Part shown: in pieces, positions 1 through 60,341 of the stretch
How positions within the stretch are numbered: position 1 is the stretch's first letter
Layout of the letters: every line of letters starts with the position of its first letter
Virus record (IMG/VR): IMGVR_UViG_3300029256_000003
DNA from: a virus
DNA length: 60,341 bases
Direction: 5' to 3' (one strand)
Notes under the pieces: generated by a model
Database searches by the model: none
What the model was told of the DNA's origin: nothing
The model's input: the letters and a program-made list of their open reading frames with translations, nothing else
Program-made: the position numbers and the translations under genes

Positions 1-596
1 AATCAGCAGCGACGAACACCGGAAACCGATCAGCAGCAACGAACACCGGATACCAATCAGCAGCAACGAACACCGGATACCAATCAGCAGCAACGAACAC
101 CGGAAACCGATCAGCAGCGACGAACACCGGAGACCGATCAGCAGCAACGAACACCGGAGACCGATCAGCAGCGACGAACACCGGAACCCGATCAGCAGCA
201 ACGAACACCGGAGACCGATCAGCAGCGACGAACACCGGATACCAATCAGCAGCAACGAACACCGGAAACTATTCAGCAGCAACGAACACCGGAGACTATT
301 CAGCAGCGACGAACACCGGAAACCGATCAGCAGCAACGAACACCGGAGACCGATCAGCAGCGACGAACACCGGAAACCGATCAGCAGCAACGAACACCGG
401 ATACCGATCAGCAGCAACGAACACCGGATACCAATCAGCAGCGACGAACACCGGAAACCGATCAGCAGCAACGAACACCGGATACCAATCAGCAGCAACG
501 AACACCGGAGACCGATCAGCAGCAACGAACACCGGAAACTATTCAGCAGCGACGAACACCGGAAACCAATCAGCAGCAGAAGTAACCGGAAAAGAA
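1..596 (+). repeat. 27-bp tandem repeat array (about 21 near-identical units plus degenerate units), coding
   Basis: Unit is tcagcagc[a/g]acgaacaccgga+6 variable nt, phased at 3, 30, 57 ... 543. The array continues from 60265..60341. Confidence 0.95.
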
Positions 597-794
597 TCAA
601 TAGCCATAGTAACAGGGAAAGATAGTAAGGCTAAAGGCAGCATTGGTTGTTGGATAGTTCTTACAGAAAGAGGGGAATGGGATGGCAATGTGTATCCGAT
701 TAAAGAAGTTAAAGCTGTAAGGGTTGATGGTGAAATTATAAAACCTGACACTTACTATAAGTTAATCAATGGTGAAGTTATTCCGTGTGAGTAA
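1..794 (+). CDS. Nonapeptide-repeat protein, C-terminal part (gene wraps the circular junction; N-terminus at 59908..60341)
   Basis: Frame 3 is open from the window edge. It translates to about 21 x SAATNTG[NDYT][RQY], then SAAEVTGKESIAIVTGKDSKAKGSIGCWIVLTERGEWDGNVYPIKEVKAVRVDGEIIKPDTYYKLINGEVIPCE, with stop TAA at 792-794. Phase and sequence are identical to the window end. It resembles DUF7666-type phage proteins as I recall them. Confidence 0.8.
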   Translation, partial: SAATNTGNRSAATNTGYQSAATNTGYQSAATNTGNRSAATNTGDRSAATNTGDRSAATNTGTRSAATNTGDRSAATNTGYQSAATNTGNYSAATNTGDYSAATNTGNRSAATNTGDRSAATNTGNRSAATNTGYRSAATNTGYQSAATNTGNRSAATNTGYQSAATNTGDRSAATNTGNYSAATNTGNQSAAEVTGKESIAIVTGKDSKAKGSIGCWIVLTERGEWDGNVYPIKEVKAVRVDGEIIKPDTYYKLINGEVIPCE

Positions 795-860
795 TCTATT
801 CCCGGTTTGTCTTGATCGGCACTCCGGAAGCAATTCAAACCACTTTAAATAATATAAGAT

Positions 861-1751
861 ATGCCAATTATTAAAAAAAATGACGTAACTCCTGAACGTC
901 TAGTGATTATCGTGCTATATGGCACACCGGGAACAGGAAAAACTTCTGTTGCTACAACTGCATATAATCCTCTTTTAATAGATACAGATAGAGGATATGA
1001 TAGAGCTGTACAACGATGTGATACCCTTATCGCCAACAAATGGGAAGACATAACGGCGGAATATGAAACAATGAAGTCTTATAGTACTATCATTTGCGAT
1101 ACTGCTAAAGCGTGCTTGGATGATTATCTGATGAATTTTGCTGTAAAAAACAACTACAAGTTAGCAACCAATACTTTAAAAAGATTTGGGCAAATAGCAG
1201 AAGACTTTAAGTCGTTTGTTAATCAACTTCGTTCTAATGGTTCTGACATTATTTTTATTTGCCATGATAAAGAGGTAGCGGAGGGTGACATTATAAAGCA
1301 TTCACCGGATTGCACAGGACAGAGTAAAGATTTGCTTCTCCGAATTGCTGATCAGGTTGGATATATATCTAAAGTAAACGGTAAGCGCACTATTTCATTT
1401 GAGCCAACTGATACTTTTATTGGGAAAAATGTAGCACAATTAAAGATGATGGAAATACCTGAATCATCTAGTGCTGATTTTTCTACATTTATGGCAAATG
1501 TGATTTCTACAGTAAAGCAGGCAATACAAAATAAATCAGAGGAACAGAAAAAAGCAAATGAGATGCTTTCCTCTTTGAGAGAACAACTTGCAGCTGCTAT
1601 GACAGATGAAGATATAGCTGCCCTTATCGAAGCAATGAAAGAATTACCACAAGTACTTCAGTATCCGTTTTTCTCTGAAATGAAGTCTAACCTTGCATCC
1701 AAGGGGTATAAGTACGAAAACAAGAAATTCGTAAAAGATGCAGCCGCTTAA
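861..1751 (+). CDS. Sak4-like RecA-fold AAA ATPase (recombination module)
   Basis: 296 aa. Walker A is GTPGTGKTS near the N-terminus; a Walker B-like IIFICHD follows. It is followed by a nuclease and an SSB, as in phage Sak4 modules. Confidence 0.75.
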   Translation: MPIIKKNDVTPERLVIIVLYGTPGTGKTSVATTAYNPLLIDTDRGYDRAVQRCDTLIANKWEDITAEYETMKSYSTIICDTAKACLDDYLMNFAVKNNYKLATNTLKRFGQIAEDFKSFVNQLRSNGSDIIFICHDKEVAEGDIIKHSPDCTGQSKDLLLRIADQVGYISKVNGKRTISFEPTDTFIGKNVAQLKMMEIPESSSADFSTFMANVISTVKQAIQNKSEEQKKANEMLSSLREQLAAAMTDEDIAALIEAMKELPQVLQYPFFSEMKSNLASKGYKYENKKFVKDAAA

Positions 1752-2487
1752 GCCTCTTATAAGAGTTACACAACTCGAAGCATACAGAAAGTACATTGAA
1801 CAGAGCGAATATGCCAATTATGAAATTACCGAGCAATCTGTAATAGAAAGCATAACAGGTGTATTTGCCGGAAATGAATACACTCGCATAGGCACCGCTT
1901 TCCACTCCATTGTGGAAACGGGGAAGCCTGTGTGTGATAAAGTTTCTGCCGGTGAACGTACCTTCCTTTACTACGGAAAAGAACAGAAAGAACCAGTTCC
2001 TTGTGGACGCAAATTCAATATTGATGGGTTCGATGTTATTTTGGATGTAAATCAGTGTAAGGTCGCAATGGATTACCGCAACGAACACCCCGATGCTTTT
2101 CATGAAATACGCATTTACAAAGATTTTGGAGATGCTGTCATAACCGGATGCGCTGATATGATAGACGGTATAGAGATACGGGATATAAAGACTAAGTATT
2201 CTTACCCGTCTGATACTGACTATATCAATTCTTGCCAATGGCGGCTTTATCTTGAGATTTTTAAAGCGGATATATTCCATTTCGACCTATTTGTGTTCGA
2301 TGGCTATAAAATAGACAAGCATGGATATGATGTAAGAGGGTTACCGCTTGAAAAATATTCTCCTGCGATAACCTGCTACCGGTATGATGGGATGGAACGA
2401 GATAATAGGAATTTGCTTCGTTCATTTCTTGAATGGGCAGAATACAGGGATTTAATTAAATATTTAATAAAAGAAAAAATAGATTGA
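1738..2487 (+). CDS. PD-(D/E)XK family nuclease (Cas4/RecB-like exonuclease)
   Basis: 249 aa. CADMIDGIEIRDIKT fits the D...(D/E)xK catalytic core. Lies between the ATPase and the SSB. Confidence 0.6.
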   Translation: MQPLKPLIRVTQLEAYRKYIEQSEYANYEITEQSVIESITGVFAGNEYTRIGTAFHSIVETGKPVCDKVSAGERTFLYYGKEQKEPVPCGRKFNIDGFDVILDVNQCKVAMDYRNEHPDAFHEIRIYKDFGDAVITGCADMIDGIEIRDIKTKYSYPSDTDYINSCQWRLYLEIFKADIFHFDLFVFDGYKIDKHGYDVRGLPLEKYSPAITCYRYDGMERDNRNLLRSFLEWAEYRDLIKYLIKEKID

Positions 2488-2489
2488 CT

Positions 2490-2933
2490 ATGGCAAACCA
2501 AATAACCGGACGGATAATCGAAATCGGACAAACCGTTCAAATTCCATCTAAAAGTGGTGGTTCCCCATTTACTAAACGGGAATTTATTTTAGATGCTACC
2601 ACTTACGACTCTTATACGGGAGAGCGTAGCGAGTATGAAAACATTATTCCCTTAGAGTTTTCAGGTGATAAATGTGCAGAACTTGACCGCTATAAAAATG
2701 ATGATGTGGTGACTGTGTCATTCGCATTACAAGGGCGTTCTTGGACGAATCAAGACGGAGAGCTCAAACGTATGGCATCTATCCGGTGCTACAAAATAGA
2801 AGGGCGTGGCGGTGTATCCCAGTCCCCACAAACTGCACCAATACAACAACCACAGCCGACTTATCATCAACCGCAGGATTTTCCGCCTCCGGTTGATGCA
2901 AATGGTAATGCAAAGGACGACTTACCTTTTTAG
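2490..2933 (+). CDS. ssb: Single-stranded DNA-binding protein, DUF3127 type
   Basis: N-terminal OB-like segment (ITGRIIEIGQTVQIPSKSGG..FTKREFILD), a Q/P-rich linker, and an acidic SSB-type tail DDLPF. ATG at 2490 is preferred over TTG at 2484. Confidence 0.7.
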   Translation: MANQITGRIIEIGQTVQIPSKSGGSPFTKREFILDATTYDSYTGERSEYENIIPLEFSGDKCAELDRYKNDDVVTVSFALQGRSWTNQDGELKRMASIRCYKIEGRGGVSQSPQTAPIQQPQPTYHQPQDFPPPVDANGNAKDDLPF

Positions 2934-2936
2934 CGT

Positions 2937-3374
2937 ATGATTTTCGATTTGAAGAATGAATATCAAATACCCAAGTTCAAGGAGTATGTAAACAAGCTGT
3001 TTAGTGAACGTGCGGTGGTGGAAGTGAAAAAGAAACTACCTAACCGCACGCTTGCCCAAAACAGCTACTTGCATCTTCTTTTAGGGTATTTCGGTAGTGA
3101 GTACGGTTGTAGCCTTGACGAAGCAAAAATTGACTTCTATAAGAGAACTTGCAACCGTGATTTGTTTGAACGCAAAACGATCAACAAGAAAGGTGAAGAA
3201 GTAACTTATTTACGCAGTTCGGCAGAACTGACAACAGGGGAAATGACTTTATCTATTGAGCGTTTTCGTAATTGGAGCACGGCACAGGCAGATATTTATC
3301 TACCGGCTGCTAATGAACATCAAATGTTGGTATATGCCCAGCAAGAAATTGAACGTAACAAAGAATTTATTTAA
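2937..3374 (+). CDS. Hypothetical protein; possible NinB/Orf-like recombination mediator
   Basis: 145 aa. RTLAQNSYLH resembles the RSLDQN motif of lambda NinB. The similarity is weak and recalled from memory only. Confidence 0.35.
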   Translation: MIFDLKNEYQIPKFKEYVNKLFSERAVVEVKKKLPNRTLAQNSYLHLLLGYFGSEYGCSLDEAKIDFYKRTCNRDLFERKTINKKGEEVTYLRSSAELTTGEMTLSIERFRNWSTAQADIYLPAANEHQMLVYAQQEIERNKEFI

Positions 3375-3386
3375 TCATTTTATTTT

Positions 3387-3818
3387 ATGGACAAATTTTT
3401 AGGTCAAGAAATCCCCGAAAAGGATAGATGGCAGTTCTTACAGGACAATGCCGATGCAGTGGAAGAGATTGGCTATACTCATCGCTTTACACCGGATGAG
3501 TTGGCTCAAAAGAAAGAATCTCTTGCTGAAACCTCAATTCAAATTAATGATATTGAGATAGAGAAAAAAGAAGCAATGGAAGCATTTAAGGCAGAGCTAA
3601 AGCCTTTGAATGAAAGGAAACAGGAACTTCTTGAAAATATAAAGAAAGGCTCTGAATATGTTGAAAATGAAGAGTGTGTGAAAATTCTCTATCATGAAGA
3701 AAAGATGGCTGGGTATTACAACAAACTTGGTGAGCTGGTTTATTCCCGTCCTATAATGCCGCAGGAAATGCAAAGAACTATTTTTAATATTAATCGTAAA
3801 ACAGGAACAGAATCATGA
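3387..3818 (+). CDS. Hypothetical protein (coiled-coil rich)
   Basis: 143 aa ORF in a co-directional gene train. No domain recognised. Confidence 0.6.
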   Translation: MDKFLGQEIPEKDRWQFLQDNADAVEEIGYTHRFTPDELAQKKESLAETSIQINDIEIEKKEAMEAFKAELKPLNERKQELLENIKKGSEYVENEECVKILYHEEKMAGYYNKLGELVYSRPIMPQEMQRTIFNINRKTGTES

Positions 3819-4552
3819 GCGAGAACAAATTAAACGTAATTGTACCGAAAGATTATAACGGTGCACCAATTGAAGTAGTATTGAGAGAGGGAGAAGCCCC
3901 CGTAGCACTTGACCCGAAAGAGCCGGAAAGAGTAGTTATCAATGGAACGATAGATGCACCTTTCAGATGGTTGGAAAAGCGTGTCGAACTGATTAATCAA
4001 AAATCGACCAATCTCATTGTGAACCGTGATAAGATGGGGTTAGCATTAACTATTGATGAAACCAACTACTATCAGACTGAAATCAACGGTATTTTACAGG
4101 CTTCCAAGGAAATGATGGAGTTTGGCATTAACACGGATAAGAAATGGGAACCTATTAAGCTGTCTAAGTTCATCAAAATGCACCGTGCTTTCTTTACCGA
4201 TAAATCGCAAAATATGATGCTTGTTTCTACTTTAAAGAACTTCAAGGCAAAAGTAAACCAAGACATCGAACGCAGTAAGGAGGAAAATGGCAGCAAAGTT
4301 GACAACTACTCGCAGGTGGTTGATTCTAATTTGCCGAAATCGTTCAAACTGAATATCCCTCTTTTCAAAGGCTTTGACAATGAAGAGATAGAAGTCGAGA
4401 TTTACGCTGATGTAGACGGTCGAGATGTTTCTCTTTCTCTTGTGTCGGCTGGCGCAAATGAAGCCATTGAGGAATACAAGAATAAAGTCATTGATGTACA
4501 GTTGGATGCCATCAGACAGATTGCACCGGACATCGTAATCATCGAAGTATAA
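3815..4552 (+). CDS. Hypothetical protein
   Basis: 245 aa. The start overlaps the upstream stop (ATGA coupling). No domain recognised. Confidence 0.65.
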   Translation: MSENKLNVIVPKDYNGAPIEVVLREGEAPVALDPKEPERVVINGTIDAPFRWLEKRVELINQKSTNLIVNRDKMGLALTIDETNYYQTEINGILQASKEMMEFGINTDKKWEPIKLSKFIKMHRAFFTDKSQNMMLVSTLKNFKAKVNQDIERSKEENGSKVDNYSQVVDSNLPKSFKLNIPLFKGFDNEEIEVEIYADVDGRDVSLSLVSAGANEAIEEYKNKVIDVQLDAIRQIAPDIVIIEV

Positions 4553-4561
4553 CTTTGTTAA

Positions 4562-4593
4562 CCTGCCTGTCCGGTCTGTGAAGATGGGGCGGG
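4562..4593 (+). promoter_or_regulatory. Conserved-loop hairpin, copy a (stem CCTGCC/GGCGGG, loop contains GGTCTGTGAAGATGG)
   Basis: Stem 4562-4567 pairs with 4588-4593. The loop core 4573-4587 recurs at 58276-58290 and, reverse-complemented, at 47658-47672, each time within a different complementary stem. Confidence 0.55.
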
Positions 4594-4600
4594 CGAAAAT

Positions 4601-4810
4601 GGTGGTATGGCGGAACAACGAGAGACGCTAAAGTGAAGCTCTTATAGATAGGTTGGTAAGTCAATGTGTTACGGTTAGCCGTAAAAAGAAATTCAAACCA
4701 CTGAGTTAATAACGGGTAATGCCGAATAGACCGCAATGTCAATGAATAAACTACTTGGTGAAAGTCCAAGAAAAACTCCTATCATGCAGGTGCAAGTCCT
4801 GCTACCACCT
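4601..4810 (+). ncRNA. Giant tRNA-like element (about 210 nt)
   Basis: - Acceptor: GGTGGTA (4601-4607) pairs perfectly with TACCACC (4803-4809).
- D-arm: Leu-type TGGCGGAACAACGAGAGACGC.
- T-arm: perfect GCAGG-TGCAAGT-CCTGC (4786-4802), immediately 5' of the acceptor strand.
- About 155 nt intervene, including a second T-arm-like hairpin CTTGG-TGAAAGT-CCAAG (4756-4770).
- No canonical anticodon arm found. Confidence 0.4.
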
Positions 4811-4860
4811 CATAAATGTGAGCCACACATAAATGGCAAGGGTTAGTAAATAATGGTTGT

Positions 4861-4888
4861 GCCCCGGAGAATACGCTTCGGGGCTTTT
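4861..4888 (+). terminator. Rho-independent terminator
   Basis: GCCCCGGAG-aatacg-CTTCGGGGC followed by TTTT, at the end of a 348-nt ORF-free region. Confidence 0.7.
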
Positions 4889-4900
4889 AATTAGGTAAAT

Positions 4901-5194
4901 ATGAAGAGAGTAAGTAGTAAACAAGCAAAACTAAATAGAGAAATGGATAAGATAAAGAGAAACCTATCTCCTCATTGTTGTTTGTGCGGTCGTCCGGCTG
5001 TTGACCCGGCACATTTGTTGCCTCGTTCTCTTTATCCTGAATACTATATTGAAGAATGGAATGTAGTTCCAATGTGTAGAAATCATCACGACCTATATGA
5101 TGGAAGCCGAGAGTTTCGCAGAAGGTGTACTGAATTAGTAAATATAGTCCGCTTACATGATGAACAGGCGGCTAATAGATATTTTGGCTTATGA
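4901..5194 (+). CDS. HNH endonuclease-like protein
   Basis: 97 aa. CCLCGRPAVDPAHLLPR...VVPMCRNHHDLYD shows CxxC...H...N...H spacing typical of HNH/NinG-like nucleases. Confidence 0.65.
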   Translation: MKRVSSKQAKLNREMDKIKRNLSPHCCLCGRPAVDPAHLLPRSLYPEYYIEEWNVVPMCRNHHDLYDGSREFRRRCTELVNIVRLHDEQAANRYFGL

Positions 5195-5556
5195 AACAAA
5201 TTATTCACGGGAAAGTCCCAAGTAAATCCAATTGTTATAAAGTTATAACTCTAAGTGGGCATGGCAGCCTTGCCAAACAACCGGCATTAAAGGAATATGA
5301 AAAGTCTTTCTATCTGCAATGCAACCAGTATAGAGGACAGATGATAAGCGGTCTGTTTGAACTTCATTTGAACGTGTTTTACGAGAATCAACGTCCGGAC
5401 CTTGACAACTGTTTTAAAACGGTCCTCGACTGTTTGCAAGGATGCAAAGCTATCAAGAACGACCGTAACTGCGTAAAGATAGTAGCAGAGAAGTTCATAG
5501 ATAAAGTGAATCCAAGAATTGAATTTGAAATTATACCGATATGCAATTCAAATTAA
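5191..5556 (+). CDS. rusA: RusA-family Holliday junction resolvase
   Basis: 121 aa. GKVPSKSNCYK...RPDLDNCFKTVLDCLQG...IKNDRNCV matches the RusA signature (DxDN...K...D.L...DD). Confidence 0.8.
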   Translation: MKQIIHGKVPSKSNCYKVITLSGHGSLAKQPALKEYEKSFYLQCNQYRGQMISGLFELHLNVFYENQRPDLDNCFKTVLDCLQGCKAIKNDRNCVKIVAEKFIDKVNPRIEFEIIPICNSN

Positions 5557-6713
5557 GAGATTACCAGCAGAAAGCCTCTGATGCTGCCGTTTCTTTCTTC
5601 AGCAATAAGGCGAAGAAAACAAATGCTATCATGGTCTTGCCCACAGGAAGCGGCAAATCGCTTATCATAGCGGATATAGCCGCAAGGCTTGACGGTCATA
5701 CCTTGGTGTTCCAGCCCTCGAAGGAAATACTCGAACAGAATTTCAAGAAACTCTGTTCATACGGTATTCTTGATTGCAGTATCTATTCAGCTTCTTTCAA
5801 CTCAAAAGAAATAAGCCGGATAACATTCGCCACCATCGGCAGTGTGAAGAATCATCCTGAACTGTTCACCCACTTCAAGAACATCATCGTGGACGAATGC
5901 CACCTTGTTAACCCCAAAGAGGGAATGTATAAGGATTTCTTTGATGCGGTAAAGTGCAAGGTTCTTGGCTTGACTGCAACACCATACCGTTTAAGCTCTA
6001 GCCGTGATTTCGGCTCTATGCTGAAATTCATCACCCGGACAAAGCCTCATGTTTTTTCAGAGGTCATTTACCATGTACAGGTATCAACCCTATTAGATTT
6101 GGGGTATTTGGCAAAACTAAATTATTATCCTATGAATCCTATTGGATGGAACGAACTCAATTTGAAGGTAAATACCACTGGTGCCGACTATACAGATAGG
6201 TCAGTTCAAAGAGAATATGAACGGATAGACTTCTACGGTTATCTCGTTCATATCGTCCAAAGGCTGATGAATCCCAAAGCCGGAGGAAAGCGGAAAGGTA
6301 TTTTAGTGTTTACCCGGTTCTTGAAAGAAGCCGAACGGTTAACCTGGTCTATACCCGGTTGCGCTATCGTTTCAGGTGATACTCCTAAGAAAGAACGTGA
6401 ACATATTCTTGAGGCGTTCAAAGCTGGTGAGATTTCGGTAGTAGCCAATGTGGGTGTACTTACGACTGGCTTTGACTATCCGGAACTTGACACCGTTGTT
6501 ATGGCACGTCCTACGATGTCACTTGCCATGTGGTATCAGATAGTCGGTCGGGCTATCCGCCCCCACCCTTCCAAAAAATACGGCTGGATTGTGGATTTAT
6601 GCGGTAATATCAAACGTTTTGGCGAGGTCTCTGATTTACGATTATTTGATAGCGGTAATGGAAAATGGGCTGTATTCTCTAAAGGAAGACAATTAACAAA
6701 CGTGAGATTCTAA
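5541..6713 (+). CDS. SF2 DEAD/DEAH-box DNA helicase
   Basis: Motif I LPTGSGKS, motif II DECH, motif III TATP, motif VI-like QIVGRAIR. Confidence 0.85.
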   Translation: MQFKLRDYQQKASDAAVSFFSNKAKKTNAIMVLPTGSGKSLIIADIAARLDGHTLVFQPSKEILEQNFKKLCSYGILDCSIYSASFNSKEISRITFATIGSVKNHPELFTHFKNIIVDECHLVNPKEGMYKDFFDAVKCKVLGLTATPYRLSSSRDFGSMLKFITRTKPHVFSEVIYHVQVSTLLDLGYLAKLNYYPMNPIGWNELNLKVNTTGADYTDRSVQREYERIDFYGYLVHIVQRLMNPKAGGKRKGILVFTRFLKEAERLTWSIPGCAIVSGDTPKKEREHILEAFKAGEISVVANVGVLTTGFDYPELDTVVMARPTMSLAMWYQIVGRAIRPHPSKKYGWIVDLCGNIKRFGEVSDLRLFDSGNGKWAVFSKGRQLTNVRF

Positions 6714-6715
6714 CT

Positions 6716-7564
6716 ATGGACGAAGGATTTTTGAGGCTAAGCCGCAGGTTTTTCTCGAATGAAATGTGGAAGGTAGCCCGTGAGTTTTCGGAGTGCGAAG
6801 CGTGGCTTGACTTGATTCAGTCAGCACGATTTGAGGCAACCGACAAGGCGTACAGCGAACTCATCGGAGGTCGGGAAATCTCTTATTCAAGAGGTCAATA
6901 TCCAGCATCTATATCTTTTTTGATGAAGCGTTGGCAATGGTCTGAAAAGAAAGTGCGCTATTTTCTTGCCAAACTGAAAAAGAGAGGCATGATAACGACT
7001 TGTAACAAACAAGGCATGACTGTGATAACTTTATGCAAGTATGATGAATACAACCCCTACAAGGGCATACCAAAGGGCATAGACAAGGACATAGATAACA
7101 ATAAAGAAATCAGAGAGTTAAATAATGCTTTGGGCGAGTTAAGGGCGGAGTTAAGGGCAGTTGTTGAAAAAATGGGGCAAGCTAAGGGCGATAATAAGAA
7201 GAAAGATGAAGAAGATAATACTAAAGAATCTCCTTACGGAGATAAGAAAAACGCGGCTAAAGCCGCTACTCTCTCTCGAAAAGAATCTTTTTATCAATCT
7301 CTTGTACCTTTTGTCGGTAAGTATCAAAAGGAAATGATTCGCTCCTTCTTTGATTATTGGTCTGAACTGAACAAATCAGAAACTAAAATGCGCTATGAAC
7401 TTGAAAAGACCTGGGAACTTCCTAAAAGGTTAGCAACATGGGCAAATCGGGAAAAAATACCGGCCAAGCCAACTACTGATATTGGTGTGGTTCTCAAAGA
7501 TAACTCTCCTGACAAATACGATTCGCCACAGGAAAGAAAATGGGAGGAAAGATGGAACAAATAG
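6716..7564 (+). CDS. Putative replication initiation/primosome organiser (winged-helix, DnaD/O-like), tentative
   Basis: 282 aa. Sits between the helicase and the DnaC-like loader. The N-terminal FLRLSRRFFSNEMW...WLDLIQ segment resembles phage replisome-organiser N-termini. Confidence 0.45.
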   Translation: MDEGFLRLSRRFFSNEMWKVAREFSECEAWLDLIQSARFEATDKAYSELIGGREISYSRGQYPASISFLMKRWQWSEKKVRYFLAKLKKRGMITTCNKQGMTVITLCKYDEYNPYKGIPKGIDKDIDNNKEIRELNNALGELRAELRAVVEKMGQAKGDNKKKDEEDNTKESPYGDKKNAAKAATLSRKESFYQSLVPFVGKYQKEMIRSFFDYWSELNKSETKMRYELEKTWELPKRLATWANREKIPAKPTTDIGVVLKDNSPDKYDSPQERKWEERWNK

Positions 7565-8133
7565 ACTTTAAAAAAACAATCGACAATCTTAGGAAGACTG
7601 GATTTAACCCTGTTCCCAATCTTGTGAACATAGCGATACCAGATGCAAAGAATATCCTTTGGCAAGGGTTGAACTATTTCACGGGAAATGCCGAATGGCT
7701 ACCGGAATACGATGAAATAGCCACATGGCTTTCTGGGAATAACGGGCGTGGACTTTTATGCCATGGCAATTGTGGACGAGGGAAATCACTTATATGCTGG
7801 AAGATTATCCCTTTGCTTCTCAATCACTATTGCCGGAAGATTGTAGCATGTTATGATGCACAACAGATGAATGCTGATATAGACGCTGTGAAGGCAAAGC
7901 ATATCATCTATATTGATGATGTCGGCACAGAGAATCTTAGCGTGAAATTCGGAGAAAAAAGACTTGCCTTCTGTGAAATTGTTGATGAAGCGGAAAAGCG
8001 AGGAAAGCTCTTGATATTGACCACTAATCTATCACTTGATGAAATATCCCAAAAGTACGGGGAACGGACAATGGATAGATTGGTGGCGATTACTACACGG
8101 GTAAAATTCAAAGGAGACAGTCTGAGAAAATGA
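7540..8133 (+). CDS. DnaC/IstB-like AAA+ helicase loader
   Basis: Walker A is GNCGRGKS and Walker B is IIYIDDVG. The alternative ATG at 7552 may be the true start. Confidence 0.7.
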   Translation: MGGKMEQIDFKKTIDNLRKTGFNPVPNLVNIAIPDAKNILWQGLNYFTGNAEWLPEYDEIATWLSGNNGRGLLCHGNCGRGKSLICWKIIPLLLNHYCRKIVACYDAQQMNADIDAVKAKHIIYIDDVGTENLSVKFGEKRLAFCEIVDEAEKRGKLLILTTNLSLDEISQKYGERTMDRLVAITTRVKFKGDSLRK

Positions 8134-8143
8134 ATGTTACAAT

Positions 8144-8314
8144 ATGCTGGGTTATACCAAAGATCGGGAAGCCATAGAAAAAATACGAAAGAAGTTCGGC
8201 ATATCATCTTATATGAGTGTCAACAGAGAAACTCCTTGCGATATCAAGGAAGAAGATATGGAACTCCTTAGAGAGACTGAAAAACGAGGATTCATTCAAA
8301 TAAGAAACAAGTAA
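8144..8314 (+). CDS. Small hypothetical protein (56 aa)
   Basis: My translation of an ATG..TAA ORF that fills the gap between genes: MLGYTKDREAIEKIRKKFGISSYMSVNRETPCDIKEEDMELLRETEKRGFIQIRNK. It is below the size cutoff of the ORF track. Confidence 0.35.
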   Translation: MLGYTKDREAIEKIRKKFGISSYMSVNRETPCDIKEEDMELLRETEKRGFIQIRNK

Positions 8315-8318
8315 AACC

Positions 8319-8708
8319 ATGTTAGTAGGAACAACAAATCTTAATACTACCCTCAACTTAACCTATGTGTTGACAGATGTCGTAGAAACCCTTCTCTATG
8401 ATTTGAGAAGTGAAATGGGGAAGCAAGGCCATGAGTTGCGCCACGATGCGAAACGCAATTTCAACACAGCTATAGCTTCTATTCGTAAATTGAAACAGGA
8501 CGTTGACAAAACCCAGTTCTCCACACAGGAGAACTTTGGAAACGACTCCGATTGCCTTCTTGCGTTTATCAGATTGTTGGTAGACCGGTGCGGAGACGAT
8601 GATAAGAAGATGTTCGAGTTTTATAATTACATCAAGCGGTTCCCTTCACAGCTTGGGTTGGAGCTGGCTGATGAGAAGAGTGTGTTTGCGCATATATTTG
8701 ATAATTGA
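8319..8708 (+). CDS. Hypothetical protein
   Basis: 129 aa ORF in the gene train. Confidence 0.6.
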   Translation: MLVGTTNLNTTLNLTYVLTDVVETLLYDLRSEMGKQGHELRHDAKRNFNTAIASIRKLKQDVDKTQFSTQENFGNDSDCLLAFIRLLVDRCGDDDKKMFEFYNYIKRFPSQLGLELADEKSVFAHIFDN

Positions 8709-8728
8709 TATTCATAACTAAGATAAAG

Positions 8729-9934
8729 ATGAATAAAACTCACGGTTCTTTATTTAGCGGTTTTGATGCCCCTAGCGTTGCAGCTTCATGGATGGGCTGG
8801 AAAAATGCCTTTCACTGTGAGATAAACCCTTTTTGCAACGAGATACTAAAATATTGGTTTCCTGATTCAGAACATTATGAAAATATTACAAAGACAGACT
8901 TTAGTCAATGGAAAGGAAGAATCGATGTCCTCACAGGCGGATTTCCTTGCCAGCCTTTCTCCCTCGCAGGTCAGAGAAAGGGAGCGGATGATAACCGCTA
9001 CCTCTGGCCGGAAATGTTACGAGCAATACGCGAAATCCGACCCGCTTGGGTTATTGGTGAAAACGTTGCTGGAATCCTCACGATGGTTCAGCCCGGCAAG
9101 GAGACTGAAGTGGGAAGCCAAACCTCTCTTTTCGGAGAAGATAACCGAAAAAGAATATTGCTACGACAAGAGTATGTTGTCGAAACCATCTGTAAAGACC
9201 TTGAGCGAGAAGGATATTCCGTCCAACCGTTGCTTATTCCGGCTTGTGCCGTCGGAGCGCCCCACAGAAGAGACAGAGTGTGGTTTATTGCCCACTGTGC
9301 AGACTCAAGGACTGAAGATGTGCGACGAGAACGGGAAGACAAGGTTCTATCCGATGGAATTGCTCCCGACACCAATGGCAAGCGATGCAACAACCGGAGC
9401 GATAATTGGAAAGAACGACCATTTTATTACAACAGGAAACGGAACTCCGAGGAAGATCAATCAAAACGGGATAAACGGAAGTGTAGGACTTGCAAGAATG
9501 GTTCAGTTGCTGCCGACTCCCAATGCTCGGGAGGCGGACAAATACAGCAAAAAATACAATCCAAACAGTCAGATGGGAACAGCTTTGACCGCAATGGCAG
9601 TGAATGGGATGTTGCCTACTCCGGTACGCCGAGATTATCAGCCATCCGTCTCCCCTCAAACACTGAAACGGAAGGATGGAAAGATGAGAACGGACAGCCT
9701 CTGCAATCTTCCAGTAATGCTAGGGGAACATTGCTTACAGAATGGTGGCAGAACTTCCCAACTCAACCCCCTGTTTGTCGAGGAAATGATGGGGTTCCCT
9801 TTAATGTGGACAACCTTACCATTCCTTTCACAAAATGGAGACAGGAATCAATTAAAGGATACGGAAACGCCATAGTTCCACAGGTGATTCTTGAAATTTT
9901 CAAAGCAATTGAAGAAATAGAACAATTAGAGTAA
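8729..9934 (+). CDS. dcm: DNA (cytosine-5)-methyltransferase, frame A
   Basis: - Motifs present: I HGSLFSGFD, IV GGFPCQPFS, VI IGENV, VIII RRDRVWF, X GYGNAIVPQV.
- The stretch between VIII and X is low-complexity.
- ATG at 8729 is preferred over TTG at 8705. Confidence 0.85.
   Translation: MNKTHGSLFSGFDAPSVAASWMGWKNAFHCEINPFCNEILKYWFPDSEHYENITKTDFSQWKGRIDVLTGGFPCQPFSLAGQRKGADDNRYLWPEMLRAIREIRPAWVIGENVAGILTMVQPGKETEVGSQTSLFGEDNRKRILLRQEYVVETICKDLEREGYSVQPLLIPACAVGAPHRRDRVWFIAHCADSRTEDVRREREDKVLSDGIAPDTNGKRCNNRSDNWKERPFYYNRKRNSEEDQSKRDKRKCRTCKNGSVAADSQCSGGGQIQQKIQSKQSDGNSFDRNGSEWDVAYSGTPRLSAIRLPSNTETEGWKDENGQPLQSSSNARGTLLTEWWQNFPTQPPVCRGNDGVPFNVDNLTIPFTKWRQESIKGYGNAIVPQVILEIFKAIEEIEQLE
8877..9875 (+). 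CDS. Overlapping +1-frame ORF inside dcm (frame B): LPTP-repeat / MGFP-motif segment
   Basis: 332 codons without a stop, lying entirely inside the dcm gene. It translates to three (L/M)LPTP repeats and NPLFVEEMMGFPLMWTTLPF (a motif-IX-like E..MGFP). The sequence is protein-like exactly where frame A is low-complexity. Confidence 0.5.
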   Translation: MKILQRQTLVNGKEESMSSQADFLASLSPSQVRERERMITATSGRKCYEQYAKSDPLGLLVKTLLESSRWFSPARRLKWEAKPLFSEKITEKEYCYDKSMLSKPSVKTLSEKDIPSNRCLFRLVPSERPTEETECGLLPTVQTQGLKMCDENGKTRFYPMELLPTPMASDATTGAIIGKNDHFITTGNGTPRKINQNGINGSVGLARMVQLLPTPNAREADKYSKKYNPNSQMGTALTAMAVNGMLPTPVRRDYQPSVSPQTLKRKDGKMRTDSLCNLPVMLGEHCLQNGGRTSQLNPLFVEEMMGFPLMWTTLPFLSQNGDRNQLKDTETP

Positions 9935-9946
9935 AACTAATCAGAA

Positions 9947-10144
9947 ATGAGTAAAATAATTATAGATGGCAAGAAATATGAACGAATCAAAGTTAAGGGG
10001 AAAGAAAATTGCAACGATTGTGATTTAGCAAAAAATGTAAGAAGTTTAGCCTCTGTGCCTATTTGTTGGCAGGAAGGAAACGAAAAGATTATAAAATATT
10101 GTGAGAATCACCCTGATGTAATATACAAAGAAGTTAAACCATAA
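9947..10144 (+). CDS. Small Cys-containing hypothetical protein
   Basis: 65 aa ORF. Confidence 0.5.
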   Translation: MSKIIIDGKKYERIKVKGKENCNDCDLAKNVRSLASVPICWQEGNEKIIKYCENHPDVIYKEVKP

Positions 10145-10155
10145 CAAATATAAAA

Positions 10156-10329
10156 ATGAGCGAAATCAAGAATTTAAAAATAGGTGACCTATTCTCTATT
10201 CGCAAAAATGGAATAGTGTATGAGTTTCTCGGATATTGTCCGATAGAGAACCTCCCTATTGCTTTTAATCGCAATAAGTATGAAACAGTATATTTTGAAG
10301 ATGAAAATAAAAAAGTCTATATGCAATGA
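10156..10329 (+). CDS. Small hypothetical protein (57 aa)
   Basis: My translation: MSEIKNLKIGDLFSIRKNGIVYEFLGYCPIENLPIAFNRNKYETVYFEDENKKVYMQ. The stop overlaps the next start (ATGA). Confidence 0.4.
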   Translation: MSEIKNLKIGDLFSIRKNGIVYEFLGYCPIENLPIAFNRNKYETVYFEDENKKVYMQ

Positions 10330-11231
10330 AAATAATAGTAAGTTTTTCCGGTGGTAAGGATTCGCAAGCCTGTTTAATCCAGGCTACCAATAAATACGGA
10401 GCCGATAAAATAGAAGCTGTTTTCTGTGATACTGGTTGGGAGCATCCCGAAACCTATCAACATATTAGTGACGTGTGCAAACAGCTTGATGTTAAATTAG
10501 TAGTTTTGAGAAGCAAGAAATATACTGATTTTGTAGATATGTCTATCAAGCGCTCCCGGTTCCCGTCTTCCCAAGGAAGGTTTTGTACTTCAGAATTGAA
10601 AATTAAACCGATGATTGATTACATTCTCTCACTTACTGAACCTTGCGTGATTATACAAGGCATCCGGGCAAAGGAAAGTGAAGAGCGTGCTAAACTTCCC
10701 TATGAATGCAATTACTTTGGGGAGTATTACGAACGCATTAAAAAGAATCGCAAAGGAAAGATTGTTGAAGTATGGAAGCAGGATTATCGTAGAAAAGATG
10801 TACTTAAATGGTGTGAACACTATGATGCAAGCGTTTCCCGTCCGATTTTTCAGTGGTCGGCACAAGAAGTAATAAATCATATCTTATCTGCCGGACAAAA
10901 GCCAAATCCTTTGTATTCTCGTGGATTTTCCCGTGTTGGTTGCTATCCTTGTATTATGTGCCGAAAGCAGGAAGTCAAACTCATTTCACAAGAAGAGTTC
11001 GGGCGTAACCGCTTGATAGATGCAGAGCAAAGGATGAAAGAAGAAACTCCAAAAGGTTCGTCTTTCTTCTCACCCGGTTACATCCCCAATCGCTTCTGCA
11101 AGAATAGAACTTACCCAACAGTACAGGAAGTTTTCGAGTATGTGAACCGTAACGATGTCGGTATGGATGATATGTTTGAGCCAGAAGGTGGATATAGTTG
11201 CATGAGCCTTTATCATGGACTTTGCGAATAA
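10326..11231 (+). CDS. PAPS-reductase-like PP-loop ATPase family protein
   Basis: The N-terminal PP-loop is IIVSFSGGKDSQ. The C-terminal Cys cluster is GCYPCIMC. Confidence 0.8.
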   Translation: MKIIVSFSGGKDSQACLIQATNKYGADKIEAVFCDTGWEHPETYQHISDVCKQLDVKLVVLRSKKYTDFVDMSIKRSRFPSSQGRFCTSELKIKPMIDYILSLTEPCVIIQGIRAKESEERAKLPYECNYFGEYYERIKKNRKGKIVEVWKQDYRRKDVLKWCEHYDASVSRPIFQWSAQEVINHILSAGQKPNPLYSRGFSRVGCYPCIMCRKQEVKLISQEEFGRNRLIDAEQRMKEETPKGSSFFSPGYIPNRFCKNRTYPTVQEVFEYVNRNDVGMDDMFEPEGGYSCMSLYHGLCE

Positions 11232-11257
11232 GAAGTTTAATTCAAATCAGAATAGAA

Positions 11258-11740
11258 ATGAATACAACCTTTGAAAAATCGGCTAATACCACTGATGAAT
11301 GGTACACACCGAAGGAAATTATAGACGCATTGGGAAAGTTCGATTTGGATCCATGTGCTCCGGTTAACCCACTTTGGAAAACAGCAGAAATCATGTACAA
11401 CAAGAATCAGGATGGATTAACTAAAAAATGGATAGGTCGGGTTTGGCTAAATCCTCCTTATTCCCGTCCGCTTATAGAACAGTTTGTTAAGCGTTTGGCA
11501 GAGCATGGAAACGGAATTGCATTACTTTTCAACCGTTGCGATTCAAAAATGTTTCAAGATGTAATATTCGAGAAGGCAACAGCGATGAAGTTTCTACGTA
11601 ACCGGATTCGTTTCTTTCGTCCAGATGGTACTCGCGGAGATTCTCCCGGTTGTGGTAGTATCCTAATCGCTTTCGGTGAAGAGAATGCAGAGATATTAAG
11701 AACCTGTGATATCACAGGTAAGTATGTTAGAATCAATTAG
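11258..11740 (+). CDS. DNA N6-adenine methyltransferase (phage Dam-like)
   Basis: DEWYTP near the N-terminus and the catalytic NPPYS motif. The ATG at 11258 follows the upstream stop. Confidence 0.8.
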   Translation: MNTTFEKSANTTDEWYTPKEIIDALGKFDLDPCAPVNPLWKTAEIMYNKNQDGLTKKWIGRVWLNPPYSRPLIEQFVKRLAEHGNGIALLFNRCDSKMFQDVIFEKATAMKFLRNRIRFFRPDGTRGDSPGCGSILIAFGEENAEILRTCDITGKYVRIN

Positions 11741-11770
11741 CGTAAAACGATATAGAAATGAATATAAGTT

Positions 11771-12424
11771 ATGATTTACGGATACATTAGAGTAAGTAGT
11801 GATAAGCAGACTGTAGAGAATCAGCGTTTTGAGATAAACAATTTCTGTGAACGCAATAAGCTGATGATTGACGATTGGATAGAAGAAACTATCAGTGGAA
11901 CGAAAAATTACACAAAACGACAGCTTGGACGTTTACTACGTAAAGTACGCAAAGATGATATTATCATCTGTAGTGAACTTTCACGTCTTGGACGTAATCT
12001 TTTTATGATTATGGAAATCTTGAATATCTGTATGGGAAAGGAATGTAAAGTTTGGACAATAAAAGACAACTATCGACTTGGGGAAGATATACAAAGTAAA
12101 GTCCTTGCCTTTGCTTTTGGATTGTCAGCTGAGATTGAACGCAATCTTATCAGTCAACGTACAAAAGAGGCATTGGCGAGAAAAAAAGCAGAAGGGGCAA
12201 TGCTCGGACATTGTCGTGGCTTTCGCTGTAGACTTAATCCCAAATGTGTCAACAAACATGATTATATTGTAAAAGAATTGGCTAAAGGAACAGAAAAAAC
12301 TGTTATATCTAAAAGGTTGAAAGTTTCAAAAACAACATTATATCGTTATCTCGTTTATACGGGGCTTCATTTGCCTATAAATTGTCAACAAGAAGGGTGG
12401 GAAGAGTATGGTATCTATCATTGA
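11771..12424 (+). CDS. Small serine recombinase (resolvase/invertase family)
   Basis: N-terminus is MIYGYIRVSSDKQ (catalytic Ser), followed by SRLGRN and a C-terminal HTH (ISKRLKVSKTTLYRYL). Confidence 0.85.
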   Translation: MIYGYIRVSSDKQTVENQRFEINNFCERNKLMIDDWIEETISGTKNYTKRQLGRLLRKVRKDDIIICSELSRLGRNLFMIMEILNICMGKECKVWTIKDNYRLGEDIQSKVLAFAFGLSAEIERNLISQRTKEALARKKAEGAMLGHCRGFRCRLNPKCVNKHDYIVKELAKGTEKTVISKRLKVSKTTLYRYLVYTGLHLPINCQQEGWEEYGIYH

Positions 12425-12462
12425 TTTTCTGTGCTACAGGAAATTAGATTAAAAATTCAGTA

Positions 12463-12708
12463 ATGGAGAAATACTACGAAATAAAAGGGAAGCATCCGGG
12501 TTATCTGTTAATTTTCAAGAACGGAGACTTTTGTGAACTGTATGCGGCTGATGCCGCCATCGCTTCCGTAGTTTTGAATATTGCCGTCAGCGAACAGACC
12601 TGTGGACAGGGACAAACAATCCGGACAGTGCGTTTCCCTTTCTACAAACTTGATACCTACTTACCAAAACTGATACTTTTTGGCAGTCGGGTAGCTCTCT
12701 GCGAGTAG
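12463..12708 (+). CDS. Stand-alone MutS domain I-like protein
   Basis: 81 aa. The pattern YYEIKGKHPGYLLIFKNGDFCELYAADA...VRFPFYKLDTYLPKLILFGSRVALCE parallels the MutS N-terminal mismatch-binding domain (PD.LLFFR.GDFYE.F..DA...G.P.H....Y...L...G..VAICEQ). Confidence 0.6.
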   Translation: MEKYYEIKGKHPGYLLIFKNGDFCELYAADAAIASVVLNIAVSEQTCGQGQTIRTVRFPFYKLDTYLPKLILFGSRVALCE

Positions 12709-12970
12709 ATTAACCAACGATAATTTTGAAAAATAATTAATAACTAAAAAGAAATGAGACGAGTGAAGGTTAAATGCATAGACACCCCTTGCGCATATGA
12801 CATAACAATAGGGCGTGAATACTGGGGAGATGAGTCAGTTGACGGATATTGAATTAGAAACGATAAAGAAGTTCTAACATGGTATCCAATGCGATTATTT
12901 ACATTAATAATGAGAGTAGACTAATTGATATAATCTGTACGGTACAGAACTAAAGAAAGGAGAATAGACT

Positions 12971-13390
12971 ATGGGATTTACAACAGCAGCATTTATACGC
13001 AAAAACACACCGGAACTTCGGAATAAGTTGGAGGAGTTGGGATATTATTTGCATCCTGAATGTATAGACGATGATAGAGGGAATTATCTATTTGTAAATA
13101 GAGAATATTACTTAAACAGGCCTTTAGGTTATTTGGAAGAGTTTTCTCGTTCTATTGATTGCGGAACCAACGAAGAGCTTTTCTTGGCTATTGCTGCATT
13201 AAGGGATGATACAAATTATATGCAATGGTTTGTCTGTACGAGTGATTATAAAGAATTTGATGGTAAAGAGTGGAAAGTTGGAGACTTTGATTTAAATACA
13301 TGTCCGGATGATTTTGACAACATACTTCCTCATTGGCGTAAGGCTACTGTAAACGAATTGATTGAACACTTTAAAGAAAAGGAGGAATAA
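12971..13390 (+). CDS. Hypothetical protein
   Basis: 139 aa ORF. Confidence 0.6.
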   Translation: MGFTTAAFIRKNTPELRNKLEELGYYLHPECIDDDRGNYLFVNREYYLNRPLGYLEEFSRSIDCGTNEELFLAIAALRDDTNYMQWFVCTSDYKEFDGKEWKVGDFDLNTCPDDFDNILPHWRKATVNELIEHFKEKEE

Positions 13391-13392
13391 CA

Positions 13393-13539
13393 ATGATAAA
13401 AAAGAAACATATCCTAGATTGGTATATTGAAAATACATCTTCTGACGAGAAAGAATATGATAATGGCTGTTTAGCTGCGTTTGTAATAGTGGCTATTATT
13501 TTTGTGGGATTGGCAATTGGAATGTGTTTAATTGAGTAA
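13393..13539 (+). CDS. Small membrane protein (48 aa)
   Basis: My translation: MIKKKHILDWYIENTSSDEKEYDNGCLAAFVIVAIIFVGLAIGMCLIE. It has one C-terminal TM helix. Confidence 0.35.
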   Translation: MIKKKHILDWYIENTSSDEKEYDNGCLAAFVIVAIIFVGLAIGMCLIE

Positions 13540-13549
13540 AACAGTGAAA

Positions 13550-13840
13550 ATGGAAGATAAATTTATAACGATAGACACTTTGAATATGTTATTGCAAAAA
13601 GGCTTTAACTATTATCATTTCCCAACACAGTCCATCGCCCAAAAGTGGCTACGTGAAACCAAGAACCTACATATTTCCATCATTAGAAACGATTGCGGTT
13701 ATGGCTATGATATATGCAAAGCTGATAATGGAACTCATATAACCGATGGAATATTTAAAGGTCCTAACGATGGTGGTCAGTGGGACACCTATGAAGAAGC
13801 ATTGGAAGTTGGAATACAAGAAGCATTAAAACTTATATAA
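13550..13840 (+). CDS. Hypothetical protein
   Basis: The ORF track gives 13532..13840 from a TTG. ATG at 13550 is preferred. Confidence 0.55.
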   Translation: MEDKFITIDTLNMLLQKGFNYYHFPTQSIAQKWLRETKNLHISIIRNDCGYGYDICKADNGTHITDGIFKGPNDGGQWDTYEEALEVGIQEALKLI

Positions 13841-13842
13841 TC

Positions 13843-14499
13843 ATGAAGAAAATAATGTTCTCGGATAAATTTGGCTTAACCCAAGCCGTATTGGAATGTC
13901 GGAAGACTATGACGAGAAGAATAATCAAATGCCCTAGAACTTTTAAAGGAGAATGGGTCGCAGGATTCAATATACACAGAAGTCCTTCTGATAAAGAGAT
14001 AGTTGGCTTTCCTTGTATGTACGATGCAGATGAAAGGGAGTTTGATATGGGCGAGATATTGCCGAAATATGAACTTGGAGAAGTTGTTGCCATTGCGCAA
14101 AGTTATATGGATGTTGACCGATTTCATAGAAAAGGGAAAAATGCAGCTTACTTAGAACACTTGGATTCTATATTGCCTGAACTGAAATTACATCCCGGTT
14201 GGACTAATAAAATGTTTGTGAAAGCCGACCTAATGCCCCGCCATATTGAATTTACAGATCGTAAGGTTGAACGCTTACAGGACATTAGCGATGAAGATTG
14301 CTTGAAAGAAGGGATATATGAAGATTCGGGTGATGATGAGTTTCCGCCATCTATATTTTATGAGTTTGAGGGAAACAAAGACGATGGATTTGATACTCCA
14401 CGTGAAGCCTTTGCCGCCCTCATAGATAAAGTTTCTGGCAAAGGTACATGGGAAAGCAATCCGTTTGTATTTGCTTACGAATTTAAATTAGTTGATTAA
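13843..14499 (+). CDS. Hypothetical protein, possibly ASCH/PUA-like
   Basis: 218 aa. The N-terminal FGLTQAVLECRKTMTRR resembles ASCH-domain N-termini. Tentative. Confidence 0.5.
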   Translation: MKKIMFSDKFGLTQAVLECRKTMTRRIIKCPRTFKGEWVAGFNIHRSPSDKEIVGFPCMYDADEREFDMGEILPKYELGEVVAIAQSYMDVDRFHRKGKNAAYLEHLDSILPELKLHPGWTNKMFVKADLMPRHIEFTDRKVERLQDISDEDCLKEGIYEDSGDDEFPPSIFYEFEGNKDDGFDTPREAFAALIDKVSGKGTWESNPFVFAYEFKLVD

Positions 14500-14530
14500 A
14501 GGAGAAATAGCCATACCAACAAGTGAAGTT

Positions 14531-14782
14531 ATGAACCGAGAAGAATACAGGCAACTATGCAGGCATTACAGCCCATACAGCGGTCAATGCTATAAAAAAT
14601 CAATTATTACGGGAGTTGCCAACAATGTGCATATAAATATGTCATGTGATGGTAAATGTGCCCGTATGAGTAATTATGACAAGAAAAATACAGTAGTAAT
14701 TGAACGCTACGAGGATGCTGACAAGATAAGCAAGTGTATTGAGATTGAATACAGTAATCTTAAAAGAAAAATGGAAAAGTAA
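14531..14782 (+). CDS. Small Cys-rich hypothetical protein
   Basis: The ORF track gives 14492..14782 from a TTG. The first ATG is at 14531. Confidence 0.5.
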   Translation: MNREEYRQLCRHYSPYSGQCYKKSIITGVANNVHINMSCDGKCARMSNYDKKNTVVIERYEDADKISKCIEIEYSNLKRKMEK

Positions 14783-14790
14783 TAAAAGAT

Positions 14791-16320
14791 ATGGAACTAA
14801 AAGAATTAACATCAAGAATATGTGATCTTTTCGGGTGTGTCAGTGTTGATACACTTCCAGATAAGATTATGTTTGCCTTGTTCTCTCAAAATTCAACCTT
14901 ATATTTTGAGAAATACAAGGAATTATGCCCTGATTTGACGGTAGACTGGTTACAAAGAGTATATCAATTCTACCATGCAGACAGGAAAGAGAAGAAACAG
15001 GATTATACGCCAGTATCCCTTGCTAAACTTGTCTCTTTTCTCAGTTATATGCCAAGTGAAAAACTGGTCTACGATTGTTGTTGCGGCTCCGGTGCACTAA
15101 CTATCCAAAAGTGGTGCACCAATCCTGATTTGAAATTTGTTTGTGAAGAGCTTGACGAACGAGTGATACCTATTCTCTTATTCAATCTCTGTATTCGCAA
15201 TATTGAAGCAACAGTGATTAATAAGGATATCTTATCCGGTAATATTATTCATTCATATAATACCATTAAAGGTACTGTATATGCCTCCGTGCAGCGTCCG
15301 ATGTTTCCTGAAACAGAACTGATGAAAGCCGATGTAGGGGTATCTAATCCTCCTTTCAATATAAGAGTATCGGTTTCAGAAACAATCCTAAAGGATTTGC
15401 CGCAAAAGTACACTTGTAATTTTGCCTTTGTCGCCCACTGTCTGCAAAGGAGTGACAGATGCGCCTTAATTCTCCCTAGGGGTGTGCTAACGAGTAAAGA
15501 AGAAAAGGAATGCAGAAAGTTTCTAATAGAGAAAGGGTGGCTCCAAGCTGCCATATCTTTGCCTGAAAAGATGTTTGAGTCTACCTCTGTTGCTACTTGT
15601 ATCCTTGTTCTCGATAAAAGGAAAAAAAGTAAAGATGTGATGCTGATTAATGCGGAGGAAATGAAATCAGTCGAGGTGAGAGAACAACGTGGAGAAGGTG
15701 ATGCTTCACATTATAACCGTATTTACAAAAAAGAATTCAACACTTTTTCAGATGAACAAATAGCCGCTATATGCGAGCTTACAATAAAAGAACAGGACTC
15801 ATTTTCTAAAAGAATTTCGCAGGAAGAATTAGAACAACATGGATATAATCTGATTATTGGTCCATATCTTCCTATAGAATTTGAAGGAACTGTTCACCGT
15901 GACTTTAACGCTATCATTTCAGATATTAACCGTATTATCCGTGAACGTAATGTCATAAAGGTTACAGTCAATAAAGTATGGGCTGAAAAACTAGGACTTA
16001 CGGAAGTTATAAGAGACTGTGAAGCATCTAATGAAATTGTTAAGGCAATGAATGAAAGTTTTACATCATTCAAGAATTACGAAGTAAAAGAGAAGATTAT
16101 TGAGAGCAAGTATATTCAATCATCTAATAGTAAAGTGTTTGTGATTGAAAATACTGATAAAGAGATATTATCAAGTATCATGCCTTTCTTTATGAATATG
16201 TACAAACAGCATCTTTACTATCTCAATAATGAAGAAAACAGACTTCTTGCGGAACTTAGGGATTCAATGCTTCCTCTGTTAATGAATGGAGATTTAATGT
16301 TAAAAGACAGTGACGAATGA
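14791..16320 (+). CDS. N6-adenine DNA methyltransferase (HsdM/type IIG-like, orphan)
   Basis: AdoMet motif is YDCCCGSGALT and the catalytic motif is VSNPPFN. No adjacent specificity or restriction gene. Confidence 0.8.
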   Translation: MELKELTSRICDLFGCVSVDTLPDKIMFALFSQNSTLYFEKYKELCPDLTVDWLQRVYQFYHADRKEKKQDYTPVSLAKLVSFLSYMPSEKLVYDCCCGSGALTIQKWCTNPDLKFVCEELDERVIPILLFNLCIRNIEATVINKDILSGNIIHSYNTIKGTVYASVQRPMFPETELMKADVGVSNPPFNIRVSVSETILKDLPQKYTCNFAFVAHCLQRSDRCALILPRGVLTSKEEKECRKFLIEKGWLQAAISLPEKMFESTSVATCILVLDKRKKSKDVMLINAEEMKSVEVREQRGEGDASHYNRIYKKEFNTFSDEQIAAICELTIKEQDSFSKRISQEELEQHGYNLIIGPYLPIEFEGTVHRDFNAIISDINRIIRERNVIKVTVNKVWAEKLGLTEVIRDCEASNEIVKAMNESFTSFKNYEVKEKIIESKYIQSSNSKVFVIENTDKEILSSIMPFFMNMYKQHLYYLNNEENRLLAELRDSMLPLLMNGDLMLKDSDE

Positions 16321-16322
16321 TT

Positions 16323-16466
16323 ATGAACCAAGAAATAGACAACAACCTACTGGCTGACTGCTTTGAATCAGCCATGAGAGAGAAATTCCTAGAAAAAGAC
16401 TGGGAGATTGAATTATGGGCTTATTCCATGTATAATGCGAATATATGGGGGAGGAGTGTAAAGTAA
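16323..16466 (+). CDS. Small hypothetical protein (47 aa)
   Basis: My translation of an ATG..TAA ORF that fills the gap. Confidence 0.3.
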   Translation: MNQEIDNNLLADCFESAMREKFLEKDWEIELWAYSMYNANIWGRSVK

Positions 16467-16530
16467 TAAACAAGAATTATTAACTTTGTGCTACATGTCA
16501 AGTGGCATGTAGCTAATCTGACGAAAAGAC

Positions 16531-17040
16531 ATGAAGTTATCAGTAAAACAGGAAAAATTTTGTAATTACTATATTGAGTGTGGAAATGCGTCTGAGGCTT
16601 ATAGGAGTGCATATCCCAACAGTAAAAAATGGGCTGATAAAACTGTATGGGAAAGAGCATCAGTACTGCTAAAAAATAACAAGGTTTTGACAAGGGTAAA
16701 AGAACTTCAGGAAGAACTCAAAAAGAAGTCGGACATTACAAAAGAAGAAGTTTTAAATATGCTTAGAAGCTTTATGTATGCTGATATACGTAATTTCCTT
16801 ACCATAAAGGACGGCAATGTTACTTTCAAAGATAGTGAAGACTGGACTGACGAAATGGCAATGCAAGTCGAAAGCGTGAAACAGGGGAAAGAGGGGATTG
16901 AAATAAAACTGAATGGGCGTACATGGACTATCCAACGACTTTGCAAAATGCTTGGTTTTGATTCTCCGCAAGATATGAATATAAACATTGCATCTCCTAT
17001 GACCAAAGAGGAAGCCAAACGAATAATAGAAGACTTATGA
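16531..17040 (+). CDS. terS: Terminase small subunit
   Basis: N-terminus is MKLSVKQEKFCNYYIECGNASEAYRSAYP, the classic P27-type TerS signature. The stop overlaps the TerL start. Confidence 0.8.
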   Translation: MKLSVKQEKFCNYYIECGNASEAYRSAYPNSKKWADKTVWERASVLLKNNKVLTRVKELQEELKKKSDITKEEVLNMLRSFMYADIRNFLTIKDGNVTFKDSEDWTDEMAMQVESVKQGKEGIEIKLNGRTWTIQRLCKMLGFDSPQDMNINIASPMTKEEAKRIIEDL

Positions 17041-19886
17041 TGGGGGAAGGATATGATTATATACGGGCGTTTTGCCTATCAGGGACGTTAAACTATACGA
17101 GATATTTCTTTAAAGCAAGATTCGGTCGCAAATTTGTAGTAAATGACCATCATGTAAAGATATGCCAGGCTCTTGATGATGTGATTGACGGAAAGATAAA
17201 GAAGCTGATTATAAACATAGCTCCAAGATATTCCAAGGCTATTGATAATGAAACACCGATGCTAACCATGAATGGTTGGAAAAAGGCTTCAGAAGTACAA
17301 ATTGGAGATTATCTTTTTGGAAGTGATGGTAAGCCGACTAAGGTACTTGGAGTTTACCCGCAAGGTATAACAGATGCTTATAATGTTGAATTTTCCGATG
17401 GAACTCATCTTGTTACAAGTGGGGATCATTTATGGGCTGTTCATGAACGTAAGAGATGGGATAAACTTAAAGGTCAACATAAAGTAATAAAGCGTACAAA
17501 AGAAATGTCTGAAAGGCTATATGATTCTGATGGACATAAAAAATATGACATCCCGATTATAAAGCCTATTTCTCCTATAAGAAATGAGGAAAAGATATTG
17601 CCAATTGACCCATATCTTTTCGGATATTGGCTAGGTAATGGTTCGAGCTATAAGGCTGAATTTTGCACAATGGATATTGAAGTAGTTCAAGCATTTAGAT
17701 CCAAATATCCGATAACAATTAGGACTCATCAAAATGCAGGGAAAGCTACAGAATATGGAATTCGTGGAGGATTTGTGAGTACGCTTAAAAAACTTGGGGT
17801 AATCGGTAATAAACACATTCCAATTCAGTATCTATTATCCGATATTGACAGCAGATTTGCACTTCTTCAAGGGATGATGGACTCTGATGGGACATGCGGG
17901 GCAATTTCTCATCAATGTTCTTTATGTTTTGTAAATGATCGCTTAAGGAAAGATGCAAGGACTCTAATAGAAAGTTTGGGAATGTATTGTACGGAATGTG
18001 GCCCTATTATAATGATTCGTAGTCCTAAGAATCCCTTCAGATTAGAAAGGAAAAGCCGAAAGTATAAGCCTTTAAATAAGCGGCATTTTTCAAAACGATT
18101 TATTACGGCTATTACTAAGGTTCAAGATAGAGAGACTATATGTTTTAGAGTAGACTCCGAAGATCATCTTTTTGCAGCTGGAAGAGATTTAATACTTACT
18201 CATAATACAGAATTAGTGGTTAAAAACTTTATTTCATATGGTCTTGCAGTCAATCCTTCTGCCAAATTCCTTCATTTATCTTATTCAGATGATCTGGCCA
18301 ATGATAATTCAGAAGAGGTAAGAGATATAGTTAAGTCGGAAGAATATAAGCGTGTATTCCCTTATGTAGACATAAAGAAAACAAGCGATGCAAAAAAGAA
18401 GTGGTATACAACAGAAGGCGGGGGAATGTACGCAACAGCTTCTGGGGGACAAGTCACAGGTTTTGGTGCTGGTGCAGTTGATGATGAAAACGATCTATCC
18501 AAAGAATTAGAAGAGTTCAAACCGTCATCTAAATTTGCAGGTGCATTGATTATTGACGACCCGGTTAAACCTGAAGATGCAATATCGGACACTCCAAGAG
18601 AAAAGGTAAACCAACGGTTTGAAACAACTATAAGAAACCGTGTAAACTCACGGAATACCCCTATTATAATCATTATGCAAAGACTTCATGAGCATGATCT
18701 TTGCGGGTATTTGATGGAAACAGAGCCGGGAGAATGGACTGTCTTATCTCTTCCGGCAATAATATATGAAAATGGCAAGGAGAAAGCTTTATGGGAGTTT
18801 AAACATACCATCGAAGAGTTGCATAGGATGCAGAGGGTGAATAGCTATGTTTTTGAAACCCAATATATGCAGAATCCAACTCCTATGGAAGGCTTAATGT
18901 ATGGAAAGTTTAAGACTTATGAGGCTATTCCGATAACCAATAGAGCAATAAGGAAAAACTATACAGATACAGCCGATACCGGAAGCGATTATTTATGTTC
19001 TATTGATTATATCGATACAGAGATAGGGAATTTCATTCTTGATGTCCTTTTTACACAAAAGGAGATGGAATTTACCGAACCGGAAACTGCTAAAATGCTC
19101 ACTAAAGACCAAATATCCAAGGCAAATATAGAAAGCAATAATGGAGGAAGGGGATTTGCCCGGAATGTAGAGAAACAAATGCGGATGATTGGCAACTCCA
19201 AGACTCAAGTAAGCTGGTTTCATCAGTCAAAAAACAAAGAGGTTCGGATCTTTACCAGATCTTCCGAGGTGATGAACCTTACTTATTTCCCTGCTGATTG
19301 GGAAAGGAGGTGGCCGGAATTTGCGTCTCAACTGAAAACATACAGGAAAAGGGGGAAAAACGCTCACGATGACGCATGCGACGCTCTTACGGGAACTGTG
19401 GAGATGAGAGGTGAGGTAGATGTTCTATACTACAAGAAAGAGGAAATAGGGGTAAATAATCAAATTTTTGTTGAAATACACCCCAATATAAACGGATTGT
19501 TTATAATGGTTTCTTATTGCGTTGCTGGCGGAAAGATGTTCATGATTGACTGCTTGTTCTCCGATTCGCTAATATCTGTTGACCAACTTATTAATAAAAC
19601 AGACGGGAATGTACAAATGGAGATTCCCGTAGAGATGAAACATTACGCAGACGATTATAGGAAGCTTATAGATCATGATTTGTGGGTAAGAGAAGAATCA
19701 ACAGATAAGAAAACTATGATTGAATCGTATAAATCGATTATTAAAACAATCTACTTCCCGGAATCCGATGATTCATTTTCTGCATTAATCGCTAACATGT
19801 CTGATTATGATGGTATTAACAGCTTTGAAGGCATGTATGTATTATCTTGCGTGTGCGCTCGTGCAAAATCTTCAAAAGTGATATAA
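17037..19886 (+). CDS. terL: Terminase large subunit, interrupted by an intein
   Basis: - After conceptual splicing the extein P-loop reads INIAPRYSK|TELVV.
- Nuclease/ATPase C-terminal region shows typical terminase features (IIDDPVKPED, IIMQRLHEHDL).
- 949 aa, versus about 626 aa without the intein. Confidence 0.9.
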   Translation: MMGEGYDYIRAFCLSGTLNYTRYFFKARFGRKFVVNDHHVKICQALDDVIDGKIKKLIINIAPRYSKAIDNETPMLTMNGWKKASEVQIGDYLFGSDGKPTKVLGVYPQGITDAYNVEFSDGTHLVTSGDHLWAVHERKRWDKLKGQHKVIKRTKEMSERLYDSDGHKKYDIPIIKPISPIRNEEKILPIDPYLFGYWLGNGSSYKAEFCTMDIEVVQAFRSKYPITIRTHQNAGKATEYGIRGGFVSTLKKLGVIGNKHIPIQYLLSDIDSRFALLQGMMDSDGTCGAISHQCSLCFVNDRLRKDARTLIESLGMYCTECGPIIMIRSPKNPFRLERKSRKYKPLNKRHFSKRFITAITKVQDRETICFRVDSEDHLFAAGRDLILTHNTELVVKNFISYGLAVNPSAKFLHLSYSDDLANDNSEEVRDIVKSEEYKRVFPYVDIKKTSDAKKKWYTTEGGGMYATASGGQVTGFGAGAVDDENDLSKELEEFKPSSKFAGALIIDDPVKPEDAISDTPREKVNQRFETTIRNRVNSRNTPIIIIMQRLHEHDLCGYLMETEPGEWTVLSLPAIIYENGKEKALWEFKHTIEELHRMQRVNSYVFETQYMQNPTPMEGLMYGKFKTYEAIPITNRAIRKNYTDTADTGSDYLCSIDYIDTEIGNFILDVLFTQKEMEFTEPETAKMLTKDQISKANIESNNGGRGFARNVEKQMRMIGNSKTQVSWFHQSKNKEVRIFTRSSEVMNLTYFPADWERRWPEFASQLKTYRKRGKNAHDDACDALTGTVEMRGEVDVLYYKKEEIGVNNQIFVEIHPNINGLFIMVSYCVAGGKMFMIDCLFSDSLISVDQLINKTDGNVQMEIPVEMKHYADDYRKLIDHDLWVREESTDKKTMIESYKSIIKTIYFPESDDSFSALIANMSDYDGINSFEGMYVLSCVCARAKSSKVI
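17238..18206 (+). mobile_element. Intein (323 aa) with LAGLIDADG homing endonuclease, class-3-like signature
   Basis: - N-terminal Hint block: AIDNETPMLTMNGWKKASEVQIGDYL.
- Block B: SGDHLW.
- LAGLIDADG motifs: LFGYWLGNGSS and LLQGMMDSDGT.
- Block F: ETICFRVDSEDHLF.
- C-terminus LILTHN, followed by +1 Thr. Confidence 0.85.
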
Positions 19887-19936
19887 TTACGAATAATAAT
19901 TATCTATTTTTATTTGGACTAAATAGAAATTATTTC

Positions 19937-19980
19937 TATATTTGCGGTGAGGATAACAATCCCTTCGTGTGAAGATGCAC
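19937..19980 (+). promoter_or_regulatory. Late promoter (TAtaTTTG) plus leader box GTGTGAAGATGCAC, upstream of the portal operon
   Basis: -7 box at 19937-19944. Leader box at 19967-19980, within hairpin CGTGT-GAAGAT-GCACG. Confidence 0.55.
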
Positions 19981-20055
19981 GGAACCTATAATTTTTATAC
20001 TATCGGATTTTTCGTTAGTATTTTTGTCCGTAAAGACCTCTTCATTTCGTAGGGA

Positions 20056-21408
20056 ATGGTTATCTCAAATCAGATAATCATTCTTTTTATGTTTAAATTA
20101 GGAAATTGGTTTCAAAAAAAAATTAATATATCTGTTCCCTCAATGAGAGAGACAGTAAAAGCTATTGAAAAGGATTCTAATGGGAATTTCTTGTATCTTA
20201 CCAATTTCTTCTCGCCATCTGGTAACATCAAAAATGATTATAATCTAACCCTGGATAAGGATAAAGCAGATTCTCTTCTTGTATGCACCCCATTCTCTAC
20301 TGTTATAAATAAAATAGGTTCTCTTTTTGCGAATGGGAGAATATATGTCACAGACAAGGATGGGAATGAGAAAGAGGGATATAATGATATTAGAGAATTG
20401 CTGTCGCGTCCTAACCCACTTCAAACAAGAGCTGGATTCTTTAAAGAGATTGAGATGTCTCTTAAGCTTTTCGGATATTGTCCCATTTTCACTGTAAGAG
20501 CAATAAAAAAATCACTTCCACTCGCAATGTATGTCATACCTGCACAGATATTTCACATGGTTTCTTCCGGGAAACTATTTCGCCAGTATGATATAGAAGA
20601 TATTGTTTCTAGAGTTTATCTTGAATGGAATGGTTTGCAAGAAGAATTATCCGATGAAGATTATTTTGTAATTTACGATAGTTCTGCAAATGTTAATGGC
20701 TCTAATCAGGATATAAAATTCTCTTCGGTTACAGACTCCCTTTCTATGCCAATTAATAACTGGATTGCAGCAATGGCAGCCAGTTATCAGTTAATTGTAA
20801 ATGGTGGTCCCAAAGGTATTATTTATTCTGATTATACCGATAAGATGGGTAATCAGGCTATGACACCAGAGGAAAAAGAAATATTGGAATCTAAACTAAA
20901 AGAAAAATATGGTATTCTCAATAAATTTCCTATCCTGACGTCAAAGATAAAACTTGGATGGATTCCCTTAAATTATGATGCGTCCCAGCTTAAACTTCAC
21001 GAAGAGGATAAGCGGTGTAGCAGAAAGATATGCAATGCGATAGGTATTGATTATAGTTTATTTGATGAATCTAAATATGACAACAAAAGCATAGCGGAAA
21101 AGTCCGCTTACCAAGGTCTTATTATTCCTGATTCAGAAAAAGTGTCAGAGGCTTTGACAGACGCAATTTGTCCCAAAGGTGTTTTTATAAAGTTGGATTA
21201 TACTCATATTGATTGCCTTCAGAAAGACAAGTCCGCATCTTCTTCCGCTTTTCAGAAAATGGCTTCTTCTTTAATTCAATTAGTTGAAAAAGGTCAGATA
21301 ACTCTTGATGAATCCAGGAATGAGCTGGCAAAGTTTATAGATATCGATCCTGATAATCCAAAAGGTGAATTAAAAACTAATAACTCTATTGAAAATGGAC
21401 AAAACTAA
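20056..21408 (+). CDS. Portal protein (positional call)
   Basis: 450 aa, immediately after TerL and before the prohead protease. The alternative start at 20089 (MFKLGNW) is possible. Confidence 0.65.
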   Translation: MVISNQIIILFMFKLGNWFQKKINISVPSMRETVKAIEKDSNGNFLYLTNFFSPSGNIKNDYNLTLDKDKADSLLVCTPFSTVINKIGSLFANGRIYVTDKDGNEKEGYNDIRELLSRPNPLQTRAGFFKEIEMSLKLFGYCPIFTVRAIKKSLPLAMYVIPAQIFHMVSSGKLFRQYDIEDIVSRVYLEWNGLQEELSDEDYFVIYDSSANVNGSNQDIKFSSVTDSLSMPINNWIAAMAASYQLIVNGGPKGIIYSDYTDKMGNQAMTPEEKEILESKLKEKYGILNKFPILTSKIKLGWIPLNYDASQLKLHEEDKRCSRKICNAIGIDYSLFDESKYDNKSIAEKSAYQGLIIPDSEKVSEALTDAICPKGVFIKLDYTHIDCLQKDKSASSSAFQKMASSLIQLVEKGQITLDESRNELAKFIDIDPDNPKGELKTNNSIENGQN

Positions 21409-22141
21409 TAAATATAGCGGAAGAATGGGGATGCAGTATAAGACATTCTCTATTTATGCAAAAGAAGTAAACTACGACAATGAAAGCCGTACCATTAGTG
21501 GATATGCCGCCATTTTTGGGAACAAAGACAAAGCGGGTGATATTCTGATAAAAGGATGTTTTTCCAAGAGCATCCAGGACAGAGGGCCGGAAAGCCCGGC
21601 TAACGATAAGATAATTATGCTTTGGATGCATAATATGAATGAGCCTATAGGCCGGATTGCAGTATTAAATGAAGATGAAAAAGGACTTTATTTCGAAGCA
21701 AAAATAGATGAAGTCCCGAGGGGAGAACAGGCAATAAAACAGCTCGAATCCGGAACTTTAAACCAATTCTCAATCGGATATCAGTATGTGTGGGAGAATT
21801 GCGAATACGATGCGGAAAAAGACGCTTTCATAGTGAAAGAGGTAAAGCTTTATGAAATATCGGTAGTCTCTATCGGTTGCAATGGAGAAACAGAATATTT
21901 GGGGCTAAAATCCATAGAGGATGTCGAAAAAGCTTATGAAGAACTAAATACCGAAATATCAGAAGTGTGTTCAGGAATGCCTGCATCCAAACAGCAAAAG
22001 ATACAAAGAATTATATCAAAAGCAATGTCACTTGCGTCATTCAGGCCGGAGATTCGGAAAGAGCCTACACCTGAAGGAGAGGAAGCCGACATGCACGGCA
22101 ATAAGGTCAAATCAATGTTTGAAAAATTAAAATTAAAGTAG
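21389..22141 (+). CDS. HK97-family prohead protease
   Basis: GYAAIFGNKDKAGDILIKGCF and FSIGY are typical of S78 prohead proteases. Lies between the portal and the capsid. Confidence 0.75.
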   Translation: MKMDKTNKYSGRMGMQYKTFSIYAKEVNYDNESRTISGYAAIFGNKDKAGDILIKGCFSKSIQDRGPESPANDKIIMLWMHNMNEPIGRIAVLNEDEKGLYFEAKIDEVPRGEQAIKQLESGTLNQFSIGYQYVWENCEYDAEKDAFIVKEVKLYEISVVSIGCNGETEYLGLKSIEDVEKAYEELNTEISEVCSGMPASKQQKIQRIISKAMSLASFRPEIRKEPTPEGEEADMHGNKVKSMFEKLKLK

Positions 22142-22142
22142 T

Positions 22143-23483
22143 ATGGGAAAAGAAACAAAGAAGGTGGAGTTTAAGGACTTCCTTGACACCAAGGGATTGT
22201 CTGAGGACGAATCAAAGGTTTTCGATGTGTTCGCCAAAGGGCTTGACGGTTATATGGAAGCTCTTTTCGACCAGTTTATGAAAGATGAGATTGACTCTAA
22301 ATCCATGAAGGAGTCAATTGATAATGCAACTAAGGCCATCGATGAACTGAAAACAGAGGTAAAAGGATTTGCCGACAGCAAATCTATCAACGAACGCTTG
22401 AAATCATTTGAAGAAACAATCGTTCGGATTAAAGCTGCGACCGAGAAAACAAAGGGAGGCGATATTAGATTTAAGTCTCTTGGAGAACAAATTGCTGATG
22501 CCTGCAAAGGTTTTGTAACCGAGATTAACGGAGTCAAAACGATTGATGTTGAAACTCTAAAGAAAAAGGGCGGAGTTAAATTTGATGTCGTAGTGAAATC
22601 ATCTGATCCTGTAATGACTACAGGAGGAAGTCCTGTTGCCGGTGGAATTACAATTGACGATCAAATCAGTGTAGCCCCTCGTAAACGTGCTTCTATCCGT
22701 GACGTGGCTAATGTAGCAAGTATTTCTACTCCGTCTGTAGTATATGCTGAATTGAAAGATGTTACCGGTGATGCCGCATGGGTTCCCGAAGGAGGTTTAA
22801 AACCTTCAATGACAGCATCTGTGGAGACTGTTACCGTTTCTGCCGGAAAGGTAGCTTTGACAGCCAAGGTTACAACCGAAGTCTTACAAGATATTCCGCA
22901 ATTGGAAAGAGAAATTGAAGCCGAGATTATCAATAAGATTGGCTTGAAAGAAGAAGATGGAATATTCAATGGAACAGGTTCTGGTGGCCAGATAAAAGGA
23001 GTTGGTGATTTAATTCCGGCATTCTCTCTAACGGGAATCGAAGTGTCCAAGTCCCCTAATATGTATGATGCGATTGTGGCCGCTTATACTCAAATTGTAA
23101 GTGTAAGCAATATGGCTTATTCTCCGAATGCCATTCGTATGAATCCGGTGGATTATGCTAATATGCAGCTCACAAAGAACGACAATGGTGATTATATCCG
23201 CCCATTTAAAATTGGGGATGAATTGATTACGGGACTTCGGGTTATCCAAGATCCGAACGTAAAGCTAGGATCTTTCCAGATGGGAGACTTTCGTTATCTA
23301 TTTATCCGTGATTATGTTGCCCTTTCCATGAACATTGGTTGGGAGAATGATGATTTCACCAAAAACTTGGTGACTATCTTGGGTGAAAAGAGAATGCTTG
23401 CTTATATCAAGTCTCAATATAAGACAGCATTCGTGTCTGACACATTCAAAAATGTGATTACTGCGATAACCAAAAGTGCTTAA
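22143..23483 (+). CDS. Major capsid protein, HK97 fold
   Basis: 446 aa. An N-terminal coiled-coil delta-like region is followed by a capsid-like body. Position is directly after the protease. Confidence 0.8.
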   Translation: MGKETKKVEFKDFLDTKGLSEDESKVFDVFAKGLDGYMEALFDQFMKDEIDSKSMKESIDNATKAIDELKTEVKGFADSKSINERLKSFEETIVRIKAATEKTKGGDIRFKSLGEQIADACKGFVTEINGVKTIDVETLKKKGGVKFDVVVKSSDPVMTTGGSPVAGGITIDDQISVAPRKRASIRDVANVASISTPSVVYAELKDVTGDAAWVPEGGLKPSMTASVETVTVSAGKVALTAKVTTEVLQDIPQLEREIEAEIINKIGLKEEDGIFNGTGSGGQIKGVGDLIPAFSLTGIEVSKSPNMYDAIVAAYTQIVSVSNMAYSPNAIRMNPVDYANMQLTKNDNGDYIRPFKIGDELITGLRVIQDPNVKLGSFQMGDFRYLFIRDYVALSMNIGWENDDFTKNLVTILGEKRMLAYIKSQYKTAFVSDTFKNVITAITKSA

Positions 23484-23501
23484 CGTGTTAAAATGTAAAA
23501 T

Positions 23502-23753
23502 ATGAAAAGAAGCAGTATTAATAAAGAAAAAAGCGACAACTCTTATAATATGGACTTGTCGGAAGTGTACAAAGTTACATTCCAAAAGGATTTCAGTGCA
23601 TTTAAGTCGGGGGATGAAACCCATGTCTCCCTTCCGATTGCGATGAAATGGGTAAAGATGGGTGTAGTTTCAGAAACTTCTGAAATAACTTCTGCGGCCG
23701 ATAAGGCTGGATGCTCTGACCTTTTGAAAAAAGATAAGAAGAAAGGAGAATAA
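23502..23753 (+). CDS. Hypothetical head-associated protein
   Basis: 83 aa ORF after the capsid gene. Confidence 0.5.
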   Translation: MKRSSINKEKSDNSYNMDLSEVYKVTFQKDFSAFKSGDETHVSLPIAMKWVKMGVVSETSEITSAADKAGCSDLLKKDKKKGE

Positions 23754-23756
23754 ACA

Positions 23757-24254
23757 ATGATTATTGACGGCTCATATTTTACAGGATTGCTAAGTCTCGG
23801 TATAATCTGGGATATAGACGATGATTCAATCACAAGAAAAGCAGAGCGGGATAATCTCCAATCGTATATCGATTTATATGAGCGAAAGTTCCTCCGAATG
23901 GTCTTGGGGAAAAGTATGAGCCGTGAATTCATTGAATATCTTCTATCAGGCAAAAATGATGTCGATAAATGGGAAAAGTTGAAAGAAAAGCTTTCTCGTA
24001 AAGAATATAGCCCAATTGCTAATTATGTGTATTTTCACTATGTTAGGCGGTGTGGGGTAGTACAAACTCCGGTAGGGACTGTATATGCCTCTGATGATAA
24101 AAAGGCGGATCCAAATCCTCTTTTGATTTCTGCTTGGAATAATATGGTGCAGATGAATGAAGATTTGTATGATTTCCTGGAATCAGATAAGGGATATGAC
24201 GGCTTTGTTTTTAACACAACTATGCTTGAACTCATAAATGGACTGGGAATATGA
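23757..24254 (+). CDS. Head-tail connector/adaptor (positional)
   Basis: 165 aa. Translationally coupled to the gene train. Confidence 0.45.
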   Translation: MIIDGSYFTGLLSLGIIWDIDDDSITRKAERDNLQSYIDLYERKFLRMVLGKSMSREFIEYLLSGKNDVDKWEKLKEKLSRKEYSPIANYVYFHYVRRCGVVQTPVGTVYASDDKKADPNPLLISAWNNMVQMNEDLYDFLESDKGYDGFVFNTTMLELINGLGI

Positions 24255-24769
24255 AATCAATAAACGACATATTCAGAGATATTGTAGATAATACTGCGAA
24301 AATATATGGCAGTAATGTTTCCTATATGTTTGGAGATTGGGAATATATTGCCGGGCAGTTAACTGAATGGAGTCAGTCGCAAGAGAGAAGCAAACTAAAG
24401 TTTCCTATTATATGCCTGTATTCTCCGTATATCGAGGATCGTACATCTAAGATCCCAAACGCCAGTCTTGAATTTATTATCATGGTAGATACTCGGAAGG
24501 AGTATCTTAATGAAGAAAGGGAAAGGGTGTCGTTCATCAATGTTCTACGACCTGTTTATGATGCTTTCATAAAAAGCATACTTTCATCTCCGGACATTGT
24601 TAATGAGTATAACGGTGTAATTCCTCATTTATATACAGAAAACTACCGATATGGAAGAAAGGGAGTGGAAGCTGACGGTAAACCATTTAGAGATTTCATC
24701 GACGCTATCGAGATAAAGAATTTGAATATTAAAATTAAAAATATTAAGTGCTATGGCAACAGAATTTAG
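24251..24769 (+). CDS. Head-tail joining/tail completion protein (positional)
   Basis: 172 aa. Coupled starts and stops. Confidence 0.45.
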   Translation: MKSINDIFRDIVDNTAKIYGSNVSYMFGDWEYIAGQLTEWSQSQERSKLKFPIICLYSPYIEDRTSKIPNASLEFIIMVDTRKEYLNEERERVSFINVLRPVYDAFIKSILSSPDIVNEYNGVIPHLYTENYRYGRKGVEADGKPFRDFIDAIEIKNLNIKIKNIKCYGNRI

Positions 24770-25601
24770 AGAATGTGCCGGTATGGCTCAATTTAATACC
24801 GGTACTTCAAAATGTTTGCTTGATCCGGGAAAAGTAAAGGCTATTATTCTTACGATGCATGGTTATAAGCTTCCCGCAAATGCTACAGCGGAATTGCTTG
24901 AGGCGGCTTGTCATGATGACCGTCCGAATCGTATCTTCCCGATCAAGACAATTATTGAATATGCACCTTCCGGTGGGGAAGCCAACAAGGCAGCAGTCGG
25001 ATATGGTCCTAACAAGATTACATCGTATTCCGCAAAGGATGATGTTTGGACAGTGGATGAATATGATGCCAGTCTGAAAGCGAATATCATGGCAGCCAAA
25101 GGTGTTGCTTTTGATGCGTACTTCGTAGATGAAAACAATGTCGTGTACGGAATGAATGACGGCACCGATATTCTTGCTGGTATTCCTCTTTCCGGTGTTT
25201 ATCCGGGCGGACAAGACTGGGATTCATCCGGTACGGAGGCTAACCTTACTATTGGGACGATGTTCAAGGATTACGAAAAATACGTGAAGAACGCAGATTA
25301 TCGTGTATACAAGTTCGATGTTGTGGAAGCCTTGAAAGGACTTGTGTATGTTGAACTCGTAAAACTCGACACAGGAGAAAACAATTATAAACTAAGAGAG
25401 CATTTTGGTGGTCTTGATGTTACCTCTTTCTTCGGTGCGGCATTGGCGGAAGGTGCATCTGCTTGCTTTGATGGAGAGGTGTCCGCTGTTAAATTTGAGA
25501 ATGGAAATTTGGTTATCACGGCAACCGGCACTCCTTCCTTGAAGTCCCCTAAAGTTTTGCAGGAAAACGGTGTGGTTGGTATTGAACAGTGGGTATCATG
25601 A
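24753..25601 (+). CDS. Putative major tail protein (positional)
   Basis: 282 aa, acidic, beta-rich. Position follows the connector genes. Confidence 0.45.
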   Translation: MATEFRECAGMAQFNTGTSKCLLDPGKVKAIILTMHGYKLPANATAELLEAACHDDRPNRIFPIKTIIEYAPSGGEANKAAVGYGPNKITSYSAKDDVWTVDEYDASLKANIMAAKGVAFDAYFVDENNVVYGMNDGTDILAGIPLSGVYPGGQDWDSSGTEANLTIGTMFKDYEKYVKNADYRVYKFDVVEALKGLVYVELVKLDTGENNYKLREHFGGLDVTSFFGAALAEGASACFDGEVSAVKFENGNLVITATGTPSLKSPKVLQENGVVGIEQWVS

Positions 25602-25777
25602 AAGTCGAGGGAATCAATTTTGTAGATGAAGAGGTACGGAAGATGAAGAAAAAGGAGTTCATTGCGAAACACAAGGTCTTTTTTTCTGACCGTACGGATT
25701 CTGAAAAAGAAAATATCCTCTCTGACATCTACGACAAGATTGTCGGTATCAGAACTCCTTCAGAGGGTATTATTTAA
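25589..25777 (+). CDS. Small hypothetical tail-module protein
   Basis: 62 aa, followed by a terminator. Confidence 0.45.
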   Translation: MGIMKVEGINFVDEEVRKMKKKEFIAKHKVFFSDRTDSEKENILSDIYDKIVGIRTPSEGII

Positions 25778-25795
25778 GTGGTTTGTTTTCAAGAG

Positions 25796-25820
25796 GGGAG
25801 GGCATTTGCCTTCCCTTTTC
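25796..25820 (+). terminator. Rho-independent terminator
   Basis: GGGAGGGC-attt-GCCTTCCC followed by TTTTCTC. Confidence 0.6.
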
Positions 25821-25836
25821 TCTTATAATTTGCGTA

Positions 25837-26360
25837 TGGCTACAATAAAAGAAGTATTGGATAATGTGACAGCTTTTGTTAATGGGTTTGAAGGAGAGGT
25901 TCAACACACTATGGATTCGAACAAATCTCTTGTTAGGGAATTTGTGACAGAGCAGTTGTATTCAGGTGTAAATGGGAATGATAAACCATTGCGACCTACT
26001 TATTTGAACGATCCTTGGTTTGCTACTGATGAAGCCGGAAAGTGGAAGAACAATGCGAAGGGGTACGCTAAGATGAAGAAGAGAATAACAAAACCTACTC
26101 CCTCTTTCCAGGGGTATCCGGCTAGGGATATTTATACTCCCAACCTCATTATAACAGGGGAATTTTATGATTCTATACGTGTCTCTTCGTCCTCAAAGGG
26201 GTTGAAGATAGAAACAAGAGGAAGCGACATAGGACCGGATATAGAAAGGAAGTATGGAAGTGCCATATTGGGAGTAGGAGTGAAGTCCCGCGAATACTTC
26301 CTCGAATATGTGCTTAACCCGGCGCTTAAGAATTACTTTTCAAAATTTGGCGTATTATGA
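25837..26360 (+). CDS. Hypothetical virion protein (HK97 gp10-like tail-completion?), tentative
   Basis: 174 aa from ATG 25837 (MATIKEVLDN...). The upstream part of track ORF 25662.. spans the terminator and is not protein-like. Confidence 0.55.
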
Positions 26361-26542
26361 GTTGCTGGTGTCAAGGTAATAAACGGCTTGCTTATATAGA
26401 GAGAATGCGGGAAATCGCAAAGAAGGCGGCTAAAATGGAGAAATCGGTGTATGTCCTATTCAAAAAAGAGGATGGCAGTATTTGGTATGCAAAAGAGGGA
26501 GAAGATTACAAAGGTGTTTTCGTCGAATATATATATCCGTAA
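26357..26542 (+). CDS. Small hypothetical protein
   Basis: 61 aa, ATGA-coupled. Confidence 0.5.
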   Translation: MSCWCQGNKRLAYIERMREIAKKAAKMEKSVYVLFKKEDGSIWYAKEGEDYKGVFVEYIYP

Positions 26543-26680
26543 TACGAAGAATAGGATAATATTCAGGGTGTGCGGTTAGAAAAATCACGGGGATTATACA
26601 AAAAACATAGGAAAAATAGAACAATAAAATACCGTCGAAAGAGAAATAAAATAATTGTTTGCCAAATAATAAAAACTTGC

Positions 26681-26688
26681 TATATTTG
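26681..26688 (+). promoter_or_regulatory. Bacteroidota-type -7 promoter box TAtaTTTG (antirepressor 1)
   Basis: Exact match to TAnnTTTG, 150 nt upstream of the ATG at 26837. Confidence 0.55.
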
Positions 26689-26756
26689 TAGTGCGATACA
26701 GCTTGGGGAAGCGCATATAAGATATTAAGTATTTCCATAGAGTTGGGAATATATAA

Positions 26757-26798
26757 ACAGTGCCGAAAGATCCTCAAGCGTTCGGTGCTGTTTTTTTT
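26757..26798 (+). terminator. Leader terminator/attenuator upstream of antirepressor 1
   Basis: An 11-bp stem ACAGTGCCGAA/TTCGGTGCTGT (2 G:U pairs) plus T8, located between the promoter and the ATG. Confidence 0.65.
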
Positions 26799-26836
26799 AT
26801 ATTCCTGTGTGTGAAAGGACACACTACGAAAATTGT

Positions 26837-27553
26837 ATGAATGATATTCAGATTTTCAAAAATGAAGCTTTCGGTGAAGTTCGTGTAGCCGGAACAAGTG
26901 AAGAACCATTATTCTGCTTGGCAGATATATGTAAGGTGGTTGAATTGACAAATCCTTCATCAATTAAATCAAGATTAGAAAAGGAAGATGTGCAAATGAT
27001 TGATTTACACGACCTAAACCCGGATATGGAGATTGTGGGTAACTCAATGGCTACATTTGTGAATGAATCAGGGCTGTATGATACGCTTTTACTAAGCAGT
27101 AGCAATAAGGTTAGACCTTATAAAAGATGGATTATACACGAAGTATTACCTTCTATCCGCAAGCATGGCATATACGCTACCGACAATGTTATTGACCAGA
27201 TATTGAATAACCCGGATTTCGGAATCGAGCTTCTCACTAAGCTAAAAGAAGAACGGTCGGCACGTATTGAAGCAGAGAAACAAGTAGCAGTACTAACTCA
27301 TGTCAATAAAACCTATACATGTACGGAAGTTGCTAAAGAATTAGGGCTTAAATCGGCAATTGAACTCAATAACCGTTTAAAAGAACTTGGCGTACAATAC
27401 AAAGTTAATCAGACATGGGTACCATACACTAAATACTCTACGCTTGGTTGGTTTGATATAAAGCAAGAGGTTGCTGATAACGGACATATTATCTACCATA
27501 GAAAGATTACCGGAATTGGTAGACAGGGCATCATCAATCTGTTGGCAATGTAA
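26837..27553 (+). CDS. Antirepressor-like protein (BRO-N + KilA-C type)
   Basis: N-terminus is MNDIQIFKNEAFGEVRVAG..EPLFCLADICKVVEL (BRO-N). The C-terminal half resembles phage antirepressor KilAC. Confidence 0.75.
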   Translation: MNDIQIFKNEAFGEVRVAGTSEEPLFCLADICKVVELTNPSSIKSRLEKEDVQMIDLHDLNPDMEIVGNSMATFVNESGLYDTLLLSSSNKVRPYKRWIIHEVLPSIRKHGIYATDNVIDQILNNPDFGIELLTKLKEERSARIEAEKQVAVLTHVNKTYTCTEVAKELGLKSAIELNNRLKELGVQYKVNQTWVPYTKYSTLGWFDIKQEVADNGHIIYHRKITGIGRQGIINLLAM

Positions 27554-27561
27554 ATCATAAA

Positions 27562-27590
27562 GAAAGGGCAGCTTTAAAAGCTACCCTTTC
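27562..27590. terminator. Bidirectional terminator between convergent genes
   Basis: GAAAGGGCAGCTTT/AAAGCTACCCTTTC hairpin with A/T runs on both sides. Confidence 0.6.
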
Positions 27591-27592
27591 CT

Positions 27593-27635
27593 GTTGATTG
27601 GCGTCAACTAATGTGTCGGACCGAAGCCCCCTGAC
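27593..27635 (-). repeat. Repeat element A (inverted copy of element B at 47859..47887)
   Basis: The reverse complement reads GTCAGGGGGCTTCGGTCCGACACATTA-GTTGACGCCAATCAAC. It shares CCGACACATTA and GTTGACGCCAATCAA with 47859-47887, and contains the dyad GTTGA-N6-TCAAC. Confidence 0.7.
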
Positions 27636-27643
27636 AAAATCTA

Positions 27644-27979
27644 TTATAATGCTTCTATTTTGGTTTCTTCTTTTAATCCTAAGTATTCATTATCATCTTT
27701 TAGCCCTGTAAGCCCAAACGGGGTTTTGCGTTCATGCAGACATTTTTCAGTCAAATCATTAACAAGGCCGATAATATGTATAAGTGTCTCGATTGTACAC
27801 TTATTGTCATCATACACATAATCATCTGCGTTGAGAATATCCTTAATCAAGTTCAGCAACCCAGATGATAAGCCGAACATTCCGGCATGGTCTAAAATCT
27901 CTTTACCGAACTTTGCCAGTTCGCAAACTTGGTCTGCATTCAGACCTTCAAACTTTTCTCTAATTTCTGAAAATTCCAT
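27644..27979 (-). CDS. Hypothetical protein
   Basis: 111 aa acidic ORF on the minus strand. Confidence 0.6.
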   Translation of the reverse strand: MEFSEIREKFEGLNADQVCELAKFGKEILDHAGMFGLSSGLLNLIKDILNADDYVYDDNKCTIETLIHIIGLVNDLTEKCLHERKTPFGLTGLKDDNEYLGLKEETKIEAL

Positions 27980-28153
27980 AGTGATATATTTTTATTAGTG
28001 TGATTCGTGTGATTCGTTTTATTTTGATGATTTACAGCATATAAGCTGTATTTTTAGTCGTTGTAAAAGAAGCGTTCGCTCCCCTTACGGAACACCCTAT
28101 AACTTACGTACAGAGTGCCCAGCACTATTAATAACTCTAACATGGCGGTGTGG

Positions 28154-28936
28154 TTATGCGGCTTTAGAAAGCTCTTTAAACTTGTTCAAGAAGTAAACCT
28201 GCCCCTTGCCTGTTACGTAACAGGTGTGCTTGATAAATGCAAGGTTACCTCCCTGCATTACCGCATTTTCAGTTACGAAGAAAAGGAACATCTTCGCCGC
28301 CTTTTGCGTAGGGGTGTAATCGTTGTCATACTTTCCCTTTGATTTGCTCCACCGCTTATGGCGGATAAGATACTTCTTCTCTACCAACCAATCATACAGG
28401 CGGCACTCTCCGATTTTGAATCCGTTCTGCGTGATTAGCTTGGCAAGGTCACGAACAAGGATATTAGTCGGGGAATTCTTCACGCACTCGGTAAACACTA
28501 CCGCAGGCTTCGTTTCTTCGATGATTGCCTGTTTCTCCACTTCCAGCTTTTTAATCTTCTCTTCGGATGCTTCCAAACGCTTTTGAAGAATCTGTTGGGA
28601 GCGCATGAGGATATAATCGTCATTTTTGAGTAACGCTTCACGTCTATTGAACTCGTTAATGAACCTTTCTTTGAACTCTCCGGCTTTTGTGCCTGTGTAA
28701 CCCATGACGAGGAAAGAAAAACCGTCCTTTGTCATTTCGTAGTAGTGGTAAACTTGACCATTTTGTGGGTGGGTGTAGGGGGTATGCGCAAAATTGCGCA
28801 CCCTAAAATCATCTGAACATGAGAGGTTTTCAATATCTCTCATTACCTTACTATGTTCTTTTCCGAACACTTCTGCAACGATTAATGAAGTAGTAACATC
28901 GTTGCCATTACTGTTTTGAATTACTAATTCTGCCAT
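28154..28936 (-). CDS. Rha-family phage regulatory protein / antirepressor-like
   Basis: From the internal ATG at 28936: MAELVIQNSNGNDVTTSLIVAEVFGKEHSKVMRDIENL is the Rha N-terminal signature. The upstream part of the track ORF covers a promoter and terminator. Confidence 0.75.
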   Translation of the reverse strand: MAELVIQNSNGNDVTTSLIVAEVFGKEHSKVMRDIENLSCSDDFRVRNFAHTPYTHPQNGQVYHYYEMTKDGFSFLVMGYTGTKAGEFKERFINEFNRREALLKNDDYILMRSQQILQKRLEASEEKIKKLEVEKQAIIEETKPAVVFTECVKNSPTNILVRDLAKLITQNGFKIGECRLYDWLVEKKYLIRHKRWSKSKGKYDNDYTPTQKAAKMFLFFVTENAVMQGGNLAFIKHTCYVTGKGQVYFLNKFKELSKAA

Positions 28937-29113
28937 GTGAAATCGGATTATTTTGGCATTATAGGCAAGAAAAAACGGCTGCCCTTTCCCGTTATCCTTC
29001 ACCTCACAAGGCAGTGGGCACATTAATGCTCCACACGGGGGTAGCAGCCGAATATCATTTAATATTCTAACTAAAAAAGAATATGTTAAGGCATAAAAAA
29101 TGCCTACGCAAAT

Positions 29114-29169
29114 GGCAGGCTTCCGCTTGCCTTGTGAATTGAAGGATGTTGCAAAGGTAGCAACACTTT
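29114..29169 (-). promoter_or_regulatory. Minus-strand promoter TAccTTTG plus leader hairpin/T-run upstream of the rha-like gene
   Basis: CAAAGGTA on the plus strand at 29162-29169. Hairpin GCCTGC..GTAGGC at 29122-29140, followed on the minus strand by T6 (29114-29120). Confidence 0.5.
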
Positions 29170-29273
29170 CTGTATTTACAAATAATTTCTTCATTTTCTT
29201 TCAAATTTTCGATATAGTTGTGGCTGTCCGGCATTGAAACGGACTGCTGTAAATGAATTAGGAGGGGGGAGGG

Positions 29274-30128
29274 TTATGCTGCTGTATTCAGCTCACCTTT
29301 TATCTGCTTGATGGCTTTCTTTACATTCCATCCATTCTCATACAAAGCTATAATAAACCTTCTTCCTTTCTCCGTCCAAACGGTGTACGAGTTTGTCCCT
29401 GTGGAACCGTCCGAACGGGTGAAGGTATTGGTGCGGGTGTCGTGTAGCTTCCATGCAGAATAAGGGGAGTACAGAAGCCATTGCCCAGATTGATAAAATA
29501 TTATTCCGGCTTCATTCAGTTTCTTGTGTAGTTTCTCCGCAACCATTCCGATTTGTTTAGCTACCTGTGTGGAAGTAAGCGTGTTGACCGATTGCAGGTG
29601 GGTGTCGTAGTAGTTGACTTTCGGGGCTGCCTGCTTGATTTCCTTTTCTTGCAACTCGATAGTGGCTTGCTGTTGTTCCGTTTCGGCTTCGAGTTGCTTT
29701 AGCCGTTCTTCACGCTTTGCAAGGGTGGCTTGTGCGATGGTGAGAGCACGTGCCATGATTTCTTCGGGAGTATCGTCCTGTTTGGTGGAGATGTATCCGC
29801 CGGTGGTTCTGACTTCGTGAAGAATTTGTTTTACTCCCTTCTTGAATTGCTTGGCAATTGGTTTACGGGATTGCATGAGGACTTCATATAATCCGTCCTC
29901 GGTAAGCATCCAAACTTCCTGATTTCCACCGGGGGTCGTAACAATATTACGAACCTTTTCATCATCATCTACGAGATTAGTTAACTTGCTTGAATTGCTT
30001 TCGGAGTATTCTAATACTTCTCCTACTTCTTTGGCTAAGAACAATGGATTTTCTGCCGTTCCATAAACGGTGAATTGGTGTCCAAGCAATTCGGTTTGTT
30101 TTAGGACTTGAATAGGATTTGTTGACAT
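29274..30128 (-). CDS. Antirepressor-like protein (BRO-N + KilA-C type)
   Basis: The N-terminus QVLKQTELLGHQFTVYGTAENPLFLAKEVGEVLEY is BRO-N-like. The C-terminal half is KilAC-like. Confidence 0.75.
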   Translation of the reverse strand: MSTNPIQVLKQTELLGHQFTVYGTAENPLFLAKEVGEVLEYSESNSSKLTNLVDDDEKVRNIVTTPGGNQEVWMLTEDGLYEVLMQSRKPIAKQFKKGVKQILHEVRTTGGYISTKQDDTPEEIMARALTIAQATLAKREERLKQLEAETEQQQATIELQEKEIKQAAPKVNYYDTHLQSVNTLTSTQVAKQIGMVAEKLHKKLNEAGIIFYQSGQWLLYSPYSAWKLHDTRTNTFTRSDGSTGTNSYTVWTEKGRRFIIALYENGWNVKKAIKQIKGELNTAA

Positions 30129-30133
30129 AACAA

Positions 30134-30326
30134 ATAAAAAAGCGCCTACTACGAGCTGTCAACAAATCCATAAGATTAATGTCGGAGGCGTTTCCGTATC
30201 TCCACTCGGTAGGCGCAATATCTTTAAAACGATACTACTATAATATGTCTTGGCAAAAAAATAACTCTATATGGTAGAGCCATAAGAGTTTGCCGCTCTT
30301 ATGAATTTGTTGACACCGCAAACATA
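30134..30326 (-). promoter_or_regulatory. Minus-strand promoter TAtgTTTG and structured leader with terminator-like hairpin upstream of antirepressor 3
   Basis: CAAACATA on the plus strand at 30319-30326. An 8-bp stem 30142-30149/30209-30216 is followed (minus strand) by T6, immediately before the ATG at 30128. Confidence 0.5.
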
Positions 30327-30457
30327 CAAACTATTTTTGAAAAATGCAAGAAAAAACAACTTTTTTGCTTTCTAGGTAAAGATATATGCTTATTTATTTG
30401 CATTTATGAACAGTTGTCAGTTATTTTGCCATATTGTATAACATAAACCACACAGTC

Positions 30458-30877
30458 ATGAAAAAGATTTTATTTTTATTAGCAGTGTTATTCACAGCTG
30501 CATCTTGTACTACAGTTAATTATTCCGAGAAAAGATGGTCTATAGATTTTAGAGAATACATAAAAGACCCCAATTTTACGATAAACCCTACAGACATATC
30601 GAATAAGGACTTTGAACCTATCGGTTTGATAAAACTAGAGTTTTATGTAGGAACAAATGTAAAAAAGGAACATAAAGACCATGTGCGTGAGGAGGGAGGT
30701 AAATGGACTTCAGTATATTATGTTCCAACTTTGGAAAGAATGATATCGCTATCAGTTGAAGAAGCAAAAAAGATTGGAGCTAATGGAATCATAAAGTTTG
30801 ATCTTATTAGAAAAGATAAAGTAAACAGTTCATCGCGTACTGTATATGAAGTTACAGGGGTGGCTGTAAAATACTAA
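30458..30877 (+). CDS. Lipoprotein (possible superinfection-exclusion/moron product)
   Basis: Signal peptide plus lipobox MKKILFLLAVLFTAASC. ATG at 30458. Confidence 0.7.
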   Translation: MKKILFLLAVLFTAASCTTVNYSEKRWSIDFREYIKDPNFTINPTDISNKDFEPIGLIKLEFYVGTNVKKEHKDHVREEGGKWTSVYYVPTLERMISLSVEEAKKIGANGIIKFDLIRKDKVNSSSRTVYEVTGVAVKY

Positions 30878-30912
30878 TAGAAAGATATTATTCATCTGTT
30901 TCCTAACTTCTT

Positions 30913-30940
30913 CCCGCCCTTCGCAAGAGGGGCGGTTTTT
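30913..30940 (+). terminator. Rho-independent terminator
   Basis: CCGCCC-ttcgcaagag-GGGCGG plus T5. Confidence 0.7.
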
Positions 30941-31008
30941 GTATCTAATCCCTTCTCTTTTCCTTCTAGTTTACCCCATTTCCAGCTAAAAATGTTAAAT
31001 AATTAATT

Positions 31009-31065
31009 TAGTAACAAAAATGTTACTGTTTTATTTGGTGGATAGTAACAAAAACGTTACCTTTG
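31009..31065 (+). promoter_or_regulatory. hicAB-1 promoter with two direct operator-like repeats
   Basis: TAGTAACAAAAATGTTAC (31009-31026) and TAGTAACAAAAACGTTAC (31043-31060), each containing GTAAC-N6-GTTAC. The second overlaps the -7 box TAccTTTG (31058-31065). Confidence 0.6.
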
Positions 31066-31092
31066 TATTGAATTTAAAAGCTCATTGAAATT

Positions 31093-31275
31093 ATGAAAGT
31101 ATCAGAGTTAGTAAGGATGCTAACAAAGGCCGGCTGTTTTATTCATCGTCATGGTGCTAATCATGATATATGGTATAGTCCGATAACCAAACAGACTTTT
31201 CCAGTACCAAGACATGAAAGTCAAGAAATGAGAGACGGCACATTAAAGAGCATTAAGAAGATGGCGGGGATTTAA
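31093..31275 (+). CDS. hicA: HicA-family mRNA interferase toxin
   Basis: 60 aa. KVSELVRMLTKAGCFIHRHGANHDIW....PVPRHESQEMRDGTLKSIKKMAGI fits the HicA pattern. Confidence 0.8.
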   Translation: MKVSELVRMLTKAGCFIHRHGANHDIWYSPITKQTFPVPRHESQEMRDGTLKSIKKMAGI

Positions 31276-31351
31276 TCCCTGCTACTTTCTTACTAAATTG
31301 AGAAAACATATTTTCAATGGCTTTTAAATTTCAAATCAAAAACAAAGAGTT

Positions 31352-31759
31352 ATGAAAATACTTGCTATTATTGAAAAGGGAACAGATGGTTTATATTCCA
31401 TCTATTCGGATGATATGCTGCTTAATCACGGATTGGGCGGATATGGTTCAAGTGTGGAAGAGGCAAAAGCTGATTTCATGGAAAGTATTAAAGAGGCAAA
31501 GGAAATGATTGCAGAAGAAGGTAATGTTCTTCCTGATGAAGTGGGGCATATAGATGTAACTTTTAAATACGATCTTCAATCTTTCTTTAATTACTTTGAT
31601 TGGATTAATGTGAGCCAGTTTGCTAAAAAGGCAGGAATAAACGAATCAAAGATGCGCCAGTACAAAAACGGATTGGCATTTGCTGGAGAATCGACAACAA
31701 AGAAGATTCTCGATACCATAAAGAATATCGGAGCAGAGTTACAATCTGCGACTTTATAA
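31352..31759 (+). CDS. hicB: HicB-family antitoxin
   Basis: 135 aa. The N-terminus MKILAIIEKGTDGLYSIYSDD...VEEAKADFMESIKE is HicB/UPF0150-like, with a C-terminal DNA-binding-like region. Sits directly after hicA. Confidence 0.75.
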   Translation: MKILAIIEKGTDGLYSIYSDDMLLNHGLGGYGSSVEEAKADFMESIKEAKEMIAEEGNVLPDEVGHIDVTFKYDLQSFFNYFDWINVSQFAKKAGINESKMRQYKNGLAFAGESTTKKILDTIKNIGAELQSATL

Positions 31760-31785
31760 ATTCAGAGCTTTTAAATTCAAATTAC

Positions 31786-31810
31786 CGCCCATCCAAAGAT
31801 GGGCGTTTTT
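31786..31810 (+). terminator. Rho-independent terminator
   Basis: CGCCCATC-caaa-GATGGGCG plus T5. Confidence 0.75.
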
Positions 31811-31862
31811 CTTTCTAAAGAGTTAAAACCGTTAAAAACCAATAACAGACATAGTTAATTAT

Positions 31863-31880
31863 TCAATCAATCAATCAATC
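31863..31880 (+). repeat. Tetranucleotide microsatellite (TCAA)x4.5
   Basis: tcaatcaatcaatcaatc, located in the -33 region of the TAtaTTTG box at 31896-31903. Confidence 0.9.
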
Positions 31881-32024
31881 TTAATTTGTATTATTTATAT
31901 TTGCACTATCAAAGTAGCGCATCAAAGTAATGTAACTATAATACGTTACGAACAAAGATATAACTAATTCTGTTAGTGATACTATAGGTGCTACTTATAG
32001 AGAGTTTATTCTAATTCATTTGAA

Positions 32025-32186
32025 ATGGGAAATATAAAGTTAAAATCGAAAAAGACTAGTTTTCTAAAAAGAGACTCTTCTACTGATGTTAGAAAAAACA
32101 AATCTAACATTAAGTTTGTATTGACTGACGTTTCCAAACAAGAACTTGAGAAGAGAAGAATCCCTGTATATTCTTTTGTTATTTGA
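32025..32186 (+). CDS. Small basic protein P1 (53 aa)
   Basis: My translation: MGNIKLKSKKTSFLKRDSSTDVRKNKSNIKFVLTDVSKQELEKRRIPVYSFVI. The C-terminal RIPVY motif is shared with the ORF at 32480. Confidence 0.4.
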   Translation: MGNIKLKSKKTSFLKRDSSTDVRKNKSNIKFVLTDVSKQELEKRRIPVYSFVI

Positions 32187-32238
32187 AATATAATCTATAG
32201 AGAGTAATCCGTAAAACATAAATTAAACCAAGAAACTA

Positions 32239-32445
32239 ATGGGAAGTGAACTTAAAAGAGGAGTATGTAAAAAGACTCTGAAAAAAAAGAGAACTCGCAT
32301 ATTAAAAACTAAAGGCGAGAGGCTTGGTTGGGAACCATTAGATAATGAAAAAGAGGTTCCCTTGAGAACTATTGTCGGAGAAGGTAATGTAGTTAGTACC
32401 TCATGCTGTTTTGTATCTATTAATAATAGAAGAGTAATTTTATAA
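32239..32445 (+). CDS. Small basic protein P2 (68 aa)
   Basis: K/R-rich N-terminus. Lies between P1 and P3. Confidence 0.35.
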   Translation: MGSELKRGVCKKTLKKKRTRILKTKGERLGWEPLDNEKEVPLRTIVGEGNVVSTSCCFVSINNRRVIL

Positions 32446-32479
32446 TAAATAAAATATAAACAAACCATAATACCACATC

Positions 32480-32620
32480 ATGAAATCTAATAATTCCAAT
32501 ACAAAAACGTTTCCTAAAAAGGCTATAAATAAAGCCCCGAATAAGGTAGTATTCAAAAGGGTTACTATCAAGGAACATAAGGCATACAGAATACCTGTAT
32601 ATGATTATCTTATACCGTAA
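32480..32620 (+). CDS. Small basic protein P3 (46 aa)
   Basis: My translation: MKSNNSNTKTFPKKAINKAPNKVVFKRVTIKEHKAYRIPVYDYLIP. The stop overlaps the next start (TAATG). Confidence 0.4.
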   Translation: MKSNNSNTKTFPKKAINKAPNKVVFKRVTIKEHKAYRIPVYDYLIP

Positions 32621-33147
32621 TGAAAATTCTTCCACCTTTTTACGGTTCTGAATTTATTATGTGTAAACCTTCCACATCTGAAGGTATGATTAGGATTGAT
32701 TTATGGCGCTTTAAATCAATGAAAAGTGGAAAGATATATCTTGTAGATGTAGAAGTATATGAGAATAATGTGTACGCTATTAAATTCTATCTTAAATCAC
32801 AAGCTCATTTGAATAATAGATACAGTTTTCAAACAAATGATTTTGAGCCAAGAAGGATAGTTATGAGCTGTATATATATAATGCGACATTACTTTGAAAG
32901 TGATAATAATTCATCTTTTGCATTTATAGGTGCTAATAACATTGGAGAAGATAAAAGTTGCACCAAACGTTTTCGCTTTTACCGTACAATGGTCAACACC
33001 TATTTTGGTACAGAAACTTTTGAACATCGTACTGACGAAAAAAATAGTGCCTATTTACTTTTAAGAAAAACATCTTTACAAAGCGGAAATGTTAAAACGG
33101 CAGACATAGAATCCTTCTTTAGAAATATATACATTCTTAACACATAA
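32620..33147 (+). CDS. Hypothetical protein (175 aa)
   Basis: Coupled to P3. No domain recognised. Confidence 0.6.
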   Translation: MKILPPFYGSEFIMCKPSTSEGMIRIDLWRFKSMKSGKIYLVDVEVYENNVYAIKFYLKSQAHLNNRYSFQTNDFEPRRIVMSCIYIMRHYFESDNNSSFAFIGANNIGEDKSCTKRFRFYRTMVNTYFGTETFEHRTDEKNSAYLLLRKTSLQSGNVKTADIESFFRNIYILNT

Positions 33148-33151
33148 ATAA

Positions 33152-33176
33152 AGCGGAGTAACCTCCGCTTTTCTTT
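33152..33176 (+). terminator. Rho-independent terminator
   Basis: GCGGAG-taac-CTCCGC plus TTTTCTTTT. Confidence 0.7.
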
Positions 33177-33235
33177 TATCTTTTCATCTTATATTTATTC
33201 ATTCTAAATAGCTTGTAAAATTCACCAATTCTTTT

Positions 33236-33284
33236 TATATTTGTGCGGAAACTGTGTCAAGTGGCATGGTACTTAATTCGCACG
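33236..33284 (+). promoter_or_regulatory. Late promoter TAtaTTTG plus leader box GTGTCAAGTGGCAT (tape-measure operon)
   Basis: -7 box at 33236-33243. Leader box at 33254-33267, enclosed by stem GTGCG/CGCAC (33244-33248 / 33279-33283). Confidence 0.55.
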
Positions 33285-33288
33285 TTAT

Positions 33289-36200
33289 ATGGCTAATGAA
33301 TTAAAAATTACAGATGTAGTCGATCAGGGCGTTTTCGACGATCTAAAGAAACTAAAAACAGAATTCAATGAAAACTATGCCACCTATAAGCAATTTATAG
33401 AGCTATTGGCAAGTGGGATGAAGACCAGTCCTAAAAATTATCAAGAACTTTCCGATAAATCCAATGCGTATAATAATGCGTTAAACAACCTGATTACTAC
33501 CCAAAACAAATTGGCGTCTATTCAGGAGAGACAGAATAAACTGCTGGAAGACTATGGCAAGAAGGTAACAAAATTGCTGACGTTAAATACATTGCCTAAG
33601 CAATTTGATGATCTGACAAAAACCATAAATAAGCTTTCTGGTTCTTTAGATGTGCTTTCTTCTAAATTTCAAAGTACCTCCAGTGCACAAAATTCAGCCG
33701 CACAAGCCAATCAGTCTTATACGCAATCGGCAAATCAACTGAATCAGGCTATTTCAACTACAGAAGCAAAATACACAGAAATAGTTGATAACATATTAAC
33801 CTATGATAGCCATGTAACTAAGCTGACGGCAGATACGATTCAGAATAAAATTCGAATAAAAGAGCTTGGCGATGAATTAAAGTCTTTGGATAAGGAGTAT
33901 AAGAATGGGGCTATTGGAATTACTGAATATCTCAATAAATCAGCCCTGTTAAAACAAAGACAAACAGAGCTGTCGGAGCAAAACAAGCAATATTCCAATT
34001 TAATCCGGAATCATTCAGCAGTTATCATTTCAACAGCTAGCAGTTATAATGAGATGAATGCTGCGGTATTAGCTCTTGAAAAAAGGCTTAAGAATATGCC
34101 TAAAGATTCATTTTTGGGAGCTGAAGGGCAAAATACTTTACAGCAAATACAGACTTTAAAAAATGAGTTAAAGTCTATGGATGCTCAAATGGGTAACTAC
34201 CAAAGAAATGTAGGTAATTATACTTCCCATTGGAATGGATTAAATATGTCGGTTCAGCAAGTAGCACGTGAATTGCCATCTTTGGCTGTCGGATGGAATA
34301 CTTTCTTCCTTGCAATATCCAACAACTTGCCAATGCTTGCCGATGAATTGAAGAAGGCAAGAATAGAGTATCAGGCAATGCAGGAAGCCGGAGAAAAGGG
34401 TATTCCTGTATGGAAGCAATTAACCAAATCTATTTTCAATTGGCAAACAGCTTTGGTAGTAGGTATTACTTTGCTTTCTGTATATGGAAAAGATATAATG
34501 AATTGGGTATCTAGCTTATTTAAAGGGGAAAAAGCCGTATTAGAAACCGTAAATGCCACTAATCAATTCCATGAAGCTATGCGGAAAGGCGTGTCTGACA
34601 CTGTAAAAGAACGGACAGAATTGAAATTATTGTATGATGCTACTCAAGACTCCACACGGTCTATGAAGGAGAGAAAAGCTGCAGTTGATGAACTCCAAAA
34701 ACGATATCCTAATTATCTAGGAAATATCAAAGATGAGGATATTTTAGCTGGGAAAGCATCAGATAGTTACAAAGCATTAACATCTGCATTAATAGAAAAT
34801 GCCCAAGCAAGAGCCGTTGAAGAAACAATGGTAGAAAATAGCAAAAAGGCTCTTGAATATGAAAACAAAATGAGATCTGCTCTCGTTGATCGTTACCAAA
34901 TACAAAAAGAAATAGATAAATTAGAGGCAGAAGGTCCCAAAATAGTTGTACAAAGAGGGGGAGGGGCTTATGATGAAAATGCGCTTGCGCTTGTTGGTTT
35001 AAGAACTAGACTTGAAGAAGCGGAAGAAAGAATGAACAGTTATAAAAAAACAGCAAATGATTTTAAAAGAGCAAATGAAGGATTAGCTGAGAGCATCAAT
35101 ATTAATAATTTATTAGCTTCGCCTACAGATAAAGGTAAAAAATCGGCTGACGAACAAGCCAAATACCAAGAAGACATTGCTAAACGCCTTTCCGATACCC
35201 GTATTTCCCTTATAGATGACGAGTATGAAAAAGAAAGAGCGTTGGCGCAAAAGAAGTATGAGGAAAATATAGCATCTATCAAAGGCAATTCAGAAGAAGA
35301 GAATAAGCTAAGGGCTAATTATGAAGAAATACTTCAAAACGAGTTGTCGGCTATTGACAAAAAATACTTGGATAAAATAGACGAAGAAGAAAGGAAAAGG
35401 GTAAAGGATTCTGTTAAGAATCAATTGGAAGAGAAGCAACGAGAATATGCAACATTAGCTATTGTGGCTTCTCAAAATATGCAAAAAGAGATTAATGACG
35501 AATTAGAGCGATACAGGCAGGGAATCATTTCTAAAGAACAATACGAAAAAAACAAAGCTGAAATAACTCAAAAATACGCTCTTCTAGAGGCTCAAAGAGC
35601 GATCGATCTTCTCAAAGAGCAAATAGATATTTCCGGTCTATCCGATGAGGAAAAGTTTAAAATAAAAGAAGCTCTGGCGAAAGCAGAAATAAATTTATCC
35701 AACAAGGTGCGTGAAGCTAAGGAAAAAAATAGGGATAAGGAAACGGAAGATGAGAAGAAGTATTGGGCAGAGTTGGAGGCTTCATTACAGCATTTGGAAA
35801 ATGTCAGCAATAATGCAGTAGATGGATTAGGCACGTTATTTAGCGGGTTAATGAGTCTAATTACAAAAGTTGTCCGTGATGGTAAACTAGGAATTGAAGA
35901 TTTATTAGGTAGTATCAGTGCAATATCGGAGGGGCTAACTTCTATCATGGTTGGAATGTATGACCAACAAATAGAGAAGATAGAAGAACAACAGGAAAAG
36001 AACGAGGAAGCCGGTGAAGAAGAAAAAGAGCGCATTGAGGATTTGGTAGAAAGTGGGGTTATAACTAAAGAAGAAGGAGAAGCTCGAAAACGTGCTGCTG
36101 ATAAAGCAACAGCAGATAAAAACAAGGAATTGGAAAAGCAAAAAGCCGAATTGGAGCAAAGGCAGGCTAAATGGCAGAAAGCAAACTCCATTGTACAAAC

Positions 36201-36711
36201 CACTATTGCCACATCTCAGGCAATAATGATGGCTTTAGCGCAGGCCGGACCTATTGCCGGTGCTGTTCTTGCAGCTGTAATCGGCGCTATGGGAGCCGCT
36301 CAAGTAGCTATAATTGCCGCCCAGCCAATCCCCAAGTATGCAAAGGGAACCGACAACCATCCCGGAGGATTGGCTATTGTCGGTGATGGAGGTAGACAGG
36401 AAGTGATTGAAACGGATAATGGTGCCTATATCACTCCGGCTGTTCCTACATTGGTAGATATTCCAAAGAGGGCAAGGGTTATCCCTAATTTGGTGGATTA
36501 CCGCAAGATGTCTTTGCACTCTGACGCTTTGATGCTGGATAGGCAAAGGAGAAGTAATGACGGTGATCCGGTGATTGTTAACGTTAATAACGATTATCGT
36601 AGGCTCGAAAGGAATACGGAAGCGACCAATGAAGGGATAGCTAAATTAAACAGGACATTCCGCAAGATGGCTAAGGCTTCCCAATACAACCGTTTATCAA
36701 GCAGAATTTGA
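33289..36711 (+). CDS. Tail tape measure protein
   Basis: 1140 aa. Long coiled-coil regions, a central hydrophobic segment, and an A/G-rich TM-like segment near the C-terminus. Confidence 0.85.
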   Translation: MANELKITDVVDQGVFDDLKKLKTEFNENYATYKQFIELLASGMKTSPKNYQELSDKSNAYNNALNNLITTQNKLASIQERQNKLLEDYGKKVTKLLTLNTLPKQFDDLTKTINKLSGSLDVLSSKFQSTSSAQNSAAQANQSYTQSANQLNQAISTTEAKYTEIVDNILTYDSHVTKLTADTIQNKIRIKELGDELKSLDKEYKNGAIGITEYLNKSALLKQRQTELSEQNKQYSNLIRNHSAVIISTASSYNEMNAAVLALEKRLKNMPKDSFLGAEGQNTLQQIQTLKNELKSMDAQMGNYQRNVGNYTSHWNGLNMSVQQVARELPSLAVGWNTFFLAISNNLPMLADELKKARIEYQAMQEAGEKGIPVWKQLTKSIFNWQTALVVGITLLSVYGKDIMNWVSSLFKGEKAVLETVNATNQFHEAMRKGVSDTVKERTELKLLYDATQDSTRSMKERKAAVDELQKRYPNYLGNIKDEDILAGKASDSYKALTSALIENAQARAVEETMVENSKKALEYENKMRSALVDRYQIQKEIDKLEAEGPKIVVQRGGGAYDENALALVGLRTRLEEAEERMNSYKKTANDFKRANEGLAESININNLLASPTDKGKKSADEQAKYQEDIAKRLSDTRISLIDDEYEKERALAQKKYEENIASIKGNSEEENKLRANYEEILQNELSAIDKKYLDKIDEEERKRVKDSVKNQLEEKQREYATLAIVASQNMQKEINDELERYRQGIISKEQYEKNKAEITQKYALLEAQRAIDLLKEQIDISGLSDEEKFKIKEALAKAEINLSNKVREAKEKNRDKETEDEKKYWAELEASLQHLENVSNNAVDGLGTLFSGLMSLITKVVRDGKLGIEDLLGSISAISEGLTSIMVGMYDQQIEKIEEQQEKNEEAGEEEKERIEDLVESGVITKEEGEARKRAADKATADKNKELEKQKAELEQRQAKWQKANSIVQTTIATSQAIMMALAQAGPIAGAVLAAVIGAMGAAQVAIIAAQPIPKYAKGTDNHPGGLAIVGDGGRQEVIETDNGAYITPAVPTLVDIPKRARVIPNLVDYRKMSLHSDALMLDRQRRSNDGDPVIVNVNNDYRRLERNTEATNEGIAKLNRTFRKMAKASQYNRLSSRI

Positions 36712-36735
36712 GTTTAAATTAAATCATCGTATAAC

Positions 36736-37308
36736 ATGCTATACACCGACTTAGACAAAATCCCCCTAGATACATTCATAGATGTATTCACAGGAGATAA
36801 GAGCAAACTAATAATTAAGGGCAGACATTCCGATGAAGAACTGTCCGAACAATCGGAAAAACTCGTCACAGAATATGTGGAAATAATCGGAGGCGCTTCC
36901 TTCCTGTCGGAGATGTCAAAAAGAAACAATATCATCAACCTTCACATAAAAATAGAGTGTATGAAGGGCGTTGAGGTTATGATTAAAAACAATGATTGGG
37001 CGGACGCAGCGCATATTCTTTCAGAATTCGGATTTTCTTATTTCCCTTCCGAACACGATAAGATACGCAAGAAAGCGGCTTCCATCCTTTCTATGAGTAA
37101 ATACATGCTTGAGCGGATAAATGCCAAGGAAAAGCCCGAAAGTGCCTCTAAAATGGATAAAAACTACTTTGTCCGTGAACGTGTCGCTGTGATGGCTCAT
37201 TATGGAATGCAAATCCGGAAGAATGAAATTAGCGCAAAGGAATATGCCTTCATGGTAAAACGTATGTGTGAGGATATAAAATCAATGAATATTCATAAGA
37301 AAAAATAG
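36736..37308 (+). CDS. Hypothetical tail-module protein
   Basis: 190 aa ORF after the tape measure. Confidence 0.55.
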   Translation: MLYTDLDKIPLDTFIDVFTGDKSKLIIKGRHSDEELSEQSEKLVTEYVEIIGGASFLSEMSKRNNIINLHIKIECMKGVEVMIKNNDWADAAHILSEFGFSYFPSEHDKIRKKAASILSMSKYMLERINAKEKPESASKMDKNYFVRERVAVMAHYGMQIRKNEISAKEYAFMVKRMCEDIKSMNIHKKK

Positions 37309-37310
37309 CC

Positions 37311-39290
37311 ATGTTTAAATGTGAGCTTTTGATTAGAGAAAAAAGGTACGATGTAACCGATGATTTGAAAAATTGGGATGATTTTGAATTATCCCAAAAG
37401 AGGTCTAACTATGATGGAGTGGTACGGTCATATTCTACGAGTTTTGAATTTGTGAATAATGCTTTTATACTTCTGAAAAAGGAATATCGGTCCAGGTATA
37501 TGGAGGCTTCTGCTTCTGTTATATTCTCCTTGAGAAATAATAATTGGGAGTATGACGAAGTATTCCGGTGCGCACTTGATTTTTCTACTTATTCAGAAGA
37601 TGGTTACGTCGTTTCTATTAATGCTATTGATAATACGCTAGCCGCTATTATCAAAGCTAAAAAGAGTATTCAGTATGAATATCCTATATCTGACATTCAG
37701 ATTAGAAAGCTAAATTATGACGGGCTTAAATTTCAATATGAAGGCAAATATACACTAGGTGCAAGTTCATTCGAGGATGGAACTCAATTTATAAGTATCC
37801 GTACATTGGGTACTAATGTAAGTTTTTCTATGCCTTTGTATAAAATGAGTAATAGTGAACTTCCCTCACTTAATTCTCCATTACTATTTGATGACTCACC
37901 GATGGAAGATGGGGCAACTTTAAATAATGCAAAACCATTTTTAAACGCATTATCTGATATCCATATTGATTTGAAATTTAGAACGGATTTGTATGCAACA
38001 GTTTATAGTGGATGGATTGAAGTAATTCGTTTAACATTTGGTATTAGAGGTACAGACGGGACAATTGTAAAAGAAGTAACCTATGAAGGCAATAAAGGAT
38101 ATCAATATATAGATGAAACAATACCTATTGATTTGCAAGGTGGGCAATCTGTATGCTTTGTAACGATGGTAAAATTTAGAGATAATAGTGAGTTAATAAA
38201 CAGAGCTGATATTGTTTTTCCTAAATTTTCGATTAATATCAATTTTAAGTCTAGAATAAATATTCTGAATATTGACGTTATATCTCCCACAACCGTATTG
38301 AACAGTCTTCTTAAAAGCATGACTGATGGCAGTGATGAATACAAAGGATATTTTAATTATGGTATGCCCGATGGTTCGAGAAACTTGAAATTGGAAAGGA
38401 CATACATCATGGCTGCTGAAAGCGCCCGTGGACTTCCAAAAGCAAAAATATACACTTCGTATAAGAAGTTCTGTGACTGGATGGAAGCGGAGTTCGGATA
38501 TGTGCCAGTCATAAGTGGAAATGAGGTGACGTTTACCCATCGTGATAATTTGTTCGCAAATACGGTAGTCAATGAATTAGGGATGGAAATCAATGACTAC
38601 GAGTTGGCTGTCAATGATTCATTGATATATTCTTCGGTAAAGGTAGGATATGATAAGCAGGATTACGACAGTGTTAATGGACGTGACGAGTTCCGGTTTA
38701 CCAACGAATTCAGCACCGGCTTGAAACTGACCGACAATACCCTATCCTTGATCAGTCCGTACCGTGCTGACGCCTATGGAATAGAGTTCTTGGTTCAAAA
38801 GAGAGGAGAGGATACTACCGATAACGATAGTGATAATGATGTTTTCTTTGTGGAGTGCGACAATTCGGTTCCGGTGGATCAGCCGTTACTTTTATACAGA
38901 CCTTATTCGGCAGACCAGCTTTCCGGTCTGTTGAGCCCGGACACTATGTTTAACCTTAATTACTCCCCACGCTTCATGTTGGAGGCTAATAAGGAATACA
39001 TTGGAGCCTGTACCGGCATGCTTAAATTTGCATCTTCTAACGGAAACAGTGATGTATCCATAGATGGAGTAAGGGAAACGGATGATCTGTTAATCCCGGA
39101 ACGTCTGTTTACAGTCGGGGAGGTCAGCATAAAGACCAGCGACATAGATGTTCCTTCAGATCTGACCGGACTTGTAAGGTTCACGAATCAAAGCGAGACG
39201 ATAACGGGATATATTAAGAATCTTTCGTTGAATATAGCCAAAGAAAAAGGGAGTACCTACACGCTGATTGTGAGAGATATAAAAAGTTGA
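37311..39290 (+). CDS. Distal tail / tail tip protein (positional)
   Basis: 659 aa, downstream of the tape measure. Confidence 0.5.
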   Translation: MFKCELLIREKRYDVTDDLKNWDDFELSQKRSNYDGVVRSYSTSFEFVNNAFILLKKEYRSRYMEASASVIFSLRNNNWEYDEVFRCALDFSTYSEDGYVVSINAIDNTLAAIIKAKKSIQYEYPISDIQIRKLNYDGLKFQYEGKYTLGASSFEDGTQFISIRTLGTNVSFSMPLYKMSNSELPSLNSPLLFDDSPMEDGATLNNAKPFLNALSDIHIDLKFRTDLYATVYSGWIEVIRLTFGIRGTDGTIVKEVTYEGNKGYQYIDETIPIDLQGGQSVCFVTMVKFRDNSELINRADIVFPKFSININFKSRINILNIDVISPTTVLNSLLKSMTDGSDEYKGYFNYGMPDGSRNLKLERTYIMAAESARGLPKAKIYTSYKKFCDWMEAEFGYVPVISGNEVTFTHRDNLFANTVVNELGMEINDYELAVNDSLIYSSVKVGYDKQDYDSVNGRDEFRFTNEFSTGLKLTDNTLSLISPYRADAYGIEFLVQKRGEDTTDNDSDNDVFFVECDNSVPVDQPLLLYRPYSADQLSGLLSPDTMFNLNYSPRFMLEANKEYIGACTGMLKFASSNGNSDVSIDGVRETDDLLIPERLFTVGEVSIKTSDIDVPSDLTGLVRFTNQSETITGYIKNLSLNIAKEKGSTYTLIVRDIKS

Positions 39291-39320
39291 TAATCCGTTG
39301 CATTTATTTACAAAAAATAG

Positions 39321-39349
39321 TATATTTGCGGTACAGTGTCATGTGGCAC
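39321..39349 (+). promoter_or_regulatory. Late promoter TAtaTTTG plus leader box GTGTCATGTGGCAC (fibre operon)
   Basis: -7 box at 39321-39328. Leader box at 39336-39349. Confidence 0.55.
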
Positions 39350-39378
39350 TCTGACCCAATTAAGAACGAAAAGACCGT

Positions 39379-40854
39379 ATGATTAAAACAGGAGACATTT
39401 GCCCATTGTTCTTTAACCCTTTAAAGAACGAATTCCAACAGGATATAGACTATATCCAAAAATTCTACACTACAGATAAAATATTGATCCAAATCTTCTC
39501 GGATGATTATAGTGATGTAGTATCAGCTGCTATCTGTGATAATATTACCAATGAGGATAATGATATATTATTGGATGAATATAGAGTCAATGATACTACA
39601 CGTCTATTTACAGCGAGTATAACAGGTCTGAAAGATTCTGTGTATACTTTGAAGATTCGGGAGGATAACTCCGGCACTAGCATAGTAAGCGAACCTTTCT
39701 CTGTTTGTTCGGATCCTATGCTTTTGCAGGAAACTTGTTTGATCAAATATTCCAATAAAGATAATAATTCAAGCTTTGACAATCATTTTTGGGTTGATGG
39801 AATACAGCAATACTTTGAATTCAGAGTAGAAGGAGGATTCAAGCCGGGAGGGGTTTCCCAGAAAGTTGATAATGAGCAGTTCCGAACCCAACAGCAGAAA
39901 ATTATAGAACTTTATTCCGTTCCTTACGATACTTATACTTTCACGTGCGGGAATGCTTCAGGTGTTCCGTATTGGATTATCCAATTTATAAATAATATAC
40001 TTTCTCTCTCATATTTTGACGTGAATGGAGAATGCTATGTGCGATCCGGCAATTCCAGTCCGGAGAAAACACAAATTTCCGAAGACGGACAAATGTTTAA
40101 TATGACTATACTTCTTGAAAAAATGGGAATATCGAGAATTAGTACAAATGGATCGTCGACAAGTAAATTCATTATCTTAAATACTCCAGAGTTGTTAACT
40201 GTTGATAGACCATCTTTGCTTTTAAGTAATGAAGATGCGAATAATATAAAGAAGCTTTACTACGATGGAGGGTATAGTAAAATGCATGTACACTATGGCG
40301 GAGAGTATACGGCTAATTCAGGATTGAATATCCCTATTTCCATTTATAGTCCGTATTTTTTGGATAATGATATTCAAATTGGCTCTTGGATGGAATTGTC
40401 TTGGATAAATCCGGATGATCCTTCTTCGATATGTAGTATGACACTTACAGTCCAGAATGATTATTCCATAGAGGCGGGTATTCCAACTGAAACTAAATTG
40501 GCATTAAAATCAGACTTGTCATTATACGCTAAAGCCGATTTATCGAATGCCATGACTGTATCACTCGGTCAGAACGGTTATGCTAAGTTTAATAACGGTC
40601 TGCTGATACAATGGGGATATTTTAGCGCTGGTGCTTCAAATAATCAGTCTATCAATTTCCCAGTATCTTTCAAATCCTGTTTTTCCCTAGCTTTTTCTAG
40701 TTCTACGGATAATACGGATAATTCTATATGGTCTGTGAATTATGCAGCTATATATGCTTCATATTTTACGGTTTATAGAAGATATGCAAATGTGGAAAGT
40801 GTATCCCCTTCTTCGCAGTCATTCAGATGGATAGCAATAGGAAGTTGGAAATAA
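39379..40854 (+). CDS. Tail fibre / receptor-binding protein
   Basis: 491 aa. The C-terminal NGLLIQWG...FPVSF...FRWIAIG pattern is typical of phage tail-fibre tip (gp53-like) domains. Confidence 0.65.
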   Translation: MIKTGDICPLFFNPLKNEFQQDIDYIQKFYTTDKILIQIFSDDYSDVVSAAICDNITNEDNDILLDEYRVNDTTRLFTASITGLKDSVYTLKIREDNSGTSIVSEPFSVCSDPMLLQETCLIKYSNKDNNSSFDNHFWVDGIQQYFEFRVEGGFKPGGVSQKVDNEQFRTQQQKIIELYSVPYDTYTFTCGNASGVPYWIIQFINNILSLSYFDVNGECYVRSGNSSPEKTQISEDGQMFNMTILLEKMGISRISTNGSSTSKFIILNTPELLTVDRPSLLLSNEDANNIKKLYYDGGYSKMHVHYGGEYTANSGLNIPISIYSPYFLDNDIQIGSWMELSWINPDDPSSICSMTLTVQNDYSIEAGIPTETKLALKSDLSLYAKADLSNAMTVSLGQNGYAKFNNGLLIQWGYFSAGASNNQSINFPVSFKSCFSLAFSSSTDNTDNSIWSVNYAAIYASYFTVYRRYANVESVSPSSQSFRWIAIGSWK

Positions 40855-40870
40855 TTAATAAAGAATAATT

Positions 40871-41410
40871 ATGGAACAAAAAATGTATTGGAAAAACGGA
40901 TTCTACGACACACCCCAAGAAGGTGCAATAGAGATTACGAAAAAGTATTGGCAAGAATTATTAGACGGTCAATCTGCCGGAAAGCTTATTGTTACCAATG
41001 ATGACGGGTATCCTATACTGGTCGAGCATGAATATACGATTGACGAACTGAAAGAGATGAAGATAGCGGAAATCAACGCCTATGACAAGTCGGATGCCGT
41101 CAACTCATTCACGCTTGCCGGTAAAGAGATGTGGTTAGACAAAGACACCCGTGTCGGGTTGGTCAACTCAATCGGTATCGAGAAAGAATCCGGTCGGATG
41201 AATACCACGCTTTGGTACAATGCGGAGAAGTACGTTATTCCTGTTGATACAGCCCTGCAAATGCTCAACCGGCTTGAATTGTACGCCCTTGACTGCTACA
41301 ATGTGACGCAATCTCATATTGCGGCTGTGAAAAGCTTGTCTGATGCCGGACAAGTGGAAGCCTACAATTACAAAACCGGATACCCGGAACAACTCAATTT
41401 TGTATTATAA
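40871..41410 (+). CDS. DUF4376-like tail-fibre associated protein (tentative)
   Basis: 179 aa. The pattern KEMKIAEINAYDKSDAVNSFTLAGKEMWLDKDTRVGL resembles DUF4376. Confidence 0.45.
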   Translation: MEQKMYWKNGFYDTPQEGAIEITKKYWQELLDGQSAGKLIVTNDDGYPILVEHEYTIDELKEMKIAEINAYDKSDAVNSFTLAGKEMWLDKDTRVGLVNSIGIEKESGRMNTTLWYNAEKYVIPVDTALQMLNRLELYALDCYNVTQSHIAAVKSLSDAGQVEAYNYKTGYPEQLNFVL

Positions 41411-41430
41411 ACTCAAAAACAGATAAAGCT

Positions 41431-41931
41431 ATGATTCTATTAGTACTATTATCATTTATTCTCATCGCAGGCTATGTTTATGCGATGATTAAGAAAGGGA
41501 AAGAAATCCCTTATTCAATCAGTGCCACCTATTATGCGCTGACGCATAAGTTCTGGTTCGGTTTGTGCATGATCGGCTCCGGTGTATTGCTTCTCCCGGC
41601 AGCTTTGGAATCAAGTACGGAGAACAGCCAGTTTCTTGTATTCCTTTCGATTGTCGGTATGGTTGTGCTCGGTGTGTCTCCCAACTTCAAATCGGAGCAA
41701 AAGGTTCCTCATGCAATAGGTGCCGCCATGTCCTTAATCTTCTCCCAGATATGGGTAGGATGCAACAGTTGGTACTGGCTTCTGTTATGGTTGGGATTCA
41801 TTATTTACATGGTTGTCTCCATGAAAAAGCATTGGACAGGCAATTTCATCTCCGACTTCATTAAGAGGAAACCGATGTTCTGGATAGAGGTAATTTCATT
41901 GTTAACCGTTTATCTTACTTGTATCGTATGA
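41431..41931 (+). CDS. Multi-pass membrane protein (holin candidate)
   Basis: 166 aa with 4-5 hydrophobic helices. Confidence 0.5.
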   Translation: MILLVLLSFILIAGYVYAMIKKGKEIPYSISATYYALTHKFWFGLCMIGSGVLLLPAALESSTENSQFLVFLSIVGMVVLGVSPNFKSEQKVPHAIGAAMSLIFSQIWVGCNSWYWLLLWLGFIIYMVVSMKKHWTGNFISDFIKRKPMFWIEVISLLTVYLTCIV

Positions 41932-42392
41932 AAGAAGCAATAGTACATACAACCACTGGTGGTTTTGCCGCAATTGCTACAGCCTTTGTATATGAGTCTT
42001 TGCAGCATATGATTCCTTGGCTGATTGCATCATGTGCAGTAATCCTTTGCGATTTAGCCTTTGGGGTGCGGAAAAGTATGCTAATGGGTGAAAAGGTCAG
42101 GTTCTCGCGTGCGATCCGTGCCACTATGGGAAAGATGGTGACTTACTTCGCATTCGTTTGTATGGTCTGTATGATTAGCGTAGCAAGTCACAATGAATAT
42201 CCTATAGACGTGTATTCATGCTTACTGGTATGCTTCATAGAAGGATGCTCGATAGTTGGCAATATACTGAAGCCAAAAGGTATAAATATCAATCTTATCG
42301 GGGCATTAGGAGTGTTTGGCAAAAAGGTGTTTAAGGTTGATAAGGAAGATGTGAGAGAAATTATAGAGAATGAATTGGATAAAGGAAAGTAA
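41919..42392 (+). CDS. Phage holin-family membrane protein
   Basis: 157 aa with 3-4 TM helices, upstream of the endolysin. Confidence 0.55.
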   Translation: MYRMKEAIVHTTTGGFAAIATAFVYESLQHMIPWLIASCAVILCDLAFGVRKSMLMGEKVRFSRAIRATMGKMVTYFAFVCMVCMISVASHNEYPIDVYSCLLVCFIEGCSIVGNILKPKGININLIGALGVFGKKVFKVDKEDVREIIENELDKGK

Positions 42393-42591
42393 CCGCCCCA
42401 AGCACCTGCTTTACGCCATCCCGGCAGGTGCATTGCTTACCATCCTGTTTGTAGCGGGACTGGCTGCCGGCATGGAGTTCAAAGACCGTGCATACGGTGG
42501 AAAATGGGACTGGCTCGATATTGCCGCCACGCTGATAGGCGGTCTTGTCGGACAAGCGATTCAAATCGGAGTATTAACATTGATATTATAG
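42370..42591 (+). CDS. Small membrane protein (lysis cassette)
   Basis: 73 aa with two TM helices. Confidence 0.5.
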   Translation: MNWIKESNRPKHLLYAIPAGALLTILFVAGLAAGMEFKDRAYGGKWDWLDIAATLIGGLVGQAIQIGVLTLIL

Positions 42592-42601
42592 GAGGAAAGA
42601 T

Positions 42602-43009
42602 ATGGGAAAGTATTTCACAATAGCTGAAATGGTAAAGAGCGAAACGGCTGACAGACGCGGTATTGATAACCGTCTGCCGAAAGCGTTAATCTGCAATGTA
42701 GATGGTTTAATAGATAACGTTCTTGATCCTCTTCGGAAAGCCTATGGCAAACCTATCATTGTAACTAGCGGATACCGTTGCGAAGCATTAAACAAGGCTG
42801 TAGGAGGAAGTAAGACCAGCGAGCACATGAAAGGAATGGCGGCTGATATAGTTGGCACTCCGAACACAAAAGCGGAAAACAAAAAGCTATTCAATCTCGT
42901 ACAGGAGCTTAACCTTCCTTTTACGCAGCTGATAGATGAGAAGAACTTCTCATGGGTTCATGTCAGCTATGATAGTTGCAACGTGAAGAAACAGGTTTTA
43001 AAATTATAA
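42602..43009 (+). CDS. Peptidase M15 (D-Ala-D-Ala carboxypeptidase-type) endolysin
   Basis: SGYRCEALNKAVGGSKTSEHMKGMAADI and WVHVSY are zinc-binding signatures of the M15 family. Confidence 0.85.
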   Translation: MGKYFTIAEMVKSETADRRGIDNRLPKALICNVDGLIDNVLDPLRKAYGKPIIVTSGYRCEALNKAVGGSKTSEHMKGMAADIVGTPNTKAENKKLFNLVQELNLPFTQLIDEKNFSWVHVSYDSCNVKKQVLKL

Positions 43010-43027
43010 TTAATAGGAGGAACAATC

Positions 43028-43360
43028 ATGGCAGATTTAAGATTTACAAAGAATAATGATACTCAGGAATATGTGGCGGAAGTAGTGGTAAATGCAGATT
43101 TTAATATTCACTTGGAGCGTGTGTCCAATGGTGGTCTTAAAATCTATCAGAAGAATGGTGAATATGCGGAAGCTGTTGACGGTCGGACTGCCACTGAGAG
43201 AGGCTTTGATGTGGTAGCGGTTCCCAACATCATCCCGTATAATTCGGGGATTATCTTTGACTATGACTTCTCGGCTTTAGTTTATCCGAAAACTATCCGC
43301 ATCGAGAGTGGAAGTGAAGTATTAAGTGGAACAGTAACCGAATCCGGCAATGAAGCTTAA
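43028..43360 (+). CDS. Hypothetical protein
   Basis: 110 aa ORF. Confidence 0.55.
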   Translation: MADLRFTKNNDTQEYVAEVVVNADFNIHLERVSNGGLKIYQKNGEYAEAVDGRTATERGFDVVAVPNIIPYNSGIIFDYDFSALVYPKTIRIESGSEVLSGTVTESGNEA

Positions 43361-46300
43361 CAAGTTACCATTAAATGTAATAGGGTTGAATCGGGTTGGT
43401 TTGAATCAGATCGGTTCGCCTTCCCGCCGGGCTAATACTTCCGCCCGTCCTTACATCGACCCGGAAGTATTGGCTTCTTTGGTCGCTGTCTGTATCTGTG
43501 ACGGCAAGAGCAACGACGACCCTGACAGGGCTGTAATCAAGAACTTGGTTGACCCAGACAATCCGTTCATCATAAGTAACGCAGCTTACAAGCTCAATAG
43601 TGGGTATGGGAAGTATGAAGAAGATTTTACTGATTGGAGAAAGATAAATCCAATAGATAGTATTTCTTCTGATTCATTTTATGCCGTAAACATAGCTCCA
43701 AATCTTAGAACCATGTTAGTTAGGAATCATAACACCGGAGATGAAATGCCCCAATGGAAAGTTATGGTTTCCGGTCTAAAGGGTGAAATAATATACATTC
43801 TAAGAACTGAATCAGGAAATATTCGTCATCAAATATTGTCAGAAGGAATTAATATACTAGAAAAGAGCTATGCTTATGCTGGAGATGATGTAGTAGGATT
43901 TGCCTTTTATCCAGGTGCTTCCGCTACTATTACCCAAATCCCTTCTTTTGAAGGAGCATTAGTTACTGACGGTAAAGACGACTTAATCACTTCCACCAAG
44001 ACGGTTAAGGAAATGTTGGGAGGAAGCAATGAGGTTACCGTGGTGAGTATGGTTCATCAGATAGGTTTGTCTTCACTGACAACTATTAATAATATTCGTT
44101 CGGAAAGTGTAGCTCACGTAGTTTGTAGGAATATTTGTAGTTCTGCTGGAAAAACAGGTATATACGGGTATTCAAGACAGATAAATACTAACAATCCTCC
44201 TACGCTGATAAATAATATACTTGGAGATAAGAAAGACTATACAACAGAAGGTAACTCAGCATTAGATCCTACTGATAAATTCTTTGTTCAAGGTTATAAA
44301 TACAGTGGCACCATAAGTGAAGTTTCCCAAATAGCCTACTATTGGACATTCATCTCTAACAAAACATTAACCACCGACCAAATCAATCAGGTAATATCCT
44401 ACTTCAATTTGGACAAGCATGTTAAACCGGATATCATCTACGACACCATCCGACAGGGTATCACCAATGAGAACCACGCTTCTTTCAACGATGAGCTGAC
44501 TGACTTCTCCGGTAACGGGCATAATATGAAGATTTACAACTCTGCGTGGAACAAAGAGAGCGGTATCAATGATGAAGGGGCTTGGCAGACTGATGGAGTA
44601 ACAGACTATGGTCAGTATGTAGGAGATTTGGAGCTAAAGGACTATACTATTGCAGTTGATAGGGCGTATGTTGAAGCTAAACCTTCCCAAATATCTATAA
44701 TGAGCAATGTAGTGGATGGTTCTACTAATACGCCTTTTTTAATGGAACATATGGGCATTAATAAAATACTTGCTCCTCATAGTTTTGGTAAATATACTGC
44801 TTTATCAGAGTTAAATATCAATAGATTCATCTCATATCAGTCTACATACAAGTACAATAGAAATAATTTAGATAGAGGTACTTCTACTAATACAGGTTCA
44901 GGGTTGACTATTGGTAGAAGAGGAGGGGTTGCATCTCAATATGCTAATATAGCACTATGGAGTCTATTACTCTTCCCTTACTCCCTTTCCGAGTTCCTGC
45001 TAGAGCGTCAATTAAAGAGGTATAAGTTAGGCACTCTGTATCCAGATATGATAGAGTGGAGACCTATTGCTAAATCCAATATTCCATATAAACAAATTGA
45101 TTACTTCATTAAAAGAAGTGGTACTTATGTAAGATTGAATCCGGGTGATTATTTTCAATCTACTGAGGATATTATTGTTAGAGTTACACCTATTAGAGAT
45201 TGGCAACTTGATGTAGTATCTTCTATTAAAGTAAATGGAAAAAATGAAGTCATAAGTGTAAATTCTAGTTATGCTCAAACTGCCCCTATTCATATAGATA
45301 AATCCCCTCAAAAGATAGACATCACTATTGACGAATACATTAGATACGAGGATATTGTACAGCCTTATCCAGCAATAATTAATCTAAAACAAGATGGTAA
45401 AACTATCACTTGGGGAGATAAGTTGAAAGTAGGCAGTGATATAGTCTTTGCAGGAAGTGCCAACCTTTTACCGGAGCTATATACTGTATCCGAGACACGG
45501 TATAATGGTGTAACGCTTTACCCAAACACTATCATAAAGGTAGAGAAGTCTATGGTGTTTGATAATGCACGTACCTACCTAAAAGCTAATGAGCCGAGCT
45601 GTATCCTGTCGCCTAATAGGTTGAGGATTCCAAACAGTTCTTATAAGATTCTAGGATACATTCCGGACTTGACAGGTAAAGGTAATCATGGGGTAATCAA
45701 CAACTCTGCTTATGTAGGAATGAGTGGAGCTAATGGGTATGTATATAATTGGAATACTTGGAGGATTTCAAAGAGTGGAATTACTAGTACTATTACAGAC
45801 AATAGTCTTCATATAACTAGTCTAAAAGGACAGTACAATCCAAATCAAGCATTATTTGAACCTAATACTGTTGCTAATACAGGTGATAAATCTAACTTTA
45901 AAGTTAATATCACAGGTCTTACATCTGATATGAAATGTACTTTTAATAATGCCGGATCTATTATGAAAGAATTGATTAATGGAGTTAATGAAATATCTGT
46001 CGATTTAGTAGCTGGATGGTATGGATTTATGATAACTACATTAGACGGTTCTGTAATTGGAGATTGTGATATTACTATCCAACAAATAGGACAATACGAA
46101 GGCTCATTCTGTCTTGATGGGGTGGATGACTATATTACCATTCCTACTTTGGCTCATGGTGGTAAGTGTATGTTGATGAAAGTGAATTGGAATAAGGATG
46201 CTTTAATGCTGTATGACCAAAGAATGGATAATAACCCTAATAGCTTCGCTATATATATTCCTAATTTCAATAATAATGAAGACTCTATTGCTTATAGTTC

Positions 46301-46577
46301 TAGGAATGACGGGAAAACTTATATTGATGGAGTATTAAATACATCTGTTAAAGGATCGCAATTAAAAGATGTAACTCATAATATAACTATAACTAATAGC
46401 AATCCTAATAATTATAATATTACTTCTCCAGTAATTGGAAGTAATGCAAAACATAATGCTTTTTATGCTCAAATGGCTCTCTTTGATTTTATGCTCTTCC
46501 CAGAAATATCTAGTGAAGATGAAATAAAGGAGCTAAACGAGGTTATGGGTATTGAGAATAACATTGAAGTAAGTTAA
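43350..46577 (+). CDS. Large tail fibre/host-recognition protein with repeated LamG/ConA-like segments
   Basis: 1075 aa. Repeated (L/F)xTDG(K/V)(D/T)D / FCLDGVDDYITIP signatures are typical of Laminin_G_3-like lectin folds. Confidence 0.6.
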   Translation: MKLNKLPLNVIGLNRVGLNQIGSPSRRANTSARPYIDPEVLASLVAVCICDGKSNDDPDRAVIKNLVDPDNPFIISNAAYKLNSGYGKYEEDFTDWRKINPIDSISSDSFYAVNIAPNLRTMLVRNHNTGDEMPQWKVMVSGLKGEIIYILRTESGNIRHQILSEGINILEKSYAYAGDDVVGFAFYPGASATITQIPSFEGALVTDGKDDLITSTKTVKEMLGGSNEVTVVSMVHQIGLSSLTTINNIRSESVAHVVCRNICSSAGKTGIYGYSRQINTNNPPTLINNILGDKKDYTTEGNSALDPTDKFFVQGYKYSGTISEVSQIAYYWTFISNKTLTTDQINQVISYFNLDKHVKPDIIYDTIRQGITNENHASFNDELTDFSGNGHNMKIYNSAWNKESGINDEGAWQTDGVTDYGQYVGDLELKDYTIAVDRAYVEAKPSQISIMSNVVDGSTNTPFLMEHMGINKILAPHSFGKYTALSELNINRFISYQSTYKYNRNNLDRGTSTNTGSGLTIGRRGGVASQYANIALWSLLLFPYSLSEFLLERQLKRYKLGTLYPDMIEWRPIAKSNIPYKQIDYFIKRSGTYVRLNPGDYFQSTEDIIVRVTPIRDWQLDVVSSIKVNGKNEVISVNSSYAQTAPIHIDKSPQKIDITIDEYIRYEDIVQPYPAIINLKQDGKTITWGDKLKVGSDIVFAGSANLLPELYTVSETRYNGVTLYPNTIIKVEKSMVFDNARTYLKANEPSCILSPNRLRIPNSSYKILGYIPDLTGKGNHGVINNSAYVGMSGANGYVYNWNTWRISKSGITSTITDNSLHITSLKGQYNPNQALFEPNTVANTGDKSNFKVNITGLTSDMKCTFNNAGSIMKELINGVNEISVDLVAGWYGFMITTLDGSVIGDCDITIQQIGQYEGSFCLDGVDDYITIPTLAHGGKCMLMKVNWNKDALMLYDQRMDNNPNSFAIYIPNFNNNEDSIAYSSRNDGKTYIDGVLNTSVKGSQLKDVTHNITITNSNPNNYNITSPVIGSNAKHNAFYAQMALFDFMLFPEISSEDEIKELNEVMGIENNIEVS

Positions 46578-46596
46578 ACAATTAATTAAAAAACAT

Positions 46597-47262
46597 ATGA
46601 AATACGCAGTAGTAACAATCGAATGGCTAGCCCAGCACGGTCTGTTGGCTATCCCCACAATGAGAAAGAGTAAAGACGGAAGTAAGGTAATCCTCCACGA
46701 AGAGTATTTGTCCCCTTACAAGGACGAAGAGTTTCCGAGATACTATTTTGACAGCCCGGAACTGAACGCCCTTCTGTCAAGTGATGAATGGTCATGGACG
46801 GAAGAAGAACATCCGGCAGGCAGTGCGGAATTTATCCAGGTGGCGGCAGCGCAGAACCTTTTGAATGTGACCAAAGCCGGAATTCAAACTATGTCCCTGA
46901 CAGACAACGAAGCGTTGAAAGTGAAGTCCATGTATCCGTATTGGAACGAGTTTATCAGCAAATCACTAACAACCGGAATGAAAGTGCAGTACAACGATAA
47001 ACTCTACCGGGTAAGGCAGAATATTGCTACCGTCTTGGAGAATCAACCGCCAAGCATCAACACCGCAGCTCTCTATGAGGAAATCAACGAGACCGTTGCC
47101 GGAACAAAGGATGATCCGATTCCATACAATAACAATATGGCATTGGAAGAGGGCAAATACTATTCGCAGGACGGAGTTACCTATAAGTGCACCCGTTCGA
47201 CCGGGCAAGCGGTGTACGCTAACCTCTCTGATTTGATTGGTATTTACGTTGAGGTAGCATGA
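46597..47262 (+). CDS. Hypothetical protein, possibly carbohydrate-binding (tentative)
   Basis: 221 aa. The KVQYNDKLYRVRQ and GVTYKCTRSTG segments resemble small sugar-binding repeats. Confidence 0.5.
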   Translation: MKYAVVTIEWLAQHGLLAIPTMRKSKDGSKVILHEEYLSPYKDEEFPRYYFDSPELNALLSSDEWSWTEEEHPAGSAEFIQVAAAQNLLNVTKAGIQTMSLTDNEALKVKSMYPYWNEFISKSLTTGMKVQYNDKLYRVRQNIATVLENQPPSINTAALYEEINETVAGTKDDPIPYNNNMALEEGKYYSQDGVTYKCTRSTGQAVYANLSDLIGIYVEVA

Positions 47263-47651
47263 AACGTCTGTTATACATCCTGACCATTTTCCTGATGTCA
47301 GAAATATGCTTCACAAGCTGCCGGAACATCAAGTCTGTTCCGGTAGAGACCGTGAAGACGGAGTACAAGACACGTGATAGCATCCGTTTTGACAGCATCT
47401 ATGAGCATGACAGTATATTCCTGTTCGTAAAGGGAGATACTGTCTACAAAGAGAAATATCGGTATAAATACCGGTATCTGACAATTAACAAGACAGATAC
47501 GGTTATGCTGACCGATTCTGTGCAGATCCCTTATCCGGTGGAGAAACAGCTAACCCGGTGGCAACAGATGAAAATAGAGCTGGGCGGTTGGGCTGTTGGC
47601 GTAATTATAATACTATCTATTGTATTAATGCTTAAGATGTTTAGAAATTAA
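47259..47651 (+). CDS. Lipoprotein with C-terminal TM anchor (unimolecular spanin candidate)
   Basis: N-terminal lipobox MKRLLYILTIFLMSEICFTSC. C-terminal TM helix LGGWAVGVIIILSIVLMLKMF. Confidence 0.55.
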   Translation: MKRLLYILTIFLMSEICFTSCRNIKSVPVETVKTEYKTRDSIRFDSIYEHDSIFLFVKGDTVYKEKYRYKYRYLTINKTDTVMLTDSVQIPYPVEKQLTRWQQMKIELGGWAVGVIIILSIVLMLKMFRN

Positions 47652-47681
47652 CCGGCACTATCTTCACAGACCGTTTCCGGT
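47651..47681 (-). promoter_or_regulatory. Conserved-loop hairpin, copy c (stem ACCGG/CCGGT)
   Basis: The minus strand reads ACCGGaaaCGGTCTGTGAAGATAGTGCCGGT. It shares a 20-nt identity (ACGGTCTGTGAAGATAGTGC) with 58274-58293. Confidence 0.55.
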
Positions 47682-47858
47682 ATGAAAAGTTTAAGTTTTA
47701 CTCACATAAAAATTTCCAATGGAAAAAGGTTCATAAAGAAAGGAGGATAAAATGATACATTAATTAATACTAAGCAATAAGTTTATCCGGTAAAGTAGAA
47801 GGCCGGATATCGTAGCAAATGTAGCTCTTTTTTTGGGGGGGTAGAGTAAAAAGAACCC

Positions 47859-47887
47859 CCGACACATTAAAGTTGACGCCAATCAAT
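47859..47887 (+). repeat. Repeat element B (inverted relative to element A at 27593..27635)
   Basis: CCGACACATTAAAGTTGACGCCAATCAAT. A downstream GTGTCAGGGGG (47917-47927) also matches element A. Confidence 0.7.
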
Positions 47888-48022
47888 ACTTTAATACACC
47901 AAAGCATACGCCGGTTGTGTCAGGGGGTATAATATCCTTAACATTCCGAAGTATGCTTTTGTTCTTTTGGTATATATGTACTGATTGGCAAAGGCAAAAG
48001 TACAACAAAAAAATTAATTACC

Positions 48023-48319
48023 ATGTGTAAGTCCGAGATTTTTGCCGAAATATTGAACCTTGTAGGAAAAGAAACTGAAGTTTCTACAGAACTAATCCTT
48101 TCATCAACCAAAGTGACCGAAGTCGTCGATGTCCGTTCTATCGTAGTGTTCTTCCTCACTGAATACGGTCTATATCCTGAACAGATAGCCGCTTTACTTC
48201 ATAAGACATCTGCCAGTATACGCTATCTTATATCCACTTTCGAAAGCCGTAAAAATACAAACAAAATGATTGCAATATATCTGCAAAATATTCGTAAATC
48301 GCTTGCAAATGAGTGCTGA
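48023..48319 (+). CDS. DnaA-domain-IV-like HTH protein (putative transcription regulator)
   Basis: 98 aa. SSTKVTEVVDVRSIVVFFLTEYGLYPEQIAALLHKTSASIRYLI parallels the DnaA C-terminal DNA-binding domain pattern. Confidence 0.45.
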   Translation: MCKSEIFAEILNLVGKETEVSTELILSSTKVTEVVDVRSIVVFFLTEYGLYPEQIAALLHKTSASIRYLISTFESRKNTNKMIAIYLQNIRKSLANEC

Positions 48320-48391
48320 TTTAAGCAGTCTCTATTATATACTTTTGTGATGCGGTTAATATTGACCGTAATAAAAAAAGTATAAATCTCT

Positions 48392-49357
48392 ATGGAAAGA
48401 ACGTACGTTTTTAATCAGGACGGTGGAGCGGCTTCAGGAAACGGTCTGCTTGCTTCTATTCTTCCGTCTTTGCAAAACAGAGGGGTTGACACCGGTTACC
48501 TGATGGGTCTGCTTGGAGGCGGCAATGGCAACGGTGGCTTCTTTGGTAACAATGGTGGTTTTCAAGACATCATTGCGCTTATTGTGATTGCAGCTATTTT
48601 CGGAAATGGCAATTTCGGCTTTGGCGGCAATAATAATCAGGGAGCGAACGAAGGAAGAGAGATGATTATGCAGACACTTAACCGAAATGGTGTCGACATT
48701 GCATCACTGGCACAAGCCGTGAACACTTCTTCAGATCAAATCCTTGCCGGTATTAATTCCGTATCACAGGCAATCTGTGGGCTTGGTAACCAAATGGGCC
48801 AGAACACCAACAGCATCCTTACTGCAATTATGCAGGGCAACAACGCTCTGACATCTCAAATCTGTAGCTGTTGCTGCGACATGAAGCAACTTGTAACTAC
48901 ACAAGGATACGAGAGTCAGCTTGCAATGTGCAACCAGACTAATACATTAGTCAACACAGCAAATCAAAATACGCTTTCTTTGCGTGACAGTGCAACAGCT
49001 AACACGCAGGCTATCATTGCCAAGTTGGATGCTATGCAGAATCAGGCGTTACAGGACAAGATTGCATCTCTTACTGCGGAAAAGGCAACTCTTACTGCTG
49101 AAATCTCCCAACGCAACCAAAATGCTACAATTTTAAATGCAGTAGGTCAACAGATTGCACCTCTTGCAGCGGGATTGCAAGCATTACAAAGCGATGTTGA
49201 TGGAATCAAATGCAAGTTGCCCAATACGGTTCCGGTTCAATACCCTAACATTGTCGGTGTAAACATGGATACTTACCGTGCTGCTGCCTTCGGTGCTTAT
49301 GCCGGTGACGCAGCATACAGACGTGGCGGATGCGGTTGTAATAACTACTGGGGTTGA
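48392..49357 (+). CDS. Gly/Asn-rich membrane-anchored coiled-coil protein, function unknown
   Basis: 321 aa. G/N-rich N-terminus, one TM helix (IIALIVIAAIFG), a Q/N/A coiled coil, and a Cys-rich end (CSCCC, GCGCNNYWG). Confidence 0.6.
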   Translation: MERTYVFNQDGGAASGNGLLASILPSLQNRGVDTGYLMGLLGGGNGNGGFFGNNGGFQDIIALIVIAAIFGNGNFGFGGNNNQGANEGREMIMQTLNRNGVDIASLAQAVNTSSDQILAGINSVSQAICGLGNQMGQNTNSILTAIMQGNNALTSQICSCCCDMKQLVTTQGYESQLAMCNQTNTLVNTANQNTLSLRDSATANTQAIIAKLDAMQNQALQDKIASLTAEKATLTAEISQRNQNATILNAVGQQIAPLAAGLQALQSDVDGIKCKLPNTVPVQYPNIVGVNMDTYRAAAFGAYAGDAAYRRGGCGCNNYWG

Positions 49358-49379
49358 TCCGGTAAGAAAGGAGGTAACT

Positions 49380-49796
49380 ATGTGGCCTAACTTTTTTACA
49401 GGATTCCCCTTTCTGTTTCCGACGCTTGGAAGGATCAATAACAACACCCTTCCGACGGTGGGTGTAACGGTCGGTACAGAGAATGTGACATTGGAACTTC
49501 CCAATCATGCATTCCGTAACCGGGACTACGTAGGAAGTTTCTATGTTAATCTTCGCCAGCCTATCCCTGCGGGAACAGCGACAACGCTTCCTGTACTGAT
49601 TGGAACCAATGGGGACACAAGACCGTTGATGGCTTACAACAACGAGCCTATTACAGTTGCAAACCTTGCCGGAACCGGTATTTATGAAATTCACTATAAC
49701 AAGTACACCAATGAGCTGTTCCTTGTTAATGGCGGATACAGACCTACCGCTACTCCGGCTGCTACAGCAGAAGCAGCGTCAAGTAAAAACAAGTAG
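49380..49796 (+). CDS. Hypothetical protein
   Basis: 138 aa from the ATG at 49380 (MWPNFFTGFPFLFP...), preceded by AAAGGAGG. Confidence 0.55.
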   Translation: MWPNFFTGFPFLFPTLGRINNNTLPTVGVTVGTENVTLELPNHAFRNRDYVGSFYVNLRQPIPAGTATTLPVLIGTNGDTRPLMAYNNEPITVANLAGTGIYEIHYNKYTNELFLVNGGYRPTATPAATAEAASSKNK

Positions 49797-49845
49797 TCAA
49801 CACGGGTGTCAGAGTTTATTGGCACCCTATTTAAATTAAATCAAT

Positions 49846-50391
49846 ATGTTTCAGTCACTTCGCACCAATAACCAGTTGTATATACTTCATAAAGATACCA
49901 ATCCATATATTGAATATGGTCCGGTAGTAAGCGTTTCAGCCCCTAAGCCAAAATATCCTATAGCCTCTCCTGTAGTGGGACAGCTCACCCAAATGGAGAT
50001 GGTAGTTGATGTTGTCGTTAGTATCAACGGTCAAAACACTACATTTCAAAATCTCCCTGCAGGAATGGATATTGCCGATTTTGGTCAAAACGGGAATATT
50101 GTGGTATCATGTTCACGAGATGCAATGAACAATGAGGTAGCTTCTATGAAACAAAAAAGCATAGATATCCTAAACAGCATGGACATACATAAATCCGTGA
50201 TTGCCGGATGCGACAAGATGCTTACTCTCTTGAATCCAGAGTTTGCTGAAAAACAGCGTCAAGAACAGGAGATTGCCTCTTTGAAAGGGCAAATGTCGGA
50301 AATGAGCAAGAATATGGCAGATCTTATGGAATTAAACAAAAGGCTAATGGAACAAATAGGAGTAACCGAAACATCTAAAAACAAGAAATGA
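49846..50391 (+). CDS. Hypothetical protein with C-terminal coiled coil
   Basis: 181 aa ORF. Confidence 0.6.
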   Translation: MFQSLRTNNQLYILHKDTNPYIEYGPVVSVSAPKPKYPIASPVVGQLTQMEMVVDVVVSINGQNTTFQNLPAGMDIADFGQNGNIVVSCSRDAMNNEVASMKQKSIDILNSMDIHKSVIAGCDKMLTLLNPEFAEKQRQEQEIASLKGQMSEMSKNMADLMELNKRLMEQIGVTETSKNKK

Positions 50392-50392
50392 T

Positions 50393-50674
50393 ATGGGAAT
50401 GTGGACAATAAGAGAAGAACACGATGGATATGATCGTGACTTCGGAATGCGAGGCAAAAGTGAAATCGAAGAAGCTTATCGTGAAGGCTGCCGCCATGGT
50501 TATGAGAAGGCCATGAGTGAAATGCGTGGCGGTGGAATGGGATTCCGTGAGAATGGACGCTACGACAGCGATGGCATGAACGAGCGTCGTATGCCGGGTT
50601 ATTTCCCGGAATCCCCTATGTACGGAGATATGGGAGAGCGCAGACGCAGACGCTCAAACGGTGAGTTCTATTAA
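50393..50674 (+). CDS. Small charged G/R/M/E-rich protein
   Basis: 93 aa ORF. Confidence 0.5.
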   Translation: MGMWTIREEHDGYDRDFGMRGKSEIEEAYREGCRHGYEKAMSEMRGGGMGFRENGRYDSDGMNERRMPGYFPESPMYGDMGERRRRRSNGEFY

Positions 50675-50678
50675 TCGT

Positions 50679-51140
50679 ATGAGGGGAGAAATCCCCTCTT
50701 ATTCTAATAAAGCAATTATTATGGGACAAAGACTAGATACGTATGACAAGATGCCGACGGCAATGAAAAATTATCTGTCATTATACGGCTGGCACTTCTC
50801 TAAGAAGATGTGCGAATGGGCTGTTTCTAAAATGGAAGTTGAGAACAAGACTACCAAGCAGAAGGAAAAGCTCGTTCCGATCAAAAAGGAAGAGGTGGAG
50901 GAGCTTCTGAAAAAATACGGAATTAAACTGGAGAAAGATGCCGGGTACGATTGCGTATATGTAGCCAATATGGCGAAAGCTGATTATTATAAGAGTTCCA
51001 TTACAGATGAATCCCGTTTGGCATTATTCTTGAAGGATTACATAGATGATCCAGACGGATATGACGGACTTCCTTTTACCCGTTTCTATGCGGATTGTAT
51101 CGGAAGTGGCACACCTATAATGTGGGATGATATGCTCTGA
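50679..51140 (+). CDS. Hypothetical protein
   Basis: The track ORF starts at GTG 50661. ATG at 50679 or 50721 is more likely. Confidence 0.55.
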   Translation: MRGEIPSYSNKAIIMGQRLDTYDKMPTAMKNYLSLYGWHFSKKMCEWAVSKMEVENKTTKQKEKLVPIKKEEVEELLKKYGIKLEKDAGYDCVYVANMAKADYYKSSITDESRLALFLKDYIDDPDGYDGLPFTRFYADCIGSGTPIMWDDML

Positions 51141-51143
51141 TTT

Positions 51144-51569
51144 ATGATAGTCCAGGATTTCTACATACCGAAATATGATTGGAGAGTTAGGGTGTATTAT
51201 GCCGTAACGACTTACTGGATCAGTGAGATTCTATGCGAACTTCACCGTATCGGTTGTAGAGGGGAAGATTTCAAACAGGCATACAGAAACCTCTCTTCCG
51301 GGGCTCTCAATACCGGTCTTACATATTCGGACTTTGAGGAGCGTGAGACTGTGATGGTAATTGCTCTCACTTCTTCCCCGGGAGAGTTCCAAAACTCATG
51401 GGACCACGAAAAAGGGCACTTGTGTCGGCATATCTCACAAGCATTCAATATTGACCCCTACGGGGAGGAAGCCCAATATCTTTCCGGTGAGGTAGGTCAG
51501 AAGATGTTCCCGATAGCGAAGAACTTCTTGTGTGAACATTGCAGGAAAAACTTATGTCGAAGATATTAA
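51144..51569 (+). CDS. Small putative zinc metalloprotease-like protein (HExxH)
   Basis: 141 aa with WDHEKGHLCRH (HEKGH matches HExxH). Confidence 0.45.
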   Translation: MIVQDFYIPKYDWRVRVYYAVTTYWISEILCELHRIGCRGEDFKQAYRNLSSGALNTGLTYSDFEERETVMVIALTSSPGEFQNSWDHEKGHLCRHISQAFNIDPYGEEAQYLSGEVGQKMFPIAKNFLCEHCRKNLCRRY

Positions 51570-51801
51570 GGGGCATTTTGTCAGGAATATATGTAACAGG
51601 CGAAAATGAGAGAAAAAGACTACATAGATGATTTGATTTCACAGGCAGATGACCGGTACCACTCGGATTTCTGTCGGCTTCTGTTGGTTATGCTATGGAA
51701 CGCCTAGAAAGGTGGTTGTACTGGCTGATTCCTCTTGCGATTATTGCGAAGGTTGCATCTTTGTGCTTGTCCCTGGCTATGTAGTCGGGGATTTTTATGT
51801 T

Positions 51802-51857
51802 AAATAGTAGAAAAATAGTTATTATTACTTGGTAATAGTAGAAAAATAGTTATCTTT
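51802..51857 (+). promoter_or_regulatory. hicAB-2 promoter with two perfect 20-nt direct repeats
   Basis: AATAGTAGAAAAATAGTTAT at 51802-51821 and 51833-51852. The second overlaps the -7 box TAtcTTTG (51850-51857). Confidence 0.6.
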
Positions 51858-51913
51858 GCGGTGTCAAATCTTCATTGTAAGATATAATTTTTAATAAAAG
51901 AAAGGAGGTCTGG

Positions 51914-52105
51914 ATGACGAAAAAAGTAAAAGAGGTAATCGTTTTACTTGAGAAAAATGGATGGACTTTCGTTCGAATAAGAGGTGACCATCGTATATAC
52001 TACAAAGAAGGAGCTAAGAGGCCTATAGTAGTTCCAGGTAATCTAAATGATGACCTAAAAGATGGTACTTTGAATTCCATTTTAAAGGAGGCAGGGCTAA
52101 AATAG
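51914..52105 (+). CDS. hicA: HicA-family toxin (second copy)
   Basis: 63 aa. VKEVIVLLEKNGWTFVRIRGDHRIYYKEG..PIVVPGNLNDDLKDGTLNSILKEAGL. Confidence 0.8.
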   Translation: MTKKVKEVIVLLEKNGWTFVRIRGDHRIYYKEGAKRPIVVPGNLNDDLKDGTLNSILKEAGLK

Positions 52106-52176
52106 GCCCTGTCAATCCTCATCTCCTTGAACAATTAAAAAAGTATATTTGTTAATGATAATAAAAACTTCTACAC

Positions 52177-52581
52177 ATGGTAACATTAAGAGTAATCATC
52201 GAGCGAGCGGATAATAATTATTCTGCTTATATTGATGGCGTTAATGGTATAACTGTTACAGGTTCTACTATTGATGAAATAAAAAAGAACATGATAACGG
52301 CTATTGGAGTCTTTATCGAAGAATGTTCTGAATTGGGGTGTGAATTGCCCGATGCATTAAAAGGTGATTATGAACTATCCTTTAAAATGGATATAAAATC
52401 ATTTTTGGATTTTTATGAAGGTGTATTTTCAAAAGCCGGATTGGAACGTATTACGGGGATTAATCAGAAACAATTATGGCATTACGCTTCTGGCAATAGA
52501 GTTCCACGTCAAGAGCAAAATTTGAAATTAGAAACAGCCTTGCATAAACTTGGTGAAGAGCTCCTTTCCATTTCTTTATAA
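52177..52581 (+). CDS. hicB: HicB-family antitoxin (second copy)
   Basis: 134 aa. RVIIERADNNYSAYIDGVNGITVTGSTIDEIKKNMITAI is HicB-like. Sits directly after hicA. Confidence 0.75.
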   Translation: MVTLRVIIERADNNYSAYIDGVNGITVTGSTIDEIKKNMITAIGVFIEECSELGCELPDALKGDYELSFKMDIKSFLDFYEGVFSKAGLERITGINQKQLWHYASGNRVPRQEQNLKLETALHKLGEELLSISL

Positions 52582-52659
52582 CTGCCTCTTTAAAATGGAA
52601 TCCTCCCGGTGTATTAAATATGCCGGGATTTTTTATACCTTTGCCGAAAACTAAATATT

Positions 52660-52908
52660 ATGGCTGAAGAAAAGAAATACGACTACGACTCGATAAATGA
52701 GTTGCTAGCTTGGGCGAAAGAAACGCTCAACAATAAGAGATACCCGGTCGGGGAATTTCAATTGGACAAATGCGCCAAGATTCTCGATTGCGAGAAGTAT
52801 CTTGATTCGATGATCCTTGTGATTGGTAAGAACTGGGAGAACCCTACGTTTTACCCGACAGTTGACCAGTTAAGGTTGTTTAGGGAGAAGATAGAGAAAG
52901 GAGAATAA
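52660..52908 (+). CDS. Hypothetical protein
   Basis: 82 aa ORF. Confidence 0.5.
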   Translation: MAEEKKYDYDSINELLAWAKETLNNKRYPVGEFQLDKCAKILDCEKYLDSMILVIGKNWENPTFYPTVDQLRLFREKIEKGE

Positions 52909-52909
52909 T

Positions 52910-53128
52910 ATGACTTACTTATGTGTCGATAAAAACGGGACTGAGCATATTATTGAATGCGAGGTCTATTGTGAAAGAAGAGAGGGGAAAAGTCCATACA
53001 GATTTGAAGAATGTTGTTGGGGGTATAATCCGCATAATGATATATGCATCGAACTTCCCAAAGGAACAATAAAGAAAATCCTTGGACGAGAACTTACATG
53101 GGAAGATGAACCCGTAGAGTTGAAATAG
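52910..53128 (+). CDS. Hypothetical protein
   Basis: 72 aa ORF. Confidence 0.5.
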   Translation: MTYLCVDKNGTEHIIECEVYCERREGKSPYRFEECCWGYNPHNDICIELPKGTIKKILGRELTWEDEPVELK

Positions 53129-53245
53129 AGAAGGCAGCCGGATAAGCTGCCTTTTTTGATTATAGCCAACTTTGTTTTGATCCTATATAATATTTCCGTA
53201 TATTTGTCCTCAATAAAAAAGGAGAAAGTATCTAATTCAGATAAA

Positions 53246-53263
53246 GTTGCTCTATTGTTGCTC
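53246..53263 (+). repeat. Candidate integrase arm-type site (P arm), direct repeat of 53512..53529
   Basis: GTTGCTCTATTGTTGCTC, an 18/18 match to the second copy. Internally it holds two GTTGCTC units 11 nt apart. Confidence 0.55.
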
Positions 53264-53324
53264 TTTTATTTATATACCATAATTATAAACTGTTATAATA
53301 CATATATTTATATGATTTTAAAGT

Positions 53325-53371
53325 TTAGCTTCCCAAGCTGGGGGTCGCGAGTTCGAGCCTCGTTTACCGCT
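53325..53371 (+). other. attP core: 3' portion of a tRNA-Gly(CCC) gene (anticodon arm to discriminator)
   Basis: - Anticodon arm: TTAGC-TTCCCAA-GCTGG (anticodon CCC).
- Variable loop: GGGTC.
- T-arm: GCGAG-TTCGAGC-CTCGT.
- Acceptor 3' strand TTACCGC plus discriminator T.
- No 5' half is present upstream. Confidence 0.65.
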
Positions 53372-53494
53372 CTACAAAAATTGGGGCTGATTATTAGATA
53401 TTAATGTTGATTTTCAGCAAATTACAGAACAGTAAGGTTATAGATCTAAAATGATTTATAACCTTATTATTTTGTTACTTTTGATTTAAAACGC

Positions 53495-53529
53495 TACTTT
53501 TGCTTAAAATTGTTGCTCTATTGTTGCTC
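53495..53529 (+). promoter_or_regulatory. int promoter TActTTTG and second arm-type repeat
   Basis: -7 box at 53495-53502. GTTGCTCTATTGTTGCTC at 53512-53529. Confidence 0.5.
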
Positions 53530-53563
53530 GAAAAAGAAACACCTAAAGAATACACATAAAATT

Positions 53564-54898
53564 ATGGCCACATTTAAAGCAGAAGTGCAGAAGCACCAAA
53601 AAAGAAAAGATAAGACCTGGAATGTAAAAATCCGGGTAACTCATAATAGAGTTGTCCGAAGGTTACCAACCTCTATATATGTAAGCCAAGAGGATTTGAC
53701 GGTCAAGAATTTCAAAATTAAGAATCAGGAAAAGGTAGATCAATGCAATGAGATAATCAATTACTATCGTAATAAATGCAGTAAGATTGCTCTTTCTATA
53801 GATAGTATGTCGATAGACGAATTGGTCGATTATCTAAACCAAAAGGAAGAGAATGAAAAAAAAGATATTGATTTTGTATCTTTTGCAAAAGACTATATTA
53901 ATGATCTTGAAAAACAAGGTAAAAAGGGAACCGCTTCCAATTATAAAGGTATGCTCCAGTCTTTGATAGAGTTTATGAAAAGAGAGATTATATCTATTTC
54001 CGAAATAACCTATTCAATGCTGGTTAATTATTCGAAGTTTTTGATAGAAAAAAAAGAGAAGGCTAATTTAGAAGCTATAAAAAAGGGGAGGCGTATCACA
54101 ACCAATAGAATGCTATCTAACTATACCGCATGTATTCGGCATTTGCACAAGGAGGCTAAATTAAAATATAACGATGAAGAGAAAGGAATAATATTAATAC
54201 CTTGGTCGCCATTCATGAAATTCAAGGTTCCTAAAGAAGAGACTACTAGAAAAAGAGCGCTATCAGCACAGACGATAAAAGTAATTAATGATTTACCCTA
54301 TATAATGCGGCATAACGCCCGGAAAAATGTAGAGCAAAATTGCAGGTATAATCTCGCAAAAGATGTATTTATCTTGTCTTTCTGCCTGATAGGTATGAAT
54401 TCTGCCGACTTGTATAGCTGTGATAATATAAGCGATAATACGATTCAATATTTCAGAGAAAAAACAAGAACCAGACGTAGGGATAACGCAGAAATTCATG
54501 TAGATGTAAACCCATTTATTGCCGATCTGCTAGAGAAATACAAAGATCATACAGGGAAAAGAGTGTTCAGATTCTATCAAATGTATGCTGACTATAAGAA
54601 CTTTAATAAAGCTATCAATAAGGGCCTTAAGGAGATTGAGAAGAGCATTAACGATATAAATAAGTCCAATAAGAACGGTGAAATCATAGAAGATTTGGAA
54701 TTTTATGCTGCACGTCATTCATGGGCTACTATTGCGGCTAATGATCTTAAAATAGACAAGTATGTAGTCCATTCCGCCTTAAACCACGTTGACGAATCTA
54801 TGAGAGTGACCGAAATTTATATCAAGAAGGATTTTAGTGCTATAAATGAGGCTAATTCTAAAGTTATCGATTATGTGTTTAATAATAACGTGTATTAA
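53564..54898 (+). CDS. int: Tyrosine site-specific integrase
   Basis: Bacteroidota-type N-terminal arm-binding region (MATFKAEVQKHQKRKDKTWNVKIRV). C-terminal catalytic residues: ...YAARHSWAT...LNHV...VTEIYI. ATG at 53564 is preferred over TTG at 53510. Confidence 0.85.
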   Translation: MATFKAEVQKHQKRKDKTWNVKIRVTHNRVVRRLPTSIYVSQEDLTVKNFKIKNQEKVDQCNEIINYYRNKCSKIALSIDSMSIDELVDYLNQKEENEKKDIDFVSFAKDYINDLEKQGKKGTASNYKGMLQSLIEFMKREIISISEITYSMLVNYSKFLIEKKEKANLEAIKKGRRITTNRMLSNYTACIRHLHKEAKLKYNDEEKGIILIPWSPFMKFKVPKEETTRKRALSAQTIKVINDLPYIMRHNARKNVEQNCRYNLAKDVFILSFCLIGMNSADLYSCDNISDNTIQYFREKTRTRRRDNAEIHVDVNPFIADLLEKYKDHTGKRVFRFYQMYADYKNFNKAINKGLKEIEKSINDINKSNKNGEIIEDLEFYAARHSWATIAANDLKIDKYVVHSALNHVDESMRVTEIYIKKDFSAINEANSKVIDYVFNNNVY

Positions 54899-54953
54899 TT
54901 AAGTTTGAATAATCAAACTATTTTTGTACATTTGCGTTGTCAATACTTGGAAT

Positions 54954-55196
54954 ATGGGCAACTGGAGTGAAAAACAAGAAATAAAGAAAGAACGGAAAGA
55001 AAAAGATAATACTAGGCGGGAAAAGCTTGCTGGGTATTTCTTTGACTTGTCTAAACTTGTGTTTGCCGCTCTTGTATTGGGTGGTATAACTCCTTTGTTT
55101 ACTAATGTTTCAAATGAAATAAATTGGTCTACAATTGTATTGGGAATTTTTTCTACTTACATTTTTGCCAATTTTGCTAATAGAATTTTAAAATGA
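54954..55196 (+). CDS. Small membrane protein (lysogeny-module moron)
   Basis: 80 aa from the ATG at 54954: a K/E-rich N-terminus, then two TM helices. Promoter TAcaTTTG at 54927-54934. Confidence 0.5.
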   Translation: MGNWSEKQEIKKERKEKDNTRREKLAGYFFDLSKLVFAALVLGGITPLFTNVSNEINWSTIVLGIFSTYIFANFANRILK

Positions 55197-55203
55197 AAGT
55201 AAT

Positions 55204-55308
55204 ATGGATGCATTAACAATGATTTTTTTAATGACTAGTGTCATAGGTTCTGCGCTAGTTATTTGGTCACATACCAAAAGTGGCAAAAAGTGGCTAAAGG
55301 ACTTATAA
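55204..55308 (+). CDS. Very small membrane peptide (34 aa)
   Basis: My translation: MDALTMIFLMTSVIGSALVIWSHTKSGKKWLKDL. Confidence 0.3.
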   Translation: MDALTMIFLMTSVIGSALVIWSHTKSGKKWLKDL

Positions 55309-55371
55309 ATATACAAATAAGGCGTGATTTTTTTATAGGTCACGCCTTGTTCTATAAATAGACAGATTAAT

Positions 55372-56142
55372 TTATAGCAGGGCATCGCTAACAATATGCT
55401 GTTTAACTATCCATAAACTTCTCACCTGTTCTATCTCTATATCAAAATCGTCAAATTCCTCGCTATTGATAGAATGGGCGATCCAATATCTGCAAGACAA
55501 TGATTGCTCTTTGTGTCTACGCAATACTTTGATATGGCCATGATATTCTCCCGTGTCTTTGTCCTCTATTACTATTCCAAATATATTTCCAAACGGAATC
55601 ATATTTGGGTTTTCTCTTGGGAGTGTGTATTTTTTTAAAGCGACCCAGCATCCAGAAGGAAGAGTAGGAGACATAGAACGTCCTACCACTTGGGCGATAC
55701 CTTCACAATCTTTACAGTCCGGCAGGTACCAGTATCTTGTAATATCTTCCGTAGTATTGATTAACTGTGTTTGCCCGGCTGCAAACCTGAAACTAACTTG
55801 TGGCAGCAAATGGAACCCTTTCTTCTTTGCATCTCGATATTCTTCTTCTGATGTGATTGATATACCAGAGGATGTAGGTAGGTTTATAGGGGGATCTGAT
55901 AATTCTTTCTTATCTTCTTCTTTGAACATAGAACCGTTGCCGGTGAGAATGTAATTAGCATTAACTTGCGGATATGCCTCGCAAAGCCCAACTATTATAT
56001 CTGAAGATATGCTTTTGGTTACTCCTTTTTTGTAATGAGACACTTTGGCTTGTGCGTTTTTTACGCCTTTTTCTTTTTCAAGCGTATAAGCTGTAATTTG
56101 AAGTTCATTAATCACTTCTAAAAAACGTTCATCTCTTTCCAT
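55372..56142 (-). CDS. CI-like repressor: N-terminal HTH + C-terminal S24 (LexA-like) autopeptidase
   Basis: 256 aa. N-terminal XRE-like HTH, and C-terminal VVGRSMSPTLPSGCWVALKK (S24 Ser motif). Divergent from the operator/promoter region. Confidence 0.85.
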   Translation of the reverse strand: MERDERFLEVINELQITAYTLEKEKGVKNAQAKVSHYKKGVTKSISSDIIVGLCEAYPQVNANYILTGNGSMFKEEDKKELSDPPINLPTSSGISITSEEEYRDAKKKGFHLLPQVSFRFAAGQTQLINTTEDITRYWYLPDCKDCEGIAQVVGRSMSPTLPSGCWVALKKYTLPRENPNMIPFGNIFGIVIEDKDTGEYHGHIKVLRRHKEQSLSCRYWIAHSINSEEFDDFDIEIEQVRSLWIVKQHIVSDALL

Positions 56143-56158
56143 AAATAAATTATTTGTC

Positions 56159-56184
56159 TACTATAATTTATTATAGTATCTTTG
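56159..56184 (+). promoter_or_regulatory. Operator palindrome overlapping a rightward promoter
   Basis: A 20-bp near-perfect palindrome TACTATAATT|TATTATAGTA (56159-56178) overlaps the -7 box TAtcTTTG (56177-56184). Confidence 0.65.
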
Positions 56185-56254
56185 CATCGTAACAAGTTGC
56201 AGATGTTACAGAGACAAAGTGGTTAAACTTCCTCGCTAGAGGTTTAATATATGG

Positions 56255-56292
56255 TATCCGTAGTAGCTGCAACCTATTGCGGATATTTTTTT
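56255..56292 (+). terminator. Rho-independent terminator about 100 nt downstream of the 56177 promoter
   Basis: TATCCG-19 nt-CGGATA followed by T7. Confidence 0.6.
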
Positions 56293-56300
56293 ATTTTCAA

Positions 56301-56684
56301 TTAATAACAAACATATAGCAGCAATGAAATCAGAATTGAAGCGGAAGATAAATAGAATAGCCACTCACATAAGGAGAAGATTGATAGCCTATCGATGGCT
56401 AAATGGCCATTATGGTAAATGCTATCTATTTGTCCCTTCTGAATTTTGTTTAAAATCCGATTGCAGGTATTTGTCCTCTCATATAGGCAAATACATCCGA
56501 AGAAAATGGATAACAGAGTTGATATTGCTGCGGCACGAAGATACACCTCTGTGCGAATCGTGTCCGATGAGAGGCCGAAGACCACCGCCACAAATGCCGC
56601 TTGTACAGTCACCAAAGAGCGAAAAAAATTGTATTTCTCTATCTCTAATTCTTTACTTGTTTCTGTAATCATAAAAAATAACAA
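56301..56684 (-). CDS. Three-TM membrane protein, unknown function
   Basis: 127 aa with three clear hydrophobic helices. The competing plus-strand ORFs are R-rich and junk-like. Confidence 0.55.
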   Translation of the reverse strand: MLFFMITETSKELEIEKYNFFRSLVTVQAAFVAVVFGLSSDTIRTEVYLRAAAISTLLSIFFGCICLYERTNTCNRILNKIQKGQIDSIYHNGHLAIDRLSIFSLCEWLFYLSSASILISLLLYVCY

Positions 56685-56690
56685 TTATAT

Positions 56691-56819
56691 ATGAATAAAT
56701 TTTTTCCTTCTAAAAACGATAAATTAGGTTGGGCATGCTGCATTGTAGGATTTGCTTCCGCTATATTGGCTTTTTCTGTTATCATAGCTGATATAATTAT
56801 AAAATTACCAAAGAACTAA
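56691..56819 (+). CDS. Small TM peptide (42 aa), uncertain
   Basis: My translation: MNKFFPSKNDKLGWACCIVGFASAILAFSVIIADIIIKLPKN. Confidence 0.25.
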   Translation: MNKFFPSKNDKLGWACCIVGFASAILAFSVIIADIIIKLPKN

Positions 56820-56831
56820 GATCAAAGAACT

Positions 56832-57011
56832 ATGAATGAAAAATTAAACCTATTTCTCGATTTATGCAATTCTGATGAACAAATCAGAATGAGTTGTTTA
56901 AAGTACGCAGTTTGCGTTTATGAGGCACAGCACATGTGTGGTAGCCCCTTGAAACTTGCGCAAGTTTTTTACGATTGGGTTACTTCTCAAGAGGAAAAGC
57001 GACCGGAATAG
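56832..57011 (+). CDS. Small hypothetical protein (59 aa), uncertain
   Basis: My translation: MNEKLNLFLDLCNSDEQIRMSCLKYAVCVYEAQHMCGSPLKLAQVFYDWVTSQEEKRPE. It overlaps the 3' end of the minus-strand ORF by 32 nt. Confidence 0.3.
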   Translation: MNEKLNLFLDLCNSDEQIRMSCLKYAVCVYEAQHMCGSPLKLAQVFYDWVTSQEEKRPE

Positions 57012-57303
57012 AAAAACTTATTGTACTTGTAGTGGAATTGGTAGTTTCATTGCCAATTCCAACTCTTGCAATACTAATTTTTAAACCTGCATTAGCTTCA
57101 TTCTTTCCAGAAACAACTACGCTTAGATTGAAATCTACGTTTCTGACCATTTTCCCATCTTCTGTAATGGAATATATTTCTCCTCTATTAGAATATCTAG
57201 AAGGACAAACAACTACACCACTATTACATTTCTCGCTATTAATTTCGATAACAGCATCTGTGATATCTCCTATCACTTCTTTGATAAATTCTTTTATTTC
57301 CAT
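56980..57303 (-). CDS. Small beta-rich protein resembling trypco2 (trypsin-co-occurring domain 2) effector-associated domains, tentative
   Basis: 107 aa. N-terminal helix EIKEFIKEVIGDITDAVIE, then VRNVDFNLSVVVSGKNEANAGLKISIARVGIGNETTNSTTSTISFSIPV. This matches my recollection of the trypco2 pattern (helix, strand, G-rich turn, strand). Confidence 0.4.
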   Translation of the reverse strand: MEIKEFIKEVIGDITDAVIEINSEKCNSGVVVCPSRYSNRGEIYSITEDGKMVRNVDFNLSVVVSGKNEANAGLKISIARVGIGNETTNSTTSTISFSIPVAFPLEK

Positions 57304-57353
57304 GATTCTATATAAATAATGTATAATCCGCTCTAATAGTTAAATAATGTTTC

Positions 57354-57409
57354 TACTATAATTATTTATACTATATGCTTTGGTAATATAAAATCTTATA
57401 GTATCTTTG
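57354..57409 (+). promoter_or_regulatory. Second copy of the operator half-sites and rightward promoter (early operon)
   Basis: TACTATAAT at 57354-57362, TACTATA at 57369-57375, TTATAGTA at 57396-57403, and TAtcTTTG at 57402-57409. The 16-nt ttatagtatctttgca is identical to 56172-56187. Confidence 0.6.
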
Positions 57410-57485
57410 CAATACAAATCAATCCAATACAAATAAAAGGATAAAATTTGATAGAAACAATAGTAATAACTAAAAAGAGATTAAG

Positions 57486-57752
57486 ATGAACGCATTCAGT
57501 TTTTTAAAAGATGGAAAATTTAATAACAGTGAGATAATGAAACATGCTCACATCTTGAAGGCGTATCGTCGTATCTCTTTAAGTGAAGCATTGAAACAGG
57601 CTTGGTTCTTGGCAAAGAAACAGCAAAAAGAATACAGAGAGATTGAAGAGGAAAAGAAGTCTTTCAAGCCGGTATTCAATGCAAGCAAGGGAAATGTATT
57701 GAAAGCGTTCTTTGCCGATAAATATACTAACTATGATAGCTCTTGGAGGTAA
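57486..57752 (+). CDS. Early hypothetical protein
   Basis: 88 aa; first ORF after the early promoter. Confidence 0.55.
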   Translation: MNAFSFLKDGKFNNSEIMKHAHILKAYRRISLSEALKQAWFLAKKQQKEYREIEEEKKSFKPVFNASKGNVLKAFFADKYTNYDSSWR

Positions 57753-57754
57753 TT

Positions 57755-57928
57755 ATGAGTACAGAACAGATTAACGAGAATTTGGCTTTCCTTCATCAAT
57801 ACGTAAAGGATTTGGAGGAGAAAGACGAAAAGACCGTTCAGTTATTGACCGCTTTTAATAAGCCAAAGAAATGGATTATGAATTACCTTTTTAATTTGAT
57901 AAGTGAATACGAAGCTCTGTTAGGTTAG
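57755..57928 (+). CDS. Early hypothetical protein (57 aa)
   Basis: ATG at 57755 (MSTEQINENL...). Confidence 0.5.
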   Translation: MSTEQINENLAFLHQYVKDLEEKDEKTVQLLTAFNKPKKWIMNYLFNLISEYEALLG

Positions 57929-58179
57929 AACCTACGAAAGAAGCGAGCGAAACGCTTTCAGGGCACAATGGTAAACCGATGACTCCTAATTCGGGATGGG
58001 AGGCTTAACCCTCAAAAATGAAGCCGTGTTCAGGGCACGTTAAAGTAGCCTGCGCTAATAAGCATTATAGCCGAGGCGGAGAATAATAAACTGTATAAGC
58101 AATCGATGGCGATGATATGAGCCTAAGACAGCAGCAGTCGATAAGTTAAAGATCATCACACTATTAGTGTGTATATATA

Positions 58180-58235
58180 GCCCTACTGACGGATTGAACG
58201 GCATCCGATAGCGAGAATCGGGTAGGGCACTTTTT
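58180..58235 (+). terminator. Terminator-like long hairpin with T-run
   Basis: GCCCTAC (58180-58186) pairs with GTAGGGC (58222-58228), enclosing sub-hairpin CGGAT..ATCCG and followed by T5. Confidence 0.5.
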
Positions 58236-58269
58236 GCAGTGTTTTATTTTTTATTTGTGTGGTTCTATA

Positions 58270-58300
58270 GTGTACGGTCTGTGAAGATAGTGCACTTTTT
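58270..58300 (+). promoter_or_regulatory. Conserved-loop hairpin, copy b (stem GTGTAC/GTGCAC) with T-run
   Basis: The loop holds GGTCTGTGAAGATAG (58276-58290). T5 at 58296-58300. It sits 5 nt upstream of the tRNA-like element. Confidence 0.55.
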
Positions 58301-58305
58301 AATAA

Positions 58306-58409
58306 GGAGAATTGGCGGAATCAGTAGACGCACCACTCGATAATAGGAATGTCAACCTTAGATGTGGCGAGCTTGACAACTCATCTTGGTGCAAATCCAA
58401 GATTCTCCA
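58306..58409 (+). ncRNA. tRNA-like element (104 nt), Leu-type D-arm and long variable arm, non-canonical expanded anticodon region
   Basis: - Acceptor GGAGAAT/ATTCTCC is perfect.
- D-arm is TGGCGGAATCAGTAGACGC.
- T-arm is CTTGG-TGCAAAT-CCAAG.
- 35 nt sit where a 17-nt anticodon arm is expected.
- A CTTAGAT loop (anticodon TAG) is closed by only 4 bp, with a 20-nt insertion on its 5' side. Confidence 0.5.
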
Positions 58410-58434
58410 CAATAATAATCAAATAATTAATCTT

Positions 58435-58596
58435 ATGAAACGTACTCCACTATTAGCAATTTGGACAATATCATTTGCAATGGTGATATTGTTTGCAAAC
58501 CGATTAAATATCGTTTTCTGGCTTTCATTTACTGTGTTTGCATTATGTTCCATATACATGGAAAAGCACCAAAAGAGACTAAAGAGAGAAAAGTGA
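58435..58596 (+). CDS. Small two-TM membrane protein (53 aa)
   Basis: ATG at 58435 (MKRTPLLAIWTISFAMVILF...). The upstream part of the track ORF overlaps the tRNA-like element. Confidence 0.45.
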   Translation: MKRTPLLAIWTISFAMVILFANRLNIVFWLSFTVFALCSIYMEKHQKRLKREK

Positions 58597-58657
58597 TATA
58601 GGTATGCGGTTCGAGAGAATAGCTGTTTTATGTGTGAAAATTCGTGTTTCGATTAAG

Positions 58658-58756
58658 TCCTGTATCTGACGTGATACAGGAAACGGGCGTAAAGTGGCAG
58701 TGTGTGAGCTCACCTGTCCGGTTGGTTTATTGTCGGTTCGAATCCGATTACGCCCA
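58658..58756 (+). ncRNA. Perfect 9-bp hairpin followed by a 72-nt tRNA-like element lacking a foldable anticodon arm
   Basis: - Hairpin: TCCTGTATC-tgacgt-GATACAGGA (58658-58681).
- Acceptor GGGCGTA (58685-58691) pairs with TACGCCC (58749-58755).
- Canonical T-arm: GTCGG-TTCGAAT-CCGAT.
- A8 is present instead of U8.
- I could not find a 5-bp anticodon stem. Confidence 0.35.
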
Positions 58757-58783
58757 CAAATCAATAATTTAAATATTTGTATT

Positions 58784-59035
58784 ATGAAAGGAATAAAAGG
58801 GAAAAAAGGGTTTGATAAAAGCAAAGAGAGAATACGTATAGAAAAAAAACTTCTAAAGAAAGAAGACGATGTTAAATTTGACCATAGCGATGAAATGTTA
58901 TTAAAAATACGTAGAATCGCTATCGAACTGAATAGAAAAGCTAGAGAAGAGAGGATTATTGAAAAGGGGCAACGTTTATATACGGTGGTGAACAATAAAG
59001 AAGCCGAATATATTCAGGTAGTTAGAAACTATTAA
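58784..59035 (+). CDS. Lys/Glu-rich hypothetical protein
   Basis: 83 aa from the ATG at 58784. Confidence 0.5.
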   Translation: MKGIKGKKGFDKSKERIRIEKKLLKKEDDVKFDHSDEMLLKIRRIAIELNRKAREERIIEKGQRLYTVVNNKEAEYIQVVRNY

Positions 59036-59066
59036 TTAAACTGTGTAATAATTTAAGCCAATAGCT

Positions 59067-59375
59067 ATGAGAACAAAGCTAGAGCTAGATTTATATCAAT
59101 TAAAGAACATAATGGCTGACATGGTTCAAGTTGGGTACATGAAAGCTATTAAAGTTTATGAACCAACGAAAGATAATATAAGTACAAGAGAGTTGGTTAG
59201 ATGGTTCAAGACGCTTGGTGTAGATCCTTCATACATAAACAAAATGGAATCAGAAGGATTAATAAAAGGCAAAAGAAAAGGAGCCGGTAAAAATTCTCCG
59301 ATATGCTATTCCAGATTGGAGATTAAACAAGCTTTAGCTACAATTGATTTAAACAAATACATCAATATAAAATAG
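59067..59375 (+). CDS. Possible HTH (excisionase/MerR-like) protein, tentative
   Basis: 102 aa. ISTRELVRWFKTLGVDPSYINKMESEGLI looks like a helix-turn-helix. Confidence 0.4.
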   Translation: MRTKLELDLYQLKNIMADMVQVGYMKAIKVYEPTKDNISTRELVRWFKTLGVDPSYINKMESEGLIKGKRKGAGKNSPICYSRLEIKQALATIDLNKYINIK

Positions 59376-59422
59376 CTATAAAATTGCATTTCAATTATTT
59401 ATATGTAATAAAATTCATAGAA

Positions 59423-59674
59423 ATGAAGAAAATATTTGTAATCTTAATAGGAGGAGCAATATTATTTGAATTAGTTGCATTATTAGCTTCTACTATTTCA
59501 TCATGTTTCTTTTTCATTACAACATTTACGTTAATCGATTTTGAGGAAAGAACAACATCTTTTATTCTTGGTGTTGTAAGTTCCTTATTTACGTATGGAA
59601 TGTTTAGAGCATTTGCAAATTCAATAGATATTATATCTGATAAATTTGGAATAAAGAATAAAAATCAAGCTTAG
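59423..59674 (+). CDS. Small membrane protein
   Basis: 83 aa from the ATG at 59423, with 2-3 TM helices. Confidence 0.5.
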   Translation: MKKIFVILIGGAILFELVALLASTISSCFFFITTFTLIDFEERTTSFILGVVSSLFTYGMFRAFANSIDIISDKFGIKNKNQA

Positions 59675-59785
59675 AATTATTAGGAAATCGCAAATAGACA
59701 TTCATTTATTAATTAACCCAATGCCGACACCCCAGGATGTCGTAGGGTGCGAGTCCCTTATTTGAGTTTTACATGTTCTATACTA

Positions 59786-59826
59786 TCCTAGTGTCCGTTG
59801 GTTCGGTATCTAGGAACATTTTTTTT
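59786..59826 (+). terminator. Rho-independent terminator
   Basis: TCCTAG..CCG-ttggtt-CGG..CTAGGA, followed by T8 after 3 nt. Confidence 0.7.
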
Positions 59827-59907
59827 GAATTAAACTTTTCGGAGGCGTCGGTTCGTGAGGATAGGCGCTTTATTTTATTTGATTAACCACTTTAATAATA
59901 TATAATC

Positions 59908-60341
59908 ATGTCAGAAACAATAACAGGATTTAAGGGATTTGATAAAGACCTTAAGTGTAGAGACTACCAATATGAGGTAGGGAAGAAGTTCGAGGAAGAA
60001 GGAAAGATTGAAGCTTGCTCAAAGGGTTTTCATTTTTGTGAAAATCCTTTAGATGTATTAGGGTATTACCCACCATATGGCGAAAAAGGATCGAACAGGT
60101 ATTGTATAGTGAAAGGAAGCGGTAATATTGATAGGGATGGTGATGATACCAAAGTAGCTTGTTCCAAACTATATATTTCAGCAGAAATAGGACTAAAGGG
60201 AATAATAGAAGCAGGAGTAAAATTTATCTTAGACAAAGTAAATTGGAAAGATAATAAGAAATCTAACACCGGATACCAATCAGCAGCGACGAACACCGGA
60301 AACCGATCAGCAGCAACGAACACCGGATACCAATCAGCAGC
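59908..60341 (+). CDS. Nonapeptide-repeat protein, N-terminal part (continues at 1..794)
   Basis: ATG at 59908. MSETITGFKGFDKDLKCRDYQYEVGKKFEEEGKIEACSKGFHFCENPLDVLGYYPPYGEKGSNRYCIVKGSGNIDRDGDDTKVACSKLYISAEIGLKG... then runs into TNTGYQSAATNTGNR repeats at the window edge. Confidence 0.8.
   Translation, partial: MSETITGFKGFDKDLKCRDYQYEVGKKFEEEGKIEACSKGFHFCENPLDVLGYYPPYGEKGSNRYCIVKGSGNIDRDGDDTKVACSKLYISAEIGLKGIIEAGVKFILDKVNWKDNKKSNTGYQSAATNTGNRSAATNTGYQSA

Follow-up and report, generated by a model that had tools for sequence, protein, structure and literature searches.

A 210-nt tRNA-like element in a cassette family of Bacteroides phages

Organization of the locus

The window, the whole 60,341-nt stretch of viral DNA analysed here (IMG/VR record IMGVR_UViG_3300029256_000003), contains a gap at 4553–4900 flanked by an upstream gene that ends at 4552 and an HNH gene that starts at 4901. 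A leader hairpin, a tRNA-like element, a conserved trailer that includes a small hairpin, and a strong intrinsic terminator follow one another across this gap (Table 1). An earlier, sequence-only reading had given the same order (hairpin, structure with a 7-bp acceptor stem, small hairpin, terminator), which stands, but the coordinates it gave for the first hairpin, 4562–4593, do not, and have been replaced.

No credible ORF was found in 4553–4900, which upholds the description of the gap in that reading as free of ORFs. Of the reading frames that overlap it, those of 76, 128 and 36 aa show no conservation among the close relatives compared, and a conserved small ORF that explains the region was sought without one being found. 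An A-run near 4685–4693 carries 1-nt indels among close relatives, producing variants of 209, 210 and 211 nt, and the ATG at 4736 is missing from three relatives (L406, L421 and L266); the gap ORFs are thus broken. The best explanation is that a temperate Bacteroides phage carries a compact cassette for a non-coding RNA here.

That an HNH gene follows directly, as first read, is true of the present window. Across related contigs an HNH97 homologue lies within 2.5 kb of the element in only 5 of 66. The idea that the element is tied to HNH, or to any other constant neighbour, was dropped. HNH genes are frequent in the surrounding genome region, and the element is located within a recombination and replication module. 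Homing endonucleases are known to adjoin phage tRNA genes (PMC13096335).

At the left edge of the cassette, TTTGTT(A/T)AC is conserved directly 3′ of the stop codons of differing upstream genes, and conservation begins only ~8 nt upstream of the hairpin. The –7-like box at this edge is only a putative promoter, since TANNTTTG (the TAnnTTTG box) is too frequent in the window (86 matches, 67 expected) and the conserved sequence ahead of the hairpin is this short; a sigma-70 promoter scan is uninformative for Bacteroides. Long-range pairing between leader and trailer was considered and rejected, as variants of the two show no covariation.

Table 1. Features of the cassette and reading frames overlapping it, in window coordinates.
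Feature	Position	Strand	Details
Left edge of conserved cassette	4550–4563	+	TAA stop + CTTTGTTAACC; Bacteroides –7-like box TAACTTTG
Leader hairpin	4564–4595	+	stem 4564–4572 / 4587–4595, 9 pairs (3 G·U), around GGTCTGTGAAGAT at 4573–4585
tRNA-like element	4601–4810	+	210 nt
Acceptor stem, 5′ strand	4601–4607	+	GGTGGTA; pairs with 4803–4809, perfect 7 bp
D arm, Leu-type	4608–4628	+	TGGCGGAAC...GACGC; stem 4610–4612 / 4626–4628
Vestigial anticodon arm	4631–4643	+	AAG-UGAAGCU-CUU; 3-bp stem at anticodon-arm position
Expanded variable-arm domain	4647–4783	+	~137 nt; closing stem GAUAGG 4647–4652 / CCUAUC 4778–4783
Variable-arm hairpins	4669–4684, 4713–4724, 4729–4740, 4754–4770	+	from RNAalifold and pair counts
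Inner T-arm-like hairpin	4754–4770	+	CUUGG-UGAAAGU-CCAAG
T arm	4786–4802	+	GCAGG-TGCAAGT-CCTGC; abuts acceptor 3′ strand; U54 G55 C56 A57 A58
Acceptor stem, 3′ strand	4803–4810	+	TACCACC + discriminator U4810
Conserved 3′ trailer	4811–4860	+	96–97% identity in ~200 contigs whatever the preceding body
Small hairpin	4816–4830	+	ATGTG-AGCCA-CACAT; within trailer
Intrinsic terminator	4861–4888	+	stem 4861–4884, 9 pairs (7 G–C), + T-run
36-aa ORF	4736–4846	+	overlaps gap
76-aa and 128-aa ORFs		antisense	TTG start; overlap gap
Further gap ORFs		either	shorter, 25–61 aa

The tRNA-like fold is conserved

The element retains the acceptor stem, D arm, T arm and D-loop/T-loop elbow of a tRNA. The two arms and the stem described in the sequence-only reading were all confirmed, and their pairings covary in related phages. 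As in canonical tRNAs, the 7-bp acceptor stem stacks directly on the T stem, which has 5 bp and closes a 7-nt loop (U54...A58). Three acceptor pairs are changed on both sides in homologues (GTCAGTA/TGCTGAC), C11–G24 of the D stem becomes U–A in four of the eight homologues, and two T-arm pairs are changed on both sides in relative L418. The D loop of the element is without GG (no G18–G19). Across 31 Leu-type frames, a GG D loop accompanies a UUC T loop in 23 and a non-GG D loop accompanies UGC in 7, with a single exception.

Pairing was assessed in eight diverged homologues, a small alignment partly assembled via conserved substrings; they are 97.4% paired, as against 30–44% with the partners slid. 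Nine pairs are changed on both sides, and none of 500 shuffles reached the observed values. These two-sided changes are located in the acceptor stem, the D stem, the T arm and two hairpins of the variable arm (4713–4724 and 4729–4740, one pair each). The single-sequence fold is unexceptional (z = –1.6). The bare acceptor-plus-T-arm pattern is also only modestly rare: the window has 7 matches, and shuffled sequence 1.4 on average. The real support comes from the comparative evidence. The 210-nt type found in the window occurs in ~60 contigs at ~95% identity, with at least 10 upstream and at least 10 downstream contexts, and in this it behaves like a module under selection. Among its relatives, L418 is chimeric and has a mismatched acceptor stem, and L164 tolerates a MITE-like insertion in its payload.

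Between the D and T arms we measured 157 nt, in agreement with the ~155 nt first estimated. The anticodon-arm position holds only a vestige: in place of a 5-bp stem, U33, a purine at 37 and a conserved anticodon, it has a 3-bp stem, G33 and C37. Neither the sequence nor the length of its loop is kept among relatives, which argues that the element is not decoding.

Most of the remainder is an expanded variable arm. ARAGORN calls a tRNA-Leu(aag) after deletion of 4661–4777, which places the extra sequence at the variable-arm position of a class-II frame; only then does the program read the vestigial arm as anticodon AAG. The closing stem of the arm and its last hairpin (4754–4770) are invariant among homologues, those homologues having been collected with the sequence of that very hairpin as query; a helix between 4690–4695 and 4702–4707 is weakly supported. 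The evidence supports a class-II (Leu-type) frame with a reduced anticodon arm and a four-hairpin variable arm of ~137 nt.

The sequence-only reading had also proposed that part of this domain is colinear with the second tRNA-like element of the window, at 58306. This survives for the inner hairpin, where 16 of 18 positions agree with the T arm at 58306 (reached by 2 of 500 shuffles); in this sense the element is partly composite. The CCACT, TAATA and AATGTCAA blocks do not rise above chance: 104 of 500 shuffles equal the AATGTCAA match, and in homologues AATGTCAA forms the 3′ half of a small hairpin.

The element is not a canonical tRNA

ARAGORN found no tRNA and no tmRNA in the window, and Rfam gave no match in 4400–5000 at E values up to 10. 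Neither of these programs, both proposed as checks in the sequence-only reading, thus calls the element as a tRNA. None of the three tRNA-like elements of the window is matched by an Rfam family above threshold, and permissive thresholds applied to six relatives returned only sub-threshold FopS/GibS matches in one of them (L421).

The element shares with class-II tRNA-Leu the 7-bp acceptor stem, the Leu-type D arm (UGGCGGAA...GACGC), the 5-bp T stem with its 7-nt loop and the five-helix layout. It differs in having no functional anticodon arm, G55, no G18–G19 and a variable discriminator, in going unseen by ARAGORN and Rfam, and in the length of its variable arm, ~137 nt where normal class-II arms are roughly 10–25 nt. 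CCA is not encoded at its 3′ end. Position N73 is A, G or U on one and the same scaffold, which suggests that the RNA is probably not charged; aminoacylation is accordingly improbable on sequence grounds. Of the three possibilities raised in the sequence-only reading (a tRNA carrying a large insertion, a nested or composite tRNA-derived RNA, a tRNA mimic), the mimic and, in part, the composite RNA are retained; a decoding tRNA that contains an intron finds no support. The comparisons support a non-decoding, tRNA-derived mimic.

Other classes of structured RNA fit less well. A tmRNA was ruled out: ARAGORN and Rfam detect none, pair 3–70 is U–A where the tRNA-Ala-like domain of a tmRNA has G3·U70, and the plus-strand ORF is not conserved. 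YrlA RNAs are likewise non-decoding and mimic T and D arms, and some are encoded by phages, but the ends of YrlA form the Ro60-binding stem and its gene lies beside that of Ro60, whereas the ends of the element form an acceptor stem. Assignment to YrlA/Y RNA was rejected on this basis; Rfam gives no match, and none of the 36 ORFs of the window that were scanned, mostly against PHROGs, resembles Ro60. A tRNA-like Y RNA with a 7-bp acceptor stem, a major determinant for RNase P, is cleaved by this enzyme and receives CCA (PMC4201824).

The MALAT1–mascRNA system offers another likeness, a non-aminoacylated tRNA-like part within a longer transcript in which cuts by RNase P or RNase Z set the ends of the adjoining RNAs, with a stabilising structure just upstream of the cut. 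The sequence of the element is compatible with such an arrangement (7-bp acceptor stem, U–1/G+1, hairpin 5 nt upstream), the cleavage being predicted. The tRNA-like units of murine gammaherpesvirus 68 invite the same kind of processing comparison. These eukaryotic units are small (~60–75 nt), whereas the element belongs to a bacterial host and has a large added domain that is conserved. Phage T4 makes two stable RNAs, species 1 and 2 (rnaC and rnaD), of ~120–140 nt with tRNA-like termini that are matured with tRNAs; we know of no function for them, and they differ in phage lineage and host. Engineered tRNA scaffolds resemble the element in that a tRNA frame helps an inserted RNA domain to fold, to be processed and to stay stable, their inserts being carried in the anticodon stem, not at the variable-arm position. 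No natural counterpart of these biotechnological scaffolds has been established to our knowledge; the element may be one.

Cassette organization and proposed function

On comparative grounds, the leader hairpin is an RNA motif found throughout the Bacteroidales, its GUGA apex being invariant. Its lower 9-bp stem is variable and its apex, C-GGUCU-GUGA-AGAU, invariant; in the variant CGUCC-GUGA-GGAUA the apex changes are compensatory. Of 212 distinct exact-core contexts, 93 have a stem of 5 bp or more, always in a single register, and every one of the six pair types is found at stem positions 2–5. G·U pairs outnumber A·C by 70 to 2, which points to strand-specific selection at the RNA level. No Rfam family matched the invariant apex CGGUCUGUGAAGAUAG in the window stretches scanned, and the idea that GGTGAAAGTCC is cobalamin-riboswitch or RNase P-like was abandoned as Rfam gave it no support.

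A tRNA-like frame lies downstream of the hairpin in 69 of its 226 distinct contexts (6, 1 and 5 in controls). The hairpin lies 3–11 nt upstream of the point where RNase P is predicted to cut, and 23 of 34 families have U at –1; in the window it terminates 5 nt upstream of the predicted site at 4600/4601 (U–1, G+1). Elsewhere a T-run comes after the hairpin in 41 of 93 cases, and it thus acts like a 3′-end hairpin. In some Bacteroidales genomes (L351) a canonical tRNA-Leu(UAA) is found downstream of the same hairpin. Relative L421 has the 5′ conserved region of FopS/GibS sRNAs ahead of the hairpin (FopS, 31.2 bits, E = 0.0066; GibS, 28.7 bits; both below Rfam gathering thresholds), and the GibS alignment extends through the GUGA-capped hairpin. 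FopS consists of a 5′ seed and a terminator hairpin, and one copy has been noted in a phage (PMC11697453). No FopS/GibS seed (the conserved single-stranded R1 segment) was found upstream of the three hairpins in the window. The likeness to these sRNAs is hence confined to the leader hairpin, through the sub-threshold L421 matches, and the hairpin is otherwise an unexplained motif tied to FopS/GibS by sequence neighbourhood.

More than 100 viral contigs carry the conserved leader hairpin and 3′ trailer around at least 12 unrelated tRNA-like bodies of 62–255 nt. Canonical tRNAs make up only 11 of 89 cassette bodies. A single scaffold with differing payloads gives elements of 145–255 nt, the payloads being unrelated between cassette types, and top-half features alone are common to all body types; across dozens of independent, non-canonical frames this half remains intact. 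The cultured Bacteroides phage BS-TP2 has a 108-nt version at the equivalent position, unannotated, which scores 40.1 bits on the Rfam tRNA model because the anticodon arm is skipped in the alignment. GenBank phages searched with 58240–58800 gave no match. We found no description of these elements in the literature on Bacteroides phage tRNA-like RNAs, the leader hairpin, DUF2693 or decoy and anti-defence RNAs, and this large group of exchangeable tRNA-like RNAs of Bacteroides phages is apparently undescribed.

The comparisons show the structure, how far it is conserved, how the cassette is organised and that the element is no ordinary tRNA; we infer transcription, processing and function from sequence. 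Our preferred reading, which we hold to be somewhat probable, is that the element is a phage-encoded, non-decoding tRNA(Leu)-derived RNA that is matured by tRNA-processing enzymes and may serve as a decoy or binder. A transcript would arise by read-through from the upstream gene or start at the weak –7-like box, and would fold into the leader hairpin and then the tRNA-like body. RNase P would cut between U4600 and G4601, and 3′ trimming after 4810, possibly followed by CCA addition, would yield a stable tRNA-shaped RNA that is unable to decode and probably uncharged. Through its tRNA-like top half this RNA could be a substrate or ligand of tRNA-recognising proteins, the large, type-specific conserved arm being a functional payload on a natural 'tRNA scaffold'. 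The most plausible role would be that of a decoy or binder in phage–host conflict. The same RNase P cut would leave an upstream RNA with the conserved hairpin at its 3′ end.

The flanks raise a different account, possible though doubtful, in which the body is a processing signal only. The top half would recruit RNase P and a 3′ nuclease, leaving the upstream RNA capped by its hairpin and freeing the trailer as an sRNA, with the large arm incidental, a bacterial analogue of MALAT1–mascRNA or of herpesvirus tRNA–miRNA units. Leader hairpin and trailer are indeed more widely conserved than any single body and could thus be the functional parts; the unrelated payloads and the insertion tolerated in L164 are compatible with a dispensable payload. 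The restriction of common features to the top half, the placement of the hairpin relative to +1 with its U at –1, the T-runs found after it elsewhere and the L421 unit, in which an sRNA region precedes a tRNA-like body, also suit this account. A pure processing handle, however, would not need the compensatory changes seen in payload hairpins, nor ~95% conservation of a ~137-nt arm across ~60 contigs in differing contexts, and both count against it. Bodies of 62–74 nt occupy the same locus, so that length is not required for processing. Moreover, the window hairpins have no FopS/GibS 5′ seed upstream, and no covariation links leader and trailer.

It is improbable that the cassette is a decaying tRNA-Leu gene or selfish DNA that has gathered insertions and spread by recombination or homing at its flanks, with no RNA role. 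The degenerate anticodon arm, the insertion in L164, the chimeric L418 with its mismatched acceptor stem and the local frequency of HNH genes are what decay would leave behind, but it would not account for compensatory substitutions in the acceptor stem, D stem, T arm and payload hairpins, for D and T loops that covary, for the G·U bias of the leader hairpin or for the many independent frames that keep the top half.

A functional decoding tRNA whose extra sequence is an intron removed after transcription is very unlikely. ARAGORN in intron mode calls some relatives intron-containing tRNAs, and deletion variants of the element can be called tRNA-Leu(aag) or tRNA-Phe(aaa), but only 16 of 4187 systematic deletion variants receive any call, these calls are forced and inconsistent, the putative anticodon loops have G33 and a pyrimidine at 37, the anticodon differs among relatives, Rfam finds no Intron_gpI or ribozyme, and the extra sequence takes the place of the variable arm and leaves the anticodon loop uninterrupted. 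Group I introns are at least ~200 nt, and the insert here is ~137–155 nt. The remaining proposals, a DNA-level site (attachment, replication origin or recombination) or a small protein gene, can be given hardly any weight: tRNA genes are frequent integration targets and the element lies in a recombination and replication module, but the integrase gene (53510–54898) is ~11 kb away around a presumably circular genome, both halves of the tRNA frame are present with a mutated T loop, selection acts on base pairing including G·U, and the ORFs are broken.

The tRNA-derived decoy or binder can be extended, though only tentatively, to the family as a whole. The cassettes may be hypervariable, horizontally exchanged tRNA-scaffolded RNAs whose top half hijacks RNase P, 3′ trimming and perhaps CCA addition of the host to yield stable RNAs, with remodelled anticodon or variable arms as swappable payloads. 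They would act as decoys or binders against host factors that recognise tRNAs, for instance defence nucleases that cleave them, and the upstream RNA, capped at its 3′ end by the GUGA hairpin, would be a mascRNA-like second product. A body that is exchanged between conserved flanks is typical of an arms-race locus. Defences that target tRNA and the tRNA-based counter-measures of phages are a current topic, and in one such system a class-II tRNA is cut in its variable loop (PMC13096335). If the RNAs are decoys, they would represent a new RNA-based counter-defence. Since ARAGORN and Rfam miss these elements and the BS-TP2 copy is unannotated, the RNAs that gut Bacteroides phages encode are undercounted. 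The family is, in addition, a natural experiment in the plasticity of the tRNA fold, with acceptor stem, T arm and elbow fixed and the anticodon and variable arms remodelled by up to ~200 extra nt.

Some payloads may dimerise through palindromic loops. GC-rich palindromes are modestly enriched (21 families, 14.1 expected), and three palindrome-preserving changes are suggestive.

Gap layout and standard RNA searches

The 348-nt gap at 4553–4900 separates an upstream gene that ends at 4552 from a downstream HNH gene of 97 aa. The upstream product belongs to PHROG 11501, and its Bacteroides phage BS-TP2 homologue carries a DUF2303-family annotation. The gap contains, in the order claimed by the sequence-only reading, a hairpin, a 210-nt tRNA-like element with 7-bp acceptor stem, Leu-type D arm and T arm, a small hairpin and a terminator. 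That reading accepted no ORF of 60 aa or more in the gap, and this is upheld: the overlapping ORFs comprise antisense TTG-start frames of 76 and 128 aa, a plus-strand frame of 36 aa and others of 25–61 aa, and the 76-, 128- and 36-aa ORFs are disrupted in close relatives by 1-nt A-run indels or loss of the ATG.

Features of the gap, copies of the leader hairpin and lysogeny genes in the window
Feature	Position	Strand	Detail
TAACTTTG	4550–4557	+	overlaps upstream stop codon
Leader hairpin	stem 4564–4572 / 4587–4595; span 4564–4595; core 4573	+	encloses GGTCTGTGAAGAT
Linker	between leader hairpin and 210-nt element	+	GAAAAU
tRNA-like element	4601–4810	+	210 nt
Acceptor stem of element			GGTGGTA / TACCACC, perfect 7 bp
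D arm of element			UGGCGGAAC...GACGC, Leu-type
T arm of element			GCAGG-UGCAAGU-CCUGC, abuts acceptor 3' strand
Small hairpin	4816–4830	+
Terminator	4861–4884	+	then T-run
HNH gene	start 4901
Leader hairpin motif, further copy	58270–58295; core 58276	+
Leader hairpin motif, further copy	about 47650–47682; core 47660	-
Leader hairpin motif, other loci	L289–L405
Integrase	53510–54898
Repressor	55372–56142	-

ARAGORN finds neither a tRNA nor a tmRNA in the whole 60-kb window, and Rfam returns no match in the gap region even with E up to 10, so neither of these searches, both suggested by the sequence-only reading, calls the element a tRNA. The bare acceptor plus T-arm pattern occurs 7 times in the window versus 1.4 in shuffles, a modest departure from chance, with three of the seven matches G+C-rich and credible, and the single-sequence fold of the element is unremarkable (z = −1.6). 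The case for the element therefore depends on comparison with relatives.

Conserved tRNA-like fold and elbow

Diverged homologues that retain the window's payload, the expanded variable-arm domain at 4647–4783, were found at loci L406, L413, L418, L421 and L266. An alignment of eight sequences was assessed by RNAalifold and explicit pair counting. Paired cells make up 97.4% of this alignment versus 30–44% with partners slid, and nine pairs change on both sides, a covariation reached by none of 500 shuffles. Both-side changes occur in the acceptor stem (GGTGGTA/TACCACC versus GTCAGTA/TGCTGAC), the D stem (C-G to U-A), the T arm, the hairpin at 4713–4724 (CGG/CCG to CAG/CUG) and that at 4729–4740. 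Hence the acceptor, D and T pairings, on whose conservation the earlier proposal had been staked, all covary. The closing stem GAUAGG/CCUAUC (4647–4652 / 4778–4783) is invariant in homologues, as is the T-arm-like inner hairpin (4754–4770), whose invariance is little informative since it doubled as search bait.

The layout of the element is class II. A 3-bp mini-hairpin (AAG-UGAAGCU-CUU; 4631–4643) takes the anticodon-arm position 1 nt past the D arm, and the large domain occupies the variable-arm position, ending 2 nt ahead of the T stem. Once 4661–4777 is removed ARAGORN calls tRNA-Leu(aag); only 16 of 4,187 deletion variants receive any call. Relatives vary in both the length and the bases of the mini-hairpin loop (UUACAUC, UGACAUG, a 10-nt version), and they share no conserved anticodon.

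Of 31 Leu-type frames, 23 have GG in the D loop together with a UUC T loop, seven lack that GG and have a UGC T loop, and one departs from the rule; a UUC T loop is never found without GG. At L421 the window's payload sits on a frame with canonical GG and UUCAAAU. This pattern fits co-evolution of the 18–55 and 19–56 contacts, and implies a real tRNA-like L-shape. On these comparative grounds, a tRNA-shaped fold is shown to be conserved with its top half intact and its decoding arm absent, and the large extra arm to be structurally constrained.

The cassette and its leader hairpin

IMG/VR was searched for four parts of the locus: the hairpin loop, the inner hairpin, the 3' trailer, and the T arm together with the acceptor. 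The sequence comparisons show a cassette organisation with conserved flanks: a left edge (TTTGTTAAC) that abuts the stop codon of one gene or another, then the hairpin, a tRNA-like body that varies, and a conserved trailer and terminator. The slot is filled by at least 12 unrelated bodies of 62 to 255 nt. When only U54 and A58 were required of the T loop, a tRNA-like frame followed the hairpin in 69 of 226 distinct contexts, far above background (6 for upstream sequence, 1 for reverse complement, 5 for shuffled sequence), and nearly all T loops were UUCGA (37) or UGCAA (26). ARAGORN accepts as tRNAs just 11 of the 89 distinct elements 3' of the hairpin, and 2 of 59 Leu-type frames. The window's scaffold, GGTGGTA...TACCACC, recurs in elements of 145, 148, 156, 209–211, 221 and 253–255 nt that differ in payload and carry A, G or U as discriminator base. 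In two faecal phage contigs that lack annotation the flanks are almost identical, but the bodies differ and the acceptor stems covary. The cultured, annotated phage BS-TP2 (PQ571275.1, L211) bears in the corresponding place (4641–4748), between DUF2303-family and NinG genes, an unannotated Leu-type element of 108 nt with a different leader hairpin loop, GGAAAGA; it scores 40.1 bits on the Rfam tRNA model, whose anticodon arm is left unmatched while the acceptor, D and T arms align.

Contigs with the window's type are 93–96% identical across the element and its flanks, and very few of them have neighbouring genes in common at the DNA level. The 400 nt on each side of the cassette fall into at least 10 clusters per side, the window's own context being unique. 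By the proteins encoded nearby, its usual setting is a recombination and replication module: most contigs have, within 2.5 kb, NinB, RusA or a homologue of the window's unnamed 1738–2487 ORF. There is no fixed neighbour; the HNH gene said to follow the element does so in the window, but lies near the cassette in only 5 of 66 contigs. In its distribution the element acts like a mobile module under selection.

Across 212 distinct contexts of the exact 13-nt core, the lower stem of the leader hairpin reaches at least 5 bp in 93, in a single register throughout. It covaries freely, with all six pair types represented at positions 2–5, and G.U outnumbers A.C by 70 to 2, showing selection on RNA of this strand. 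In the invariant apex, C-GGUCU-GUGA-AGAU-A-G, a short helix carries a GNRA tetraloop; the changes in the variant CGUCC-GUGA-GGAUA compensate each other within this helix. A T-run lies 3' of the hairpin in 41 of 93 copies; alternatively a tRNA-like gene follows, at 3–11 nt (mode 5), and 23 of 34 families have U at −1. The motif occurs in phages and in Bacteroides, Prevotella, Muribaculaceae, Dysgonomonadaceae and other genomes; scans of window stretches against Rfam assigned it to no family. A specialised terminator, a cap for RNA 3' ends and a protein-binding site of the boxB kind are all candidate roles. At L421 and L087 the compensatory-apex variant lies directly 3' of the conserved 5' region of the Bacteroides sRNAs FopS and GibS and is followed by a tRNA-like body, the Rfam matches being below threshold (FopS 31.2 bits; GibS 28.7 bits, its alignment spanning the hairpin). 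FopS sRNAs consist of a 5' seed then a terminator hairpin, and one copy has been noted in a phage (PMC11697453). The arrangement suggests a phage-borne sRNA and a tRNA-like element in one unit. This seed is absent upstream of the window's hairpin copies, which do not qualify as FopS/GibS.

Several cassettes show further variation. The payload of a type-A element at L164 (about 10223, oriented strand) holds a MITE-like insertion of ~190 nt with long terminal inverted repeats. Nested elements of ~131 nt (L024, L062, L080) have a Val/Thr-like tRNA frame whose long anticodon-type stem is tipped, in place of an anticodon loop, by a second T arm and D arm, permuted, suggesting an RNA with two tRNA elbows. 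A conserved module of ~60–65 nt closed by GGGGACA...UGUCCCC lies between body and trailer at L100, L123, L132, L080, L176 and others (cassette entries c36–c42, c50, c53–c54). Short relatives (L014/L025/L105, L339/L400/L376, L003/L378) carry GC-rich palindromes at the anticodon-loop place, with palindrome-preserving substitutions (UGCGCA to CGCGCG, GGUGCACC to GGCGCGCU, GUGCAC to GCGCGC) that suggest dimers via loop–loop pairing; overall enrichment is modest (21 families versus 14.1 expected).

Candidate roles and the carrier phage

RNase P would cleave at 4600/4601 and the 3' end would be trimmed after 4810, leaving a putatively stable, non-decoding tRNA mimic that is probably uncharged, since N73 is not conserved. 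The sequence-only reading had offered an insertion-bearing tRNA, a composite or a mimic; the retained top half and lack of a conserved anticodon bear out the last. We favour a stand-alone role for this RNA, as decoy or scaffolded payload in phage–host conflict, because selection acts on the structure of the payload, payload types pass whole from one phage to another, the locus polymorphism resembles that of arms-race loci, and both cleavage of a class-II tRNA in its variable loop by a defence system and an association of homing endonucleases with phage tRNA genes have been described (PMC13096335). The main rival holds that the tRNA-like top half is a processing signal only, yielding a hairpin-capped upstream RNA and freeing the trailer. 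The two are not mutually exclusive. The element works like known tRNA mimics such as YrlA, mascRNA, the tRNA-like RNAs of herpesviruses and the stable RNAs of T4, but it does not qualify as YrlA, nor as a tRNA (no ARAGORN or Rfam call, no conserved anticodon), an intron-containing tRNA (the extra sequence is in variable-arm position) or a tmRNA. We rate it an apparently undescribed variant among tRNA-derived non-coding RNAs, as it belongs to none of these named classes, no Rfam family reached threshold for the element or scanned relatives except the generic tRNA model on BS-TP2, and no description was found in the literature searched.

Two other tRNA-like elements lie in the window. The second (58306–58409, +; 103–104 nt) has a Leu-type frame, T loop UGCAAAU and a helix (UGUCAA 58349–58354 / UUGACA 58374–58379) joining the anticodon-arm and variable-arm loops. 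In relatives this helix covaries (UUCCAA/UUGGAA, UGCCAA/UUGGCA) and a stem changes from CCAC/GUGG to GCAC/GUGC; the type occupies the cassette locus in other phages. About 45 nt upstream of its leader hairpin is a DUF2693-FD RNA (Rfam, 77.8 bits; 58180–58228, +). The third (58685–58756, +; Rfam tRNA model 26.1 bits, threshold 29) matches in acceptor stem and T arm only, and follows a different 8-bp hairpin (58659–58680) and linker AAAC.

The window represents the genome of a temperate Bacteroides phage, with an integrase, a repressor, an early module (Sak4, SSB, NinB, RusA, helicase, DnaD-like and DnaC-like loaders) and portal, capsid and tail genes. A 949-aa ORF (17037–19886, +) has weak terminase (RNaseH-like) and Hint-domain matches, both below Pfam cut-offs, and may be a large terminase with an intein. 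Rfam places a c4-2 RNA (47.2 bits) at 30140–30216 (−), just upstream of two minus-strand Ant-like anti-repressor genes (29274–30128 and 28154–29194), an arrangement resembling the P1 c4/ant immunity layout.

Follow-up and report, generated by a model that had tools for sequence, protein, structure and literature searches.

A phage C5-methyltransferase locus with two overlapping reading frames held open over about 1 kb

Two nested open frames at a phage methyltransferase locus

The locus belongs to a Bacteroides phage; it lies in a 60,341-nucleotide stretch of viral DNA (IMG/VR virus record IMGVR_UViG_3300029256_000003, henceforth the window) and consists of two long open reading frames (ORFs) on the plus strand. 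ORF A (alpha, 8729..9934) encodes a 401-residue protein with C5-methyltransferase motifs I-VIII, a stop-free linker that is read through, and motif X at its end. ORF B (beta, 8877..9875) encodes a 332-residue protein in the +1 frame relative to A and is wholly nested in it, giving an overlap of 999 nt. The ORF list starts A at a TTG at 8705 (8705..9934, plus strand, 409 residues), and the ATG at 8729 that yields the 401-residue product agrees with the starts of homologues. An earlier note, made from the sequence alone, had described two same-strand frames overlapping over about 1 kb, neither of them a complete methyltransferase. Both points are confirmed: A is devoid of a recognition domain and motif IX, and B carries LPTP modules and a motif-IX-like element.

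Frame A contains the catalytic motif set of the C5-cytosine DNA methyltransferases (PF00145), and all the motifs named in the earlier note could be located on the plus strand: motif I (SLFSGFD, 8747-8767), motif IV with PCQ (GGFPCQPFS, 8936-8962), motif VI with ENV (GENV, 9056-9067), motif VIII with RxR (PHRRDRVWF, 9260-9286), and motif X of the GNA/GNS.VP type (GYGNAIVPQV, 9857..9886), which is in frame A only. Its match to PF00145 (E=3.6e-36) falls into two stretches, the best of which spans residues 7-119, and the frame aligns with M.HhaI over motifs I-VI and, weakly, at motif VIII. The motif X residues G379, N380, A381, I382, V383, and P384 are invariant, and homologues of A in Bacteroides genomes are annotated as 'DNA cytosine methyltransferase'. 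Profile searches with Pfam and NCBIfam found neither a target-recognition domain nor motif IX in frame A, in line with the earlier reading, and the TIGR00675 match ends at residue 277. With a mean pLDDT of 43.7, the AlphaFold2 model of A is of low confidence as a whole; block-mean pLDDT is 30-82 in its core (residues 1-190), which is only moderately confident. Using this model as a Foldseek query against the PDB, we obtained a match to M.HhaI (E=3.5e-12) over about 191 columns, which correspond to the large domain, and nothing for the linker, modelled at low confidence (residues 193-385, pLDDT about 26) as almost without secondary structure.

Between motifs VIII and X it is frame B that resembles protein. 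The recognition region (9297..9764, plus strand), which frame A reads as a linker rich in R/K/N/S/D/E/Q, holds in frame B three LPTP modules, LLPTPMASD (9360-9386), LLPTPNAREAD (9507-9539), and MLPTPVRRD (9609-9635), followed by a motif-IX-like element, NPLFVEEMMGFPLMW (9765..9809, plus strand), that overlaps the conserved FPTQPPVCRGNDGVPF of frame A. Frame B matches phrog_1008 ('DNA methyltransferase', E=8e-23, residues 105-315) and had no match in Pfam, NCBIfam, or PDB sequence searches. The modules, NPLFVEEMMGFPLMW, the phrog_1008 match, and the B-type codon-position selection described below bear out the claim that B is protein-like over this stretch.

Upstream of the recognition region, B has a stop-free leader (8877..9227, plus strand) that lies atop A motifs IV-VI and whose codon-position variation is of the A type. 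Leader and recognition region meet at junction 1 (9228..9296, plus strand), where motif VIII of A (IPACAVGAPHRRDRVWFIAH) and RCLFRLVPSERPTEETECGLLPT of B share bases, the B motif GLLPT being the +1 reading of WFIAH in A. Bases are likewise shared at the second junction, between FPTQ.PVC..DG of A and NPLFVEEMMGFP of B. At both junctions conserved A and B motifs thus come from the same bases, and a single fused chain cannot hold both members of a pair.

The 'DNA methylase' gp6 of the Mycobacterium prophage prophiFSIL01-1 (BK061311.1, 3402-4757) has, like a conceptual A-B-A fusion of the window's frames, motifs I, IV, VI, and VIII, modules, the motif IX region, and motif X in this order, with four (L/F/M)PTP modules, then NPRFSEWMMGWPLDW, then GNGVVPQ; unlike the window, it is encoded in a single reading frame throughout and has no nested ORF. 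The fusion aligns with gp6 end to end by BLASTP (E=3e-27), and NPLFVEEMMGFPLMW of B aligns with NPRFSEWMMGWPLDW, the pre-motif-X element of gp6. When A, B, and the fusion were searched with PF00145, as the earlier note had advised, A matched in two stretches, B did not match, and the fusion gave one continuous match (residues 7-395), which NPLFVEEMMGFPLMW lengthens. From this collinearity and the continuous PF00145 match we infer that the small domain of this type of enzyme is located in frame B. The assignment rests on sequence collinearity only, since AlphaFold2 prediction of B alone, from a 40-sequence alignment, gave no confident fold (mean pLDDT 35.9).

Conservation and selection in both frames

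Two Bacteroides phages that have been isolated and sequenced in full, BKO1-TP3 and BS-TP4, have both ORFs intact. Alignment of homologous loci showed both frames open in 70 of 80 IMG/VR loci, representing 51 distinct sequences; most of the remainder are cut by contig ends, and six loci, reflecting four independent events, carry a disruption or insertion. Among the double-frame loci A ranges from 321 to 536 residues and B from 260 to 421, with length and module content both varying. The recognition region is module-variable among homologues, with 1 to 7 LPTP modules per full-length B homologue and about 12 in one protein (P0169, read by eye). A +1 nested ORF also occurs in elements of Acinetobacter, Pseudomonas, E. 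coli, Synechococcus, and Porphyromonas, and the frame relation is identical in Bacteroidota, Proteobacteria, and a cyanophage, the overlaps in the loci examined extending from about 620 to about 1050 nt. B homologues number 3736 in a set of 5.8 billion proteins; the Bacteroidota-type beta forms 3928 clusters at 50% identity, and the proteobacterial type comprises at least 7551 proteins.

In 50/50 distinct homologues B starts with an ATG at the same place, and the B frame closes 9 or 17 codons before it. This ATG arises from a TAT codon, likewise kept in all 50 sequences; the evidence is weak because TAT is common among Tyr codons anyway (70%) and the sequences are related. In the Bacteroides phages the B start sits 148 nt inside A. 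In proteobacterial relatives the B ATG comes 4 nt after the A start, as ATGAATG (GTGAATG in the E. coli PT62 prophage, L091), and in the Acinetobacter phage one AGGAG precedes both starts. Indeed, 108 of 120 proteobacterial B homologues start with MSW(L/F)(F/L)S, the +1 reading of an ATGAATG-type start.

The openness of frame B over about 410 nt atop A motifs IV-VIII, remarked on in the earlier note, is beyond chance. Over 8877-9290 (138 codons) frame B has no stops where synonymous recoding of the selected frame predicts about 5.3; in 300 recoded versions of the gene from the window, B was never open over this stretch, and among homologues P(open) is at most 0.017. Frame A behaves in the same way over the stretch in which B is the selected frame, with no stops in the window against about 10 expected (0/300 simulations open) and none over 89-250 codons among homologues against 5-15 expected. 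The third frame contains 9 and 11 stops in the two regions, respectively, and both frames avoid stops likewise in six distant loci.

By codon-position diversity, A is the frame under amino-acid selection as far as motif VIII, B takes over for the modules and motif IX, and A resumes at motif X. Across the leader (8877..9227), diversity at A positions 1/2/3 is about 0.09/0.002/0.24 and variation peaks at B codon position 2; A is therefore the frame under amino-acid selection there, and no clear selection at the amino-acid level was detected for the B leader. Diversity is lowest at all three codon positions in junction 1 (0.056/0.013/0.096). In the recognition region (9297..9764) variation peaks at B position 3, which is A position 1, and therefore only B is selected; between motifs VIII and X, A shows no amino-acid selection by this measure. 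The motif-IX-like element has low diversity at B positions 1 and 2. Synonymous variation, which the earlier note had proposed to look at, is also lower in the overlap: fourfold-site diversity of A is 0.243 inside the overlap versus 0.49-0.50 outside it (p=0.011, with only 7 outside sites), about half. Each frame is thus stop-free also where its amino acids escape selection, and both are kept open.

Two proposed chains and the alternatives

The two frames are genuine and conserved, and selection keeps them open; amino-acid selection runs A-B-A, this order is collinear with a single-chain relative, and the layout is widespread. We consider it probable that a single phage C5-cytosine DNA methyltransferase is made from this locus in the form of two polypeptides, translated from overlapping frames of one mRNA. 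Alpha would supply the catalytic large domain, that is, motifs I-VIII plus motif X at the far C-terminus. The roughly 150 codons between motifs VIII and X would be read with their amino-acid sequence unconstrained, the linker having to be stop-free because the ribosome has to reach motif X. We infer that beta initiates separately, at the conserved ATG at 8877; it would begin with a leader of about 115 codons atop A motifs IV-VI that may be weakly constrained or unconstrained as protein, and then supply the small domain, composed of LPTP-x-A-x-D recognition modules in tandem and the motif-IX-like element. By analogy with M.EcoHK31I (see below), alpha and beta are predicted to associate non-covalently into a normal two-lobed enzyme that would methylate phage DNA, and exchange of modules in beta may change or multiply its target specificities. 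Of the overprinted gene suggested in the earlier note, the overlapping gene stands and a de novo protein does not, the selected part of B being the displaced small domain of the same enzyme. Among the points against the two-chain reading, alpha motif I is atypical in this clade (FSGFDAPS rather than FSGIGGPE), and in the Bacteroides phages the B start lies those 148 nt inside A and is followed by a leader that shows no clear selection as protein.

The locus is almost certainly not explained by two compensating indels from sequencing or assembly, nor by pseudogene decay of what is really a single-frame gene. One E. coli copy is annotated as a pseudogene, and several database proteins are frameshifted A-to-B fusions with differing switch points; however, the same two frames recur in 51 distinct sequences including two isolated phages, both are stop-free against expectation, and the +1 relation is shared by Bacteroidota, Proteobacteria, and a cyanophage. 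The two compensating sequencing indels considered in the earlier note are thereby refuted. Outcomes that the earlier note would have counted against the double frame did not appear: homologues lack stops in both frames, and frame A has neither a recognition domain nor motif IX. Phase variation by repeat slippage was considered for the fusions and rejected; the one examined is a plain 10-bp deletion with no repeat change, and we therefore treat the fusions as ordinary frameshift mutants, which stay visible because both frames are open. Programmed frameshifting into one enzyme, by a +1 shift from A to B after motif VIII and a -1 shift back after MMGFP (here at C_CCT_TTA), strikes us as unlikely; the unshifted products would then be by-products or regulators. 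A doubly frameshifted single chain would equally give selection that is exactly A-B-A, and the collinearity of the conceptual fusion with the single-frame relative and its continuous PF00145 match fit such a chain too. The heptamer that the earlier note put forward as a -1 slip site, CCCTTTA of the form X_XXY_YYZ (9797..9803, plus strand), is indeed present and phased on frame B. Its conservation and surroundings tell against this role, however: many close relatives have CCCTTTG and one has CCCGTTA (L046), the whole BS-TP4 clade lacks the heptamer (GGATTTCCACCAGAT), and no stable RNA structure follows it (9797-9900, MFE -18.2 kcal/mol versus a shuffle mean of -17.4, z=-0.27). We therefore reject the heptamer as a conserved mechanism. 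Inspection of the alignment by eye, rather than a scan, revealed neither a candidate +1 slippery site nor an in-frame stop at the motif VIII junction. Frameshifting at two fixed sites, moreover, needs neither frame to be open elsewhere, yet in every lineage B is stop-free over 138 codons ahead of the first shift and A over 90-250 between the two shifts. It also leaves unaccounted for the conserved B ATG and the proteobacterial double start (ATGAATG, or GTGAATG in E. coli PT62); these paired starts favour two chains because a fixed-site frameshift model offers no reason for them. The A to B to A frameshifts raised in the earlier note are thus weakly supported at best.

Beta could also be a separate chain that starts internally, near 9230-9300, with the upstream 350 nt open for another reason, either because occasional frameshifted or alternatively initiated ribosomes still give a usable product or because the leader has a composition-level role. 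By codon position the leader varies in the A rather than the B manner, as this would predict, and N-terminally truncated forms of M.EcoHK31I beta keep partial activity in vivo (PMC2836561). We nevertheless hold an internal start to be quite improbable, given that the stop-free leader is strongly non-random, the conserved ATG follows closely on the point where the B frame is closed, fourfold sites of A are only half as diverse in the overlap, and in Proteobacteria B is open from as early as 4 nt past the start of A.

Relation to known enzymes and a possible wider class

M.EcoHK31I, from E. coli HK31, is a heterodimeric C5-methyltransferase with the target YGGCCR. We take its alpha and beta chains to be about 38 and 23 kDa, respectively, sizes that suggest it may belong to the same family as the window enzyme. 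Both chains are needed for activity, and the whole of the beta coding sequence sits inside the alpha gene, in a different reading frame (PMC2836561, PMC3404938); association of the chains was shown biochemically. The best reading of the window locus is that it would be a variant of this arrangement, likened to it by layout and published description. As in M.EcoHK31I, the alpha ORF has motifs I-VIII and X, beta is nested wholly in the alpha gene in the other frame (kept in 51 distinct homologues), and beta carries the motif-IX-like NPLFVEEMMGFPLMW. As published, however, the predicted target-recognition domain of M.EcoHK31I is in alpha, and beta has motif IX only, whereas here alpha has filler of unconstrained sequence between motifs VIII and X, and it is beta that contains the recognition modules; the overlap here measures 999 nt, and beta modules vary in number.

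The subunits of another split enzyme, M.AquI of Agmenellum quadruplicatum, presumably come from consecutive genes. This naturally two-subunit C5-methyltransferase consists of separate polypeptides that reassemble, with no nested reading frame described (PMC3404938). It is split within the variable region and has motif X on the small subunit, whereas motif X is on alpha here. The C5-methyltransferases of the Bacillus phages SPR, phi3T, rho11s, and H2 are multispecific, their variable region containing several recognition modules in tandem, which differ between related phages. The window beta resembles the SPR/phi3T type by description in having tandem variable modules, although those enzymes are single polypeptides and the equation of one LPTP module with one specificity is only hypothetical. 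The in-phase X_XXY_YYZ at 9797-9803 recalls -1 frameshifting in phage tail chaperones (G/GT) and dnaX; unlike in those systems, the heptamer is unconserved and has no stimulatory structure, and both frames remain open far past the site.

A literature search for widespread nested beta ORFs in phage methyltransferases returned the M.EcoHK31I papers only. Among the annotated records checked, alpha is the only frame called in a RefSeq entry for an E. coli prophage and in GenBank entries for a Synechococcus phage, an Acinetobacter phage, and two Bacteroides phages. A Porphyromonas phage record departs from this by listing B as a separate 'hypothetical protein', mostly also the name of beta where gene callers pick it. 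Since alpha alone is without a recognition domain, specificity predictions made from it would be meaningless.

In bacteria and phages, long genes that overlap on the same strand are rare, and claims of them usually meet with doubt. On balance, we favour the view that the window contains one member of a class of C5-methyltransferases, very large and spread across phyla in phages and prophages, in which a whole small domain, specificity modules and motif IX included, lies in the +1 frame over the catalytic gene. We lean, if not strongly, toward the two frames of this class being read from neighbouring or shared initiation regions, with cassettes being exchanged and yet remaining stop-free in both frames. 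Among long genes that overlap on one strand in prokaryotic viruses, the class could rank with the larger families. It offers unusually clean comparative evidence for two frames held open over about 1 kb, together with a suggested reason for the double frame, namely one enzyme split along a domain boundary. It would also lend itself, as a natural system, to studies of how modular cassettes for DNA recognition evolve when two frames constrain them, and may be a source of naturally heterodimeric methyltransferases, a kind already used for targeted methylation (M.EcoHK31I).

Two nested frames in the window and in related phages

The dual-coding region is real, conserved, long and carried on one strand. 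As the earlier note had described, ORF A (8705/8729..9934, plus strand; the ATG at 8729, giving 401 aa, agrees with homologue starts) carries C5-methyltransferase motifs I, IV, VI and VIII with motif X at its end, while ORF B (8877..9875, plus strand; 332 aa), which is nested completely within A and shifted +1 against it, carries three LPTP-type repeats followed by the motif-IX-like NPLFVEEMMGFPLMW. Frame A matches the C5-cytosine DNA methyltransferase family PF00145 in two stretches (E=3.6e-36; best, residues 7-119), its TIGR00675 match extends as far as residue 277, the alignment with M.HhaI covers motifs I-VI and, weakly, VIII, and the interval from VIII to X is low-complexity. Frame B has no sequence match in Pfam, NCBIfam or PDB; its residues 105-315 match PHROG 1008 ('DNA methyltransferase', E=8e-23).

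The window genome is a mosaic resembling Bacteroides temperate phages. Both frames persist in two Bacteroides phages that have been isolated and sequenced in full, BKO1-TP3 (A of 389 aa, B of 320 aa) and BS-TP4 (A of 440 aa, B of 372 aa), whose annotations list only A. The layout, defined as a single stop-free A frame containing motifs IV and X and, nested in +1, a B frame longer than 250 codons, was found in 70 of 80 loci from an IMG/VR scan (these two phages and the window included), which collapse to 51 distinct nucleotide sequences (A 321-536 aa, B 260-421 aa). Most loci outside the 70 are just cut by contig ends, and six are broken by four independent events: a stop in B in one lineage (L010, L013 and L041), a stop in A (L069), a truncation (L078) and an insertion (L082). 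Some homologues (L082, 3301-3960; also L069; protein P0474, 604 aa, with PF13392) have about 175 aa inserted in frame within A, precisely at the B-to-A junction, after ...NDGLP and before NVDNLTIPF. This insertion cuts frame B short and, as read from its sequence, resembles an HNH homing endonuclease; canonical intein ends were looked for in it and none was seen.

Motif I of the window (8747-8776, frame A residues 7-16) is atypical, reading SLFSGFDAPS in 33 distinct homologues and GLDAPS in three; the BS-TP4 clade (14 sequences) has the canonical SLFSGIGGPE. The window-clade A protein has partly lost the glycine-rich cofactor loop, yet is under purifying selection. Two ORFs on the minus strand (9088-9393, 101 aa; 9285-9659, 124 aa) run antisense within the dual-coding region, with similar ones in the homologous loci L001 and L002, and are probably a by-product of composition. 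Directly downstream, a PAPS-reductase-like gene (10326-11231) overlaps by 34 nt an ORF (11198-11740) whose BKO1-TP3 counterpart is annotated 'putative DNA N-6-adenine-methyltransferase'; since these genes adjoin it, the A/B locus forms part of a cluster of DNA-modification genes, and BKO1-TP3 and BS-TP4 have the same downstream neighbours.

Selection on the two frames

Selection keeps both frames open. When synonymous codons, sampled according to the usage of the genes themselves, replaced those of the selected frame (300 trials), about 5.3 stops were expected in the 138 frame B codons lying on A motifs IV-VIII (P(open) 0-0.017 per sequence), and 5-15 in frame A across the B-selected stretch of 89-250 codons (P(open) essentially 0 in 300 trials). 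Neither stretch contained a stop in any of the 50 distinct sequences, bearing out in homologues the openness that the earlier note had seen in the window; the third frame had 8-12 stops in the IV-VIII region and 5-16 in the B-selected region.

Codon-position diversity across distinct sequences reveals which frame is selected where. Variation peaks at A position 3 (B position 2) from the A start to motif VIII, indicating amino-acid selection on A, at B position 3 (A position 1) from just after VIII to MMGFP, indicating selection on B, and again at A position 3, with selection on A, from about 9810 to the end. All three positions are very low in diversity around motif VIII (A ...IPACAVGAPHRRDRVWF, B ...RCLFRLVPSERPTEE..GLLPT) and at a second minimum pairing A FPTQ.PVC..DG with B NPLFVEEMMGFP; these two places look like true dual constraint. 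Diversity at A fourfold-degenerate sites is 0.243 (n=38) within the overlap with the B leader, which lies on A motifs IV-VI, versus 0.49-0.50 outside it (Mann-Whitney p=0.011), suggesting some extra constraint from B relative to a small reference set (n=7).

Nested B frames across phyla

A +1-nested B ORF is also common to six distant elements, all of which pass the stop-avoidance test. B starts 4 nt after A in Acinetobacter phage ABMM1 (A 954-1868, B 958-1854), Pseudomonas locus L088 (A from 1501, B from 1505), metagenome contig L089 (A from 1170, B from 1174) and the E. coli PT62 prophage L091 (A from GTG at 1200, B from ATG at 1204), 91 nt after A in Synechococcus phage S-H1 (A 1029-1844, B 1120-1776) and 211 nt after A in a Porphyromonas phage (A 906-1892, B 1117-1734). 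The four +4 loci, which are of the proteobacterial type, share the double start ATGAATG, or GTGAATG in PT62 (L084 944-960, L088 1501-1507, L089 1170-1176, L091 1200-1206), and in the Acinetobacter phage one AGGAG precedes both starts. The N-terminus MSW(L/F)(F/L)S, the +1 reading of the double start, occurs in 108 of 120 homologues of Acinetobacter B. By reading of the sequences, the B hallmarks FPAKTS / FLASLS and WKT / VKT are the +1 readings of GFPCQ..S and (L/G)ENV in A.

The Bacteroidota-type B family comprises 3928 clusters at 50% identity (E at most 1e-3) and the proteobacterial type at least 7551 proteins, mostly labelled 'hypothetical protein' and without a Pfam domain; in E. coli PT62, PGAP calls A only. 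In the E. coli PCP07014 prophage (L090, 1200-1980) the annotation marks the copy as a pseudogene ('internal stop'), A and B being broken nearly together at 1565 and 1569. A literature search of incomplete coverage found no description of nested-B methyltransferases as a widespread class.

Frame B as a candidate recognition domain

Used as a tblastn query, the C-terminal two thirds of B retrieved a single-frame enzyme, gp6 of the Mycobacterium prophage prophiFSIL01-1, in which motifs I, IV, VI and VIII, four (L/F/M)PTP modules, NPRFSEWMMGWPLDW and GNGVVPQ follow one another in one frame. From end to end, the window's conceptual A-B-A chain can be aligned with gp6 (E=3e-27); in the PF00145 comparison that the earlier note had proposed, it gives a single unbroken match spanning residues 7-395 (129.7 bits; frame A alone, 125.7). 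Judged by this collinearity and continuous match, the selected part of B corresponds to the variable region together with motif IX. These form the small, DNA-recognising domain of solved C5 enzymes, and motifs I-VIII and X the large one. This two-domain organisation has been described (PMC3404938). AlphaFold2 gave no usable model of B alone and a low-confidence model of A (mean pLDDT 43.7; block means 30-82 within residues 1-190; about 26, almost without secondary structure, in residues 193-385), the core of which matches M.HhaI.

LPTP modules vary strongly in number and identity between close relatives (1-7 per full-length B protein), a variation that is reminiscent of the multispecific Bacillus phage methyltransferases and suggests that specificity may be exchanged as cassettes. 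Among the module-variable homologues (P0016, P0019, P0024, P0169, P0229), the 575-aa P0169 has about 12 modules by reading of its sequence. Whole modules are common to otherwise different genes, such as LLPTPRAVEVVEHPMKAAARTKDRTGTKLNNLSSGAAFG, present in BS-TP4 and BKO1-TP3 and absent from the window. Many database proteins are A-to-B fusions switching at differing places (P0004, P0009, P0028, P0044, P0048, P0103); P0103, on 9 contigs, has a 10-bp deletion (TGTTCGGAGA) relative to BS-TP4 (contig L087 compared with L002), and in P0071 B is fused to a PAPS-reductase domain (PF01507) like the window's downstream gene. These appear to be natural frameshift or deletion mutants, which can still be seen since neither frame is closed.

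Of the explanations in the earlier note, two compensating sequencing indels are refuted by the recurrence of the same two frames in the isolated phages and across the IMG/VR loci. Programmed frameshifting at two fixed sites would produce the canonical chain, and the proposed -1 heptamer, C_CCT_TTA at 9797-9803, is indeed present and phased on frame B; however, it is not conserved among homologues and lacks downstream structure, and an alignment at the A-to-B switch near motif VIII, inspected by eye, showed no candidate +1 site. Such frameshifting, moreover, needs neither B open upstream of the first site nor A open between the sites, and neither a conserved B ATG nor the proteobacterial double start, and is unlikely as the conserved mechanism. 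Given the open frames, the conserved B ATG, the double start, the heptamer data and the precedent of M.EcoHK31I, we consider it probable that two polypeptides, alpha from A and beta from B, are made instead. Alpha would comprise the large domain, a read-through linker and motif X, beta would comprise the leader, recognition modules and motif IX, and the two would assemble non-covalently. In M.EcoHK31I, activity needs both alpha (motifs I-VIII plus X) and beta (motif IX), whose coding sequence lies wholly within the alpha gene in a second reading frame (PMC2836561; PMC3404938). The reading that best fits the window locus is a variant of this split C5-methyltransferase type, in which the whole recognition domain would reside in the nested frame.

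Follow-up and report, generated by a model that had tools for sequence, protein, structure and literature searches.

The copies of the recurrent motif in this phage are RNA hairpins of a single family, in which the motif strand is the one read and a nearly fixed tip of 13-16 nt is carried over unrelated stems in both phages and hosts. The window analyzed was the whole 60,341-nt stretch of IMG/VR virus record IMGVR_UViG_3300029256_000003. The hairpin is uncatalogued: no Rfam 15 match overlapped any window copy, either at the gathering score or at E <= 10, its sequence was found in no paper, and the literature on DUF2693-FD, Bacteroides terminators and crAssphage hairpins held nothing specific to it. 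We favor, tentatively and with somewhat less than even confidence, its interpretation as a portable terminator-type "punctuation" hairpin that would mark RNA 3' ends and delimit small non-coding RNA units, the tip being read by a trans-acting factor.

Window copies were located by covariance model search, which returned four sites (Table 1); one of these, copy d, was newly found, and its sequence was not in the model seed. Exact CGGTCTGTGAAGAT occurred in the window at three sites only, 4572-4585 (+), 58275-58288 (+) and 47659-47672 (-). The original prediction had reported 20 identical nt in copies b and c (ACGGTCTGTGAAGATAGTGC) and 14 nt in copy a, a match beyond chance; both statements were borne out, with three exact 14-mers in 60 kb and the same tip on more than 80 independent stems elsewhere. 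The lower stems were different in all four copies. Flanking homology was absent, and the copies are therefore not remnants of one duplicated segment. Chance similarity or duplication, for which the small size of the motif is the only argument, is considered refuted. A supposedly related box at 19967-19980, in the portal-operon leader, was absent from the model output even at E <= 10 with filters off and is not a member of the family; it has only a 9-mer in common with the motif, which is within chance.

Table 1. Coordinates in the window of the hairpin copies and associated features
Feature	Coordinates	Strand	Basis
Hairpin copy a	4564..4595	+	covariance model, 50.1 bits
tRNA-like element a	4601..4809	+	acceptor stem, T-arm and D-arm by sequence
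Constant 3' flank of tRNA-like cassette, CAUAAAUGUGAGCCACACAUAAAUGGCAAGGGUUAGUAAAUAAUGGUUGUG	4810..4892	+	conserved across type-A loci
Hairpin copy c	47651..47681	-	covariance model, 37.6 bits, minus strand only
Conserved block 5' of copy c	47684..47823	-	alignment of 10 distinct relatives
DUF2693-FD RNA (Rfam RF02926)	58180..58228	+	77.8 bits vs gathering score 44.5
Hairpin copy b	58269..58296	+	covariance model, 45.6 bits
tRNA-like element b	58306..58408	+	103 nt; acceptor stem, T-arm and D-arm by sequence
Hairpin copy d (newly found)	59842..59871	+	covariance model, 19.3 bits, E = 2e-4

The motif had been described as a conserved loop on different, compensatory stems. The compensatory stems stood, and what had been taken for a large single-stranded loop proved to be a short apical helix of 4 bp (G·U, U-A, C-G, U-A) that ends in a GUGA tetraloop and in most cases has a 1x1 mismatch beneath it. 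In order from the base, folding of the conserved stretch gave C-G / G.A mismatch / G.U / U-A / C-G / U-A and then GUGA. Across the family the tetraloop was of the GNRA class (GUGA or GCGA), the lower stem consisted of ~6-8 bp of any sequence, the 3' A of the tip usually lay opposite an unpaired G, and total stem length was 11-13 bp with the tip included. Pairing was found in 95.6% of cells in 83 distinct stems, against 36-45% in slid controls, and both sides had changed in 9 of the 11 pairs, two of these nine being in the tip. Apical covariation in relatives comprised five changes of U-A to C-G and three of C-G to A-U, and G.U pairs were frequent among the family stems. The loci were gathered by exact 14- and 16-mers, so that conservation of the tip is partly inflated. 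Folding energies of the window copies were -12 to -23 kcal/mol on the motif strand and much weaker on the opposite strand: -22.6 (z = -5.0) vs -7.5 for copy a, -12.7 (z = -4.7) vs -5.1 for copy b, -14.1 vs -1.5 for copy d, and -12.1 on the minus strand vs -8.1 on the plus strand for copy c. This far better folding on the motif strand indicates that the hairpin acts as RNA. A K-turn / C-D box reading of the tip, prompted by a weak snoRNA match (E = 0.77), was rejected because tandem G.A pairs were absent.

Copies a, b and d are part of the early rightward operon, on the 3' side of a CI-like repressor. Copy b folds as AGUGUAC-G-GUCU-GUGA-AGAU-A-GUGCACU followed by UUUUAAUAA and is terminator-like. 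The DUF2693-FD RNA sits 40 nt 5' of it. Of 12 related loci tested, 9 have an RNA of this family close to the hairpin, and in L051 and L111 the two adjoin directly. Copy d (GAGGCGU-C-G-GUUC-GUGA-GGAU-A-G-GCGCUUU, then AUUUUAUUU) is diverged, with the tip GGUUC-GUGA-GGAU; the TTAAACTTTTC box found ahead of copy c also lies directly 5' of copy d (59830-59840), and the ATG of a repeat-protein gene (59908) is 36 nt 3' of it. Copy a is a 13-bp hairpin with a G.G mismatch beneath the tip. It has no U-tract, AAAAU coming next; on its 5' side, TAACTTTG (4550-4557) overlaps the end of a DUF2303-like gene (3815-4552) at the stop codon. The recombination genes NinB, RusA and HNH are located near copy a.

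Copy c lies, as had been predicted, at the 3' end of a gene on the opposite strand, its last base being the A of the TAA stop of a plus-strand ORF (47259-47651). It folds as ACCGG-AAA-CGGUCU-GUGA-AGAUAG-UG-CCGGU, in which an internal loop separates the lower stem and the tip, and its tail UUAAUUUCU is a weak U-tract only. The conserved sequence 5' of copy c stays linked to the hairpin in the 10 relatives aligned, and the 3' side is variable. This upstream block contains a TACATTTG box (47823-47816), a hairpin UAUCCGG...CCGGAUA (47809-47784) followed by CCUCCUUUC, a palindrome TTTCCnnnGGAAA (47725-47713), and TTG-N16-TTAAACTTTTC (47694-47684), ending two bases 5' of the copy c hairpin. The block may represent a small unit transcribed leftward or, in view of the Bacteroides promoter consensus -33 TTTG / -7 TAnnTTTG, a regulated promoter.

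Elements resembling tRNAs had been proposed immediately 3' of copies a and b. They are present, after gaps of 5 and 9 nt, and are tRNA-like in the acceptor and T-arm half only. Element a has a 7-bp acceptor stem (GGUGGUA/UACCACC), a T-arm with a 5-bp stem (GCAGG-UGCAAGU-CCUGC), a tRNA-Leu-like D-arm (UGGCGGAA...AGACGC) and ~130 nt of inserted sequence. Element b has the acceptor stem GGAGAAU/AUUCUCC, the T-arm CUUGG-UGCAAAU-CCAAG and the D-arm UGGCGGAAUCAGUAGACGC; in its homologues in L006 and L087 both stems are kept by compensatory changes, to GGAGAAG/CUUCUCC and CCCAG/CUGGG. Genuine tRNAs at these positions were ruled out, ARAGORN (at default and with introns) having returned zero tRNAs in the window and only noise at lowered thresholds, and the Rfam tRNA model no match there even at E <= 10. 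The T-loops of elements a and b (UGCAAGU and UGCAAAU) are non-canonical. Some cargoes of relatives passed the Rfam tRNA model; 3' of the copy a hairpin, relatives carry six or more distinct tRNA-like cargoes, 73-254 nt in length. The 3' flank of the cassette is kept in type-A loci regardless of cargo and ends, in the window, with an ordinary terminator (GCCCCGGAGAAUACGCUUCGGGGC-UUUU, 4861-4884) found by terminator scan. A promoter between the hairpin and the tRNA-like start was rejected, as a TTTG-type -7 box fits neither the 5-9 nt spacer nor the U-tract.

The motif was found in many relatives. Its carriers comprise many Bacteroidales phages, including Bacteroides temperate phages and the prototypical crAssphage, which has exactly three copies in 97 kb. 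These occupy one intergenic region in the order hairpin, 76 nt, hairpin, 125 nt, hairpin, with TTTG 0-10 nt 5' of each; a PHROG search of the crAssphage neighbors gave no matches. Locus L066 shows a hairpin, a 108-nt tRNA-like element, 30 nt and a second hairpin, and in L172 the hairpin lies within a tRNA array, between tRNA-Lys and tRNA-Leu. Bacteroides phage BS-TP2 (PQ571275), which infects B. salyersiae BG8, carries a hairpin at about 13688-13727 with a tRNA immediately 3' of it (13732-13814). The motif also adjoins ordinary Bacteroidales host genes, housekeeping genes among them, with some host copies at convergent gene ends (a Na/Ca exchanger vs an OPT transporter, and after a Maf gene). 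Density was 4 per 60 kb in the phage and about one exact copy per genome in the hosts having any.

Context statistics were compiled for 92 independent families, with random positions as the control. A U-tract (at least 6 T in 8) followed the stem in 50 families (54%) vs 4.7% of random positions, T making up 50-67% at eight consecutive positions immediately 3' of the stem; copy a and its large type-A family lack the tract. A strict tRNA-like element was present within ~20 nt 3' in 23 families (25%) vs 23 of 3000 random positions (0.8%), and called tRNAs begin a few nt past the hairpin in L008, L010, L018, L024, L070, L103, L109, L160, L172 and L205. The 91 viral copies checked lay outside long ORFs, except for six under a short (81-101 aa) opposite-strand ORF, and both neighbors were co-directional for 54 of them. 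A TTTG box similar to the -7 element of Bacteroides lay 6-10 nt 5' of the stem in roughly one third of families. The tip is absent from the other good terminators of the window.

From the observed structure, strand, family and context statistics we infer termination, RNase P processing and a factor in the following way. Copies with a U-tract (b, d and more than half of families) would be intrinsic terminators that end transcripts. Where a tRNA or tRNA-like gene lies 3-13 nt 3' (a, b and a quarter of families), RNase P would cleave at that gene, and its product would be the same as the terminator's, an RNA that ends in the hairpin and a short tail. Termination or read-through, or else 3'-end stability, may be tuned by a trans-acting factor that the Bacteroidales share. 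The tip is most likely read by such a factor, since it stays the same on more than 80 different stems, at host loci as in unrelated phages, and is lacking from ordinary terminators of the same genomes. The hairpin occurs both in unrelated phages and beside ordinary host genes, which suggests that host machinery or a host factor is involved; the factor that reads the tip is probably a host one. The broad part of the original prediction, a recognized stem-loop involved in termination, antitermination or processing, agrees with the U-tract and tRNA-like frequencies; a phage-specific regulator such as the 48023 HTH protein does not agree with the presence of the hairpin in crAssphage and beside host genes. 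When all window ORFs were searched by tblastn against all loci for a common candidate binder, only neighbors of copy a were recovered (NinB, helicase, Sak4, SSB), and the early small ORFs had no Pfam or PHROG domains.

Some observations run against a 3'-end role, namely the lack of a U-tract in the copy a family and the weak one of copy c. The upstream TTTG boxes, and the TTAAACTTTTC box abutting copies c and d, would instead make the hairpin the 5' end of a transcript. A pure end-of-gene terminator is a poor fit for several host copies, which follow divergent genes or stand 20-60 nt 5' of an ATG. A further interpretation, which we regard as doubtful, takes the tip as the docking site of a dedicated factor in a Bacteroidales-wide system, through which phages as dissimilar as temperate siphoviruses and crAssphage would gate read-through into the exchangeable tRNA-like cargo or release small hairpin RNAs that titrate the factor. 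Under this docking-site scheme, the tRNA-like cargo RNAs are possible decoys against tRNA-targeting defenses.

If it lies just after a promoter, the hairpin might be a nut/boxB-like or attenuator element, at which a phage or host protein on the GNRA tip decides between stopping and reading on into the tRNA-like gene or ORF. In its GNRA loop and U-A closure the hairpin recalls lambda boxB. Also consistent with such an element are the TTTG enrichment 13-26 nt 5' of the loop, with a peak ~6-7 nt before the stem, the boxes ahead of copies a, c and d, and the order palindrome, TTG, 16 nt, box, hairpin 5' of copy c. The early-operon position of copies b, d and a past the CI-like repressor, the hairpin and U-tract 24-40 nt 5' of an ATG in several families, and the hairpin as the constant 5' flank to swapped tRNA-like cargo argue in the same direction. 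We nonetheless judge this element improbable: no N-like protein and no other RNA-binding protein was found among the early small ORFs (proteins of this kind are difficult to recognize), no protein besides the type-A neighbors is common to the hairpin-bearing loci, the full TAnnTTTG consensus is rare upstream, and the hairpin occurs beside host housekeeping genes, at convergent gene ends and in crAssphage, a phage that has no regulators in common with the present one. The short non-coding segments bracketed by hairpins (crAssphage, L066, L172) and the window order of DUF2693-FD RNA, hairpin and tRNA-like element would suit a processing or stability signal for small-RNA arrays, with a host ribonuclease cutting at the hairpin or the hairpin blocking exonucleases. 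However, an RNase III site comprises ~20 bp or more of double-stranded RNA and the 11-13 bp stem falls short of this, a fixed tip is needless for an exonuclease block, and termination explains the strong U-tract signal more simply; such a signal is accordingly held to be unlikely.

The hairpin may itself be the product, a 35-50 nt RNA with a promoter directly 5', ended by the U-tract or by RNase P and serving as a sponge, or decoy, for a host protein whose usual targets are hairpins of this type on host RNAs. The TTTG box just 5' of the stem in about a third of families, the three tandem crAssphage copies each with its TTTG, and the far greater density in phages than in hosts are compatible with such an RNA. 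We consider it quite unlikely, as the proposal is wholly inferential, many copies lie within operons and distant from promoter-like boxes, and host copies at convergent ends resemble plain terminators. A signal at the DNA level, finally, would make the fixed 13-16 bp (GGTCTGTGAAGATAG) a protein site (a transcription factor site within a terminator palindrome, or a promoter-coupled terminator), or a single-stranded DNA hairpin used in replication or recombination. DNA hairpins also tolerate G.T pairs, and the NinB, RusA and HNH genes near copy a would accord with a recombination role. There is precedent for terminator palindromes serving as transcription factor sites and for terminators overlapping promoters (bioRxiv 10.64898/2026.08.19.745784). 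A DNA signal is nevertheless very improbable, because a double-stranded DNA site leaves the complementary flanks in 83 versions unexplained, orientation tracks transcription, the U-tract and tRNA spacing are RNA-level features, and there is no room for a Bacteroides -7 box between the hairpin and the tRNA-like start.

If the terminator-type reading is true, hairpins that serve as terminators or processing sites form a sequence-marked class in Bacteroidales and their phages, which would imply a new RNA-recognition factor in a main human gut phylum; Hfq and ProQ are, to our knowledge, absent from this group. The motif would then mark one specific non-coding locus of crAssphage, whose transcription signals are poorly known, and would flag cassettes that swap tRNA-like RNAs, candidate counter-defense or other small RNAs, between constant flanks. 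The covariance model provides a simple finder of non-coding RNA loci in Bacteroides phage genomes, and in Bacteroides engineering the hairpin could perhaps be used as a portable insulator or terminator.

Among known systems, intrinsic terminators resemble the family in the 11-13 bp hairpin with a tetraloop, the U-tract in 54% of families, and the intergenic position co-directional with genes; terminators of Bacteroidota are reported to depart only slightly from the classical form (PMC13613805). Ordinary terminators have no common sequence, whereas here 13-16 nt of the tip are fixed, the type-A subfamily lacks a U-tract and one family in four adjoins a tRNA or tRNA-like gene. The nut/boxB sites of lambda N antitermination and the put RNA of HK022 are likewise small phage hairpins with a GNRA-type loop and U-A closure, repeated in early operons, and some copies here similarly have a short conserved linear box 5' of them. 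In contrast to these systems, no N-like protein was found, the hairpin occurs also at host genes and in unrelated phages, it bears a U-tract itself, and its stems differ between copies, where boxB stems are conserved within one phage. The RNase III hairpins of T7 and the REP-type 3' stabilizers also recur between cistrons as hairpins, where they set or shield RNA ends. T7 sites have some sequence in common; the present stem is too short for a typical RNase III site, and in place of a large internal loop it contains one 1x1 mismatch. REP copies have their whole sequence in common, stems included, and a REP/MITE-like palindrome or CRISPR-repeat mimic was rejected because the lower stems differ in the four window copies and 83 relatives. 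In uptake sequences, inverted pairs make up the stem, and a genome carries very many copies. The uptake-sequence terminators of Neisseria and Haemophilus (PMC1852404) also hold a fixed short sequence inside a terminator hairpin, but the motif here is the tip, in a single orientation and at about one exact copy per host genome, and the uptake-sequence idea was ruled out by copy number. The known case of MALAT1-mascRNA is eukaryotic, whereas the parallel here is drawn from the 3-13 nt spacing and the leader U at -1; as in that case, a tRNA-like structure directly 3' would let RNase P make the 3' end of the upstream RNA.

An exact scan of the whole window located the 14-mer CGGTCTGTGAAGAT exactly three times, once in each of copies a, b and c (see table), and the predicted 20 nt common to copies b and c were recovered as ACGGTCTGTGAAGATAGTGC. 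Alignment of 300 nt around each copy detected no homology outside the motif between the three, the sole extra piece common to copies a and b being TGGCGGAA, part of their tRNA-like elements; the copies are therefore not remnants of a single duplicated segment, which the original prediction had named as an outcome that would refute it. That prediction had also described a large conserved loop, but folding shows the conserved stretch to be self-paired. Upward from the base it consists of one C-G pair, then a 1x1 mismatch (G.A in copies b and c, G.G in copy a), G.U, U-A, C-G and U-A pairs and a GUGA (GNRA) tetraloop. The 4-bp apical helix and tetraloop are here called the tip, and with the variable lower stem the whole hairpin has 11–13 bp. 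In all four copies (copy d is introduced below) the motif strand folds far better than its complement, owing to the G.U pairs, and thus the hairpin acts as RNA or, at the minimum, in the form of one particular single strand.

When IMG/VR was scanned for exact matches to the 14-mer, at least 108 loci were returned, and about 90 of the 108 matches listed are hairpins with flanks that are paired but differ in sequence; many related phages carry the motif with flanking complementarity. A covariance model was built from 47 of these hairpins and run over the window with filters off. It returned the three known copies and a fourth, copy d (59837-59876, 19.3 bits, E = 2e-4), the tip of which (GGUUC-GUGA-GGAU) has U-A replaced by C-G and C-G by U.G; the box at 19967, previously taken for a relative of the motif, gave no match even at E <= 10. 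Among the fetched loci, diverged copies found with the model have the tip C-G pair swapped for A-U or G.U, the loop GCGA instead of GUGA, or the mismatched G changed to U, which then pairs with A14. The proposed compensatory stems were upheld by alignment of 83 different stems, in which standard pairs fill 95.6% of cells, compared to 36–45% when partners were slid by 1–3 columns, and 9 of 11 pairs (two of them in the tip) have changed on both sides. The conserved core is GUCU-GUGA-AGAU-A; the outer tip positions (C0, G1, G15) look more conserved than they are, because loci were gathered with exact 14- and 16-mers.

Features of the window, with folding energies of the motif strand and of the opposite strand for each hairpin
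Feature	Position	Strand	Details
Copy a	4564-4595	+	11 nt past stop codon of DUF2303-like gene; -22.6 and -7.5 kcal/mol
CGGTCTGTGAAGAT in copy a	4572-4585	+	Exact match
tRNA-like element a	4601-4809		209 nt
Conserved 3' element after tRNA-like element a	4810-4892		~80 nt; CAUAAAUGUGAGCCACACAUAAAUGGCAAGGGUUAGUAAAUAAUGGUUGUG, ordinary terminator at end
Copy c	47651-47681	-	At end of lysis gene; -12.1 and -8.1 kcal/mol
CGGTCTGTGAAGAT in copy c	47659-47672	-	Exact match
Conserved leftward block	47684-47823	-	Between lysis genes and 48023 HTH gene
Integrase	53510-54898
CI-like repressor	55372-56142	-
DUF2693-FD RNA	58180-58228	+	Rfam RF02926, 77.8 bits
Copy b	58269-58296	+	40 nt past DUF2693-FD RNA; UUUU tail; -12.7 and -5.1 kcal/mol
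CGGTCTGTGAAGAT in copy b	58275-58288	+	Exact match
tRNA-like element b	58306-58408		103 nt; starts 9 nt after copy b
Copy d	59842-59871	+	U-rich tail; 36 nt before ATG of repeat-protein gene; -14.1 and -1.5 kcal/mol

The window represents a temperate phage of Bacteroides that is partly related to phages BS-TP2 and BKO1-TP3. Its ends overlap within a tandem-repeat gene, the last 50 nt recurring near the start, and the sequence is therefore a circular permutation; the repeat gene spans the ends (59908-60341, then 1 to about 793) and holds ~30 tandem 21-nt repeats (…TNTGYQSAA…), the exact number at the junction being uncertain. The early rightward operon, which contains copies b, d and a, continues beyond the window end into Sak4, SSB, NinB, RusA, helicase and loader genes, followed by the late genes as far as 47651, where copy c lies antisense at the lysis-gene end. 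A c4-2 RNA (Rfam RF02944, 47.2 bits) was also observed at 30140-30216 (-), directly upstream of the Ant anti-repressor gene (29274-30128, -), an order resembling the c4-ant immunity system of P1/P7.

Copies a and b do lie immediately 5' of tRNA-like elements, as predicted. These elements, in the window and in the loci of the copy-a family (type A, L001-L105), combine a perfect acceptor stem and T-arm with very variable middles (66–254 nt), and the T-loop is often UGCAAAU or UGCAAGU. TAACTTTG overlaps the stop codon upstream of copy a, which lacks a U-tract and is followed by AAAAU and the tRNA-like element. Relatives of copy a keep the hairpin, its GAAnAU spacer and the 3' element constant and exchange the tRNA-like cargo between them; at least six cargo types, 73–254 nt long, were found, some of which pass the Rfam tRNA model, and every type-A cargo is followed by a 3' element of this kind, for which Rfam gave no family (only a chance-level anti-hemB match, E = 2.6). 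Loci related to copy b likewise keep a U/G-rich upstream stretch and the hairpin with different cargoes, and 9 of 12 related loci have a DUF2693-FD RNA close to the hairpin. The swapped elements may be decoy or scaffolded small RNAs.

In all relatives copy c stays linked, in the 5' direction, to a conserved stretch of ~170 nt, and its 3' side, the lysis-gene end, differs among them. The conserved leftward block contains a perfect TAnnTTTG box (TACATTTG), a hairpin, a CCUCCUUUC stretch and an operator-like palindrome, TTTCCnnnGGAAA, with variable centre, and could represent a small RNA or else a regulated promoter that faces the lysis cassette in antisense. TTG-N16-TTAAACTTTTC directly precedes the copy c hairpin, and an identical TTAAACTTTTC box abuts copy d. 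Upstream of copy d, 59700-59830 holds a hairpin (CGACA-CCCCAGGA-UGUCG) and a T-arm-like GUAGGG-UGCGAGU-CCCUUA, called as a weak 'tRNA-Val' by ARAGORN at lowered thresholds only; this may be another degenerate tRNA-like remnant.

Matches were sorted into 92 families with unrelated flanks. At least six T in the 8 nt right after the stem occurred in 50 families (54%) compared to 4.7% of random positions, T making up 50–67% at eight consecutive positions 3' of the stem against a background of ~30%. A strict tRNA-like element (perfect 7-bp acceptor stem, 5-bp T-arm and T-loop-like loop) lay within ~20 nt in 23 families (25%) compared to 23 of 3000 random positions (0.8%). In 15 families an ORF of 60 aa or longer has its ATG no more than 60 nt away. 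At many loci a tRNA called by ARAGORN or Rfam starts a few nt past the hairpin, including tRNA-array members (locus L172) and one in cultured phage BS-TP2 (L109). All 91 viral copies checked are intergenic save six under a short (81–101 aa) opposite-strand ORF; 54 run in the same direction as both neighbours, and the copy-c family alone is antisense to the genes on either side. TTTG is enriched 13–26 nt before the loop, peaking 6–7 nt before the stem, and is similar to the TTTG in the -7 promoter box of Bacteroides (TAnnTTTG), the full consensus of which is rare upstream of hairpins.

One fetched locus (L030) is prototypical crAssphage (Carjivirus communis) at 95–96% identity. A full filter-free model search of this 97-kb genome found exactly three copies, all at 4283-4601 (L228, BK010471) within the 380-nt gp08/gp09 intergenic region, which is far more stably folded than shuffled sequence (z = -6.7) and is an unannotated non-coding locus. 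In one genome per bacterial species, an exact 16-mer scan gave 117 matches; 5 or more of the 7 flanking positions are paired in 69 of them, and 6 or more in 54. The 69 are almost all in Bacteroidales (Bacteroides, Prevotella, Muribaculaceae, Porphyromonadaceae, Alistipes, Dysgonomonadaceae, Alloprevotella), a few being on phage-like short or roughly 98-kb contigs binned elsewhere; non-pairing matches lie in other phyla, consistent with chance. Several host copies adjoin ordinary cellular genes: beside a Na/Ca exchanger that converges on an OPT transporter, 3' of a Maf gene, between an OmpA-family and a flavodiiron-type protein, and, in three MAGs, 5' of a CitMHS transporter. Most host loci have a single copy, compared to four per 60 kb in the window phage.

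Terminators of Bacteroidota reportedly have the classical form (PMC13613805). The hairpin has the intrinsic-terminator shape, and it is a special class; other strong terminators in the window lack the tip and crAssphage uses the hairpin at one locus only. Its function we infer from anatomy and context only. A unifying reading would place the hairpin at an RNA 3' end, made by termination where a U-tract follows and by RNase P cleavage where a tRNA or tRNA-like gene begins 3–13 nt downstream; the copy-a family leader, AAnAU, carries U at -1 and an A at position -4, bases that are favourable for RNase P. Constancy of the tip above more than 80 stems, both in host loci and in phages that are not related, suggests that a shared factor recognises it. 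We tentatively favour, at somewhat less than an even chance, a 3'-end hairpin whose tip would be read by a factor common to Bacteroidales that adjusts either termination or read-through, or else the stability of the 3' end.

A promoter-proximal nut/boxB-like or attenuator role would suit the upstream boxes and the cassettes with constant flanks, but is unlikely given the copies in hosts and crAssphage and the failure to find a candidate protein. It is likewise doubtful that the hairpin serves arrays of small RNAs as a signal for processing or stability, and we consider a small decoy hairpin RNA quite improbable. Promoter-coupled terminators and transcription factor sites inside terminator palindromes have been described (bioRxiv 10.64898/2026.08.19.745784), but a DNA-level site of this kind leaves the stem covariation unexplained and is highly improbable.

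No Rfam family overlaps any of the hairpin copies, and a literature search for the motif sequence found no paper containing it. The closest known kinds are intrinsic terminators, lambda boxB/nut, T7 RNase III or REP-type hairpins and uptake-sequence terminators. The hairpin shares the general shape of the first and lacks a defining feature of each of the others. It is accordingly filed as a sequence-marked terminator-type hairpin, without existing description in Rfam or the literature searched, that comes with an associated cassette of exchangeable tRNA-like RNAs.
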